Below the pieces are notes generated by a model. That model was not told where the DNA came from. It made no database searches and saw only the letters and a program-made list of their open reading frames with translations. Shown piece by piece: positions 1 through 64,000 of a stretch of 64,000 bases of DNA. Numbering within the stretch: position 1 is the stretch's first letter; each line of letters starts with the position of its first letter. The position numbers and the translations under genes were made by a program. Source of the DNA: Eledone cirrhosa (Eukaryota); assembly GCA_964016885.1 (NCBI GenBank), contig OZ024745.1:40362001-40426000 (forward strand). The letters are read 5' to 3'.

Positions 1-2269
1 GCCCCTACCTCCAATGTTACTTTCTGTATATAGTGTATCTACATCACTGTTTGCAACGAATACTTCTAAAACCTGGAATATAATAGAAATGCCAAAGTGC
101 ACAATATAATTCATTACTGTTTTTATTGTTATTTCTTTCACTTATCCACATGTCGAAATTGAAGTAATATCAATTCTGTACACGTGTGTGGTGGTAAGAT
201 ATGATGTCAGTACTGTTTTAGTTATATTTTGCAGAACATTGGGAGATCACGTATAAGCCCTTCATTTGATCGGCGCATAGATTATTCGATGGGAAATGTA
301 CTAAGATATACCCCTACATTCATACTGAGGACACATGATATACTGTATTATGCAGCATGTGTGACAGTACACTTTCTCAAATCATATATTGATTTATGCA
401 ATAAACCTGCTGCAACGTAGATGACGTTATTATCACCTATACAGTATTGAATAATTACATATGCTAATACAAATCTAATTTTATAACAGTGCTTTCAGAA
501 ATAGCAACATCACAAAACTGTCTGGTATGTATCCTGTGATTTGGGTTTATATTACAACACAATTATTTCTCAATTTTTAAGGAATAAAAAGTTATTCCGT
601 GTAATGATATTTTTCAGAATGGCTCTCATTATTTATATGAAAAAATAATAACAAGGTAATTTGGAATACTTGCAGATTCCAATCAACATTTTTTTAAAAT
701 AATTAGAAACTGTTTTCATCCTTTAGATTATATAATCTTAAACATGCTGGCATTTTTATTCTGTATAGAGGAATGATGGTAAAGTATTCAATATAAGCAA
801 ATCAATAGCAATCACATCATATCTTAACACAGTAAGAAAAATCTCAAACAAAGCTGAGTTCCAAAACAGAAGAATGTAATCATCAGATATATTTCGAAGC
901 ACACATTAAAAAGAAATATAATTGAATTGTTATAACTACTTTCATCAGTTTCCCCAATCTATGGTTGTTACAAAACCTGCATATGAGAAACTTTATCTGG
1001 GAAATGATATAAACATTTTCCGTGAACTTTTATCAATATAGAAAATTTCTTTTAAACTAAAAGTATTTTTGTGTGGAAAAATACTTGTATTGGCCTTTAA
1101 GCAATTGGTCAACGAGCATCATTCATAATAATACTCTACAGTCGCATTAGTGTCCAGTAAAACTGATATGTCGGCGTGTCAGATATTTCAGCAGTTTTAC
1201 ATTGATCTTAACTGTGCCCATAAATTACAATATCCTCTACATATCTATACTGAAAACAGGTCAGTCTGAGCTTACACTGTCCCTGAGATATATTCAGGTT
1301 ACATAATGTACATTGTCGCGACGAAGAATATTGCCCATTTCTTTAGAAAGGGAAATAATAAAGGTTTCTCCTCTATAATATGAAGTCACATATTTAGTCC
1401 GCGTATTCATTAACTAGTCGCGTCAACAAATATATACCCATCTATTATTCAATAGAGCATCTATATATCTATTCAACTCTTAAAGCAGATATACAATACG
1501 AAGCATCTTCTAATAGACTTTTGATAAAATATTTTCATAAGAAAAAGTTATAATTTCATGTTTTTATTAAAACTAAACTAATTATTCATACGTTCATCTC
1601 CAAATCTATTCGCCCCCTCTATTTATCTCTTCCGATTTTTCTTCTTTCAACTAAATATAAACAAGACATTAATAAATATGTTCTATTCAGACAGAATAAA
1701 ATAACCCCCAAGTGTGAATAATTTTGAAACTCAGAATGATGTTGTTATCAATCATTTATTTTTTGTTTTAAATAATGTCATTTTGTTTCCAATATACCTT
1801 TACATTAACAACTATGGTACTCGTTTTGTTATATGTATTAGGCGTTAAACATATTTCGATTAATTTGGAAAGCAGATATTATTTATCAACATGAAATTGA
1901 AGGGCATGATCAAAATATTTCTTGCAATATATTTTATAAAACAAATATGTTTTCATAATTATTCATAATTAACGTGTGTATTGTAATAGCTATCAAGTAA
2001 CAAGTGTATCGAAAGCTAATAACATTGAGGAGGAATAACATTAAATATATATTTAATTGTGTTTTGTCAAAACCTACTTTAAAATCCATAACAGCATTTG
2101 TAAAATATGTTATATGGCATAACAAGCACTGATTTGCGCAATAATAAGACACCTAATACCGATCGATCGGTGATGGGTTGCCTTTGCCTAATCGTCGATA
2201 TCAATTGATCACATTCCGACTATATCTAATGCCATTATGTATTGTGATATAAAAATGTGTATCATAATC

Positions 2270-2442
2270 AGAGTGTCGGACACCACCCTTTATGATCTGA
2301 GCTCAAATCTCGTCCAGGTTAACTTTGCCTTTCATCCTTGCGGAGTCGATAAAATAAAGTACCAGTCATGCACTGGGTCGATTTACTCGACTTTCCCCTC
2401 CCCCCAAATTACTGGTCTTGTGCCTATATAAGAAATCATTAT
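2270..2442 (+). mobile_element. tRNA-type SINE, main family of this window (5'-decayed)
   Basis: Box-B-like GAGCTCAAATC, then the core AACTTTGCCTTTCATCCTT..GTCGATAAAATAAAGTACCAGT shared with about 10 other copies; short ATT tail. Confidence 0.85.
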
Positions 2443-3199
2443 TTGAGAGAACATTATGAAAATTGTGGCTGATTTTACCTAAGGATGCAACAATTACATG
2501 CTTCCAAGTAATCCCCTTCGCTTTAGAAATATATTTACATTATATATGAGTTCTAAAAATTCCTCATTAAATTGTATTTATTTATTTGTTTATTAATTAA
2601 TACGGTAACATTAGTACGGTAAAATAAGAGGAATCATCATCAATGGAAATGTTTTGAATACAATTACATAGACATAGAATCGGAATCATTATATTATTTA
2701 ATTATATTCGGTTAAGTGATGTTACTTGATATCGGAGACACATTTCCTTCAAAATCAAGTGAAAAGTGTAACTTTGGACAATGGCGTCATACGAATGGCA
2801 TAACAAATAAATCACATGAACTATTAGAAAATCACACGGTGGAAGATTATTCTGCTCATACATTGGCAGCAGAAAACAATGAAGAACGATATAGCTGTAA
2901 AATAGTTCGTCTAATTCTCTGCTTATTTCAAAGATGACCGAATGAACCCCGTGGTACAAACTAATAAATCATTATATTTATTATGATATTTGCTTTTTCA
3001 TAATTTTGTCTTTGTTTAAATTAAGATATTTCATTATTTAATATCGTGAACAGACGATGTCATCCATTTGACACGGAATTAGTTATGTATTTAACAGAAA
3101 GAGGATTTTACAATTAATATTTATTTTACCATATTGTATTCGCTTCTCTGGTGGCTATATTATGAATTTTAACAAATTCCGTAAATTAATTATAGAATC

Positions 3200-5531
3200 T
3201 AACATACAGACAGATCCGCTAGAATGTCAATAGACAGCATGCCAACCTACATCAATGCTATGTAACACCACATCATCAACAAGAGCGAAACAACACCACA
3301 GACACACAAGGAAAGAGAAATGATCCTCGATGCCCACATGATGAAGTGGACCGACATCCTAAAACCAAGTAGACGCACAGCCAATAATTTCAAAGCCTCT
3401 AACAGCGACATACCACCCTTGTATCGGCTCCGCAAACACCATAAAACAACTAACGGCCCTATGATAGGACCACCAACAAGAACTGTGTGCGGAGCCAATA
3501 TTACTAGCAACTACAGGATCTCCTACTTCCCCTCTATGATTGTACGCGAGATGTATGTGACAGCACAGAGGAGGTTCTCAGCAGAATCAATACTGCATAA
3601 TGGGTAGTATGGATGTAATGTCCTTGTACCCATCCATTGACATTGGTTTTGCTGTGTAAAAATATGTGGAAATAATCAGTTAGAGTGAGGTAGAGTTCTG
3701 TGACGGGACACGGATGAACTGGTCCTCCTACTTAGACTTACATGTGACAGTGAATGTTTAAATAATTATGACCGTAGCAGTTTCAGCCCCAGTAGACAAA
3801 TAAGAGGTAGACCCCCCCCCCCCACACACACACACCATAATTTCAATGGCTAAAAGGACTCCTATTGGAAGGTGGAATGGGTGGATCAAAGCCATACGGC
3901 TTTGGAATTCTCTGCTATGAGTTCTCTGAGTCTTCTTTCCCACCATAGCAATGTCGCCAGCTCTGCTTACATATATGGCCGCTCCTTCATCCCTGTTGCA
4001 TGATTAAATGTATACATGTGACCCTTTAGGGTAGTTTTAATACCGCATGTGTGATCATTTTTCTCACCTGATCACACATGCAGTAGGGGATAGTATTAAA
4101 ACTACCCTAAAGGGTCACATGTATAAATGTAATCAGAAAATTTGCACCAAGGATGAAGTTGCGGCCATATACATCAGCATAGCTGGTGATATTGCTATGG
4201 TTGGAAAGGAGTCGCAGAGAACTAATAGAAGAGAAGTCCAAAGCGCTCATCCTGTACTCTCGTTATGTAGATAATATCAATATAGTAATAAAAACACCGC
4301 CACAAGTGAGTACCAATAAACCCGAATTAGAAAGTAACACAATGAAGAGCATTCATCAGACAACTAATTCCATACGCTAGAGCATAAAATTAACTATCGA
4401 CTACCCTTCCAAACACTCAAACAACAGAGTACCATTTGTAGATATTGTACTCTGGTTAAAAACTATAAACGAGAAAACCAAAATTTCCCACTCACATTAT
4501 GCTAAGCTCATGGCCTCCAAATACTTTATACGCAAAATCTCATCGAAATCCAATAGTGCTAAGTTTAATATTTTGATCGCAGACGTGGTAAATCTGATGA
4601 AGCATGTGTCCTGCATGTTCGATCCAACTGAACTGGAAAAACACGTACAACACGTAATCAGAGTGTACAAAGGAACCATAGAGATGGACATGAAAGGGGT
4701 TTGCCCATTGTACAGGAGCAATTCATGGAATAGCATAAGATAGGGGAAGCCACTTCATGTTAAGACAACCAGCAATACCAGAATGTCATGTTCTTGGAGG
4801 CAACCCCTGGGGGTGAATTAGCTAACAAATTTAGAAAGGCCGTAAAAAAGAAGCATTTGAAGATTAAAGTGTTAGAAACACCAGGAACTACCATAACATC
4901 ACGGATCAGCAAACGTTAGCGCTATAAGGACACCTACTAATAAGAAATGTGCTATATGTAGAATGGATTCACGAATAAATTGTAAATCTAGAAATGTAGT
5001 CTATAGCATGAGATGTACAGATGGTACTTGCCGAAACATGACAACTAAATACATAGGAGAGACTGCTCGGAGCATAGGGGAGAGAAAGGCCAACATTGGA
5101 CAAACAGAACAAAAGGACGGTTTGGTACCAGACGAAGACATGATGGTAATGTAGACTACATAACATTAAAATGTCTGACTCAACATGCAGACACATCAGG
5201 GCAGCAACTTGAATAGAACTACGAAAACCGAAGGTGAACAGATAAAATGAATGGAATAACAACAACCATATACAAACACACAATAGTGATCTAAGATGAA
5301 TATGAATAAATGTGCACAGGTACAATGACAACAACCACACATAAAAACACGCGAGTGAGCAAATACTAACGCACGCTGACTCAGACACGAACACGCACCA
5401 AACAGAAAACACTCACACAAACGCATGTGCAAACAAAGACAAAAGAAAAATAGAATAGCCGTGACAATACAACGGTATGAAACATAATAGTATCACTGAT
5501 GATGTCACAGGTTTTGATGAAATAATTCGAT

Positions 5532-5535
<4 letters not shown>
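3200..5535 (+). mobile_element. Decayed Penelope-like element (Neptune-like family), RT to GIY-YIG to 3'UTR
   Basis: Fragments IPPLYRLRKHHK..GPPTRTVCGA, YSRYVDNI (RT motif C) and VVYSMRC..YIGETARSIGER (GIY-YIG) are collinear with the element at 38.7-42.7 kb. Many stops and frameshifts; ends at (TA)n. Confidence 0.92.
5491..5532 (+). ncRNA. Degenerate minimal hammerhead ribozyme in PLE 3'UTR
   Basis: TATCA-CTGATGA-TGTCA..TGAT-GAAA-TAATTC-GATA, at the same position in the element as the motifs at 38755 and 62655. Confidence 0.55.
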
Positions 5536-5587
<52 letters not shown>

Positions 5588-5592
<5 letters not shown>

Positions 5593-5963
5593 AAGATGAA
5601 TATAAAATGAAAGTGCTTTTATTGAAAAGGAATTTATTAGGTATTGACATATGTTTCTGTAACAGACGGAATACCTATGTATCGCTGCTTGCGTAATCAT
5701 ATAATGTTAGCAAGTATTCGATAGCAAATGTATAATCAGTTGTCACTTCTTCAGAGATTTTGGATAAACTGGATAAAATCAGAAAAATTGAAGTATTTAT
5801 ATTAGTAATAGAGGAAGAAGAGAGGGGGTAGTATATGACAGATGGTAAATCAATTTACTGCTAAACAAGTATATAAAGGGTTTCTAATGAGAATACCATG
5901 AGTAAATGGTTCATTTTATCTAAATAAGAATTTTTGGGAGTGCCAATTTTAATCTATACTTGA
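5588..5963 (-). repeat. Inverted copy of pLTR (matches 8578-8953)
   Basis: Near-perfect reverse complement over about 375 bp; I saw one mismatch near 5956. Confidence 0.95.
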
Positions 5964-6322
5964 GGAGCGCATCATCACGGTAGATTCCACCGTGGAGATC
6001 CTTGAATTTTCCTTGTAGTCTGTGGGTGATATAAATTCCCACAAGATCTGTGGAATCTACCGTGATGATGCGCTCCTATTAGTTAAGTATATGAATAACC
6101 AGAATTTAGAAAGGATGCGTAAAAATATCAGAAAGCTTTTTAAGGAACTAGGATTAAATATTACATTTGAATATAACCTCAAAGAGGTCAATTTAAGGTT
6201 CTCATTTAGTTTATGGAACGGTTTAATCGTATCTGTATTGAGATTCAAAGTAACATCAAGGAAATTGACCTCTTTGAGGTTATATTCAAATGTAATATTT
6301 AATCCTAGTTCCTTAAAAAGCT

Positions 6323-7250
6323 AGGAGCGCATCATCACGGTAGATTCCACCGTGGGGATCCTTGAATTTTCCTTGTAGTCTGTGGGTGATATAAATTCCC
6401 ACAAGATCTGTTACTTCCGCCGAATCATTAGAACCCATAGTGATATCAAAATTAGAAGGTCTATCTTTGCGAACCCAGTAGCTATCATCGAATTTAACTC
6501 TAGTTTTCCTCGCTTACATAATAATTTTAATTTCAGCATCCGTAAGGTCGGAATTAGTCTTAGCGAACGAAAGAGCTTCATGTAGAGTATCAGGTGAAAT
6601 TGAGGAATAATATTCATCAATATCAAACTGAATAAATTTTGATTTTTTCTTATCAGTAATGTTATTAAACCATCTTATTGCTTCATGAGTGTTACCCCAT
6701 AGTTTAATTTCTACTTTAACCTTAACTTGGGGGATAATTCTGTCTAGTATATATTTGCTAATTTTGCCTATATCAGATTTAGAGGGGCATATAAGTCTAA
6801 TCTTAGGGTTAGTATCAAAGTTTACCTTGTGGTCCTTCAGGTTGAAGGATGGTATAGCTGGTGTTAAGGGTTGCGTTCTATCGTCAATACAAAGTTTTTT
6901 AACTATTTCACATGCCGAGTTGTTGATCTTCTTAAGTGTAGCTTCATTAGTTTTCTTATATTTGTTATGCAATTCCTTACCGATGAAGTTATTGTAAGTG
7001 TCCACATCCATGGTATATACGTTTGATGTTTTGTCTGCTCTAACAATAATTCCATTGGCGTTTTTTAGATTATTGAGCAGTGCTGTGATGTCATTCTGTA
7101 GTTTATTGTTCTTCCGCTTTGTAAATTTGATCTCCATGATCATATCCATTAGGTCTTGTTCAAATGCATCCAAAAGTGGGTTTGAGGGTGGGTTCTTGTA
7201 AGATTTAAATCCAAATTTATCCTTGTTAAGATGTTTGGTTTATACGGCTT
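6323..7250 (-). pseudogene. Naiad-like PLE RT N-terminal/fingers-palm segment (inverted)
   Basis: ORF 6514-7173: IIVRADKTSNVY, LKDHKVNF..PKIRLICPSKSDIGKISK, FIQFDIDEYYSSI. Confidence 0.9.
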
Positions 7251-8301
7251 TAAATATGTAAATACGAGTTCTAACCATCCACTCTCTATAATTAAATCCA
7301 TCCCTAGAAATGTTTCTCTTAGAATCTCCCGCCTGTCGTCCAACCAACAAACCTTCAAAGAACATGCCGAATATTATGATGATGCACTCAGGAAAGCCGG
7401 ACACCTAGATAATATAGAGTATATAGTCGAAGATAACCAAAACACCCAAAATAAACCCCATAGGAGTAGAAATAGCGCAGAATCACCACCATAGACACAA
7501 TAATGGTCGCACACCACCAAACAGAAGGCGATGTAAAGAGTATATTTGATACAACCCGGTCTATAACAACTCTATTAAAACCAATCTACCCTCACAATTC
7601 TTTCGAGTAGTTAAAAAACACTTTCCAACATCACATAAATATAATAAAATCTTAAACCCTAACACTATTCGACTTTCATATTCAACCGCCCCTAATATTG
7701 AACAACGTATAAAAAAGCTTAACGCAAAACGGTTGTATAAGCGCCTTCCAACACATAACAATACACGTAAAACATTAGCTATAACATCACAAAACAACAA
7801 ACAACATCCTGTCCTACCTAAGCAACCTCACCAACCCATCCATGGCAATGCAACAACGCAAAATTATAATTGCAACTGTGTCCAACCAGGGATGTGTCCG
7901 TTGAACAATCAGTGTCTTGAACGCAACATCGTATACAAATGTACTATCGAATCGGATAGACAGAAGTGGTACTATGTGGGATCTACAGCCACCTCCTTCA
8001 AATCACGCCTTTATAGACATCGTTACTCGATAAAACATGAGAACCAGCGTTATGTAACAACACTCGCAGACAAGGCTTGGCAGCTGCGTGAAAATAACCA
8101 ACAATTTCACCTAAAATGGGATATAATAGCGGCTCCCCCCCATATTCCATCGGACAGGAATTTTGTAAATTATGTAATGTAGAATTATTTTGTATTATGA
8201 AATCCAAAAACATTTTATTAAATAACAGAATAGAGCGATCGTTATACTGTAACCATCGCTTAAAATCTACATTTTCATATTATAAATACTACCAGGATTG
8301 A
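7250..8301 (+). pseudogene. Naiad-like PLE RT thumb, Cys linker and GIY-YIG endonuclease (frameshifted)
   Basis: KYVNTSSNHP..RISRLSSN (thumb); CNCVQPGMCPLNNQC; VYKC..YVGST; stop at about 7494 and frameshift at about 8135. Confidence 0.9.
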
Positions 8302-8780
8302 ACGCCTGTCTCTATCTCCGTTTGATTGTCAAAATAGACATTAACATTCTCTATTAGTCTTAATTCTATCAACTCTTGTATTATTTACCATTTAAAATAA
8401 ACTGCTATAGATACAATGAGATTTCTGATTTCTTAATTCAATTCCCTAATGTATATACCAGCTGGCTACTAGCATTGGTGTTATTCAGCAGCAATCGAAA
8501 TCTCCTCCTTCCCCAATTGACACTTTATAATTAATACTACTACACCAAATGACCAGCCCTGTCCACTGTCCAATTGGTCAAGTAGAGATTAAAATTGGCA
8601 CTCCCAAAAATTCTTATTTAGATAAAATGAACCATTTACTCATGGTATTCTCATTAGAAACCCTTTATATACTTGTTTAGCAGTAAATTGATTTACCATC
8701 TGTCATATACTACCCCCTCTCTTCTTCCTCTATTACTAATATAAATACTTCAATTTTTCTGATTTTATCCAGTTTATCCA

Positions 8781-8903
8781 AAATCTCTGAAGAAGTGACA
8801 ACTGATTATACATTTGCTATCGAATACTTGCTAACATTATATGATTACGCAAGCAGCGATACATAGGTATTCCGTCTGTTACAGAAACATATGTCAATAC
8901 CTA
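8781..8903 (+). ncRNA. Type I hammerhead-like motif with long stem II in the Naiad pLTR (mirror copy about 5638-5760, minus)
   Basis: CTGAAGA(8787)-A-GTGACA..about 76 nt..TGTTAC-A-GAAA-CATATG-TC(8895); palindromic stem III ACATATGT; canonical stem I is weak. Confidence 0.6.
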
Positions 8904-9055
8904 ATAAATTCCTTTTCAATAAAAGCACTTTCATTTTATATTCATCTTTTCTACATTTTCTCCGGAATATAATTTATACTCGTTGAGCAAACCTACAAGT
9001 ACGCTGTTCATCTCTAACGTAACGATATATTATCACTACATTATTGATAACCTGA

Positions 9056-9121
<66 letters not shown>

Positions 9122-9126
9122 CAAAA

Positions 9127-9390
9127 TAACAGATTAAAGTTTAAGCAAAGAATCGCTGCTTCCACCCTTAACAGGATCTTCAGAAACTAAAAAAAACATA
9201 TGAATATGAATAAATGTGCACAGTTAGTTTCAGAAGATCCCGTTAAGGGTGGAAGCAGTGATTCTTTGCTTAAACTTTAATCTGTTACATTAAGAATTAT
9301 TTGCTCTAGGGTTCTTATATATTTGATATATATTTATCTTTATCGAGCCCTCTTTGGAACTTAGTCTTCACATTTATCATTATTGCTACA
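9127..9390. mobile_element. Non-coding HHR element family B, fold-back (arms 9127-9190 / 9224-9287)
   Basis: Inverted arms. Other copies at 11964-12116 and 55968-56066. Consensus AGTTT-CTGAAGA-TCCC gttaa GGGT-GAAA-GCA..TGC-TT-AAACT. Confidence 0.75.
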
Positions 9391-9421
9391 TATATATATA
9401 TATATATATAATATTTATATT

Positions 9422-9513
<92 letters not shown>

Positions 9514-9647
9514 TATAAATCCACCAATTAATGGTAGGGTCTAAACCGTATGAAGAACTCAATGTAATCCGTATGTAGATGTTGTGAAGCAAAGTTTAAA
9601 ATACAGAATTTTCAACGATATAATTCATTGGTTACGGAGTCAAAAAT

Positions 9648-9908
9648 AGAAATATTAAAACAATGAAATTAAACATAAAACGGTTAATTCATGGTAAAAC
9701 TCATTATTTTAAGATCGTTTCTGGGGTGTAGTCCCCCGTATGTCCATTCTAATATTGATCTATGTAAAACATATTTCAAAAGATCATAGTAAGAGGAGGA
9801 CTATGTACGGAGGACTATCCCCCCCCCCCGCCCAGAAACGTTCGTAAAATAATGAGTTTTACTATGAATTAACCGATTTTTGTATAATTTCATTTTTTTT
9901 ATATTTAT
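9648..9908. repeat. Imperfect fold-back inverted repeat (about 9648-9740 / 9805-9908)
   Basis: Arms CGGTTAATTCATGGTAAAACTCATTATTTT / AAAATAATGAGTTTTACTATGAATTAACCG, with (TA)n on the right side. Confidence 0.8.
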
Positions 9909-9924
9909 ATATATATATATATAT

Positions 9925-10085
9925 TAACCGTTGGTCAATCAATGATAAACATTGATTATCAGCTAAATTAACTAAGCTATTGAGATATAAAATATACAGA
10001 AGCGAAACCAATCCAAAGCAAACAGTGAGTGTGTTTTATTATTATTCCTGGCAATTTTATAACATGACCTTCCCGAAACATAATT
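9925..10085 (+). mobile_element. Isolated 3' tail of the Neptune-like PLE
   Basis: TTGGTCAATCAATG..AAACAGTGAGTGTGTT..CTGGCAAT..ATGACC matches 62748-62903; flanked by (TA)n. Confidence 0.75.
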
Positions 10086-10145
10086 ATATATATATATATA
10101 TATATATACAGAGAGAGAGAGAGGGGGGGGAGTGAGTGAGTGAGT

Positions 10146-10181
<36 letters not shown>

Positions 10182-10779
10182 TGCCATTGGTGCGTTTCGA
10201 TTAGGCCTCAGAATTTCCTCTACTAAAATACCCCAACAATGGTGTCTCATATAGATTTTCACAATCGCAACTCTGCTCATTAAAATCTCGTGGCGGAGAC
10301 ATTTCGAACTGACAAAGAGCAGGGCCAAAGTCGTTTTGGAGCTCACTGGTCGTCTTGTTTCAGATTGTCTCCAAATAATATACACTGCAACGTAGAGTGT
10401 GATACAGATGTTGCACAAACAATTCCTTGTTATATTCTTCTCAACAGTGATTCGATCTGTAAAAGCAATAAAGGCCAGAACACACTCGGAATTCTTGACA
10501 TGAGGCATATTCCCGTAGTTATTGAGGTGCCGGCGAGTCTGTGCCAATGAAATACCACCATACCTAAGATTTCGTCATCGCGAAAGTTTTAGTATAATCG
10601 ATTGCATTTGCGGTTCCCCATCCACCTATCTGATGTGTCCTAAGATGTTTTGTAAGAGCCAGGTATTTTGCCCTACTTGTACACGGTAGTGATGCTAATG
10701 GAATTGATGGGGCGCTTGTAGACGGCCATCATCTGTGAAGATGAAATAGTCACGTTTATATATGTCTATATATATATAA

Positions 10780-11690
<911 letters not shown>

Positions 11691-11784
11691 GTCTTGGTTA
11701 CCTTTTAGCGAGGCAATATTTACTGATATTGTATTTCTGCTCCTAAGTTACACACGTGCATGAGGGATATATATATATATATAT

Positions 11785-11961
11785 GTTTCTACTTTAGGCA
11801 CAAGGCCAGCAATAACACAGTTCATTACTGGTACTTTATTTTATCGACCCCGTAAGGATGAAAGGCAAAGTCAACCTGTGCGGGATTGGAACTCAGATCG
11901 TAAAGGGACGTAGCTATGCTGGAAAGCATGGCGTCCGACCCTCTACCGATACTGCCAATCC
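11785..11961 (-). mobile_element. tRNA-type SINE (main family)
   Basis: TTCTACTTTAGGCACAAGGCCAGC..TTTATCGACCCCGTAAGGATGAAAGGCAAAG..CCGATACTGCCAATCC. Confidence 0.9.
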
Positions 11962-11963
11962 AA

Positions 11964-12116
11964 TAGTAATAATAATACATTTGAAGACTAAAATCCAAAG
12001 AGGGCTCGATAAGGATAAATGTATATCAAATATATAAGAACCATAGAGCAAATAATTCTTAAAATAACAGATTAAAGTTTAAGCAAAGAATCGCTGCGTT
12101 CACCCTTAACGGGATC
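11964..12116 (-). mobile_element. HHR element family B copy (5'-truncated inside the ribozyme)
   Basis: Reverse complement of about 9234-9390. Confidence 0.8.
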
Positions 12117-12130
12117 TGTTATTTTAATAA

Positions 12131-12190
<60 letters not shown>

Positions 12191-12191
12191 C

Positions 12192-12400
12192 AAATGTGAC
12201 AAAAACCACAAATCCTCCATTTCAATTCTACTTTTGAAAAGCAGAAAAACTGCAAAACCAAAAAAGGAACCAAATAAATATATATTTTTATAAAAAAAGA
12301 CTCCAGTTGAATTTTCGATTTCATCATTTTTCCTTATACTTTCACTCGTGTAGGACACCTCGTGTTTTTTCATTTTGTAAAAAAACCTGACTTTTGTAAT
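12192..12400 (+). mobile_element. HHR element family D copy (decayed ribozyme)
   Basis: Homologous to 55367-55730; keeps TTGAAAA-GCAG..CTGC; between (TA)n tracts. Confidence 0.8.
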
Positions 12401-13488
12401 ATATATATATATAAAGAAAGAGAGAGTGAGGCAGAAAGAGAGGGAGAGACAGATAAATTCCATGTAAGCGCACCTGCTTCTTTTTTTATGTGTGAATGAA
12501 TAAAATGGAGATGATGAGATCCGTTAACACTAACCTTACTCGAAATATTAGACGTTGATTCAATTTAATAAACCCATTACTGTCAAGTTGCTTACTTAAG
12601 TTGCTAACTGAATGTCTTCTATTACTGGCATCTTGTGCGAAGGAATGATATAGAAATTTGACACGGTATTTTCTTTTTATATATAGTAAGGATAATTGTT
12701 ATGCAACAGATTGAATATGCCAAAATGCCAAAAGACTTTACAGGATTTACATGAAACTGATAAAAACATTAATGTCCACACCTAAAGATTCATGATCATA
12801 CGCATTATAAAAAGCAAAATAAAGTCACTTATGTCATTAATATGTCGGACGACATGTTATATATTTGTACAAAGCAATTCAGTTATCGTTGTTCCAGTCA
12901 ATTCAAACAATAAAAGTCTATCAGAACCACCATATTGTTATACTTGTATCGAAATGGTGTCTTGTTTAACGGTGAAACGTGTACTATTGGTCATCTAGTT
13001 CTAAATGAAACCGGCTTCACTCATCTCCTGTTAATCGTCTCCGCTTAACAATGTATTTATTTTTACTTTAGATATGCAGCAGTTAGGGGTAATATGTTTG
13101 TCAGCGGAGGAGAAAAGGACTGTGATCAATCCATTAGATATCCGTTGGGTAAACATTTGGTATATCATCAATATATGCCTGGTAAGTAGTTGAAAAGTAG
13201 TCTTCCCATATGAGGAGTAATGAAAGAAAACTATGTCCGTACTTTCGAAAAATCCAGCTGATTCCGCACAGAAGAACACTTTTCAATAATTGCCACATAT
13301 GACTGTATATAGAACGCAATTTTTCCCAAGATCATGGTCCATGAAAGCAGCACGAGACAGGGCTTACAAAACTTCAATAAAATAAAGGTACGATTGTATA
13401 TAATTATTTGTTAATCTTTTTACCTATCTCACCAAAATTAATTATCTTTTATTGGTTTAACTGATCAATGTTCATTATTCTTATTAAA

Positions 13489-13682
13489 GGGCGGAGGATT
13501 GGCAGTATCGGTAGAGGGTCCGACGCCATGCTTTGACGCATAGAGTTACGGTCCTTGCCATTCTGAGTTCAAATCCCGCCGAGAATAACTTTGCCTTTCA
13601 TCCTTTCGGGATCGATAAAATAAAGTACCACTAATATACTGGGTAATTGCTGGCCTTGTGCCAAATGTAGGAGCAATTATTC
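13489..13682 (+). mobile_element. tRNA-type SINE, full length
   Basis: Box A TGGCAGTATCGG, box B GAGTTCAAATCC, family core and tail. Confidence 0.92.
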
Positions 13683-14586
13683 TTATTACCGCAAATAATC
13701 AGGCGAAATTTCTGACGGTATAAAATAGCATTATCCCTTACACACAGTTTGTTGCATACACACTTAAATACAAACTGCAAATAATGAAGGGTTATGATGG
13801 TTATTTTCATAGTTAATATTAGAGGTAAGTCATTCCTTAGAACAACAAACGGCACTTTACAAGAAGCTAAACGTAACTCATATGACGAAGTAGATACTGT
13901 CAAAGATAGTTATGTTATCTTCCCACAATACTTCATTTGGTTACTTTCACATTGATATGTCACATCCAGTTGGTCGCCTGCCACATGTAATCTATTTATT
14001 GTGTTTCTGCTCAGAAGTTATTAAATAAACAACCTAAAATGAGTGACTCGAAGAACAATCTGAAATCGTAAATAGAATTAGTAGTGTTGACGCTAATAAC
14101 ATAAAAGCTAATACGCTCCAATTGATATACACATTCGTACGTGGATGCACGTAACTGTTTGTACTAGTCTCTGCACGTAGAAAGATACTAATCTAATAAA
14201 AGCCTAAACAAGTAGACACAATGTTTGTATTTAATGAATTCACACTTATCTCTCCGCTTATGTGAAGTGACATTGCTGTTTAGCAGTTCTTTAAACTGTT
14301 ATGAGACAAAGTCAATTGCTTGAAATAACTATGTCTGTTTCCTTTGTTCGTAGGTTTTGGATTATCACTTCCACTGTCTTTCTCTCCATATTTTTTCTGT
14401 CGATATATGTTTCCAGGTATCTTTTTATTTTCTATATATGAATCTAACTTTGTCTTTCTATCAATCTATGTTCGTGTCTCTGCGCACAAGCTTACTTTCA
14501 TACGTATGTAGCTACCTAGGGTGATAAGTACCAAGAAGATTCCGACAAATAGATACGTATATAGTTGGGCAGACAAGTAGTTGGGC

Positions 14587-14751
<165 letters not shown>

Positions 14752-14869
14752 TTGGTCTTACTATCCTTTTCTTTTACTCATCGTTGGGTGATTTCCCTTA
14801 TCTAAAGATTTCATTGGACACTATGATTATACTTTCACTCTCATGGTCTCTCAAACTTTGAAGATTTCT

Positions 14870-15940
14870 GAGGTTTACTAGTTTGTTCCGGTCGGTGAAC
14901 TGAACCCGGCAATGCGTTTTGCGAAATATTGGTAAATAAATGATCGACTATAGTCGAAATATGAATGCGTGGATCGCAACTCCTCCTTAGGCGAACAAAA
15001 GGAACCTCCAATACAATCTTTGGGAAAAGACAAATAATCTAGAAAGAAAAGGAGCACAACGTTCCAGATACATTTCGGATGGATTTCAAATATACTTTTG
15101 ACAACATTTGGAGGAAAGCGTTATGGGAAATAGTATTTATATGTAAAAGTTCCGACGAAATTTGCCACGATTATTGTTATTTGATGACATATAAGGTTCA
15201 GTTCTTATTAAAGGTAATCTCACCGTCTTGTTCCCATTTAAATTGGGAATAGACAAGGAAACATTATATCCAGAGTTCAGTATTTACCTTGATTTTGTGA
15301 TGAAGGAAATCAACTATCTAGATTAAACATGCAACTTAAAGAAAATATGATGATAAACATTTGATACGTGCTATCTTCGAAGGACCAAAGCTTGCTACAG
15401 CTAAACTCAAAAGGTGTGATTTGAAATTAACCACAAGAAAGAACTAAATTCTCCAAAGTAACAAAGTACAGGTTCCTTGCTAGTATGGTGCCAGACAGTA
15501 AATCAAACATTCTACAGCGAATATCATTGGTATCACAAACGTTCGGCTGCCTTAGAGCTGCAGTATCATCGTCTCTAAATATTTCCAGAAGAATAAAAGC
15601 TCGGCTCTACAAGGCAGTAATGCTATGATAGCCATGTATTGCTCAGAAACTTGGACTACAAGAGGCGAAGTGATACATCCTCTCACGGTATTCGAAATGA
15701 AATATCTAAGGCTCGGACATATGATGAACAATGCGCATGTACGCAGCAAACTAATTTTGAGTGAGACAATTAAAGATGCCTTAATTTTAAGACAACTCAG
15801 ATGGTTTGACCACGAGGACACTATAATTAATGCCTGTTACACGTCAGATTTGACAAACCGGATATGAAAAGGACGGCCTTCGTATAGATGGACACACAAC
15901 ATACGAGACCACTGTGGGATACCACTTCTCACATCTGTTG
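14870..15940 (+). mobile_element. Highly decayed RTE-like LINE RT fragment
   Basis: DFKYTFDNIWRKALW (DFxKAFD-like), MYCSETWT, RQLRWFDH, GRPSYRW motifs. Confidence 0.7.
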
Positions 15941-18900
15941 GGCAACTGATCCGCAAATAAACAATATACTAACATGTCGGGTAGGGGAGATGGAGCGCAT
16001 ACAGGGGAGGGAAAAGAGAGAAAGAGAGAACGGTAGATTTGGTTATTTATTATACATTTAACTTATTTTACACTTCCCTATATATTTGTAACTGATTTCG
16101 TTTTCCTTCTGTCTCTCATTCACATTTTCTTTTACGTCAAAACTATATATGCGTGAATAGCTGCAAGTTGTATTTCTACCTGAATAAAATGTGTAGTAAC
16201 CTTTTTTTTCACTGTTTTTAGTGTTCCCTTGTGGATCAGAATTATGTGGTGGTGTGTGTGTGTGTGTTGGTTGAGGGTGGAAGCAGAATTTGTGTCGAAG
16301 AGACCATTAGTCGAGTCATGTTTGCAGATGAATGTACGGCTTTCCCTCAACGGAGTTCTTCGGTTTTATCGTCTCTTAGACGTATTATTTTCAAGTATGG
16401 TACTTATTCGATCAATCTCTATTTGTCGAATTACTTTGGTAAGGGACATAACGAGGAAACATTAACACAAACAAATATATATATACATATATCCATATAC
16501 GATGGGCTGCCACAAAGTTTCTGTTTTCCAAATTTCATAAGTTTTGGTCTTCCAAATTCCATTCAATGGTATTTGTTAGTTCGTTTTTAAATTACACTTT
16601 TTCACGATGTCGCGTAGTAGGAATGAATTCGAAACGAAGTGATTGTGAAGTGAACTATCATACATGTAGCTTTGACAAAAATAGCCATTATATGTTCGTA
16701 GAGAGTCAGGGAAAATTCAAAATGATGCGCTTTGATAAATATTTATCAACAAATCACCCAACTCTATTTTAAAGTGGTTTTAGAATTTGAATTTGTCAAT
16801 TACACAGAACCTTCTTGTGAAAGGTTTTCTCTTCAAAGACCGTAGTCTTTCTGAGTTTTAAGGAACCTGGATTAGTAGCTATGGCATACGATTAACGATC
16901 GCAATCTAGTGTGTTCGATACCTTGCCGTCACTTTATTTCACGTTGCTATACCTCATTCAGTTGGAAATATTATGTTCTGCTTATAATTCAATGCTTGAG
17001 ATTTAGTAGTACTACAGAGAGTGAATGGGTATATAACACCATCTAATACCCACTTCCTTTGGTTCTTCAGATGATATACAGGCATACTGATGAAAACATA
17101 ATTAGTTCCGAAAATGAGATACAGGGGAATCTACGTTTTGGGGCATGGTAAGAAATCTACACATCAAAAATGTGTATATTTACTCTTAAACGTTGTGTTT
17201 GATGAGCAATACATACGTAATCTCTTTTGGGCAATCGCTAATGAGATGGATGAGCAAATCGAACTTAGTGTGGAGTTGATTGTAAACGATTAAGTTCCAA
17301 AGATAATTTTAAGCATGATTACAAATAAGAAATGTTGAACGACAACAGTGCGTTGTTATAACTAGTGTTGAAAACAGCGGTAATTACGCAAACTCTAAGA
17401 ATATTTTATTTTGTGATTGTTCAAAATGGAGGGGAGTCGTTATTCTTCCTGTAACGAACAAATTGCTGTCATTGCGTACTATAAGTAGGATGAGGAAAAC
17501 AATTTGGAGGCTTTCGTGACTGAGAATGTGTACCATCTTTCATTGTGAGGCGTGATATTTATTCGAAAACCTTTTCGAATAAATATCAACTGCGGCCAAT
17601 GAGGTTGTTGTTTTCAAAAAGCTTGTGTCGATGTGAAGAGAAAGATTAGCTGGCAAATCTTCAAAACTTCCTTGGGTACATTTATTGAAGTTCACACTGT
17701 GCATGGCCCTTGTTCGTCGGTCAGAGGATACTATTCCTGATGCATACTACCATCCCGACGAGTCCTGTAGAAAAGCAACAGAAATGGGTCACCACCTCCC
17801 GTATCAAGGTCATACAAAAATAATAGGTGTAGAATGAAGACGAGATAGATACTGATACAATTCTCTGCGCTCCTGGATATAACAAAATAGACAATTAGCA
17901 AGTCTGGCCTATTCTCATAAACGTTAGACGTTATTACTTTGGTATTCTAATATTATGACACGTTTTCTTTAGTTTCACAAGTTCATAGACAAATTACATT
18001 ACCTGCCATTTGTAATTATTTAGCTTCTCTCCTTGAAATGTTTCGTTGATATATGTTATAATAAAATATTAGAAACCAATGTTGCACAGATGCAAATCAT
18101 TGCTTCACCCAATTCATCATTATTTGTTTTTCATCTGTTATTATAATCATTTATTATTGCTGTTTGTGCTATATTCTACTTCATTCATTGAATGCAGGTT
18201 TTTAATCAAGAACACGTGGGTTTATAAAATAATTTTCTGAAGTGTTATATTGGTCTGCATTACTACTAAGTATGTTTCCAATTAAGTAAGTCTCATACCG
18301 GTTGCTGTAAGCAGTTCGTGGATCGATTTCTGATTTTCTTATAGTAACACATTTTTCGTTCTAAATTGAATTTTCGCGGATATTGAAGTATTTGTGTGTG
18401 TATCATTCCCCAACTGTTCATCGGAATCTACCTAAATAATTCAATTGAATTACACAGAAATCCGATTATATTCTTAGTAAGTTGGACGGAATAAAACAAA
18501 AATTCACATTGTAAATGAAATTCCTCAATAAAATAATATGGCAACAATAGTGGGTTGGTTCAAAAAGACACTGGGTCGTTATATTGCATAAAATTAAACG
18601 AGAGATTTCGCATCAAAATTATGAAGTACCTTATTTTATCCTACTACACCACAATTAACTTTCCATAGCCTCTGTTTGACACAAGCCTTACGAGTTAAAT
18701 TGCGTAACCAATCTATGTAGGAATTTATAGATTGAAGAATGTCTGCAATTCAATTTGTTCGATGTTGTACATAGTGTGTGCCACTGATTATACGCCAACT
18801 AATTATACGCTCATTAAAATGTAGGACGTTAAAGGTATACAATACATTGTGCATTGTTCGTCAAAAACGACGTAGGTGAGACAATTAAAGAAATATCAAG

Positions 18901-21900
18901 AAACATGAAAGATTAAGAGATAAGATATGATTTAGTAATCGGAATATAACATTCATTATTCCTATATTGTTTGCACAGTTCTATGCCAACATGGGATACT
19001 AGCAATTTGTCAAGTGGAGTACTGAACTTACCTCTCAATTCTATATGATAAAACAATTTCAGAAGTGACGGATGATACATCACTATCAATATCAAGATCA
19101 TCTCACTGGTGTAAATAACTGGAGTCAATACATTTGGCTTTCGTTATTGATATTGAGCAGTTTATGACTTTCAAATAACTGAGGGTAATAGGTTGCGACA
19201 ATAGAGACTAGGGGTAAATGTGAATTGATTGTCTTTGTTGACAATAATGTTCAAATTAACTTGTGTACTATTAATCCGCTTTTACCTAAAGTAACACGAT
19301 AACTTGCCATCTTTAACAATATACAGCTGTTAGTTCCCCACCAGCATGTATCATCTTTACACTATATATACACTTGTGTCCTTTTGGAATTGAAAACAGC
19401 CACAACTAAATATCACATTTTCTAAAACAGATAAATCGCCAAATGTTGCATTAAATAAGATATCCACTATACATACAGGTTTTTGGTAACTAACCTAGAT
19501 ATGCTATTGAAGCTCCACGAGATAAATGAAAAAAAAAAACGAAAATATTCATGATAGACGATGTGCTCTACTCAATAACAAGTTTCATATAGTTTAAAGT
19601 GTGATATACTGCTGGAAGTAGACAACAGTGGTCAAGTAATGATTGAAAGACATCACTGACGACTCTCAATAAAAAGGAGGAGATAAGAACGAGAAAATAA
19701 GACGCAATATTTTAACATAGTTCCTTGAATTATTGTTCCATTGAAGTGTTTGAGTAGTCTTCCATTGATACATTAATGTTAAAGCATTATAGATTATTAC
19801 AGGCCTAGCAATGTGTAGCCATTTTCCTAACTTACCCACAGTTGTCTAACTAGCTCTACAATTACCTGCAACTAAATGTCAGATTTATTTCAAAACCATG
19901 TAGACTACTTTTGTCAAATAAAGTCCTCACTTTTAAAGTTATACCTTTGCTTTCGTAGTCTCTAGCAATTAGAGTTATGTTCTTGTTTTCATTTTCTGAA
20001 GGATTCACTCCGAATAATTGAGAATGTTTGCAAGCGTCATTCAGAATAAATAATATATTATTTATACACTCCACACTTACTAATTACCATTCATACAAAC
20101 AATGTTCAAAATGCCGAATATCCACAAATTTCAAGGAGAATGCTACTTAGATATTACCTCCCCACACAATATGCCCCTCTCAACATCCGTGCAATTTCCG
20201 TCATGAGATAGACATTTAACTCTAAGCGCATTTGTGTATCACCAAAATCACAGGGCTTTAGTTCCTGCTTTTCAGGAAAATATTTACTTTTAAACATATT
20301 AGTGTTTAGTTAGTCCGACTGATATTCATATGGTTGTTAGTTCAATCGATGGTTGCATAGTGTGTCCTTGTGTAAGACTTATTATACACCACTGCAATTC
20401 ATATTGCTGAGTTATATTTATAATTCAGAATATCAATATCAACTAAGATAGGTGCCTGTGGAATGCGCAACTACGAACACGTTAGTCTAACGTTAATATC
20501 AGGAACACCCCTCGTTGTAACTGAAGGTAGCCCAAAACCCACAAAAACAGTCTTGCGTATGTGTAAAATCAACTTCGCTATAAATCTCAATAGACTTTTC
20601 CAGCCTTGTATAGACATATGTGTTGCCCCTTTCATCTGTCTAAAAAATATATAAAATACCTTATTCAAACATAGTTCATAAAATGTTCCGTCTTACTTGG
20701 CCACCTCCTGTTGTGAATTTCCATTATTGCTCCGTTATTGCTTCCGGCCAATAACCTGAAATATTTTAAGCAATAGGTTGACTCTTATTCTCACATTAGT
20801 TTTTATCTACTTACATGACACTTTAAAAAATGACCAAGAGCGTTGTGCCTCTACGGAGGATACTTGACATAGTGAGTTGTTTCCATTTTTAGAGTAATTA
20901 TTTCATGAACACATTAATATGATTAATCAAATCCCTATGAACTTGTGAAACGTAAGGCAATTTTTTTATGAATTAGTTATCTCTGTTTTGCTTCTAATGC
21001 ATGAAACGTTTCTGGCTTCTCTTATTATTGCCAAAATTTTAGTTAAGCAGACAGAATCTGTTGGGAAGTATTTTTGTCGCAAATTATTGTAAACATTATT
21101 TCAAGCTGGCTCCACTCCAATTTAAAATTGATAATGGTGTAACACTTTGAAAACTGATTGCAAATATATGTTATTATATTGTTAGCAGAGTATATCATGA
21201 TTTTGTGGTTGGCATTGATAAAATCATCTGTTTCATAGCAACTATACGTAAATATTTACCTTGTTTATAGTTGGTAATGTTATATTGATTCCGAGTATTT
21301 ATTTCTTTGGTTCAACGATAATAATATTTAACGTTCTCTGTACAAATGACATTGGACGATGACCTTTTTCATTATAAAATTAGTGATGTAAGTGGGGACA
21401 TTTCAAAGGGGATTTTGTAATGATTCACCAAACCACAGGAGAATTAACACCTCATCAATTATTTTATCTCTTAATGAAGAAATATTACTTCAACTAGAAT
21501 ATATTATACCATTAATAAAGAATTTACATGATAATTTTATAAAAGATCTCTATAAAAACACAACCACCAGGGTAGAAACATGTTATGTTAATTAAGGTGA
21601 TTTAGCTAACATAGTAAATACCGATTTCGCATTATAATCCATCTCCTATTCGAGAAAAATAAGACTCCTTTTGAAAACGCTTTTATAATGATAGATGGAG
21701 TACCACGGTCGTTTCTATGGCAACACTATGAAATATTTAAAGTTAGATGCATACAAATGTGAAAGGTTTTATCTAAAGCTGATGAAACAACGCACTAACT
21801 TTAATATCATAACTAGATGAAATGTTTTAGAAAATACTAAATTAAAAGAGAATTCTGAAACATTTTATCTTTATTAAAGACGTTAGATCACCAGTAGAAG

Positions 21901-22599
21901 GAACAAGAAAGAATGCTGACATGTATATACATCTAAAGAGAATCTACAGGACAGGAATTACCTTTATGAGTAGACGAAAAATATATACGGAATAAGATTT
22001 ATCAGATGAACCTTTATAGGATGGAGAGATGGGGTGACGTGTAAGTGAGTGCCGAGGCAAAAAATGGACAGATGCTCTTCAGTGATCCTAAATCTGTGTA
22101 TAGACTATCATCCACGAGTGTCACTCACATTTTCCATCAAGTGTTACATCCCTTAATTATGAAGATAACAAATATATTAAAAAGCAATGGCTATGGCAAT
22201 TTAGTTTTTATTTTAAATCACAACTCAACAATCTCCACAACCAATAATCTAGAAGCAATTGCTTACGGAATCTACTAATCTTATCGAAAATTAGCACAAT
22301 CATATAATTAGTCCATGTCACATTCTAGCAAACAATCGATTGCAGAGAAACTATATCGTTACAAATTAAACGAGACACATGTGAGGTTAAATCTATCCAA
22401 CCTCTCCGACAAATCTGCCAAGGAGGCTAAACTCACGAGCGAGTTTCTCAAGCACCTATCAAGGAAAACGTGATAGATGGTTATCTCAAAATCATCACAT
22501 CATAACTCTCCTTTATATGAATATTAAGATCTTTACCTGCATCATCATTAACGATCTTGATCTCTGCTAAACAATTCCTATCTGAAGCTAAGTAAAGAA

Positions 22600-22845
22600 T
22601 CCATAGATTGAATCTAAGATCAAATGCAACTGATAGGTAATTCTAGATTAGACACGAGCATGAGGGTTGGAAATGATGCTTGAGCTCAGATTGTCTCAGT
22701 GGGGAATACAACCGAATCAAAAGCAGACGGATGCTTTATTTAGGACCTGCTGGACGGTGGGATTTAGGAGTCTACTCCCATGACCCACAGAATAAAAAAA
22801 TGGGCATAGAAGAAGAAGAAGAAGAAGAAGAAGAAGAAGAAGAAG
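22600..22845 (+). mobile_element. RTE-like LINE 3' remnant with (GAA)n tail
   Basis: RIKSRRMLYLG resembles IKxRRLRWLGH; AATAAA followed by (GAA)n. Confidence 0.45.
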
Positions 22846-22965
22846 GGTGAATCATTTGAAGGCGCCTCTGCAAAAAATCTCCGTCCGAAGGGCTAATTCA
22901 ACTGATTTATTTTAACAACTAATTATTGTGACCGAATGCAATTATTGTCATGTGGAGTGTCAAGG

Positions 22966-23180
22966 GGGTGGATTGGCAGTGTAGGTAGAGGCTCGGACGC
23001 CATGTTTTGCAGCATAGAGTTAAGCCCCTTTACTGTCTGAGATCAAATCCACCACACACCCCCACCCCACACACACACAGGTTAACTTTGCCTTTCATTC
23101 TTACGGGGTCGATAAAATAAAGCACCAGTAATGTACTGGATAATTGCTAACAGTGTCTCAAACGTAGAAACAATTATTAT
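22966..23180 (+). mobile_element. tRNA-type SINE (main family) with an internal (CA)n insert
   Basis: GGATTGGCAGTGTAGGTAGAG head and family core. Confidence 0.88.
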
Positions 23181-23487
23181 TGTCATTTGAATTGGGATTC
23201 AGTCATTTCAATTATATATTCATATCTGTATGAATGTATGTTTAAGTTTCTGTCTCTGTCTTTGTTTAGGCCTGTTCATTAGCGTTCCGAGTAAATGAAT
23301 ATCGATGAAATGCATACTAGTTTTGAAATATATTAGTAATGTGGTCAATATGATCGATTAAATCCCTTCACGGTATAGCCAAAGCAGGACTGCATTCAAA
23401 TGACTAAAGCCAGTAAAAGAATGGAGATATTATTGTTATTTCTGGAGATATTGTTAGAAAATACTTTCTGAAGATAAAATCTCATAT

Positions 23488-23668
23488 AATTGTTTCTACT
23501 TTAGGCACAAGACCAGCAAATACCCAGAATAATTACTGGTACTTTATTTTATCGATCCCGTAAGGATGAAAGGCAAAATTAACCTCGGCGGGATTTAAAC
23601 TCAGAATGTAAAGGGACGTAACTATGCTAGAAAGCATGGCGTCCAACCCTCTACCGATACTGCTAATT
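23488..23668 (-). mobile_element. tRNA-type SINE (main family)
   Basis: Family core, as at 11785. Confidence 0.9.
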
Positions 23669-24042
23669 CATAATGTAATGTATTATGTCCCTAAGACCTT
23701 CTGCAGTGTAGGATTCATAAATTCCTCATGATAATATGAAAGAAAAACAATATGAAACTTCTGCATTATGTTTTGAAATATTCCAAATAATTCCTTATGT
23801 AACCTAAGCTGCTACATTACAATAAATGTATACATATATATATGTGTGTGTGAAAGCGTGAATAGAATATAACAACACGTATGAATTGAATATTGCCTAA
23901 AGCAATCTCTTCAAAATTTATGTTCACAATGTTGAAGTACATTTTTTATCAATTACATTATCACCGATGTATTTTGTGAAATATATACATAACGCACGTT
24001 GGTATACACACACTATCTATATATCTGTAGCTATATATATGT

Positions 24043-24283
24043 GGAGGCACGTAGCATAGCGATCAATTCTTGGGTTGCATGTTGTGCTCTTGAGCAAAAC
24101 ACTTCATTTCCAGTTGCTCCAGTATGTTCAGCTGTAAATGAGTGCCAGCAATAGCTGGCGGTTAAGCCTTGAAATGGTCTGGCGTCTTGTCAAGGCGGGA
24201 GTCTTGTACTCTCAGTCACTTCACACCATATAACCGAGATAAGCACCGCCCAAATAAGCCTTCTGGCTCAAGACATACTTTTT
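24043..24283 (+). mobile_element. Second SINE family (V-core-like)
   Basis: GTGCTCTTGAGCAAAACACTT and ATGGTCTGGCGTCTTGTCAAGG resemble conserved SINE middle domains. Recognised from memory, not by search. Confidence 0.55.
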
Positions 24284-24325
24284 TAGTTTTATATATATAT
24301 ATATATATAGTTTTATATATTATAT

Positions 24326-24529
24326 ATAGAATATTAAATGTTAAGTGTTAATTGAACAAGTACTTTCATGCTTTCGCAATCTTCAGGTTCAATCTTTTGG
24401 TGACAGTCAAGTTTGCAATTTTCAACAGTTGAAAATTGCAAACTTGACTGTCACAACACATTATGAACCTGAAGATTGCGAAAGCATGAAAGTACTTGTT
24501 CAATTAACACTTAACATTTAATATTCTAT
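24326..24529. repeat. About 200-bp palindrome centred at 24427
   Basis: Arms are perfectly complementary except for a short internal bubble; 1-nt spacer. Confidence 0.97.
24464..24502 (+). ncRNA. Intact minimal type I hammerhead (mirror copy 24353-24391, minus)
   Basis: TGAAC-CTGAAGA-T-TGC gaaa GCA-T-GAAA-GTAC-TT^GTTCA; 5-bp stem I, palindromic stem-III loop. Confidence 0.88.
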
Positions 24530-25151
24530 CATACTATTTCATTATAATACCATTATAAATGTTAAAGGATTGTAAATAAAACGAGTAAATCAGACAAAGT
24601 TGGAATTCCTTGTATTAATATAATCTTCTATACACAATCATACACACCCGTGTATATCTATCTATATATATAAATATATGTTAAGTCCACTTATGTTATA
24701 TCCTCGACCGCATTTGTAATATAAATGATCTCCTCTGTACTGATGTATTGTATTTAGTGAATTGTCTCAATCATTTAAACATTGATATTAATTATGGATA
24801 TATTTATGAGTTGTGCGTTTTCACAATGTCTAAATTTATTTTAGTATATTCGAAAAATATGTTTTCAAAATATCACTTACGATGTGATAATTCACTATAT
24901 ATTTCCCATATAATTCTTTAGTATAGTTAGTGAAATATCTACTCGTGTAGTTACTGAGGGGAAATATTTTATTTTATGTAATTTTATTACTATTTGAGAC
25001 CTCCATAATTTTAACCCTATAATATTTAATCGGTGGTATATCCACCTTCGCTTTATCCCCCACTGGTACATATTAAACGAGCTATTCATAGAGGAATGAA
25101 TCTTCATTCCTGTTAATCTAGTGAAATGTGCGTTAATCTATGGAATATTTT

Positions 25152-25478
25152 AATAATTATTTCTACTTTTGGCACAAGGCCAGCAATTATTCCAGTGGAT
25201 TATTGGTACTTTATTTTATTGACCCCGTAAGGATGAAAGGCAAAGTTAACCTCGGCGGGATTTCAACTCAGTCCATAAAGGGACGTAACTGTGCTGCAAA
25301 GCATGGCGTCCGACCATCTACCTATACTGCCAATCCATATGTGTATAATTGTTTCTACTTTAGGCACAAGGCCAGCAATTATCCCAGTATATTACTGGTA
25401 CTTTATTTTATCGAACCCGTAACTCTATGCTGCAAAGCATGGCGTCCGACCCTCTACCGATACTGCCAATCTACCGCC
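25152..25478 (-). mobile_element. Two tandem SINE copies (second internally deleted)
   Basis: Family core at 25152-25336 and 25345-25478. Confidence 0.9.
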
Positions 25479-25619
25479 ATATTTTAATAATAAAAGTCCG
25501 TTATATATATATATATATATGGTGGTAGAACATTGGAAGGTAATAACTGTAGTGGTAGAGCACTCAGTCCATGTCACGAGTTAGGTAGAAGTGGTTACAC
25601 AACAGTTAGTTGGCCATAC

Positions 25620-25657
25620 CGAGAACAATTGTTTCACCTTAGCGAATCCTCAGCTCG
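25620..25657 (-). ncRNA. Minimal type I hammerhead in a 170-bp (TA)n-flanked element (25522-25695)
   Basis: Minus strand: CGAG-CTGAGGA-T-TC gctaa GG-T-GAAA-CAATTG-TT^CTCG. Confidence 0.8.
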
Positions 25658-25693
25658 TAATGGACATGGTTATACGGAGCAGGAAGGACCCTA

Positions 25694-25772
<79 letters not shown>

Positions 25773-25778
<6 letters not shown>

Positions 25779-27040
25779 AGAAGTTGACGGACCCGGTGTA
25801 TTTAACAATGCCAGGACCGGTTACATTTCATCGTACTCAATAGATGATGTAGAATACATTCCAGAGTATACACATAGTTATTCCCTTCAACACAACACAC
25901 GTAAACGGGTGTCTATATTAGGTCCCGGACTCGAGTTTCGGCCACACTTAATGTAGCAATAGGGTGCACTGCACCCTCTGTCTGCATATATTATGCAACA
26001 ATGCATAATCGGCGCATGTGGGTATATCAGCGGGTATCGCCTAATCAAAAACGAATCCATCGACAGAGTTCAACCCCAGTCCATGCCGGCTATGTGATGG
26101 CTGACACAGTAAAGTGATTAGCAAATGGAATCTAATACAACTCCGTCCTCCCGATCAGCCACCGATTTACAAACTTACGAGGTGCCAGGAGATAAGAAGA
26201 TAAATATTTTTGCTCACACCAAAAGCTCTCAACAAACGTGTCTCAAACACACATTGATAAGATAGTGAGAAGGTCGTTATTAGAAAAATCAATTCCACAT
26301 CTTTGCACAGTAGAATAGTAGCATTCAGCTCTAGTCTCCACGTCCCATGGCGATAGGCTGGCGATGGTAACAGTGGCCCATAACCTTTAACGGACATTAA
26401 ATGCCTCCATCCACTAAACATCGATATATAGTGGCGTGCTGGTAGCGGCAGTCACGTGCGTAAACCATTTTATTTCACAACATAACGATTCAATATGCGA
26501 GTGAGAGAAAAGAATATTAATAGCAGGAATTAGAGCGCATATCAAAACAACACACAATAAAAAAAAGTTAAAATGTGTTTACCTTACCCTCATTACTCTG
26601 CTAGTTGAGAGATAATAATAATTAGAAGTTGTCAGGACTGGTTGCATTTCAGCGTACTCAATAGATGATGTAGAATACATTCCAGAGTATACTCATAGTT
26701 ATTCGCCCCAACACAACACACGTAAACGGGTGTCTATATTAGGTCCCGGAGTCGAGTTCCACACTTAATGCAGCAATAGGGTGCACTGCACCTTCTGTCT
26801 GCATATATTATGCAACAATGCATAATCGGCACATGTGGGTTCATCAGCGTGTATCACCTAATCAATAACCAATCGATCGACAGAGTTCAACCCCAGTCCA
26901 TGTCGGCTATAACTATATGTGACGGCCGACACAGTAAAGTGATTAGCAACTGGAATCTAATACAACTCCGTCCTCCTATCAGCCACCGATTTACAAATTT
27001 ACGTGGTGGCAGGAGATAAGAAAATAAATATTTTCGCTAC
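25773..27040 (-). mobile_element. Retrozyme-like non-coding element: about 430-bp direct repeats, each with an HHR, around an about 400-bp core
   Basis: Repeats at about 25773-26215 and 26614-27037; HHRs at 25924-26034 and 26745-26851; no ORF; TA tracts on both sides. Confidence 0.8.
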
Positions 27041-27132
27041 CGCCATATATATATATGAATGTATGTATGTATGTATGTATGTATGTATGTATGTATGTAT
27101 GTATGTATGTATGTATGTATGTATGTATGTAT

Positions 27133-27834
27133 TTACCATACCATACCCTATCTAGACTAAAGTCATCGACTTGTTGTCAAACTCTCTACTCTCTGTTGAA
27201 TGTGTATATATATATATATGTGTGTGTATGTATATGTGTGTATATGTGTGTATATACATCACTCAGTCAAACGACCAGATTTCAACCCCAACATCTACAA
27301 CAACAACAACACCGGCACTAATGTTTACAGCAACAACAGCTTCAGAATGAACTGAAATGAACATTTACAACAACAACAACAGCGGCATCAAAACATAAAA
27401 AAAGGAAGGGAAAAGAAAAGAAAAGGGAAAGAAAAAAAAAAACTCAAAATAACAAAACACACACACACACACACGCACACAACACAACAACAACATCAAC
27501 TGCCACCACCACCACCACCACGGCCACCGCCGCCGCCATCACCATCACCAGCGACCGGGCCTTAAGAAAACAACTTTAATAATAATTTTTCTGCTTTTGG
27601 CACGGATCCAGCGACTGGTACAGCGCATCACTGGTACTCTCTTTTGTTGACTCCGTGGAGATGAAGGGCAGGGTTGATCTCGGCGGGATTTGAGCTCAGA
27701 GCGTGGGGAGTCATAACTCTATGCTGTAAAGCAATTATAATAATACTGGACTGTAATACGATCGGCTTTAACTATACAAACTCTTGAAGGTCAACAGTTG
27801 ACATAATCTTGTAATCTTGTATCAGTAATGACGG

Positions 27835-27887
<53 letters not shown>

Positions 27888-30800
27888 CGTGCGTGTAAGT
27901 GAGTAGAGTAGCGTGTGTGTGTGTTTGTTTGTATGTATGTGTTGCTGTGTGCGCGCATATGTATGCGTGTGTGTGTATGTCGTACGTATAAGTGTCAATA
28001 AGTGAGTTTTTTTTTTGGGGGGGGGGGGTGCGCGCGCGGGGACATAGAAATAATCGGGCTGGATGCCCGATCGCGCAGTTAAACCACTGGGAGTGAAGAA
28101 CCCCTAGCCCTTGTCAGGGCATTCTTCTAGGAGAAGGCATCTCAGGAAACTGGGTTAACTCCGATATAAAACCTGCGGCTCAGTAGTTACCGATGATGTT
28201 GATCTTTTCTTCTTTTCGGGTTATAGCTACTGTCGCTCAGAGAGTGGGATTGGCTCAGTGCACAGTCTTTCCTCACTTTAAAAATATTCGTCACGCACAG
28301 GCATTGCACGAGTGCATTAATAATTATTAATAGTGTACTACTATTATTATTATTATTATTACTATTATTATTATTATTACTTTTTTTTAGTAATCACAGC
28401 CTGGGCCCGCTCGTCATCGTGCCATTGTAATAGAGCCAAACAAGGCATTTAGTCTTGGCTGCTGGAACGTACGGACGCTGCTTGACAGGGATTCCTTGGA
28501 GCGTCCTGAACGAAGGACAGCTCTTGTTGCAAAGGAGCTTCGACGTTACGATCTTGACATCGTGGCTTTATCTGAGACGAGGTTAGCTGGAGATGGTCAT
28601 CTTACGGAATTTTGTGGAGAATATACATTCTTCTGGAAAGGAAGAGATGAAGGAACCAGAAGAGAGGCTGGGGTAGGATTTGCTGTTAAGACTGTACTTG
28701 TGAATAAATTAGAAGAATTCCCAGTAGGGATTAGTGAACGTCTTATGTCCATGAGAGTTCCGCTGGACAGAGGAAGATATGCTACCCTGGTGATTGGGTA
28801 TGCTCCAACTATGAATTCTGTCGATGAAGAAAAACTGTCCTTTTACCATGCCTTGAAAGGTGTTCTAAGAAATATCCCTCAGGCAGACAAAGTCATCGTG
28901 CTTGGTGACTTTAATGCTAGAGTGGGTAGGGATGTTAACACATGGAATGTAATCAGAAGGCATGGGGTGGGAAAGTGTAACAGCAATGGTATGCTCCTGC
29001 TGCAGATGTGTGAGGAGCTGGATCTGTGTGTTACCAACACCATGTTCCAACAAAAGAACAAATTCAAGACCACATGGATGCATCCTGCATCTAAGGAATG
29101 GCATCTTTCGGTCTACGTCCTAGTCAGGATGCGTGACAGACAGGATGTGCAGTGTGTTCGTGTTCTTCGTAGAGCTGAGTGCTGGACGGACCACCGCCTG
29201 GTCCGCGCAAAAGTGAAACTAATCACCAAACGTAAAATCCGGGCTCCTGGTGTTACCCTGCCCAAAAGATTGAATGCTGCTCGTCTTAAGGATAACAATG
29301 TGAAGAGGACATTGGAAGAAGTGATGCAGGCTGCAGATGTTGGTGAGGATTGGCCGACCCTTAAAAAGTCGGTTTATGATGTAGGCAGGCGTGTTCTGGG
29401 ATTGATGCAGAGAAAACATCAGGACTGGTTTAATGAGAATGATGTACATATAGAAGACTTGTTGGCTGATAAGAGGCGTGCTCTGTCACGCTACTTGACG
29501 GCAAAACCACAGGAGAGGAATACGTTTCATGAGGAGCTCAGGGATGTAAAATCACGTGTTAGGCGGGGTCTTTCTCAGATGAAGGATCAGTGGTGGAGTG
29601 AGAAGGCTGGTGAGATACAAACTGCATCTGATTCCAATAACACAAAGCTGTTGTACAGTCTCTTGCGTGAGGTTTATGGACCGTCTTCTTCTCTGGTGAC
29701 ACCGCTTCGCAGCAAGGATGGCAAAGAACTTCTTCTTCATGACTCACAGGGAATTCTACGAAGGTGGCGAGAGCACTTTGATGATCTTTTGAATCAGCCG
29801 TCTGTCGTTAGTGAAGATTTCCTCAATCTCATTCCGGAAAGTCCTGTGAAAATAGCTCTCGCAGCACCTCCGACGCTTGTGGAGGTTGCAGTGGCTATTT
29901 CGAAGCTGAACAGTGGAAGATCTCCAGGTATGGATGGCATGCTGAGCTCCTACAATATGGTGGTGAGAGACTCCTGCAACATCTGCACTCTTTGTTTGGA
30001 AGGATATGGGCTAATGAATCCGTACCTGAGGACTGGAGAGATGCAGTAATGGTGGCCTTGTACAAGGGAAAGGGTAACAGGAATTATTGTGGGAGCTACA
30101 GAGGTATATCATTGCTTTCTGTCGTAGGGAAAGTTTTATGTAGGGTGCTTCTGGACCGTCTGCTGACACACATTGCAGATTGTGTTCTTCCTGAAAGTCA
30201 ATCTGGTTTTCGTGCTGGACGCGGCACTACTGATATGATCTTCTCAGCTAGACAGCTCCAGGAGGGGTGTGCATTGAACAAGGCTTGGATCTGTATCAGG
30301 TTTTTGTCGATCTGACAAAGGCTTTCGATACTGTCAACAGAGAGGCATTATGGAAGGTTCTCCAGAAACTTGGTTGCCCTGATAAGTTCCTTGCTTTAGT
30401 TAGGTCTTTCCATGACGACATGAAGGCTTGGGTTAATGTCGGAGGTAACATGTCGGAGCCTACCTCAGTAAAAAATGGAGTGAAACAGGGGGATATTCCA
30501 GCACCGACCCTGTTTGCCATATACTTTGCAATGGTTTTCTGTATTGCATTCAGGAATTGCGAGCATGGTGTTTACATCCGATATCGAACCCCAGGCAGCA
30601 TATTTAACATCAGGCGCTTTGTTGCGAAGACGAAAGCATTTACATCAATCATAAGAGACCTCTTGTATGCAGATGATTGCGATCTTGTAGCGCACACAGA
30701 GAGTGATATGCAGCACATTTTGAATGCATTTTCTGACGCTTGCACTGCCCTGGGTTTGACTGTCAGTCTCAAGAAAACCGTCGTCATGTACCAACCTGCC

Positions 30801-31988
30801 CCTAGTAAGCAGTACACTGAACCAAACATCTATGTGTATGGCAGACGACTTGGAGTGGTTGATCAGTTTGTCTACCTGGGAAGCACTGTCAATCGATACG
30901 GCAACCTTGACAGTGAAATCTCACTTAGGATTAGGAAAGCAAGTGATGCTTTCGGAAAGCTAGAAAAGCGACTCTGGGGTCGGCGAGACATATGCAGGAG
31001 GACAAAGGTAAAGGTGTACAGGGCATGTGTACTCTCTTGTCTTTTTATGCCTGCGAGACCTGGGTCACATATCGACACCACCTTAAGCAATTGGAGCGTT
31101 TCCATCAGATGTGTCTCAGACGGATCCATGGCGTTCACTGGAGGGACCACATCAGTGATGTCGAGATTTTGGATTGCTCTATGTGTGACAGTATAGAAGC
31201 TCTTGTGCTTAAGCAACGACTCCATTGGAGTGGTCACCTTGCCAGGATGAAGGATTCTAGAATACCAAAACAACTCTTCTATGGAGAGTTGGTTAAAGGA
31301 AAACGACCGCCACATAAACCAAAAAAGAGGTATAAGGATTCCTTGAAAGCCTCTCTGAAAGACGCTAACATCTCTGCTGATACATGGGAAAATATTGCTG
31401 CTGATCGTAATAAATGGAGAAAGACTGTATATGACGGAAAAGTTGCCTTTGAGGCATCTCGAATCGCACACGAGAAAGTAAATCGGGATGTGAGGAAGGG
31501 CATTGCTGTTGCCCTTCCAGACGGCGGGGGTCCTCCTATGGTGCTGACATGCAGCGTCTGTGCGAGACGCTGCCTAAGCAATGCTGGACTCGAAAGTCAT
31601 CTTCGCAGTCATAAAGTAAGACCAGTGGTTGACTACCAGGCTGCTGTTGGAGATGCTACTCATCATGCTTGCCAAACATGTGGTAGAGAATGTAAATCAG
31701 CAAGAGGGCTCAAGCGACATGCAAAAGTACACGAACTCCAACCACAGCCGCATATTCCCAGTGAATGTTTTGGTTGCCGACTCTGTGCAAGACATTGTAG
31801 ATCATTGGCTGGGCTAAAAAGCCACATTCGATCGCAGCACTCTTAGTTGTTATCGTGTGTGTGTGTGTGAGTAGATATGCTTATGTGCGTGCGTGTGTGT
31901 GTATATATATATATATGAACATGAATATTATTATTGTTGTTGTCGTTATTATTATTGTTGCCATTGTTATTATTGTTGTTATTATTAA

Positions 31989-32048
<60 letters not shown>

Positions 32049-32068
32049 TATGTATATGTGTATGTATG

Positions 32069-32128
<60 letters not shown>

Positions 32129-32138
32129 TTTTTTTTTT

Positions 32139-32180
<42 letters not shown>

Positions 32181-32260
32181 TTATTTTATTTATTTTTTTA
32201 TTTTTTATTTTTTCTTCTCGTGCAATGGCCATACTCGATAACGAGGGGGCAGCCATTATG
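27133..32260 (+). mobile_element. RTE-clade LINE copy 1 with about 1.2-kb leader, frameshifted
   Basis: Collinear with copy 2; lacks the start-codon region; ends TGGCCATACTCGATAACGAGGGGGCAGCCAT plus (TATG)n. Confidence 0.95.
28400..31846 (+). pseudogene. RTE APE-RT-C2H2 polyprotein, broken by three frameshifts (about 29940, 30265, 31045)
   Basis: ORF pieces 28496-30049, 29992-30315, 30267-31196 and 30992-31846 align to the intact ORF. Confidence 0.95.
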
Positions 32261-32334
32261 TATGTATGTATGTATGTATGTATGTATGTATGTATGTATG
32301 TATGTATGTATGTATGTATGTATGTATGTATATT

Positions 32335-32827
32335 TTACATTTACTTACATCTCAATATAACATGGCTAGAATTCAAATTTTGCTAAGAGAAGAAAACGGT
32401 CAAATGAACTAGATACATCTCACTGTCCACACCACCACAATAACGTCTACACTCTCTCCCCCCCATCACATGTCATTACCATACCATACCCTATCGAGAC
32501 TAAAGTCATCGACCTGTTGTCAAACTCTCTACTCTCTGATGAATGTATATATATATATGTGTGTGTATGTATATGTGTGTATATACATCACTCAGTCAAA
32601 CAACCAGATTTCAACCCCAACATCTACAACAACAACAACACCGGCACTAATGTTTACAGCAACAACAGCTTCAGAATGAACTGAAATGAACATTTACAAC
32701 AATTACAACAACAACAACAACAGCGGCATCAAAACATAAAAAAAGGAAGGGAAAAGAAAAAAGAAAAGGGAAGGGGAAAAAAAAAAAAGGAGAAAAAAAA
32801 GAAAGGAAAAAAAAAACTCAAAATAAC

Positions 32828-32860
<33 letters not shown>

Positions 32861-33628
32861 CAGAACAACAACATCAACTGCCACCACCACCACCACCACC
32901 GCCACCGCCGTCGCCATCACCATCACCAGCGACCTTAAGAACAACTTTAATAATAATTTTTCTGCTTTTGGCACGGATCCAGCGACTGGCCAGCGCATCA
33001 CTGGTACTCTCTTTTGTTGACTCCGTGGAGAGCCATAACTCTATGCTGTAAAGCAATTATAGTAATACTGGACTGTAATACGATCGGCTTCAACTATACA
33101 AACTCTTGAAAGTCAACAGTTGACATAATCTGGTAATCTTGTATCAGTAATGACGGTAATATATATATATATGTGTGTGTGTGTGCGTGTAAGTGAGTAG
33201 AGTAGCGTGTGTGTGTGTTTGTTGTGTGTGTGAGTGTTGCTGTGTGCACGCATATGTATGCGTGTGTGTGTATGTCGTACGTATAAGTGTCAATAAGTAA
33301 TTTTTTTTTTTTTTTTTTTTTTTTTGCGCGGGGACATAGAAATAATCGGGCTGGATGCCCGATCGCGCAGTTAAACCACTGGGAGTGAAGAACCCCTAGC
33401 CCATGTCAGGGTATTCTTCTAGGAGAAGGCATCTCAGGAAACTGGGTTAACTCCGATATAAAACCTGCGGCTCAGTAGTTACCGATGATGTTGATCTTTT
33501 CTTCTTTTCGGGTTATAGCTACTGTCGCTCAGAGAGTGGGATTGGTTCAGTGCACAGTCTTTCCTCACTTTAAAAATATTCGTCACGCACAGGCATTGCA
33601 CGAGTGCATTAATAATTATTAATAGTGT

Positions 33629-33663
<35 letters not shown>

Positions 33664-36600
33664 TATTATTACTTTTTTTTTTTTTTTATTTTTTTTTCCA
33701 ATTCAATGATGTTCCAGAACAATGTAAACGAGATAATTGCCAATTTGGGTTCTGGAACAAAAAAGATCATTGGCAATAAGGGCAGGGGCCCCAAGTTATC
33801 ACAACCTGGGCCCGCCCGTCATCGTGCCATTGTAATAGAGCCAAACAGGGCATTTAGTCTTGGCTGCTGGAACGTACGGACGCTGCTTGACAGGGATTCT
33901 TTGGAGCGTCCTGAACGAAGGACCGCTCTTGTTGCGAAGGAGCTTCGACGTTACGATCTTGACATCGTGGCTTTGTCTGAGACGAGGTTAGCTGGAGATG
34001 GTCATCTTACGGAATTTTGTGGAGAATATACATTCTTCTGGAAAGGAAGAGATGAAGGAACCAGAAGAGAGGCTGGGGTAGGATTTGCTGTTAAGACTGT
34101 ACTGGTGAATAAATTAGAAGAATTCCCAGTGGGGATTAGTGAGCGTCTTATGTCCATGAGAGTTCCGCTGGACAAGGGAAGATATGCTACCCTGGTGAGT
34201 GTGTATGCTCCAACTATGAATTCTGTCGATGAAGAAAAACTGTCCTTTTACCATGCCTTGAAAGGTGTTTTAAGAAATATCCCTCAGGCAGACAAAGTCA
34301 TCGTGCTTGGTGACTTTAATGCTAGAGTGGGTAGGGATTTTAACACATGGAATGTAATCGGAAGGCATGGGGTGGGAAAGTGTAACAGCAATGGTATGCT
34401 CTTGCTGCAGATGTGTGAGGAGCTGGATCTGTGTGTTACCAACACCATGTTCCAACAAAAGAACAAATTCAAGACCACATGGATGCATCCTGCATCTAAG
34501 GAATGGCATCTTTTGGACTACGTCCTAGTCAGGATGCGTGACAGACAGGATGTGCAGTGTGTTCGTGTTCTTCGTGGAGCTGAGTGCTGGACGGACCACC
34601 GCCTGGTACGCGCAAAAGTGAATCTAATCACCAAACGTAAAATCCGGGCTCCTGGTGTTACCCTGCCCAAAAGATTGAATGCTGCTCGTCTTAAGGATAA
34701 AAATGTGAAGAGGACATTGGAAGAAGAGATGCAGGCTGCAGATCTTGGTGAGGATTGGCCGACCCTTAAAAAGTCGGTTTATGATGTAGGCAGACGTGTT
34801 CTGGGATTGGTGCAGAGAAAACATCAGGACTGGTTTAATGAGAAAGATGTGCATATAGATGACTTGTTGGCTGATAAGAGGCGCGCTCTGTCACGCTACT
34901 TGACGGCAAAACCGCAGGAGAGGAATACGTTGCATGAGGAGCTCAGGGATGTAAAATCACGTGTTAGGCGGAGTCTTTCTCAGATGAAGGATCAGTGGTG
35001 GAGTGAGAAGGCTGGTGAGATACAAACTGCGTCTGATTGCAATAACACAAAGCTGTTGTACAGTCTCTTGCGTGAGGTTTATGGACCGTCTTCTTCTCTG
35101 GTGACACCGATTCGCAGCAGGGATGGCAAAGAACTTCTTCGTGACTCACAGGGAATTCTACGAAGGTGGCGAGAGCACTTTGATGATCTTTTGAATCAGC
35201 CGTCTGTCGTCAGTGAAGATTTCCTCAATCTCATTCCGGAAAGTCCTGTGAAAGTAGCTCTCGCAGAACCTCCGACACTTGTGGAGGTTGCAGTGGCTAT
35301 TTCGAAGCTGAACAGTGGAAGATCTCCAGGTATGGATGGCATACATGCTGAGCTCCTACAATATGGTGGTGAGATACTCCTGCAACATCTTCACTCTCTG
35401 TTTGGAAGGATATGGGCTAATGAATCCGTGCCTGAGGACTGGAGAGATGCAGTAATGGTGGTCTTGTACAAGGGAAAGGGTAACAGGAATGATTGTGGGA
35501 ACTACAGAGGTATATCATTGCTTTCTGTCGTGGGGAAAGTTTTATGTAGGGTGCTTCTGGACCGTCTGCTGACACACATTGCAGATTGTGTCCTTCCTGA
35601 AAGTCAATCTGGTTTTCGTGTTGGACGCGGCACTACTGATATGATCTTCTCAGCTAGACAGCTCCAGGAGAAGTGCATTGAACAGGGCTTGGATCTGTAT
35701 CAGGTTTTTGTCGATCTGACAAAGGCTTTCGATACTGTCAACAGAGATGCATTATGGAAGGTTCTCCAGAAACTTGGTTGCCCTGATAAGTTCCTTGCTT
35801 TAGTTAGGTCTTTCCATGACGACATGAAGGCTTGGGTTAATGTCGGAGGTAACATGTCGGAGCCTATCTCAGTAAAAAATGGAGTGAAACAGGGGGATAT
35901 TCCAGCACCGACCCTGTTTGCCATATACTTTGCAATGGTTTTCTGTATTGCATTCAGGAATTGCGAGCATGGTGTTTACATCCGATATCGAACCTCAGGC
36001 AGCATATTTAACATCAGGCGCTTTGCTGCGAAGACAAAAGTATTTACATCAGTCATAAGAGACCTCTTGTATGCAGATGATTGCGATCTTGTAGCGCACA
36101 CAGAGAGTGATATGCAGCACATTTTGAATGTATTTTCTGACGCTTGCACTGCCCTGGGTTTGACTGTCAGTCTCAGGAAAACCGTCGTCATGTACCAACC
36201 TGCACCTGGTAGGCAGTACACTGAACCAAACATCTATGTGTATGGCAAACGACTTGGAGTGGTTGATCAGTTTGTCTACCTGGGAAGCACTGTCAATCGA
36301 TACGGCAACCTTGACAGTGAAATCTCACTTAGGATTAGGAAAGCAAGTGATGCTTTCGGAAAGCTAGAAAGGCGACTCTGGGGTCGGCGAGACATATGCA
36401 GGAGGACAAAGGTAAAGGTGTACAGGGCATGTGTACTCTCTTGTCTTCTTTATGCCTGCGAGACCTGGGTCACATATCGACGCCACCTTAAGCAATTGGA
36501 GCGTTTCCATCAGATGTGTCTCAGACGGATACATGGCGTTCACTGGAGGGCCCACATCAGTGATGTCGAGATTTTGGAAAGCTCTATGTGTGACAGTATA

Positions 36601-37259
36601 GAAGCTCTTGTGCTTAAGCAGCGACTCCGTTGGAGTGGTCACCTTGCCAGGATGAAGGATTCTAGAATACCAAAACAACTCTTCTATGGAGAGTTGGTTA
36701 AAGGAAAACGACCGCCACATAAACCAAAAAAGAGGTATAAGGATTCCTTGAAGGCCTCTCTGAAAGACGCTAACATCTCTGCTGATACATGGGAAAATAT
36801 TGCTGCTGATCGTCATAAATGGAGAAAGACTGTATATGAGGGAAAAGTTGCCTTTCAGGCATCTCGAATCGCACACGAGAAAGTAAAGCGGGACGTGAGG
36901 AAGGGTATTGCTGTTGCACTTCCAGACGGCGAGGGTCCTCCTATGTTTCTGACATGCAGCGTCTGTGCGAGACTCTGCCTAAGCAAAGCCGGACTCGAAA
37001 GTCATCTTCGCAGTCATAAAGTAAGACCAGTGGTTGACTACCAGGCTGCTGTTGGAGATGCTACTCATCATGCTTGCCAAACATGTGGTAGAGAATGTAA
37101 ATCAGCAGGAGGACTCAAGCGACATGCAAAAGTACACGAACTCCAACCACAGCCGACTATTCCCAGTAAATGTTTTGGTTGCCGACTCTGTGCAAGACAT
37201 TTTAGATCATTGGCTGGGCTAAAAAGCCACATTCGATCGCAGCACTGTTAGTTGCTATC

Positions 37260-37305
<46 letters not shown>

Positions 37306-37384
37306 GCTTATGTGCGTGCGTGTGTGTGTATATATATATGAATATGTATATTATTATTGTTGTTGTCGTTATTATTATTATTGC

Positions 37385-37424
<40 letters not shown>

Positions 37425-37548
37425 GTTATTAATGTATGTGTGTATATATGTGTGAGTGTATGTGTATGTATATGTGTGTGTGTATATATGTATGTATGTG
37501 TATGTATGTGTGTGTGTATATATATGTGTATGTATATGTGTATGTATA

Positions 37549-37581
<33 letters not shown>

Positions 37582-37621
37582 CTTTTCCCTTTTTTTTTTT
37601 TTTTTTTTTTTTTTATATTTA

Positions 37622-37665
<44 letters not shown>

Positions 37666-37745
37666 TTTTTATTTTTTATTTTTTATTTTTTTATTTTTTT
37701 TTTATTGTGCAATGGCCATACTCGATAACGAGGGGGCAGCCATCA
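32335..37745 (+). mobile_element. RTE-clade LINE copy 2, apparently full length
   Basis: Leader, 5'UTR, intact ORF, microsatellite-rich 3'UTR, terminal hairpin and (TATG)n tail. Confidence 0.96.
33706..37251 (+). CDS. RTE LINE ORF (1181 aa): apurinic endonuclease, reverse transcriptase, three C2H2 zinc fingers
   Basis: CWNVRTL, ALSETRL, LGDFNARVG, LDYVL, TDHRL (APE); YRGISLL, QSGFR, FVDLTKAFDTV, GVKQG, LYADD (RT); three CxxC..HxxxH fingers. Confidence 0.97.
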   Translation: MMFQNNVNEIIANLGSGTKKIIGNKGRGPKLSQPGPARHRAIVIEPNRAFSLGCWNVRTLLDRDSLERPERRTALVAKELRRYDLDIVALSETRLAGDGHLTEFCGEYTFFWKGRDEGTRREAGVGFAVKTVLVNKLEEFPVGISERLMSMRVPLDKGRYATLVSVYAPTMNSVDEEKLSFYHALKGVLRNIPQADKVIVLGDFNARVGRDFNTWNVIGRHGVGKCNSNGMLLLQMCEELDLCVTNTMFQQKNKFKTTWMHPASKEWHLLDYVLVRMRDRQDVQCVRVLRGAECWTDHRLVRAKVNLITKRKIRAPGVTLPKRLNAARLKDKNVKRTLEEEMQAADLGEDWPTLKKSVYDVGRRVLGLVQRKHQDWFNEKDVHIDDLLADKRRALSRYLTAKPQERNTLHEELRDVKSRVRRSLSQMKDQWWSEKAGEIQTASDCNNTKLLYSLLREVYGPSSSLVTPIRSRDGKELLRDSQGILRRWREHFDDLLNQPSVVSEDFLNLIPESPVKVALAEPPTLVEVAVAISKLNSGRSPGMDGIHAELLQYGGEILLQHLHSLFGRIWANESVPEDWRDAVMVVLYKGKGNRNDCGNYRGISLLSVVGKVLCRVLLDRLLTHIADCVLPESQSGFRVGRGTTDMIFSARQLQEKCIEQGLDLYQVFVDLTKAFDTVNRDALWKVLQKLGCPDKFLALVRSFHDDMKAWVNVGGNMSEPISVKNGVKQGDIPAPTLFAIYFAMVFCIAFRNCEHGVYIRYRTSGSIFNIRRFAAKTKVFTSVIRDLLYADDCDLVAHTESDMQHILNVFSDACTALGLTVSLRKTVVMYQPAPGRQYTEPNIYVYGKRLGVVDQFVYLGSTVNRYGNLDSEISLRIRKASDAFGKLERRLWGRRDICRRTKVKVYRACVLSCLLYACETWVTYRRHLKQLERFHQMCLRRIHGVHWRAHISDVEILESSMCDSIEALVLKQRLRWSGHLARMKDSRIPKQLFYGELVKGKRPPHKPKKRYKDSLKASLKDANISADTWENIAADRHKWRKTVYEGKVAFQASRIAHEKVKRDVRKGIAVALPDGEGPPMFLTCSVCARLCLSKAGLESHLRSHKVRPVVDYQAAVGDATHHACQTCGRECKSAGGLKRHAKVHELQPQPTIPSKCFGCRLCARHFRSLAGLKSHIRSQHC

Positions 37746-37763
37746 TATATGTATGTATGTATG

Positions 37764-37813
<50 letters not shown>

Positions 37814-38220
37814 AAGACAAACAGACATACACACACATACACACATACACACAAAAAAAACCACCTACACACGTATACATTTTATTTAAACCACTTCATT
37901 ATTTGTAGTGTCGCCGGAATATACTCGAAAGAACCTGGAACACATTCGTTCCAGACACTTTTGCTAGGGAAAACGTTACATCTATTCATGCTATGTTTAT
38001 GGTGAACTCATTTTTGGTAAAACCTTAAATAATAATCCAAGGAGGAAATGCCGAGACTCTCTAAACGAGAAGGTAAAACGCCTTAACATATCGTGCAAAA
38101 ATCTTTAATTATGTGTAGTAGATAAAGAGGCTTGCAGGAATATCAATTGGAATGGGGCTAAAGAATTTGAGATGGAGATTTGAAAATAGAAGTGCTGCGG
38201 AAGAATGAGACCAATATTAA

Positions 38221-38615
38221 TAATTGTTTGTACTTTTGGCACAAGGCCAGCAATTACCCCAGCGCATTAGTGGTACTTTGTTTTATCGACACGATGAATT
38301 TTATCCAGCGTTAGTTTTCAAATGCCCCGTGTGCTCCAAGGTATGCCTTTCGATCCCTGGCTTGAAGTCACACCAACGAGCACATGATGTTAAAGACCAA
38401 GATGGTATTTCAAACTTCGCCCGGGAAATCATTTCCAGTGACATGTTTGCCAGAATGGTTGATGGGCCATGTTTGCTTTAAGTTTGTTGGACCCAAAGTG
38501 GACACAATAAAGAAATCAAATATCATTCTATTGTTTGCGGACAGGTGCTTCACAGGCTTTCAGAGCACACATTGCAAGAAATGGTCAACATCTGTATGGA
38601 GCAGACGGCCTGTAT
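38221..38615 (+). mobile_element. SINE fragment (38221-38291, minus) plus decayed C2H2-bearing LINE 3' end
   Basis: FKCPVCSKVCLSIPGLKSHQRAH resembles the RTE terminal fingers. Confidence 0.6.
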
Positions 38616-38754
38616 ACACCTACACACACACACACGTATTTATATATATATACACACCCGTATATATATACATACGTATATATATACATACGTACACATA
38701 CACGCGTATATATATATATATATATTTCGTTTCTGAATCGTGTGTTTATATATT

Positions 38755-38797
38755 GTCAAAGTTCTTTCCTCACACATTCTGTGACCTCTTCAGTGAC
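38755..38797 (-). ncRNA. Minimal hammerhead in PLE 3'UTR (slightly decayed)
   Basis: GTCA-CTGAAGA-GG-TCACA gaatg TGTGA-G-GAAA-GAAC-TT^TGAC. Confidence 0.7.
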
Positions 38798-38986
38798 TGG
38801 GGATTCTTTTCTTTATTTTTGTGCATCTCCTTTGTTCTGTCCTACGCCATTTTGTTTCTGTGTGTGTGTTGTGTGCTCAGTCTGCGCATGCGCCACATCC
38901 GGGTGTCTCTGTGTGTTTATATTCGTTTATTTACATGTTACCGGTTGGTTGTTTGTTCTATGTGCGTGTGTGTTTTCATTTTGTCC

Positions 38987-41900
38987 TTAATTGTAAGTTG
39001 TGATGTTGCTGTTCCACTCATATTTTCTATTTAATTTTGGTTGTAATTCTTTTATGTTTATTGCCTCTGTGATTTGTCTAAACATTGCGTCTTTTCTGTG
39101 TGTAGATTCTATTTTTATTTCTATGTTCACTAATTTACCCTTATGTTCTATTTTAGCATGTTGGTAGAGTACAGATGATTCTTTACTATCTTGAAGGTCT
39201 CGCCAGTGTTCATTTATCCGTTCCCCTACACTACGAGCTGTCTCACCTATGTACACTATATTTTTGTCTCTACATTGTCCTTCAGTACATCTTATGCTAT
39301 ACACTACATTTCTAGTTTTACAGTTAATATGGGGGTTTATTTTACAGGTTATACATTTCTTGTCTATACAGGGGGTCTTTGAAAAGGGTATGTCTTGCTA
39401 ATAAGTGTTTTTACGGAGGTAACTGGTCTTTCTACTATCTTAATGTTGAGTTTATGTTTATCTAGGGCCCTTCTAAATTTGTAAGCTAATTCACCTCTAG
39501 GGATTGTATCGATGAACATTACACTCTGCTATTTATTGCTATCATACCATGAGTTTATTCTATTAGCCTTATTCCTAGTTCTTTCTATTCTATTCCAAAA
39601 TTTGCTCCTGTACAAGGGGCAGGTCCCATTTGTGTCATTATTTACCATTTTTTCCCATTTGGTCCTGGCTCCTCTATACACTCTGATTTTATCTCTCTGA
39701 TTTTAACCAGAGAACTGCATACGGTGGATGAAGTGTTGTATGTGTCTCTCTAGTTCTTCGGGGTTGCACATGCGGGACACGTTTCTCATCACCCGTACCA
39801 AATCCGCAATCAGTATGTTGATTTTGGTATGGTCTGAAACAGCTGAGTTTCGGTGGATCAGATGTTTGGAAGTCATGGGTTTGGCATAATGGGAATGAAG
39901 GATTTGTTTTTTGTTATTAATGGTATCCAACCAGAGCTATGTGTCTAGTACAGTAATCGATGGTTGGGGTCTTTACTTGGGTAGTCTATAGTAACTCTAA
40001 TACTCTGGTGGATGGAGTTAGCTATTTGCTGGATGCTTTCCATTGTGTTTTTCTCTAGTTCCTGACTGTTCTCTAGTGGGGGTGTCTTAACTACGATGTT
40101 TATATCATCAACGTAGCGGGAATACATTATCAGGGTTAAGGGGTCTTCTAATTGTTCTTTAAGTTTAAGTTTAAGTCTACTGTCCCACCATACCATGAAT
40201 AAGTTAGCTATGTCGCCTGGAATGCTAACCCCAATGGCTGCTCCTTCCTCTTGGGCATATGTTTTTCCATTAAATTTGAACATATGTTCCTTAAGGGTTA
40301 CTTTTATGCTGGCCCCTACCGCATGTGCAATCATTTTCTTCAGTTCAGCGTGGTTTTCGGGTGTCCTATGGCTCTAGTCCACCCGTTCCATCTATCTGTG
40401 TGGGTTTTCTTGGTCATTGAGGTAATGGTAGGTGGTCTGCCTCTTCCTGGTCTTGTAGGGCACAGGTTGCTAAGGTCATATGTGTCTAGGTAATTATTAC
40501 TATAGGTAAGTTTAAGTAGGAGTCCCAGCTCACTGGTATCAATTCCAAGGAACTCAACATTACTCTCACTGATCATTTCTACGCATTTCTCCACAGCAAA
40601 ATCCACGTCAATAGATGGATACAGGGACACAACATCCATACCACCTATTATGCAGTTTGTTAGGTCCCTAGATCGGTTACTCTCGCCGATTCTGCTGAGG
40701 AGGTCCTCCGTGCTGTCACATACATCTGGGGACATTTCAATGTTGGGGCGTATGATCAGGGAGAGGAAGTAGGACAGTCTGTAATTACTAGCAATGTTAG
40801 CTCCACAGACTGGCCGTGTTGGTGGTCCCGTGACAGGGTCACTGCCAGTTTTATGTTCTTTTCGAAGCCCATACAACGCCGGCACGTCACTGTTCCAGGC
40901 CTGGAAGTTGTTGGCAGTCCTTTTGTTGGGCTGCATTATATTCGTCCACATCACCATATGGGCATTGAGGGCTTTTTCTCTATCCTCATGCTCCTGTGGT
41001 GTTACCTCTCTTGTGTTAGTGATGTGGGGTTGCATTTCCTGGATGTAGTTTGGCAGGCTGTCAACCGACATTCTGCCAGACTTGTCTGTTGGAAAGCATG
41101 CTATCTCTCCATTACGCGAGCGCTGCATGAGCTTACGCAAGCCATTTGCAGATTTATCTCCCAGTTGCTGGGCCTCCATTCTATTATGCTTCTTGCTATA
41201 CTGTTCTATAATATTTCTAAGTTCGGATCTAGCTATACTAAATTGTGCTTCTGTTTGTTCATCGACCTGCGACGGCAATTGCGTGCGTTTGTTAAATGGT
41301 AAAGTCGTGGCGTGGACTCGTCGCAGGTCGAACGACTTATCGGAGGTATTATAAAAAGTAGAGGTCCAGGCTGCTGCTTTATGTGTACTAGTGCTATTGT
41401 TATTGTTAGTTGTGTTGTTTCTATTTCTATTTCCACCAACAGCCTCATGGTTGTTACTATGTCTCTCATTATTACTCCTGTCTCTTTCCACTGGCTCATT
41501 GTTATTATCTACTCTATTTTGTGTGCCTGTGTGTTCGTCTTGGTTATTTTCTTTGTCCATAGTCTCCCTTCTCCTCTTAATCCTATTACTTTCCCTTATT
41601 TCTGTGATTTCTGTGCTACTGTCATTACTTGTTTTCTGTGTCTGTGTGTTTGTTAAGATTGTGGTGGTGGTGAGAGGCATTGAATGTGTGTGTATTGTTG
41701 TTGTTGATGTGTGCTGTTGTTGATGTGTGTTGTTGTTGTTGTCTCCGTGTGTGTTATTATTGTTGTGTGTGTTGTTATTGTTGTTTGTGTCTGCGTGTCT
41801 GTTGTTGTTGTTTCTGAGTATGTTATTATCGTTGGTGTGTGTGTTGTTGTTATTGTTGTCTGTGTCTGTGTGTCTGTTGTTGTTGGGATGTGTGTTGTAT

Positions 41901-42683
41901 ATGTGTGTGCGTATGTTGTAACTTTTGTTTTTGTTTTTGTTTTTGAGGCTCCAACGTAATTTTGTAAATGATTTTTCTATTTCTGACAAACAACTAATCA
42001 TATTTACCTTCTTGAATGTCGCAATTTTCGGTGGTAGAAGTAATACAGATATTTCATCCGGATCTATTGCCGTTTTGCCGTATATATTTGTGTTTTTGTT
42101 GTTGTTGTTGAACTCATCTGTTAATGAGGAGTCGGCCATATTTATACCGGCAATTTTGTCGGGATATATATCCGTATTCTCTACAGTATCCTGATTTAGT
42201 TTTATCTGCTTAAGCCACTTTAGTTTCTTGTTAAAGTGCTTATCTCATTCTTGAGCAATGCACTGTTCTTCAGGACGTATAAGGCTTATAAATATTAGTT
42301 TCTCTCTTGGTGTGGTGATCCTAGTTATTTCTTGTATTAGGTTACGCTTATGTTTTTCTTGATGACTTAATTCTCTATAGATCTTCTTTTTTTATGTTTA
42401 TAATTAGTGTTCGTTTAAGCCTATCTGCTTGCTTTTTGGTGAGTTGTAATCTTCTTACGTCGGTGTTGATAGTGTTGGTGTAAACTCGGGACGAGTCACA
42501 TTCTTTTATGAAGTGTAGTTGTAGAGATGTTATGGTTTTTCGTAGACAACAGAACATGGTGGTTTTCAGTATCTTGTTAGCCTGGCTAAGGCTTACGATA
42601 TTTCGTTTCTGAATTTGTTTAGCAAGATTCTTTATCTGAAATCGTGTGTTGAAACCGATATTGTTATACTTTGGGAGGGTCAT
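38987..42683 (-). pseudogene. PLE RT + GIY-YIG ORF with stops and frameshifts
   Basis: ORF pieces 42375-42707, 40340-42139, 39945-40334, 39703-39930, 38987-39304. Confidence 0.92.
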
Positions 42684-42754
42684 ATTGCCAATAAGAAACA
42701 CACGCACCAGTTGCTTTCACTTCAATTTATTATAATAAATTTATGAATTTAGGA

Positions 42755-42820
<66 letters not shown>

Positions 42821-42854
42821 AGGGAGTAAGGTTCTATACAAATGAGAGGTTATA

Positions 42855-43196
42855 GAGAATAAGTGGAATTGGAAATAACACGAGAATTATATTTAAAAGA
42901 TCTGTTTTCCGTTAATTTTTTCTTTCATTTCTCAAAGTGACATTATTGAAAAAATGAGAGGTACATTTTTTTTTTAAATAAAGGAATTGTTTAATGTATA
43001 TAAAATATATACAATATAACCAGTTTTGATCTATCAGTGTAAAACATCTAATCAAATGTTGAATATTACAATTAAAAATAATTTTAAAATTGTTCATCTC
43101 ATTTTTTCAATAATGTCACTTTGACGAATCACAGAAACAAAAAACAAAAACAGATCCTTTAAATAGACTTCTTGTGTTATTTCCAGCTCCACTCAT

Positions 43197-43200
<4 letters not shown>
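42855..43200. repeat. Imperfect inverted repeat (about 42855-42959 / 43097-43200) between microsatellites
   Basis: TCAAAGTGACATTATTGAAAAAATGAGA / TCTCATTTTTTCAATAATGTCACTTTGA, plus outer arm matches. Confidence 0.85.
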
Positions 43201-43276
<76 letters not shown>

Positions 43277-43393
43277 CGTGTGTGTGCGTGTGTGTGTGTG
43301 TGTAGATAGATATTATATTATATAGATATATATACATGTCTATATATATAATATACATATATATATGTATATATATATATATATATATTATAC

Positions 43394-43502
<109 letters not shown>

Positions 43503-43731
43503 CGTATGTGTGTGTATTGGCGTGTCTTTTTACTGATACTCAACCTCCTCAAGGCCGGCTAATTAGAGAGTCAAGTTCTTTTTGCGAGTGGCTATTCATA
43601 AGAAAAAGTGCTTGGTGAAGGTGGTAGGTTTGTTCGAATAGAAAATTATTGAATATGTATAGAATATATTATATGATTATGGTGTAGAAGGCAATATAAT
43701 GGGTTAATTGACTGTTTTAATATTATTATAA

Positions 43732-43915
43732 AATAATTTTTTCTACTTTTGGCACAAGGTCAGCAATTACCCAGTGCACTACTAGTACTTTATTTTATCG
43801 ACTCCGAAAGGCAAAGTTAGCCTCGGCGGGATTTGAACTCAGAATGAAAAGGGCCGTAACTCTATGCGTCAAAGCATGGCGTCCTACCATCTACCGATAC
43901 TGCCAATCCACCGCG
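43732..43915 (-). mobile_element. tRNA-type SINE (main family)
   Basis: Family core and head. Confidence 0.9.
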
Positions 43916-44202
43916 CTTATATTATAAAATAATATAAGCAGAAACGTTGATAGAAAACGGAAGGATTGTGTATCTAGAATCAGTACTACAATCATGGTAG
44001 TAACTTAAGACAAGTATTGGGACATTTTTTCCGGGTTTTATGTTTTGCAGTTTGACTACTCAGAAAAGCAGATCGATAAGGGAGTTGTGTCTATTACATA
44101 TATGGGTAACCCACAGATAATCCTCTACGAAACTCGCGTAATAGGTCAATATACAATAACATACTAACTACAGGGAAATGAAGCTTTACCTTTTTTTTAA
44201 TG

Positions 44203-44602
<400 letters not shown>

Positions 44603-45260
44603 TGCTGACTGACATTCCGACATATAGCCTTACATTCAGAAACACAAGTGTGAGCAAAGGAAATAATATATTCCCCAATACTCAATGCAGAATTGCAGAA
44701 TTGCAGAATTTATTGAACGTTGAAACTTACGAAATAAATATTCGCAGTTCTATGGTATCAATTTTTTGCGAATATAAAAGTTGTAGCATGAAAGATGATA
44801 TTTAATAAGGATATTGTAAAACTTTTGAATATTAATCCAAACACTCTTATGTTGAGAAGGCATACCAAGGGATATCATTGTTTAACGATGCAACAATCGC
44901 ATGGAAATTGACGTGGTAAAAGTAAAGATAATTTTAACAAAGCAATGGAATATGCTTTAAAATAATATATATTAATGTGAAAACTACATAAAAGTTTGGA
45001 AAACGTACATATGTTCATCATGATTTTGAGTTTAAAATAATAAGTCAAGTTAAAAACTCATAGGAATTAAGTGTTTTAAATTTGAATATAATATGTAAGA
45101 AAAATATTTTATCCTGGTATTTCTGACGTTAGCAGATATGTAATACAAAATATCGACGAAAATATGCTAAAAGATAAAGTCCCAGTATTTATTTAATCCG
45201 TTCTTTTCATATCAATAACGTATCGCGGAACCAATTGTTTCAATACTGGTTAAAAGGACA

Positions 45261-45572
45261 CCTTACACGAACATTAGGAATGGTATATCTTATGATGGAC
45301 ATTTGATTTCAAAGACCTTATTTCCTATTTTTCCATAGAAACAGGAGTAGTTGCGAAAGTAATGTGGTGGTTCGTCATCAGCTGTCTTCAATTTTGGCCG
45401 AAGTGATCCCTGGAAAACCTTACATGAACATTAGGAATGGTATGTCATATGATGGACATTAGATTTCAAAGACCTTATTTCCTATTTTTCCATAGAAACA
45501 GTAGTTGCGAAAGTAATGTGGTGGTTCGTCATTCAGATGTCTTCAATTTTGGCCGAGGTGATCTCTGGAAAA
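45261..45572. repeat. Tandem duplication of an about 156-bp unit
   Basis: CCTTACA.GAACATTAGGAATGG...CTGGAAAA occurs twice (45261, 45418). Confidence 0.93.
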
Positions 45573-45805
45573 CCGCCATTGTCACATTGGACTTTTAAAC
45601 TTATGTTTGAATGCCGCTTTCTATAATGGAGTAAAGCATATATAAAAATATATAATATTAAGATATATTAGTGGAACCGGGAAATATGTTAATAAGGCAT
45701 AGCTTACCTACGTCTTAATTCTAGTAAAAAGCATGTTATATGTATAATTTAACCCATAATGCGCATATAATATTTTAAAGAAGATTCTGGCAAAGTTTAT
45801 GTTAA

Positions 45806-45993
45806 ATAATTGTATCTACTTTAGGCACAAGGCCAGCAATTACCCAGTACATTACTGGTACTCTATTTTATCGACCCCGTAAGGATGAAAGGCAAAGTTA
45901 ACCTTGGCGGGATTTGAACTCAGACCGTAAAGGGACGTAACTATGCTAGAAAGCATGGCGTCCAACCCTCTACCGATACTGCCAATTCACCAC
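45806..45993 (-). mobile_element. tRNA-type SINE (main family)
   Basis: Near-consensus copy. Confidence 0.92.
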
Positions 45994-48900
45994 CTTTATT
46001 TATGTTAAATAATATTTGCATATTTTGCAACTTAGTTACTGAACTAACTGCAAGTATTTGAGTTACCAATGATGGTTAATGCATCTCCTGTGCATAGATG
46101 ATTTGAAAGGCATCAAGTCTTACTGGGATTTGGAAGAGATGTAGTAAACACTATCTGTGGCTGGTTTAGCACCAGCACCGTAAGATCTTTTACTTTTAGT
46201 AGAATCCGCGCTGTTGCTTACTTTCAAACCGTAAATATTTACAACCTTGAAATTAAAGTACTGCACTGCTTTTTCCGGTCAGACTTCACAACGAAAGGTG
46301 CAGGTTCGCCTGTGAATTTTCAGATATCTATTGAAAAGATATTGGAGGCTTTATACTGTTAAAGTTCTTCAACTCTAGTGTAAAACTGAATTGTAAAAAC
46401 AAGGTTGAGAATGTCATTTCAAAGCGAAATTAACATACATCACAACTAACAATCATCACAGCATGTTTATCCACAGTCATGAAAATAATTAAACACCCTG
46501 CTGTGTTCGAAATTAATATTATTGTATTATATGTACTGTTTGTGTGCAGAGGCTTTATGTTAATTTTGTAATCATTTCTCATTAACTCGATCTATGTTGC
46601 ATTATAATTAAATCGGCAAAACTGTTTCAATAACACTAGTTTTAAAATATATAAAATCATCACGAATACAATGACAAATAAGATGATGATTATAAATCTT
46701 TCTTTAATATAATATCTAATAACTGCGTGAAATTTGGAAATTCTGTATTGATCCTTTGTGAATTTAGCAATAGCTTACGTGTAGCTACAAAAAAAAAATT
46801 ACAATAGAGTTAGTGAAAGAAAAAGATTGTACAATTTATATACCTCATTTGAGGTATTCATTTTGTTTTATTTGAAATAAGTTATATTTCAAAAAAGAAA
46901 TGTTTGTATGCAATATTATTTTATCAGATAAACGCTAAAGCCCTGATTTATGTTCGAGATATCGAATGTGATTAAATCATAATTTTCTATGCTGACATAT
47001 CAAGCATGTAGACCCAGCCAATAATACGAAAAAGGTAGAATATGTTATAAATATTTTCATTTTATTTTTCACGGAAAAAAATGTTAATAGAAGTATTATT
47101 TGCACCAACAGTTAGGAATCTCATGAATCAATGTTAATTTTTTGGAAGACTGACTTTGTTAAGTTCCTGATTCCATATCAGGTTAAGTTCTCTCATTTTT
47201 CTTAAAGCCTATTTTTCTTAAAGCTCATTTAAATGCAATTTAAAGTGATAACAAGTTTATGGATATTTCATATAAAAATAACATGATAAGGGAATGCATA
47301 TAGCAAAATGTCAATTGTTCACTTTTGATTACGCGATGATTGTCTGATTCTTTAACAAGAGATCCTTCAAAAATCATCTGTCGCAATCGGTGCAACATAG
47401 CAATGTTTGATTCATACTGCACGTATATCAAGTTAAGCTCAATTTATTGTATGCAGCAATTTCCATTGAGATTCGTGAAAAGAAATGTTCTATTTACTTA
47501 AATTGATAGATGTTTCTCTTTAAATTCTATATTTTTTACGGACATTATGCCTATTCTTCCACTTGAAATTGATAAGTTTTCAGCACAAAATTAAAAGATC
47601 TCCTCAAAAAGTTGTAAAGCAAAAATAACTCGATAATCCAATCAAACAAAGGAGAATATGTTTCCATTTTCCTTTGAATTTTTGATACCGTCAACCGCGT
47701 TATAACTCTCCTGGAGTTTGTGGCGAAAAGAATTGAACTCAGAATTGATCTCAGAATTGAGCGCAAAATATCACAGCCAAATAGTTATCAATTCCGCCAG
47801 TCTATCACATCACGGATGCGAAATGATGTATCGACAACGACAGAAGGTTTGTCTAAGTTAGCCTTAGCGGGATTTGTTCACAGAGCGGAGAGATTCAGCA
47901 AACATTTCTAAGAATTTATGCCGATGCACTTACAATTATGCCAATACAAATATTTACGCACCTCAAGAAAGGTCTTGATCTCAGTCAACTACTGAAATAG
48001 ATAACATTTCAATATCCTATTTTACCATATATTTTCATTTGTACGGTTTATCCAAAAAATAAACAAAACAGATTATTCAATATACGTGCTCAAACTTCGA
48101 ATTTATATCTCCATTTATTTATCCTTCTTTGTATTTGAAACATGTTAGTAAGATAATGTGTATAGGATTAATAGTCTAATCGATTTCAGTAAATAATATC
48201 ACAAGGATTTTTCAAGGTCCGGGAGTTGAAATAGAAAAGTTATATGCCACCTGGTGCGGTACATGCTAACAGTTTCTGTCTTACCACTTGTAGGAATGAT
48301 GATTTAAACGCACAGCACATCATAACTAGGATGAATTAAAATTCGGGTCGTCTCGGGTCTTAAGGTGACATCCGTTCCAGACAAGATGTAGGCTAGGTAA
48401 TAGGAAATAAGTTTGTCCGTCCTTTTCTAACCAACTTATGAAAGAGTGAGGAGACAATTGTCGAATAAAGGAGTATATTTCTAAATACGTGCAGGATATA
48501 GGGGTTTGATCTTAATATATCATACTCAGATTTGTTGATAATATATATATATAGTAGATTAGGTGGAAAATTTGAACATATATTTTGAATTGCCATGGAA
48601 TTCATTAAGAATAATCAAATATGAATGTTGAAATCAAAGAATTCGCAATAACACTGCAAAGGCCCTTTTTCATTGCATCAAATCCGTTGCACTATTGTTA
48701 ATATCATGGGTATTCAAACTCCAATCATCATTCCCTATGTATATGAGTCGAAGTACATCATTCATGTATTGTGTAGGAAGCATTTTTAATAAATTAGCCG
48801 GTCGAACTTCTATCTTTGGAATTTTAATGCTTCCCACCAGAGTAATACAACACGAAAATTTTCTTCTGTGCTAATATATATAAAGGGTAAGTAGCGTACA

Positions 48901-48998
48901 GATTTAGGATAATCCAGTCATCTACAACCTTGTAAGTATTTACTAAAATGAGATTCAATATCTACATATATACACACACAATCACATATACCCAACCT

Positions 48999-49087
<89 letters not shown>

Positions 49088-49181
49088 TGTGTGTGTGTGT
49101 GTGTGTGTTTATATATATATATATATGTGTAAGTATGTATATGTATATATGAATATATGTATGTAAATATATATATATATA

Positions 49182-49805
49182 CTAGCAGTGGTCCCGGCGT
49201 TGCACGGGATAATGTATTTTGGACCGTAGGCCGCCAACAGACCTAATCGTGGAAAAACTGCATGCCTGGACAATATGTAAAGAAAATAAACTGAATACTC
49301 TGATGGCTAGAAAATATTTAAGATTTTCATCGATGAAGCAGGAAAAATGCAGGTTTTCACCTAATGCGGGCTCTAGGGGATCAAGAAAATAATTTTTTTT
49401 TATCTGCATAATATGCCTTTAAATTTCGGGAAAATCGGCTAGACGTAACGCCTTCAAAAAGCCCTAAAAAGCTGAAAAAATAAAGTGTTTCACCTAATGC
49501 AGGCCCCAGGCCATAAAAAAGTTGTATTTTCTTTGCTCGCCTTATGAAGAAGAGACTGACTAATATATAGTTTCAAGGAAATCGGTCTGACGTAACGCTT
49601 CAAAAAACCCTAAAAAGCTTAAAAACGCAGTTTTTGACCTAATGCGGGACCTGGGGGATCAAGAAGTGTGCATAACACTCCCTGAGACATAAGTAATACA
49701 CATGTAAAGGTTGAAAATATCAGGTTGGGTACTTCCCGAGTCTTATGGATTCAAACTCACAGACACACACACACGCACACACACACACATACGCACACGC
49801 ACACA

Positions 49806-49879
<74 letters not shown>

Positions 49880-51234
49880 TCCTCAGGGAAGTGACGTAAT
49901 ACAGACAGCCAGACATACATATATTATAAGGGCGCGACGTTATATGTATGTATCTATCTAAAAAGAGAAAGACTAAGAATTATAGAGAGAGATCGCTAAA
50001 TGTCCTAATGCGGTCCCTAGCGCAAAGAAAATTTGAATTTTCTTCTGCTCTTCTGAGCAAAAGTAGATTTGAAAACAGTCGATTGAGTGATTGTCTAGTT
50101 TTAGGGATTCAAACTCACACACACACAGACAGACATCCTCAGTTTTATATATATAGACTAGCAGAATGGCCCGGTGTTGCTCGAGATTCTAAACATAGAT
50201 TGGCATGTTTATCCCTCCTTTCTGAAACAGTACGGAATACCTCGGCCTGGGTATGGCGAACATATATTTGTTGTGTTATGGTACAATGAAAGCAATAGTT
50301 ACAGAGCAGTAAGCATGTGGGACTGCAGTGGTAGAGAGTGGTGTTGTCTTACTCCTTTCAATGTTTCGTCGTATGTTCACCAATTAATGCAGAAGTCCTA
50401 ATAGAAAGTGAAGTCGCCTTGGGTGAATAGGCAAATCATTTTCCATTTCGATTTTTCAAAAGCATGTAATTGCGTTCCCCCTCTTTTTTGTTGTTGTTTG
50501 TGCTGCTGTTGGCGTGATAGCAGCCGTTGGCCGTACTACTAACAGAGTCTCGTCCTTCTTTAGCCAATCGAGTATATCCACTTCTGCCTCCAAAAAATCT
50601 GTTTTTCGCCTAATGCGGTCCCTGGGGCAAAAAATAAGAAAATTTATTTTGCTCAAAATAGTTTAAACGACATAAGTAATGCAAACTTTGAAGAAATCGC
50701 CTGGATTATTGTTCCGTTATGACTCAAAAAAGCCTTTAAAGCCTAAAATATGCGGTTTTTCGCATTGAAAATTTGAAATATTTTTTACTCAAAACATTCA
50801 CACGACCATAAGTATTACATGCGTAAAGTTGTAAAGTTTGAAAAAAATCGGTTGGGTGGCTCTCGAGTTTTAGGGAAACGGACAGACAGACAAGCATTCT
50901 CTGCTTTATATATATATAGACTAGCAGAAAGCCACCCGTGGGGCGGTTTTCTGCTAGGCTATATATCTAAAACAGAGAATATCTGCCTGTCTGTCAGCTC
51001 ACTAAAACTTGAGAACCATCCAACCGATTGTTTTCAAACTTTAGACATGTAATACCTATGGTCCGGTGAGTGTTCTGCGCAAAGATTATTTCAAATTTTC
51101 AATGCCCTAGGGACCGCATTAAGCGATTTAGCGTTCTCTCTATATAATTCTTAGTCTTTCTTTTTAGATAGATACATAGATATAATGTTGCGCCCTTATA
51201 TCTGTCTGTATGTCTGGCTGTCTGCATTACGTCA
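49182..51234 (-). mobile_element. Non-autonomous Helitron-like units in head-to-tail tandem plus an inverted arm
   Basis: Minus-strand 3' ends are a GC hairpin (CCCG..CGGG) plus CTAG, at 49182, 50158 and 50921. CTAG|TC junctions; internal CCTAATGCGG subrepeats and (CA)n. Confidence 0.8.
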
Positions 51235-52046
51235 TTATGGCTCATTACATCATGAATACTGGAGTCGATTTGGAGAAGCTCAATGGTAGAATGTGAAGAC
51301 AAGTAAAAAATAAATCTAAAACAAACGAAACCATTACCAGGCAATAGTTCCATGTCCTCTTCTGAACTTTGTGAGGGCCTAAATATAAATTAACGGCACA
51401 TTATAAATCTGTTGAACTGCAAATTACATCAGATACATTAATAAATAATTATTGCCAAGACATTTTCCTAAATATGTAGTTCTACAGTACAGAAATGTGA
51501 CTGTAGTTGAAACTATTGTTCTAGCATGGTAAATGCACTAGGTTGAAAAATTGGTTTCCATATAGTAGTTGTAATGATGTGTTCATTCGAAGTCTCATTA
51601 AAGCAATTATAGCCGGAATAAGATAGCTTCGGAAATAATAGGTTCAGGCCGCGTACGATGGTGAATAGCTATAAGGATATTTCCTCTAGGCATCAGGAGA
51701 ATTACTTTTATTTGGTAATCAAAGTAGTAAGATCGTAGTGTCAAAACATTGGAAAGAGCAAGAAGAAAACGAGATCAAAATTATTTAAACTGGATCAGTT
51801 AATAGTATGTTTGCCGATGCTTTTGTTCTGTGGTTCGTTGAACTGTTTACGATTACGTCTAATCTCCTCCACTTTATGTGGTATATATATTTATAGCTGA
51901 CATTGCATCAGTTAATCGGATAGTGTTTGAAATGATTCAATCATTGATTGTTAGTATCAACGAAAGTTAATGATTTATTTCAATAAAATATTTAACATCT
52001 TATTTTTCAAATGCTGTCAAGTTTCTAAGTTGCTAAATGGTAAATA

Positions 52047-52231
52047 TAATAATTGTTTCTACATTTGGCACAAAGTCAGCAATTATTCCTGTGTATTACT
52101 GGTACTTTATTTTATCGACCCCGTATGGATGAAAGGCAAAGTTAACCTCGGCAGGATTGGAACTCAGACCACAAAGGGTCGTAACTTTTTGCTGCAAAGC
52201 ATGGCGTCGAACCATCTGCCGATACTGCCAA
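52047..52231 (-). mobile_element. tRNA-type SINE (main family)
   Basis: Family core. Confidence 0.9.
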
Positions 52232-53070
52232 ATGTAATGGGTTTATAGGCATTAAATATATCATGTTGAATTCTCTTGAAAATTAGTGAAGAACCATATT
52301 GCATCAGAATTTGCGCTTTATATAATAATCATCTAGCTATATGTTACCTTTTCTTCAAACATTGGCATACTCAGCAGCAACACAATGATTGGTTTGTCTT
52401 CATGTAGTCTCTTAGCCTGAGCCAAGGTTATTTCAAAATAGCTATTGTAGGCACTTTACCGTGGCAGGTGCAGTAATGTGACTGGTTTGTCACAGGAGAT
52501 TATTGAGTATTCACAATGTTATCGCGTCCCCGTTCAGTCAGGGCAGCATGGCCAATAATGCAAATAGTAAATAAGGTATGGCAAATGTTTTATTGGCTAT
52601 AAATAGCTTTAAATCTATATGTACTTCGTGACGTAGAATTATTATAGAAGTCCCCCAAAGATTTCATTTAGAAAACATTATTTTTCGTCCTTCTCTTCAT
52701 ATGGATTCAATCTAACTTACCTCCAAACATGTTGGAAAGGACCTTGTTTCCCGGTAATTTAAGAGGGAAGAACGAGGCCGTTCGAACTGTTCATCCCTTG
52801 CTTAGGGTTTGAAGATGGGGATAGAGTTGGTGTTGGGTTTGGGGTTGGGGTTGAGGTTAGTGTTAGTGTTAGATTTAGGCTGTAATGAATACTCTGTAAT
52901 GAATACTCGTTGTGCGGGGAAAAGTCCATCACTGCAAGCTTAGTGTAAAAATAGCAAATACATTGCGTTTCCCCTCTCCCCACAACGGTTTCTGGGAGAA
53001 GCTCCTTGGTAGCATAATCACAGGTAAGTTTAATTAATGACACACGAAAGAAACTAAGAATAATCTTAAA

Positions 53071-53155
53071 ATAATTCTTTCTACTTTTGGCACAAGGCCA
53101 TCACTTACTGGTACTTTATTTTATCGACCCCGTAAGGATGAAAGGTAAAGTTAAC
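53071..53155 (-). mobile_element. SINE 3' fragment
   Basis: Family core, truncated. Confidence 0.85.
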
Positions 53156-55084
53156 AATACTACGTTTGCTAAGTATTCAGCTGACACGTCTAGTTTTAAT
53201 TTAATTCTTTGTCATAATCAACGTAACAAAATATGTGAAAAGGATCTATTTTCAATTAGAGGTACAATACATACGACTGATCTCTAAACAGTGTATATCT
53301 ACCTAATTTAATTACCAACACATGAGTTGACTCGATGTTATAGTAAAGGCATTAACCGGAATTGTCTCACGATGTGATCGATCTCCTGGTCTCCTACTTG
53401 CGAAGCAAAATTATAAATGTGATAGATTAATGTCATATCAGAATATTGTAACATAAAACTGTCAAATTATTTTGTATTTAAGTGACAATGCAAACATATA
53501 CGTATTAAGATTTTTATATAAATGTACTGTGTATCTAAATAACATGTCTTTGAATTTTAAAAGATTAAAGTAATAAATGAAGTTATGATTTTTCATATAC
53601 TTAGCAAAATAGAATCAGAAACTCCGATGAGTCCAGTCTTTTAATTCTGTAGTTACATGCTTTGACATCTAACCCTCTACAGGATAAGTTTTTAGTTTTT
53701 TATATTAAGTATTTCTATTTATATAATCAGGTGTGTGGCGTATATTAAGTAAAGTTAAAGGATGAAGTAAGACACCCAGAGGATAGATATGATGTACAAT
53801 TTTATGTCAGATGAAATTCAGATAAAGAAATATTAAAAGGTTACCTTTGTGATTCGTTTCTTTTAAAGTCCACTAATACACAGATAATATAAAAATAAAA
53901 TCACGCACATATATTCAATATAACGACAAGAGAAATATTCACATTAAGACAAAAAAAAAAAAGCACAAACTGAACAAGCTTTCTGAATCAATGTATTTTA
54001 AGACCTCACTCTATAGAATCAAAATGTTCTAGCCTGAACAATGTAACTCTATCCGTCGAAAGGAAATCAAATTTCACGAAATATAATCACGAATCGAGCT
54101 CAGAGCAAAACAGTTTTCAAAGGCCAACCTATACGTGTCTACTGCAAGGAGCTGCACAGCGTTATCTTACGAAAACTAAATATTATCGAACAGCATATGT
54201 GTATATGTAAAAGTTACCAGCAATATATGTTTTTCAATATCATTACTAGGAGCAACTTTTGTTGGTTTACTAACTCTCAAATTTCAAAATGTAGAAGGAA
54301 AAAGATCTGAACATGTAAATCAGTAGGTGTTAATGGATTTTGTTAAATAGAAAAAATATACTTCCATTTTGTTGTGCTACATATAATCGCCGACTCTCGC
54401 ACACCCCCATACTCTTACATATAAATATATATACACAGATAAATACTCATATTGATAAAAAATATTTTAATATATAACATACATATATTCATTATATTTA
54501 CATGTATACATTCATTTTATTTACATGTATACATAATATATATATATATGTGTGTGTTTGTTAGTGATATCGATGACTATGTCGTAGAAGCAACTATAAT
54601 ATCATACTAGTTTATTATCTTCTCCACCCACGAATTTATTTCTGCATGCTATATATCTATATGGATATATATATCATATATTTTTTACTCGAAAATACAT
54701 ATACATACATCAAAGTATACATGCACATGCATGTATGGATTGGAGATACTCTATTATCATTTTGAGTGAAATTTGGTACAGGGAAATCGTGTCGTATATA
54801 CATGTATGTATTTGTTCCAGTAAATGTATGACTATGTTTGTTCGTGTGTGCATGCGTTTACCGTTGCGTGTGTGCTTGTATTTACAGTCTGTTAACAAAC
54901 TCTAAACTAGCGGTTCCAAATAAGTAGTTCGATAGAACAATATCTGACTTGACAAAAAAGGGTATGTATTAGGTAGATACGATCGATAACGTTCCTACAA
55001 TGCGCCGTCCCATGTAAATCAAAGCTACCATAATCTATATATATACATATTTTAGAAATTATGCTTATTTCTCATGTAACTCTG

Positions 55085-55730
<646 letters not shown>

Positions 55731-55743
55731 TATATATATATAT

Positions 55744-55934
55744 AGGAAAATGTTTAACCCCGACGGCAGAGCTCAAGACGTGTCGACGGCTATTTCTGGA
55801 GCAGAAATAGCCGTCGAAACGGCTTGAGCTCTGCCGTCGGGGTTAAACCTTTTCCTGTTACCCACTCTACTACCCTAAGTATTGAGTACTCTGGTGCGTT
55901 ATGGGCCATCTGGTTCCTTACCACACCTCCTTCG

Positions 55935-55936
<2 letters not shown>
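55744..55936 (+). mobile_element. HHR family C, truncated, with fold-back (55744-55798 / 55802-55856)
   Basis: 3' half of the ribozyme GAAACGGC..GCCGTC^GGGG; tail ends TCCTTCGTT plus (AT)n. Confidence 0.85.
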
Positions 55937-55970
<34 letters not shown>

Positions 55971-56089
55971 CAGATTAAAGTTTAAGCAAATAATCGTTGC
56001 TTTCACCCATAACGGGGTCTTCTGAGACTCTTTGTATTTTAGTCTTCACATTTATTCTTATTACTATATATATATATATTCTATTCTAT

Positions 56090-57099
56090 TCTAGGGCGGG
56101 TAAAATTCCCGAGATCCATGGACGAGCTCGCTCCAGCGGTCTCTGTCCCTCATTATCGCTGCCATGTCCTGCGTCTCCAACAGACCAGTGTCTGCCCTTA
56201 GGGCATCAACATACGTTAATGTTGGTCTTCCTCTTCCAATGTGTCTATGTAGGGTCTCCCTCAGGAGCACTGAGTGCAATGTCAACTCTGGATGTCGGTA
56301 AGCATGTCCAGCTAACCTCAGTCTCCTCTGTGTTACTTTTGAGCTGACTTTTGGGAGGCTCTCATACAGTTCTGAGTGTTTCATCCTTAGTGTATACTGA
56401 TTAATGTTCAGAGCCATCCTCAGCATTCTCGTGTAGCGCCCATCCACCATCTGAGTGAGTTTCTTGGTCAGTGTCCAAGTTTCACACCTGTACAGCAGCA
56501 CAGACTCCACTACAGCATGAAGAGGCGGATTGTAAGGTCTTTACGAATTTCCGACTTCCACACCGATCTCAAGCTGTGCCACGCAGCCCAAGCTTTGCTC
56601 TTCCTCTCAAGCACATCATCCTCCGTATTCCCAATTTTTGCTCCCAAATACAGGAAGCCCTCAACCAATTCTAGCGGCTACTCGCCGACATTAGTGATCC
56701 CTTCTGGCTTCTCAACATTCTTTACCGGATATTTTGTTTTAGTCTCATTCATTCTCAGCCCCACACTGATCGACACAGTATCAACCTCCGACATCAAATC
56801 CTCTGCTCCTTCACTGTATTTGTCACCGAAACTATGTCGTCGTCGAATTCAGCATCCGATATCTGTTTCGCCTTAACTCTCCTGATCTCAGCCGGTGATA
56901 CAGTAAAGCCAGAGTCCCGGTGTTTCTCCAGTGCAAAGCGCATACAATAGTCCACTACGATGATGAAAAGGTAGGGAGCCAATGTATTTCCCTGGAGCAC
57001 TCCAGCCCCAGTATCTCAAAGAACTCTGTAATCCCATCAGATGTAATGACATGGGCTTTGGTGTTGGTGTAGAGCAGTGATATCATCTTCTTGGGAATT

Positions 57100-57101
<2 letters not shown>
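56090..57101 (-). mobile_element. Decayed RTE-like LINE RT/3' portion
   Basis: LQGNTLAPYLFIIVVDY, EFDDDI, ESVLLYRCETWTLT, RRLRLAGH, GRPTLTYVD; (TAGAA)-type tail. Confidence 0.9.
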
Positions 57102-57145
<44 letters not shown>

Positions 57146-57201
57146 TATATAAATTTGACAACTTTGATAGGTCTCGTCCAATATCTTCTTGTGGATTCTA
57201 T

Positions 57202-57267
<66 letters not shown>

Positions 57268-57269
<2 letters not shown>

Positions 57270-58350
57270 TAAAGCATGTCCTTAGAATTATTAGATAAAA
57301 TATATACCATTTCCTCTCCCAATTAGCATAATTAACCATATAATTAATTTTACACCTGATTGTGTATGGTTGATGGTATATTTAGTCAGTTTCTACATGT
57401 TGTCGAAATGTTGGATAAATACTCTATTGGGGCCACCGTGAAGAGGCCACTTTCGGTTATTTGTCGGAGATTTCTTCATAAGACCCTTTCTTCTTATAGC
57501 TTGGTCTAATTGATTTTTATATGGTTAATTATGCTAATTGGGAGAGGAAATGGTATATATTTTATCTAATAATTCTAAGGACATGATTTATGGTATATTG
57601 CTCTGATTATTTAATTTATTAATTCTTCATAGAGCCAAAGAGTGACCAATTGCAGCATATATATCTATAACTTTATGTATATGTAAACCTTTATATTTAA
57701 TAATCTCCTGTTAGGTTGAGATACAATTTGGCGATATTTGGCTGCGCTTTCTAGCAACAAGCCTACCCGCCGTAAGCAACCAATCACATTCTTTCTAGCT
57801 TGACCACAGCCACATTGCGATTCTTAAACATTTTTTAATCTAATTTTGGCGCGATCACGTTGGAAAACTGAATGTCTGATTTTGAGTTTGTCTCATGATG
57901 AATCCTAACTCAAGATATTCCTATTAATTGGATGTCTAAAAATACGGATGAAACCATGGTAGCGGATATGATTACGGTATGTACACATTTCTTCTAAGTT
58001 TAAGTTTACACCTAATTGTGTATGGTTGATGGTATATTTAGTCAGTTTCTACACGCTGTCGAAATGTTGGAGAAATACTCTATTGGGGCCACCGCGAAGA
58101 GGTCACATTCGGTTATTTGTCGGAGATTTCTTCATAAGAGCCTTTCTTGTTATAGCTTGGTCTAATTAATTTTTTATATGGTTAATTATGCTAATTGGGA
58201 GAGGAAATGGTATATATTTTATCTAATAATTCTAAGGACATGATTTATGATATATTGCTCTGATTATTTAATTTATTAATTCTTCATAGAGCCAAAAAGT
58301 GATCGGTTGCAGCATATATATCTATAACTTTATGTATATGTAAACCTTTA

Positions 58351-58356
<6 letters not shown>
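57268..58356 (+). mobile_element. Non-coding partial tandem (about 350-bp direct repeats, period about 656) with a 5' inverted piece
   Basis: 57349-57699 repeats at 58005-58356; 57268-57342 is the reverse complement of about 57519-57591; decayed HHR at 57889-57968; (TA)n flanks. Confidence 0.85.
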
Positions 58357-58413
<57 letters not shown>

Positions 58414-58415
<2 letters not shown>

Positions 58416-58592
58416 CGAAGGAAATGTGGTAAGGAACCAGGTGGACCATAACGCACCAAAGTACTCAATACTTAGGGTAGTAGAGTGGGTAACAGGAACC
58501 AGTAGGACCCCGACGGCTGAGCTCAATCCGTTTCGACGGCTAATTCTGTCCAGAAACGGCTTGAGCTCAACCGTCGGGGTCCTACTCGTTCC

Positions 58593-58593
<1 letters not shown>
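58414..58593 (-). mobile_element. HHR family C, truncated, with fold-back
   Basis: Matches 63693-63830; inverted piece at about 58553-58593. Confidence 0.85.
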
Positions 58594-58619
<26 letters not shown>

Positions 58620-58623
<4 letters not shown>

Positions 58624-59560
58624 TTGATAACTTTGATAGGTCTCGTCCAGTATTGGCCCCGGCTATGTCTAACTTAATAGCACCAGCTGGTTAAGTCTTT
58701 CAAATCAGGATTTGGACAACATGGCCCACTCAAGTATAGAGTTATTGCTTACAGAGACATATCCGGGTGGGTGTAGGATGTTTATCCGGGATTTCTTGAA
58801 ATAATTTGTCGAAAGAATTCCTTATCTTTTTGGGGTCTGTTTCTGTTTTAATGTGTTTTCGTGTAATGTTAAAGAGAACAGGGCTAATTGGCGTGAAATA
58901 TTTGTGCCGTATTGTTCTTATGAGATGTGAGTGGGATTTTCGCTGTAGCCGGATAGCACGGGGCCCAATCTTCGTGTGTTCCTTAAAGGTGATACCAACA
59001 TCATTTCGGCAATGCTTATGGAAGATCTACACCATGCAGATGATGTAGCGCTGACGGCGAGGTTGGAGTGAATAAAGTTTCATGATACTTTGTTTCGTGT
59101 GGGGAGACCACATTGTACAATATTACTCACGCTGGGGTCGGGCAAAAGTGGAGAAGAGAAGAAGGATATTTTGGATATCTCTCGACTGGAAGGTTCTGAT
59201 AATCCAGGAAGACATTCTGCGGGCCATGTAGCTTTGCTGTTTATATGAGTGGCCCAGCTGATGTTGTTGACCACAGTTATGCCCAAGTATCTGATGTTGT
59301 TGGATGTCACGAAAAGTTTCACCTGAAGAAAGGGAGTATGGGAATTTCAGGGCATCCTATTATCCAAACTGGGTTAACTCCAACTTATCCTCGTTAAGCA
59401 GTATAATGTTCTTCTCCGCCCATAACATATCAGCCAATAGGTCTGATTGAAAGTATGTCCGGTCACCCACTTCATTGATGACCTTCTGGAGTGTGGAATC
59501 ATTTGCAAAGGTTCTTATGTTGCTGTGCTAAATGATGTCAGTAAGGTCATTAATGTCGAT
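58620..59560 (-). mobile_element. CR1/L2-type LINE RT C-terminal part and 3' end
   Basis: IRTFANDS (FADD-like) and RYLGITVVNNISWATHIN. The same 3' end recurs at 57150-57200. Confidence 0.75.
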
Positions 59561-59593
59561 TTAATATTTATATGTATATATTTATATATATAT

Positions 59594-61125
<1,532 letters not shown>

Positions 61126-61141
61126 ATATATATGTATATAT

Positions 61142-61290
61142 ATTTGTTTTGCGAGGTTTTTTATATGAAATCGTGTGTCGAAACAAATAATGTTATACTT
61201 GGGGAGGGTCATATTGTTGTAATATTATACTATTGCCAGAAATAATATTTCTGGCAATAGTATTACAACAATATGACCTTTCCTCAGTAT
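61142..61290. repeat. Palindromic pair of Neptune-like PLE tail/ORF-start fragments
   Basis: GGTCATATTGTTGTAAT..ACTATTGCCAGAAAT aat ATTTCTGGCAATAGTATTACAACAATATGACC. Confidence 0.85.
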
Positions 61291-61350
61291 GTATATATAT
61301 ATATACGTGTGGTGTTGTGTGTGTGTGTGGGGGGGTATATGTGTGTGTGT

Positions 61351-61412
<62 letters not shown>

Positions 61413-61504
61413 AGATATAGATATTTGTATATATACATATTTATATATATATATATATGTATACTCAAAAACATATTTATATATATATATATATATGTAT
61501 ATAC

Positions 61505-62896
61505 TCAAAAACTCAGAAATGTTCAGTAGTTTTAAGTTTAATATTCTGATCGCAGATTTGGTACGAGTGATGAAGAATGTGTCCCGCATGTGCGACCCAA
61601 CAGAAATGGAAAGACACATCCAACACTTCATCAACCGCATGCAGTTATCTGGCTACAACCAAAGAGATAGAGTCAGAGTATACAAATGAGCTATGGAGTA
61701 TTATAAGTCCCGCATAGAACTGGACAAGAAAGGAATTTGCCCATTATACAGGAGCAAATCATGGAATAGCTTAGATAGGGCTAGACATAAGATAGGGAAA
61801 GCCACCTCATGGTACGACAACCAGAGATACCAGAGTGTAATATTTGTGGACGCTACCCCTGGAGGGAAATTAGTTAACCAGTGTAGAAAGGCCCTGAGAA
61901 AGACCCACTTAAAGATTAATGTGGTCGAAAAACCAGGAACAACCATAAAATCCCTTATCAGCAAAACCTACCCTTTTAAGAAAACCCACTGTACTAATAG
62001 GACATGTATCATATGTAAGGTAAACCCCCGGATAAACTGTAAAACTAGAAACCTAGTCTATAGCATGAGGTGTACAAAGGGTACTTGCAGAAACATGACA
62101 ACAACATACATAGGCGAGACAGCTCGTAGCATAGGTGAAAGGATAGACCAACACTGGGGGGAACTAAAAGGACGAAAAAATGGTTCAGTACTATACGAAC
62201 ATGCCAGACAACAACACAACGGTAACAAAGACAACATAGAAATTAGAATAATATTTAAACATAGAAATGACCCAGCAGACAGGCAAATCAGAGAGGCCAG
62301 TGAAATAGAACTTAGAAGGCCAAGGCTAAACAGAAAGAATGATTGGAATAACAACAACACCCAAACAAACAACACTGACCTAAGAGAAGTATAAATAAAT
62401 AAATAGATAAATAAATAAATAAATCCATACACAAGCACAATAACAACAAACATATATAAACACACACTAGTAAAGATAGAATACATAAACCAATACACAG
62501 TCACCCAATCACGAACACACATCAAACAAAACACTATACACACACGCAAACGGATGCGCAAAGGAGACAAAATAAAATAAACAAATAAATAAATATATAA
62601 ACAGACTAAATAAAGATGGCGTAGAAATACAATGCAACGGGGGGAAACAATAGCACCACTGACGAGGTGCAGATGTGCAGCGAATGTACTTTGATAAACT
62701 ATATATTTGTGTTTGTGTCTATATTGTATCTGTATTATTTTTGACCATTGGTCAATCAATGGCAACATTGAGGGCCGAATAAATTAGATTACCGATATAA
62801 AAGACACAGAAGCAAAACGCGAAAACCAACCAAACAGTGAGTGTGTTCTCTTATTAATTCTGGCAATATTACGCAAATATGACCCTCCCCAAGTAT

Positions 62897-62903
<7 letters not shown>
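61505..62903 (+). mobile_element. 5'-truncated Neptune-like Penelope copy: thumb, Cys linker, GIY-YIG, 3'UTR, HHR (62655-62695), tail
   Basis: ORF 61693-62394: CTNRTCIIC, LVYSMRC..YIGETARSIGER..LNRKNDW; ends ATGACCCTCCCAAGTATAACAAT plus (AT)n. Confidence 0.93.
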
Positions 62904-62934
<31 letters not shown>

Positions 62935-62936
<2 letters not shown>

Positions 62937-63540
62937 CAGGTCAACAGTTGGTGCTACTGGTAACATGTATCCCAGTACAACATGTCCCATGGTGGGGTCG
63001 TTGGCGACTAAACTGGCAACCCTACCAAGGTTTCTTGCTGAGGAGGGTGACTTTGGAGATGCTGCAGGACTAAAAACAAGACCTGTCAAAGGGCAAACGA
63101 GCTCTTAAGTGTTAATGGCCATCCAAAATCAACGGGAGAGATGACCCCTTAGCCTTTGTCAAGGCAGAATTCTAGGAGAAGGAACACTCTGATATAACAC
63201 CTGCAAATCTGATGGTATCCAATGATGTTGACTTGTTCTTCTTTTTGGTAAATATCATCTTGGTTAAGAGAGTGGAACTGGCTTTGTGCGCAGCCTTTGC
63301 TCACTATAAAAGCTTCACGGGACAAGCATTGCTTTATATCTGGAGATCTCTCTGCACTTGTCGTCTCATGGTACCATTGGCCCAACACTATGTGTCAATA
63401 ATTGTCACAAGTGTAGTGTTTGTAACAGAGTTTTCAAGTCGCTGGCTGGACTAAAAAGTCACACTCGTTCAGCGCATCGGTGGGTTCTCCTACATGGATA
63501 TAAAGTAGTGGCCGTACTCGAAAACGAGTTGGCAGCCACC
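62935..63540 (+). mobile_element. Internally deleted (bipartite) RTE derivative: 5'UTR fused to last zinc finger and 3' end
   Basis: 63131-63332 is homologous to RTE 5'UTR 33377-33599; then [22 protein letters not shown] and TGGCCGTACTCGAAAACGAGTTGGCAGCCA. Confidence 0.8.
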
Positions 63541-63556
63541 ACATATATATATATAC

Positions 63557-64000
<444 letters not shown>

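What the first reader, a model, noticed from the sequence alone, without database searches (positions are those of the whole stretch)
27581..27733. SINE in the RTE leader carries clustered A>G changes: candidate genomic fossil of ADAR hyper-editing
Seen: against sibling SINEs (25152, 43732, 45806) I count by eye about 16 A>G changes in about 150 nt on the RTE sense strand. They cluster in A runs (CACAA>CACGG, CGTAA>CGTGG, CAAAG>CAGGG, GAACT>GAGCT, CGTAAA>CGTGGG), versus about 4-5 for each other transition class. The changes in the retained part recur in copy 2 (32951-33054), and neighbouring A-rich tracts are also G-peppered. Known: inosine is reverse-transcribed as G, and coleoids edit heavily. 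Inference: the leader was transcribed, hyper-edited and written back into the genome by the RTE machinery.
Basis: partly seen in the sequence, partly recalled or inferred. Interest (0 to 1): 0.8.

Follow-up and report, generated by a model that had tools for sequence, protein, structure and literature searches.

The report
RNA editing rewrites an octopus retrotransposon
Copies of an octopus LINE retrotransposon have evolved mostly by A-to-G changes on their RNA strand, in the sequence pattern typical of the RNA-editing enzyme ADAR, so RNA edits are likely being copied into the genome and inherited each time the element jumps.

Summary
Observation confirmed and much larger than reported. Against 41 free SINEs, 27581-27733 carries A>G at 16 of 45 A (T>C 4 of 41; no free SINE has more than 3). 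The SINE is antisense inside a 5' leader shared by at least 618 RTE LINE copies; 13 of the 16 changes are family-wide and more accrue in subfamilies; no free G-rich SINE and no unedited donor was found. The bias also runs through the ORF: in 52 young copies 194 of 278 parsimony changes are sense-strand A>G (T>C 11), with neighbour order 5' U>A>C>G and 3' G>C>A>U, as published for human ADAR1, with recurrent hot spots and 36 shared amino-acid changes. It spares most of the leader (1 of 269 A) and a Penelope-like control family. The genome is an octopod's and has ADAR genes. Best reading: ADAR edits RTE RNA and the element's reverse transcriptase writes inosine back as G, round after round. No RNA data were available, so the enzyme is inferred. 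The precedent found was 3 of 235 pseudogene insertions in cell culture; heritable editing dominating a LINE's evolution was not found in ten literature searches.

The parts
27127..28032 (+). Long 5' leader of RTE copy 1 (5'-truncated relative to copy 2), an extension upstream of the element's own 5' UTR, shared by the family
   Evidence: 618 exact hits of a mid-leader 27-mer
27397..27442 (+). A-rich tract peppered with G; predicted to pair with U tracts downstream in the same RNA
27581..27733 (-). 5'-truncated tRNA-type SINE, antisense in the RTE leader, with 16 A>G changes on the + (RTE sense) strand; 13 family-wide, 3 subfamily-level (27666, 27671, 27707)
28033..28330 (+). The RTE's own 5' UTR (also found joined directly to the 3' tail in short non-autonomous copies); not A>G-enriched
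28394..31846 (+). RTE ORF of copy 1, broken across several frames, older subfamily
32331..33700 (+). Leader and 5' UTR of RTE copy 2 (young subfamily); A tract about 32738-32816, T tracts about 33297-33325 and 33672-33700
32951..33054 (-). SINE remnant in copy 2, 48-nt internal deletion, G at all 8 retained edited sites
   Evidence: 237 exact hits of the deletion junction
33706..37251 (+). Open RTE ORF of copy 2 (endonuclease, reverse transcriptase, C2H2 fingers); across 52 young copies 107 of 980 A positions show derived G
45803..45992 (-). Free, unedited SINE used as yardstick (also 11776, 13490, 22962, 23484, 25151, 43731, 52047)

Best explanation
This RTE LINE family shows strand-specific A-to-G evolution with ADAR-type neighbours, likely because ADAR edits its RNA and the element's own reverse transcriptase copies inosine as G into each new genomic copy. 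Shown: the strand bias, its context, its restriction to the antisense SINE, the A tract and the ORF, nested subfamilies gaining G, and recurrence at the same sites. Inferred: (1) the antisense SINE pairs with SINE RNA in trans, which made it the leader's hot spot until most good sites were used and 48 nt were deleted; (2) the A tract pairs with the leader's U tracts in cis; (3) the ORF is edited through local folding or antisense RTE RNA (partner unknown); (4) edited copies become the next sources, so A>G ratchets up in the germ line at about 0.7 or more excess edits per ORF per new copy.
For: SINE: 16 of 45 A vs 4 of 41 T; over 107 RTE copies 14 A fixed as G and 7 more shared vs 3 and 3 of 41 T; on internal branches of 31 older copies A>G 8 per 34 A in the SINE vs 1 per 188 A in the rest of the leader and 26 per 947 in the ORF (p=1e-6 and 8e-6). 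Young clade ORF (52 copies): derived sites A>G 107 of 980, T>C 12 of 924, G>A 22 of 946, C>T 20 of 701; shared sites 54 vs 1, 2, 1; parsimony 194 of 278 events A>G, 39 of 41 multi-step sites recurrent A>G. Neighbours: 5' T 30/157, A 42/288, C 27/233, G 8/300; 3' G 54/267, C 19/188, A 22/287, T 12/236 (p=1.6e-9 and 6.5e-8), the order given for hADAR1 in PMC3113232. Leader outside the A tract 1 of 269 A vs ORF 99 of 980 (p=5e-10). Penelope-like control: shared A>G 12 vs T>C 10. SINEs freshly inserted beside the edited one are in the A state. ADAR2 with HAE and PCG motifs, 94% identical to Octopus vulgaris. Write-back of ADAR-type clusters by a LINE reverse transcriptase is reported in PMC11702581.
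Against: No RNA evidence: no RNA run was listed. No dsRNA partner is identified for the ORF; edited sites are only slightly more paired than triplet-matched ones (0.615 vs 0.589, p=0.02) and the element has no long self-complementary stretch. The very high-copy 5' UTR, about as folded as the ORF, is not edited (0 of 78 A), which is unexplained. Inside the SINE the neighbour test is not significant. Singleton A>G are uneven by genome strand (33 in 28 plus-strand copies, 12 in 24 minus-strand; T>C 5 and 5). In older copies the ORF excess is mild (internal A>G 26, T>C 14, G>A 17; terminal 141, 95, 271). Human L1 RNA and new Alu inserts showed no editing. The young/old split was made after seeing divergences.
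Confidence: 0.85

Rival explanations
1. The RTE reverse transcriptase has an intrinsic error bias (for example G opposite T in second-strand synthesis, or adenine-specific errors as in diversity-generating retroelements) that gives sense-strand A>G with no editing enzyme.
For: Would be strand-specific, act once per jump and be specific to this family, as seen. The 3' G excess could come from next-base misalignment.
Against: The same enzyme copies the leader, yet 1 of 269 leader A vs 99 of 980 ORF A changed. Next-base substitution is absent in the other 11 classes (0-5 hits each) and A>G is still 49 of 486 with no G neighbour. A>T 6 and A>C 3 vs A>G 194 excludes A-to-N mutagenesis.
Confidence: 0.06
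2. Another adenine deaminase or RNA modification, or deamination of the exposed plus DNA strand during integration, produces the same change.
For: Genomic copies cannot show which molecule was deaminated; no RNA data.
Against: The full 5' and 3' neighbour order matches hADAR1; hot regions coincide with predicted duplexes; deamination of the cDNA strand would give T>C, which is at background.
Confidence: 0.05
3. Ordinary DNA-level processes: transcription-associated strand asymmetry, GC-biased gene conversion, or selection against pairing with SINE RNA in source elements.
For: Transcribed loci can show a modest A>G excess (recalled); some homoplasy (480 of 1431 site pairs incompatible) could come from conversion between copies.
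Against: 194 vs 11 is far above a modest asymmetry; GC bias predicts T>C equal to A>G; A>G leaves G-U pairs and is the weakest way to break a duplex; non-A>G shared sites map almost without homoplasy; the Penelope-like family is symmetric.
Confidence: 0.03
4. A G-rich SINE subfamily existed independently and was captured by the RTE, or the pattern is an assembly artefact.
For: No unedited donor or empty leader was found; only 100 of 510 motif hits were listed.
Against: 20 of 20 fetched unassigned hits are in RTE leader flanks; 510 motif hits vs 618 leader hits; G keeps accruing in RTE subfamilies; the bias follows the element's strand on both genome strands and does not explain the ORF.
Confidence: 0.01

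Closest known systems
ADAR-type clusters in L1-mediated processed pseudogenes (PMC11702581; passages seen)
   Same: Edited RNA is written into DNA by a LINE reverse transcriptase; changes sit in a SINE-derived duplex.
   Different: 3 of 235 insertions, passenger mRNAs, cultured cells, one round. Here the autonomous LINE itself, nested heritable subfamilies, 70% of all changes, with protein recoding.
APOBEC DNA editing of LTR retrotransposons (PMC4866542, PMC2873906; passages seen)
   Same: A host deaminase leaves a strand-biased, context-specific signature in genomic retroelement copies.
   Different: G>A from cDNA deamination, LTR elements, vertebrates (19 invertebrate genomes were at noise level); mostly inactivating bursts. 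Here A>G, non-LTR, invertebrate, low dose, tolerated and propagated.
ADAR restriction of human L1 and Alu (PMC5224506, PMC3415434; passages seen)
   Same: ADAR engages non-LTR retrotransposon RNA.
   Different: No editing was found in L1 RNA (over 2.5 kb) or in 52,039 bp of new Alu inserts.
Coleoid repeat-directed A-to-I editing and octopus RTE-2_OV (PMC9068888, PMC9115989; passages seen)
   Same: Widespread editing of repeats outside the nervous system; an RTE with one ORF, zinc finger and microsatellite tail is transcribed in octopus.
   Different: The passages seen describe RNA-level editing or expression only, not fixation of edits in genomic copies. Sequence identity to RTE-2_OV was not tested.
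ADAR hypermutation of RNA viruses (PMC5630973, search listing and start of abstract only; retroviral A>G hypermutants recalled, no call)
   Same: A>G edits enter a replicating genome.
   Different: Viral genomes, not a chromosomal LINE lineage.

Membership tests
ADAR (A-to-I) mutational signature | A>G on the RNA strand far above T>C | tested here: met
   16/45 vs 4/41; 107/980 vs 12/924; 194 vs 11 events
ADAR (A-to-I) mutational signature | 5' U>A>C>G and 3' G>C~A>U neighbours | tested here: met
   ORF rates against PMC3113232; not significant in the SINE alone
ADAR (A-to-I) mutational signature | Sites lie in double-stranded RNA | tested here: inconclusive
   Antisense SINE duplex -184 kcal/mol and A tract/U tract pairing predicted; ORF effect small (p=0.02); partner unknown
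ADAR (A-to-I) mutational signature | Inosine in the RNA, dependent on ADAR | not testable with these tools
   No RNA holder listed
ADAR (A-to-I) mutational signature | Host encodes ADAR | tested here: met
   PF02137 hits on four loci; one is 94% identical to Octopus vulgaris ADAR2 over 203 aa
Single-burst hyper-editing | Many edits acquired in one molecule | tested here: inconclusive
   13-14 fixed sites cannot be ordered; L070 has 19; young ORF singletons are 0-4 per copy
APOBEC DNA editing | Sense-strand G>A clusters | tested here: not met
   G>A 22/946 vs C>T 20/701
DGR-like adenine mutagenesis | A to any base | tested here: not met
   A>T 6, A>C 3 vs A>G 194
RTE-clade LINE | Single ORF with AP endonuclease and reverse transcriptase, microsatellite 3' tail | tested here: met
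RTE-clade LINE | Reverse transcriptase groups with RTE in a tree | not tested
   Homologues (50-63% identity) were almost all unnamed
tRNA-derived SINE | A and B boxes in the head, AT-rich tail, high copy | tested here: met
   Boxes read by eye on the minus strand; ARAGORN finds no tRNA; superfamily name not tested

The most novel reading that the evidence does not exclude
In this octopod, ADAR editing is the main mutational engine of an active LINE: site-specific edits recur in independent lineages, are fixed by retrotransposition and recode the element's protein (36 shared changes, 11 of them K>R). The genomic copies are then a heritable record of germ-line RNA editing, a natural RNA-to-DNA route for edits that could also fix edits in host retrogenes.
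Probability: 0.7. Interest if true: 0.88.

Novelty: new variant of a known kind. Interest (0 to 1): 0.82.

Why it matters
RNA editing is normally treated as non-heritable, and ADAR's action on human LINEs was reported as editing-independent. Here editing-type changes make up most of a LINE's recent evolution. If confirmed, (1) it gives a DNA-only read-out of germ-line ADAR activity and site preference in cephalopods, (2) it makes testable whether repeat editing restrains or diversifies transposons, (3) it biases age estimates and trees of such repeats, and (4) it offers a direct mutational route for A-to-G replacement at edited sites through retrocopies. The test (strand bias plus neighbours among young LINE copies) can be run on any animal genome.

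Tried and rejected
Donor search: unedited 5' junction motif 0 hits; unedited-type 3' junction 6 hits, 4 RTE leaders already G-rich and 2 unrelated free SINEs; looser 5' junction 9 hits, of which 6 are fresh SINE insertions in front of the edited SINE, 2 single-site A states and 1 chimera-like (L284); empty leader 0 hits. RNA: no RNA holder listed; laying contigs of X1, X2, X5, X6 and X2, X5, X6 gave no usable outgroup for the leader, and X1/X2 may be the assembly's own sample, so they were not used as support. Stand-alone 5' UTR copies as a control: only 3 recovered, no spectrum. The Penelope-like 800-nt core had singletons A>G 10/316 vs T>C 2/212; the wider region was symmetric (46/1035 vs 33/776); these were 30 best hits of 3395 candidates. 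Self-complementarity of the element: nothing significant. The first tract count used a purine-only pattern and was redone unbiased. Earlier findings of the scan: none. Literature: ten searches found no report of heritable ADAR-driven LINE evolution; subscription journals are largely missing and no supplements were read (Fig. S8 of PMC11702581 not seen).

Full report
Setting. The window lies in a 3.0-Gb genome (G000). A deaminase-domain search found ADAR-type loci; one reads as ADAR2 with HAE and PCG motifs and is 94% identical to Octopus vulgaris ADAR2 over 203 aa, so the host is an octopod. Two tandem LINE copies start near 27127 and 32331. Copy 2 has one open ORF with endonuclease, reverse transcriptase and C2H2 fingers and a microsatellite tail; copy 1 is broken. 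The RTE label rests on this anatomy; no tree was made.

The observation. Against 12 window SINEs and then 41 free SINEs, 27581-27733 differs by A>G at 16 of 45 A, T>C at 4 of 41, G>A at 4 of 32 and C>T at 6 of 34 (p=0.005 for A>G vs T>C); free copies have at most 3 A>G. Copy 2 lacks 48 nt and keeps G at the 8 retained sites. The SINE's A and B boxes are on the minus strand, so it is antisense in the RTE RNA: the A>G changes are on the RTE strand, not the SINE's own.

It is a family trait. The 30 loci fetched from the best 40 hits carry the same leader. A mid-leader 27-mer has 618 exact hits, the G-rich SINE motif 510. Of 98 listed motif hits on C1, about 74 coincided by eye with known leader hits; 20 of the other 24 were fetched and all 20 have leader flanks. 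Across 107 copies with the full SINE (partly chosen by similarity or motif, so frequencies are biased) 14 A are fixed as G (13 of the 16, plus ambiguous 27701), 7 more are shared by subfamilies and 12 are singletons, against 3, 3 and 4 of 41 T; copies carry 10 to 19 G, copy 1 has 16. On a tree of 31 older copies (of 57 found, those with enough ORF), internal-branch A>G were 8 per 34 A in the SINE, 1 per 188 A in the rest of the leader and 26 per 947 A in the ORF. SINEs that later inserted next to the edited one are in the A state. No unedited donor or empty leader was found.

The ORF shows the process more clearly. The 48-nt deletion marks a subfamily with 237 exact junction hits. Of 72 held, 65 plus window copy 2 mapped to the ORF; 14 more diverged or short ones served as outgroup and 52 formed a young clade (split made after seeing divergences; monophyletic). 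Derived sites: A>G 107 of 980, T>C 12 of 924, G>A 22 of 946, C>T 20 of 701; shared polymorphic 54, 1, 2, 1; singletons 45, 10, 17, 15. Parsimony gives 194 A>G of 278 events, and 39 of 41 multi-step sites are recurrent A>G, up to 8 times. Haplotypes form nested ladders, which implies repeated rounds from already changed sources. Rates by neighbour are 5' T 30/157, A 42/288, C 27/233, G 8/300 and 3' G 54/267, C 19/188, A 22/287, T 12/236, the order reported for human ADAR1 (PMC3113232 sections 8 and 9). Shared changes are depleted at non-synonymous sites (36 of 716 vs 26 of 262) while singletons are near neutral (30 vs 15), so selection filters but tolerates them; 36 shared changes alter the protein, 11 as K>R.

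Controls. In the same young copies the alignable leader has 1 changed A of 269 (p=5e-10), which a polymerase error would not spare. Next-base slippage is absent in other classes. A Penelope-like family is symmetric (shared A>G 12, T>C 10). The bias follows the element's strand on both genome strands, though unevenly for singletons (33 in 28 copies, 12 in 24). The leader's A tract is 22% G while its T tract is 0.7% C, and the two are predicted to pair; the tract's origin is unknown, so this is supporting only.

Mechanism. Shown: strand, context, regional pattern, recurrence, inheritance through subfamilies. Inferred: ADAR edits the RTE RNA where it is double-stranded (antisense SINE with SINE RNA, predicted duplex -184 kcal/mol against -104 after the deletion; A tract with U tracts; ORF by folding or antisense RNA), and target-primed reverse transcription reads inosine as G (established). 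The excess of private edits is about 0.7 per ORF per copy ((45-10)/52), a lower bound. Weak points: no RNA data; only a small folding effect in the ORF (p=0.02); the spared 5' UTR is unexplained; the neighbour test is not significant in the SINE alone; in older copies the ORF excess is mild; one burst versus stepwise gain of the 13 fixed sites is open.

Known and new. Write-back of ADAR-type clusters by a LINE is reported for 3 of 235 pseudogene insertions in cultured cells (PMC11702581, passages). Host-deaminase signatures in genomic retroelements are known as APOBEC G>A in vertebrate LTR elements, with invertebrates at noise level (PMC4866542 and PMC2873906, passages). Human L1 RNA and new Alu inserts showed no editing (PMC5224506, PMC3415434, passages). 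Coleoid repeat editing and an expressed octopus RTE are known (PMC9068888, PMC9115989, passages); a review on editing and retrotransposons gave no such case in the passages seen (PMC5974252). Ten searches found no report of heritable ADAR-type evolution of an autonomous LINE; the library lacks most subscription journals. Verdict: real, larger than reported, a new variant of deaminase-driven retroelement evolution; confidence 0.85, interest 0.82.

Noticed in passing
window 28033-28330; L159:444-860, L158:6177-6500: The RTE's own 5' UTR also occurs joined directly to the RTE 3' tail as a short non-autonomous element; contig depth over it is tens of times that of the leader, suggesting a very abundant SINE-like derivative.
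   Followed up: partly
L285, L286, L287, L289, L290, L292: Fresh SINEs have inserted independently at the same AAT-rich tail of the leader SINE, in the same orientation, showing a strong target-site preference.
   Followed up: partly
L284:1518-1668: Leader SINE whose first part is free-SINE-like and the rest G-rich: likely a recombinant of tandem old and new SINEs, less likely an editing intermediate.
   Followed up: partly
L070 (G000:C2:42001428): Most G-rich leader SINE seen, 19 G against a mode of 14, possibly a small editing burst.
   Followed up: partly
window 34845-34884: Four linked non-A>G or reversed-state changes separate five young copies (L198, L201, L126, L204, L199) from the other 47, like a short conversion tract or template switch.
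   Followed up: no
window 5585-8956: Penelope-like element with oppositely oriented ORF pieces between 379-nt inverted arms 99% alike; 3395 first-look candidates in the genome.
   Followed up: partly
window 32253-32331: Copy 2 begins right at the (TATG)n tail of copy 1, and copy 1 follows another (TATG)n run: likely insertion preference for this microsatellite.
   Followed up: no
window 55428-55730: 150-nt inverted repeat, 96% complementary, 3 nt apart.
   Followed up: no
L017, L018, L028, L029, L030 (G000:C12:17.05-17.46 Mb): Five near-identical leader copies with the same extra SINE insertion in one region: a local segmental amplification.
   Followed up: no
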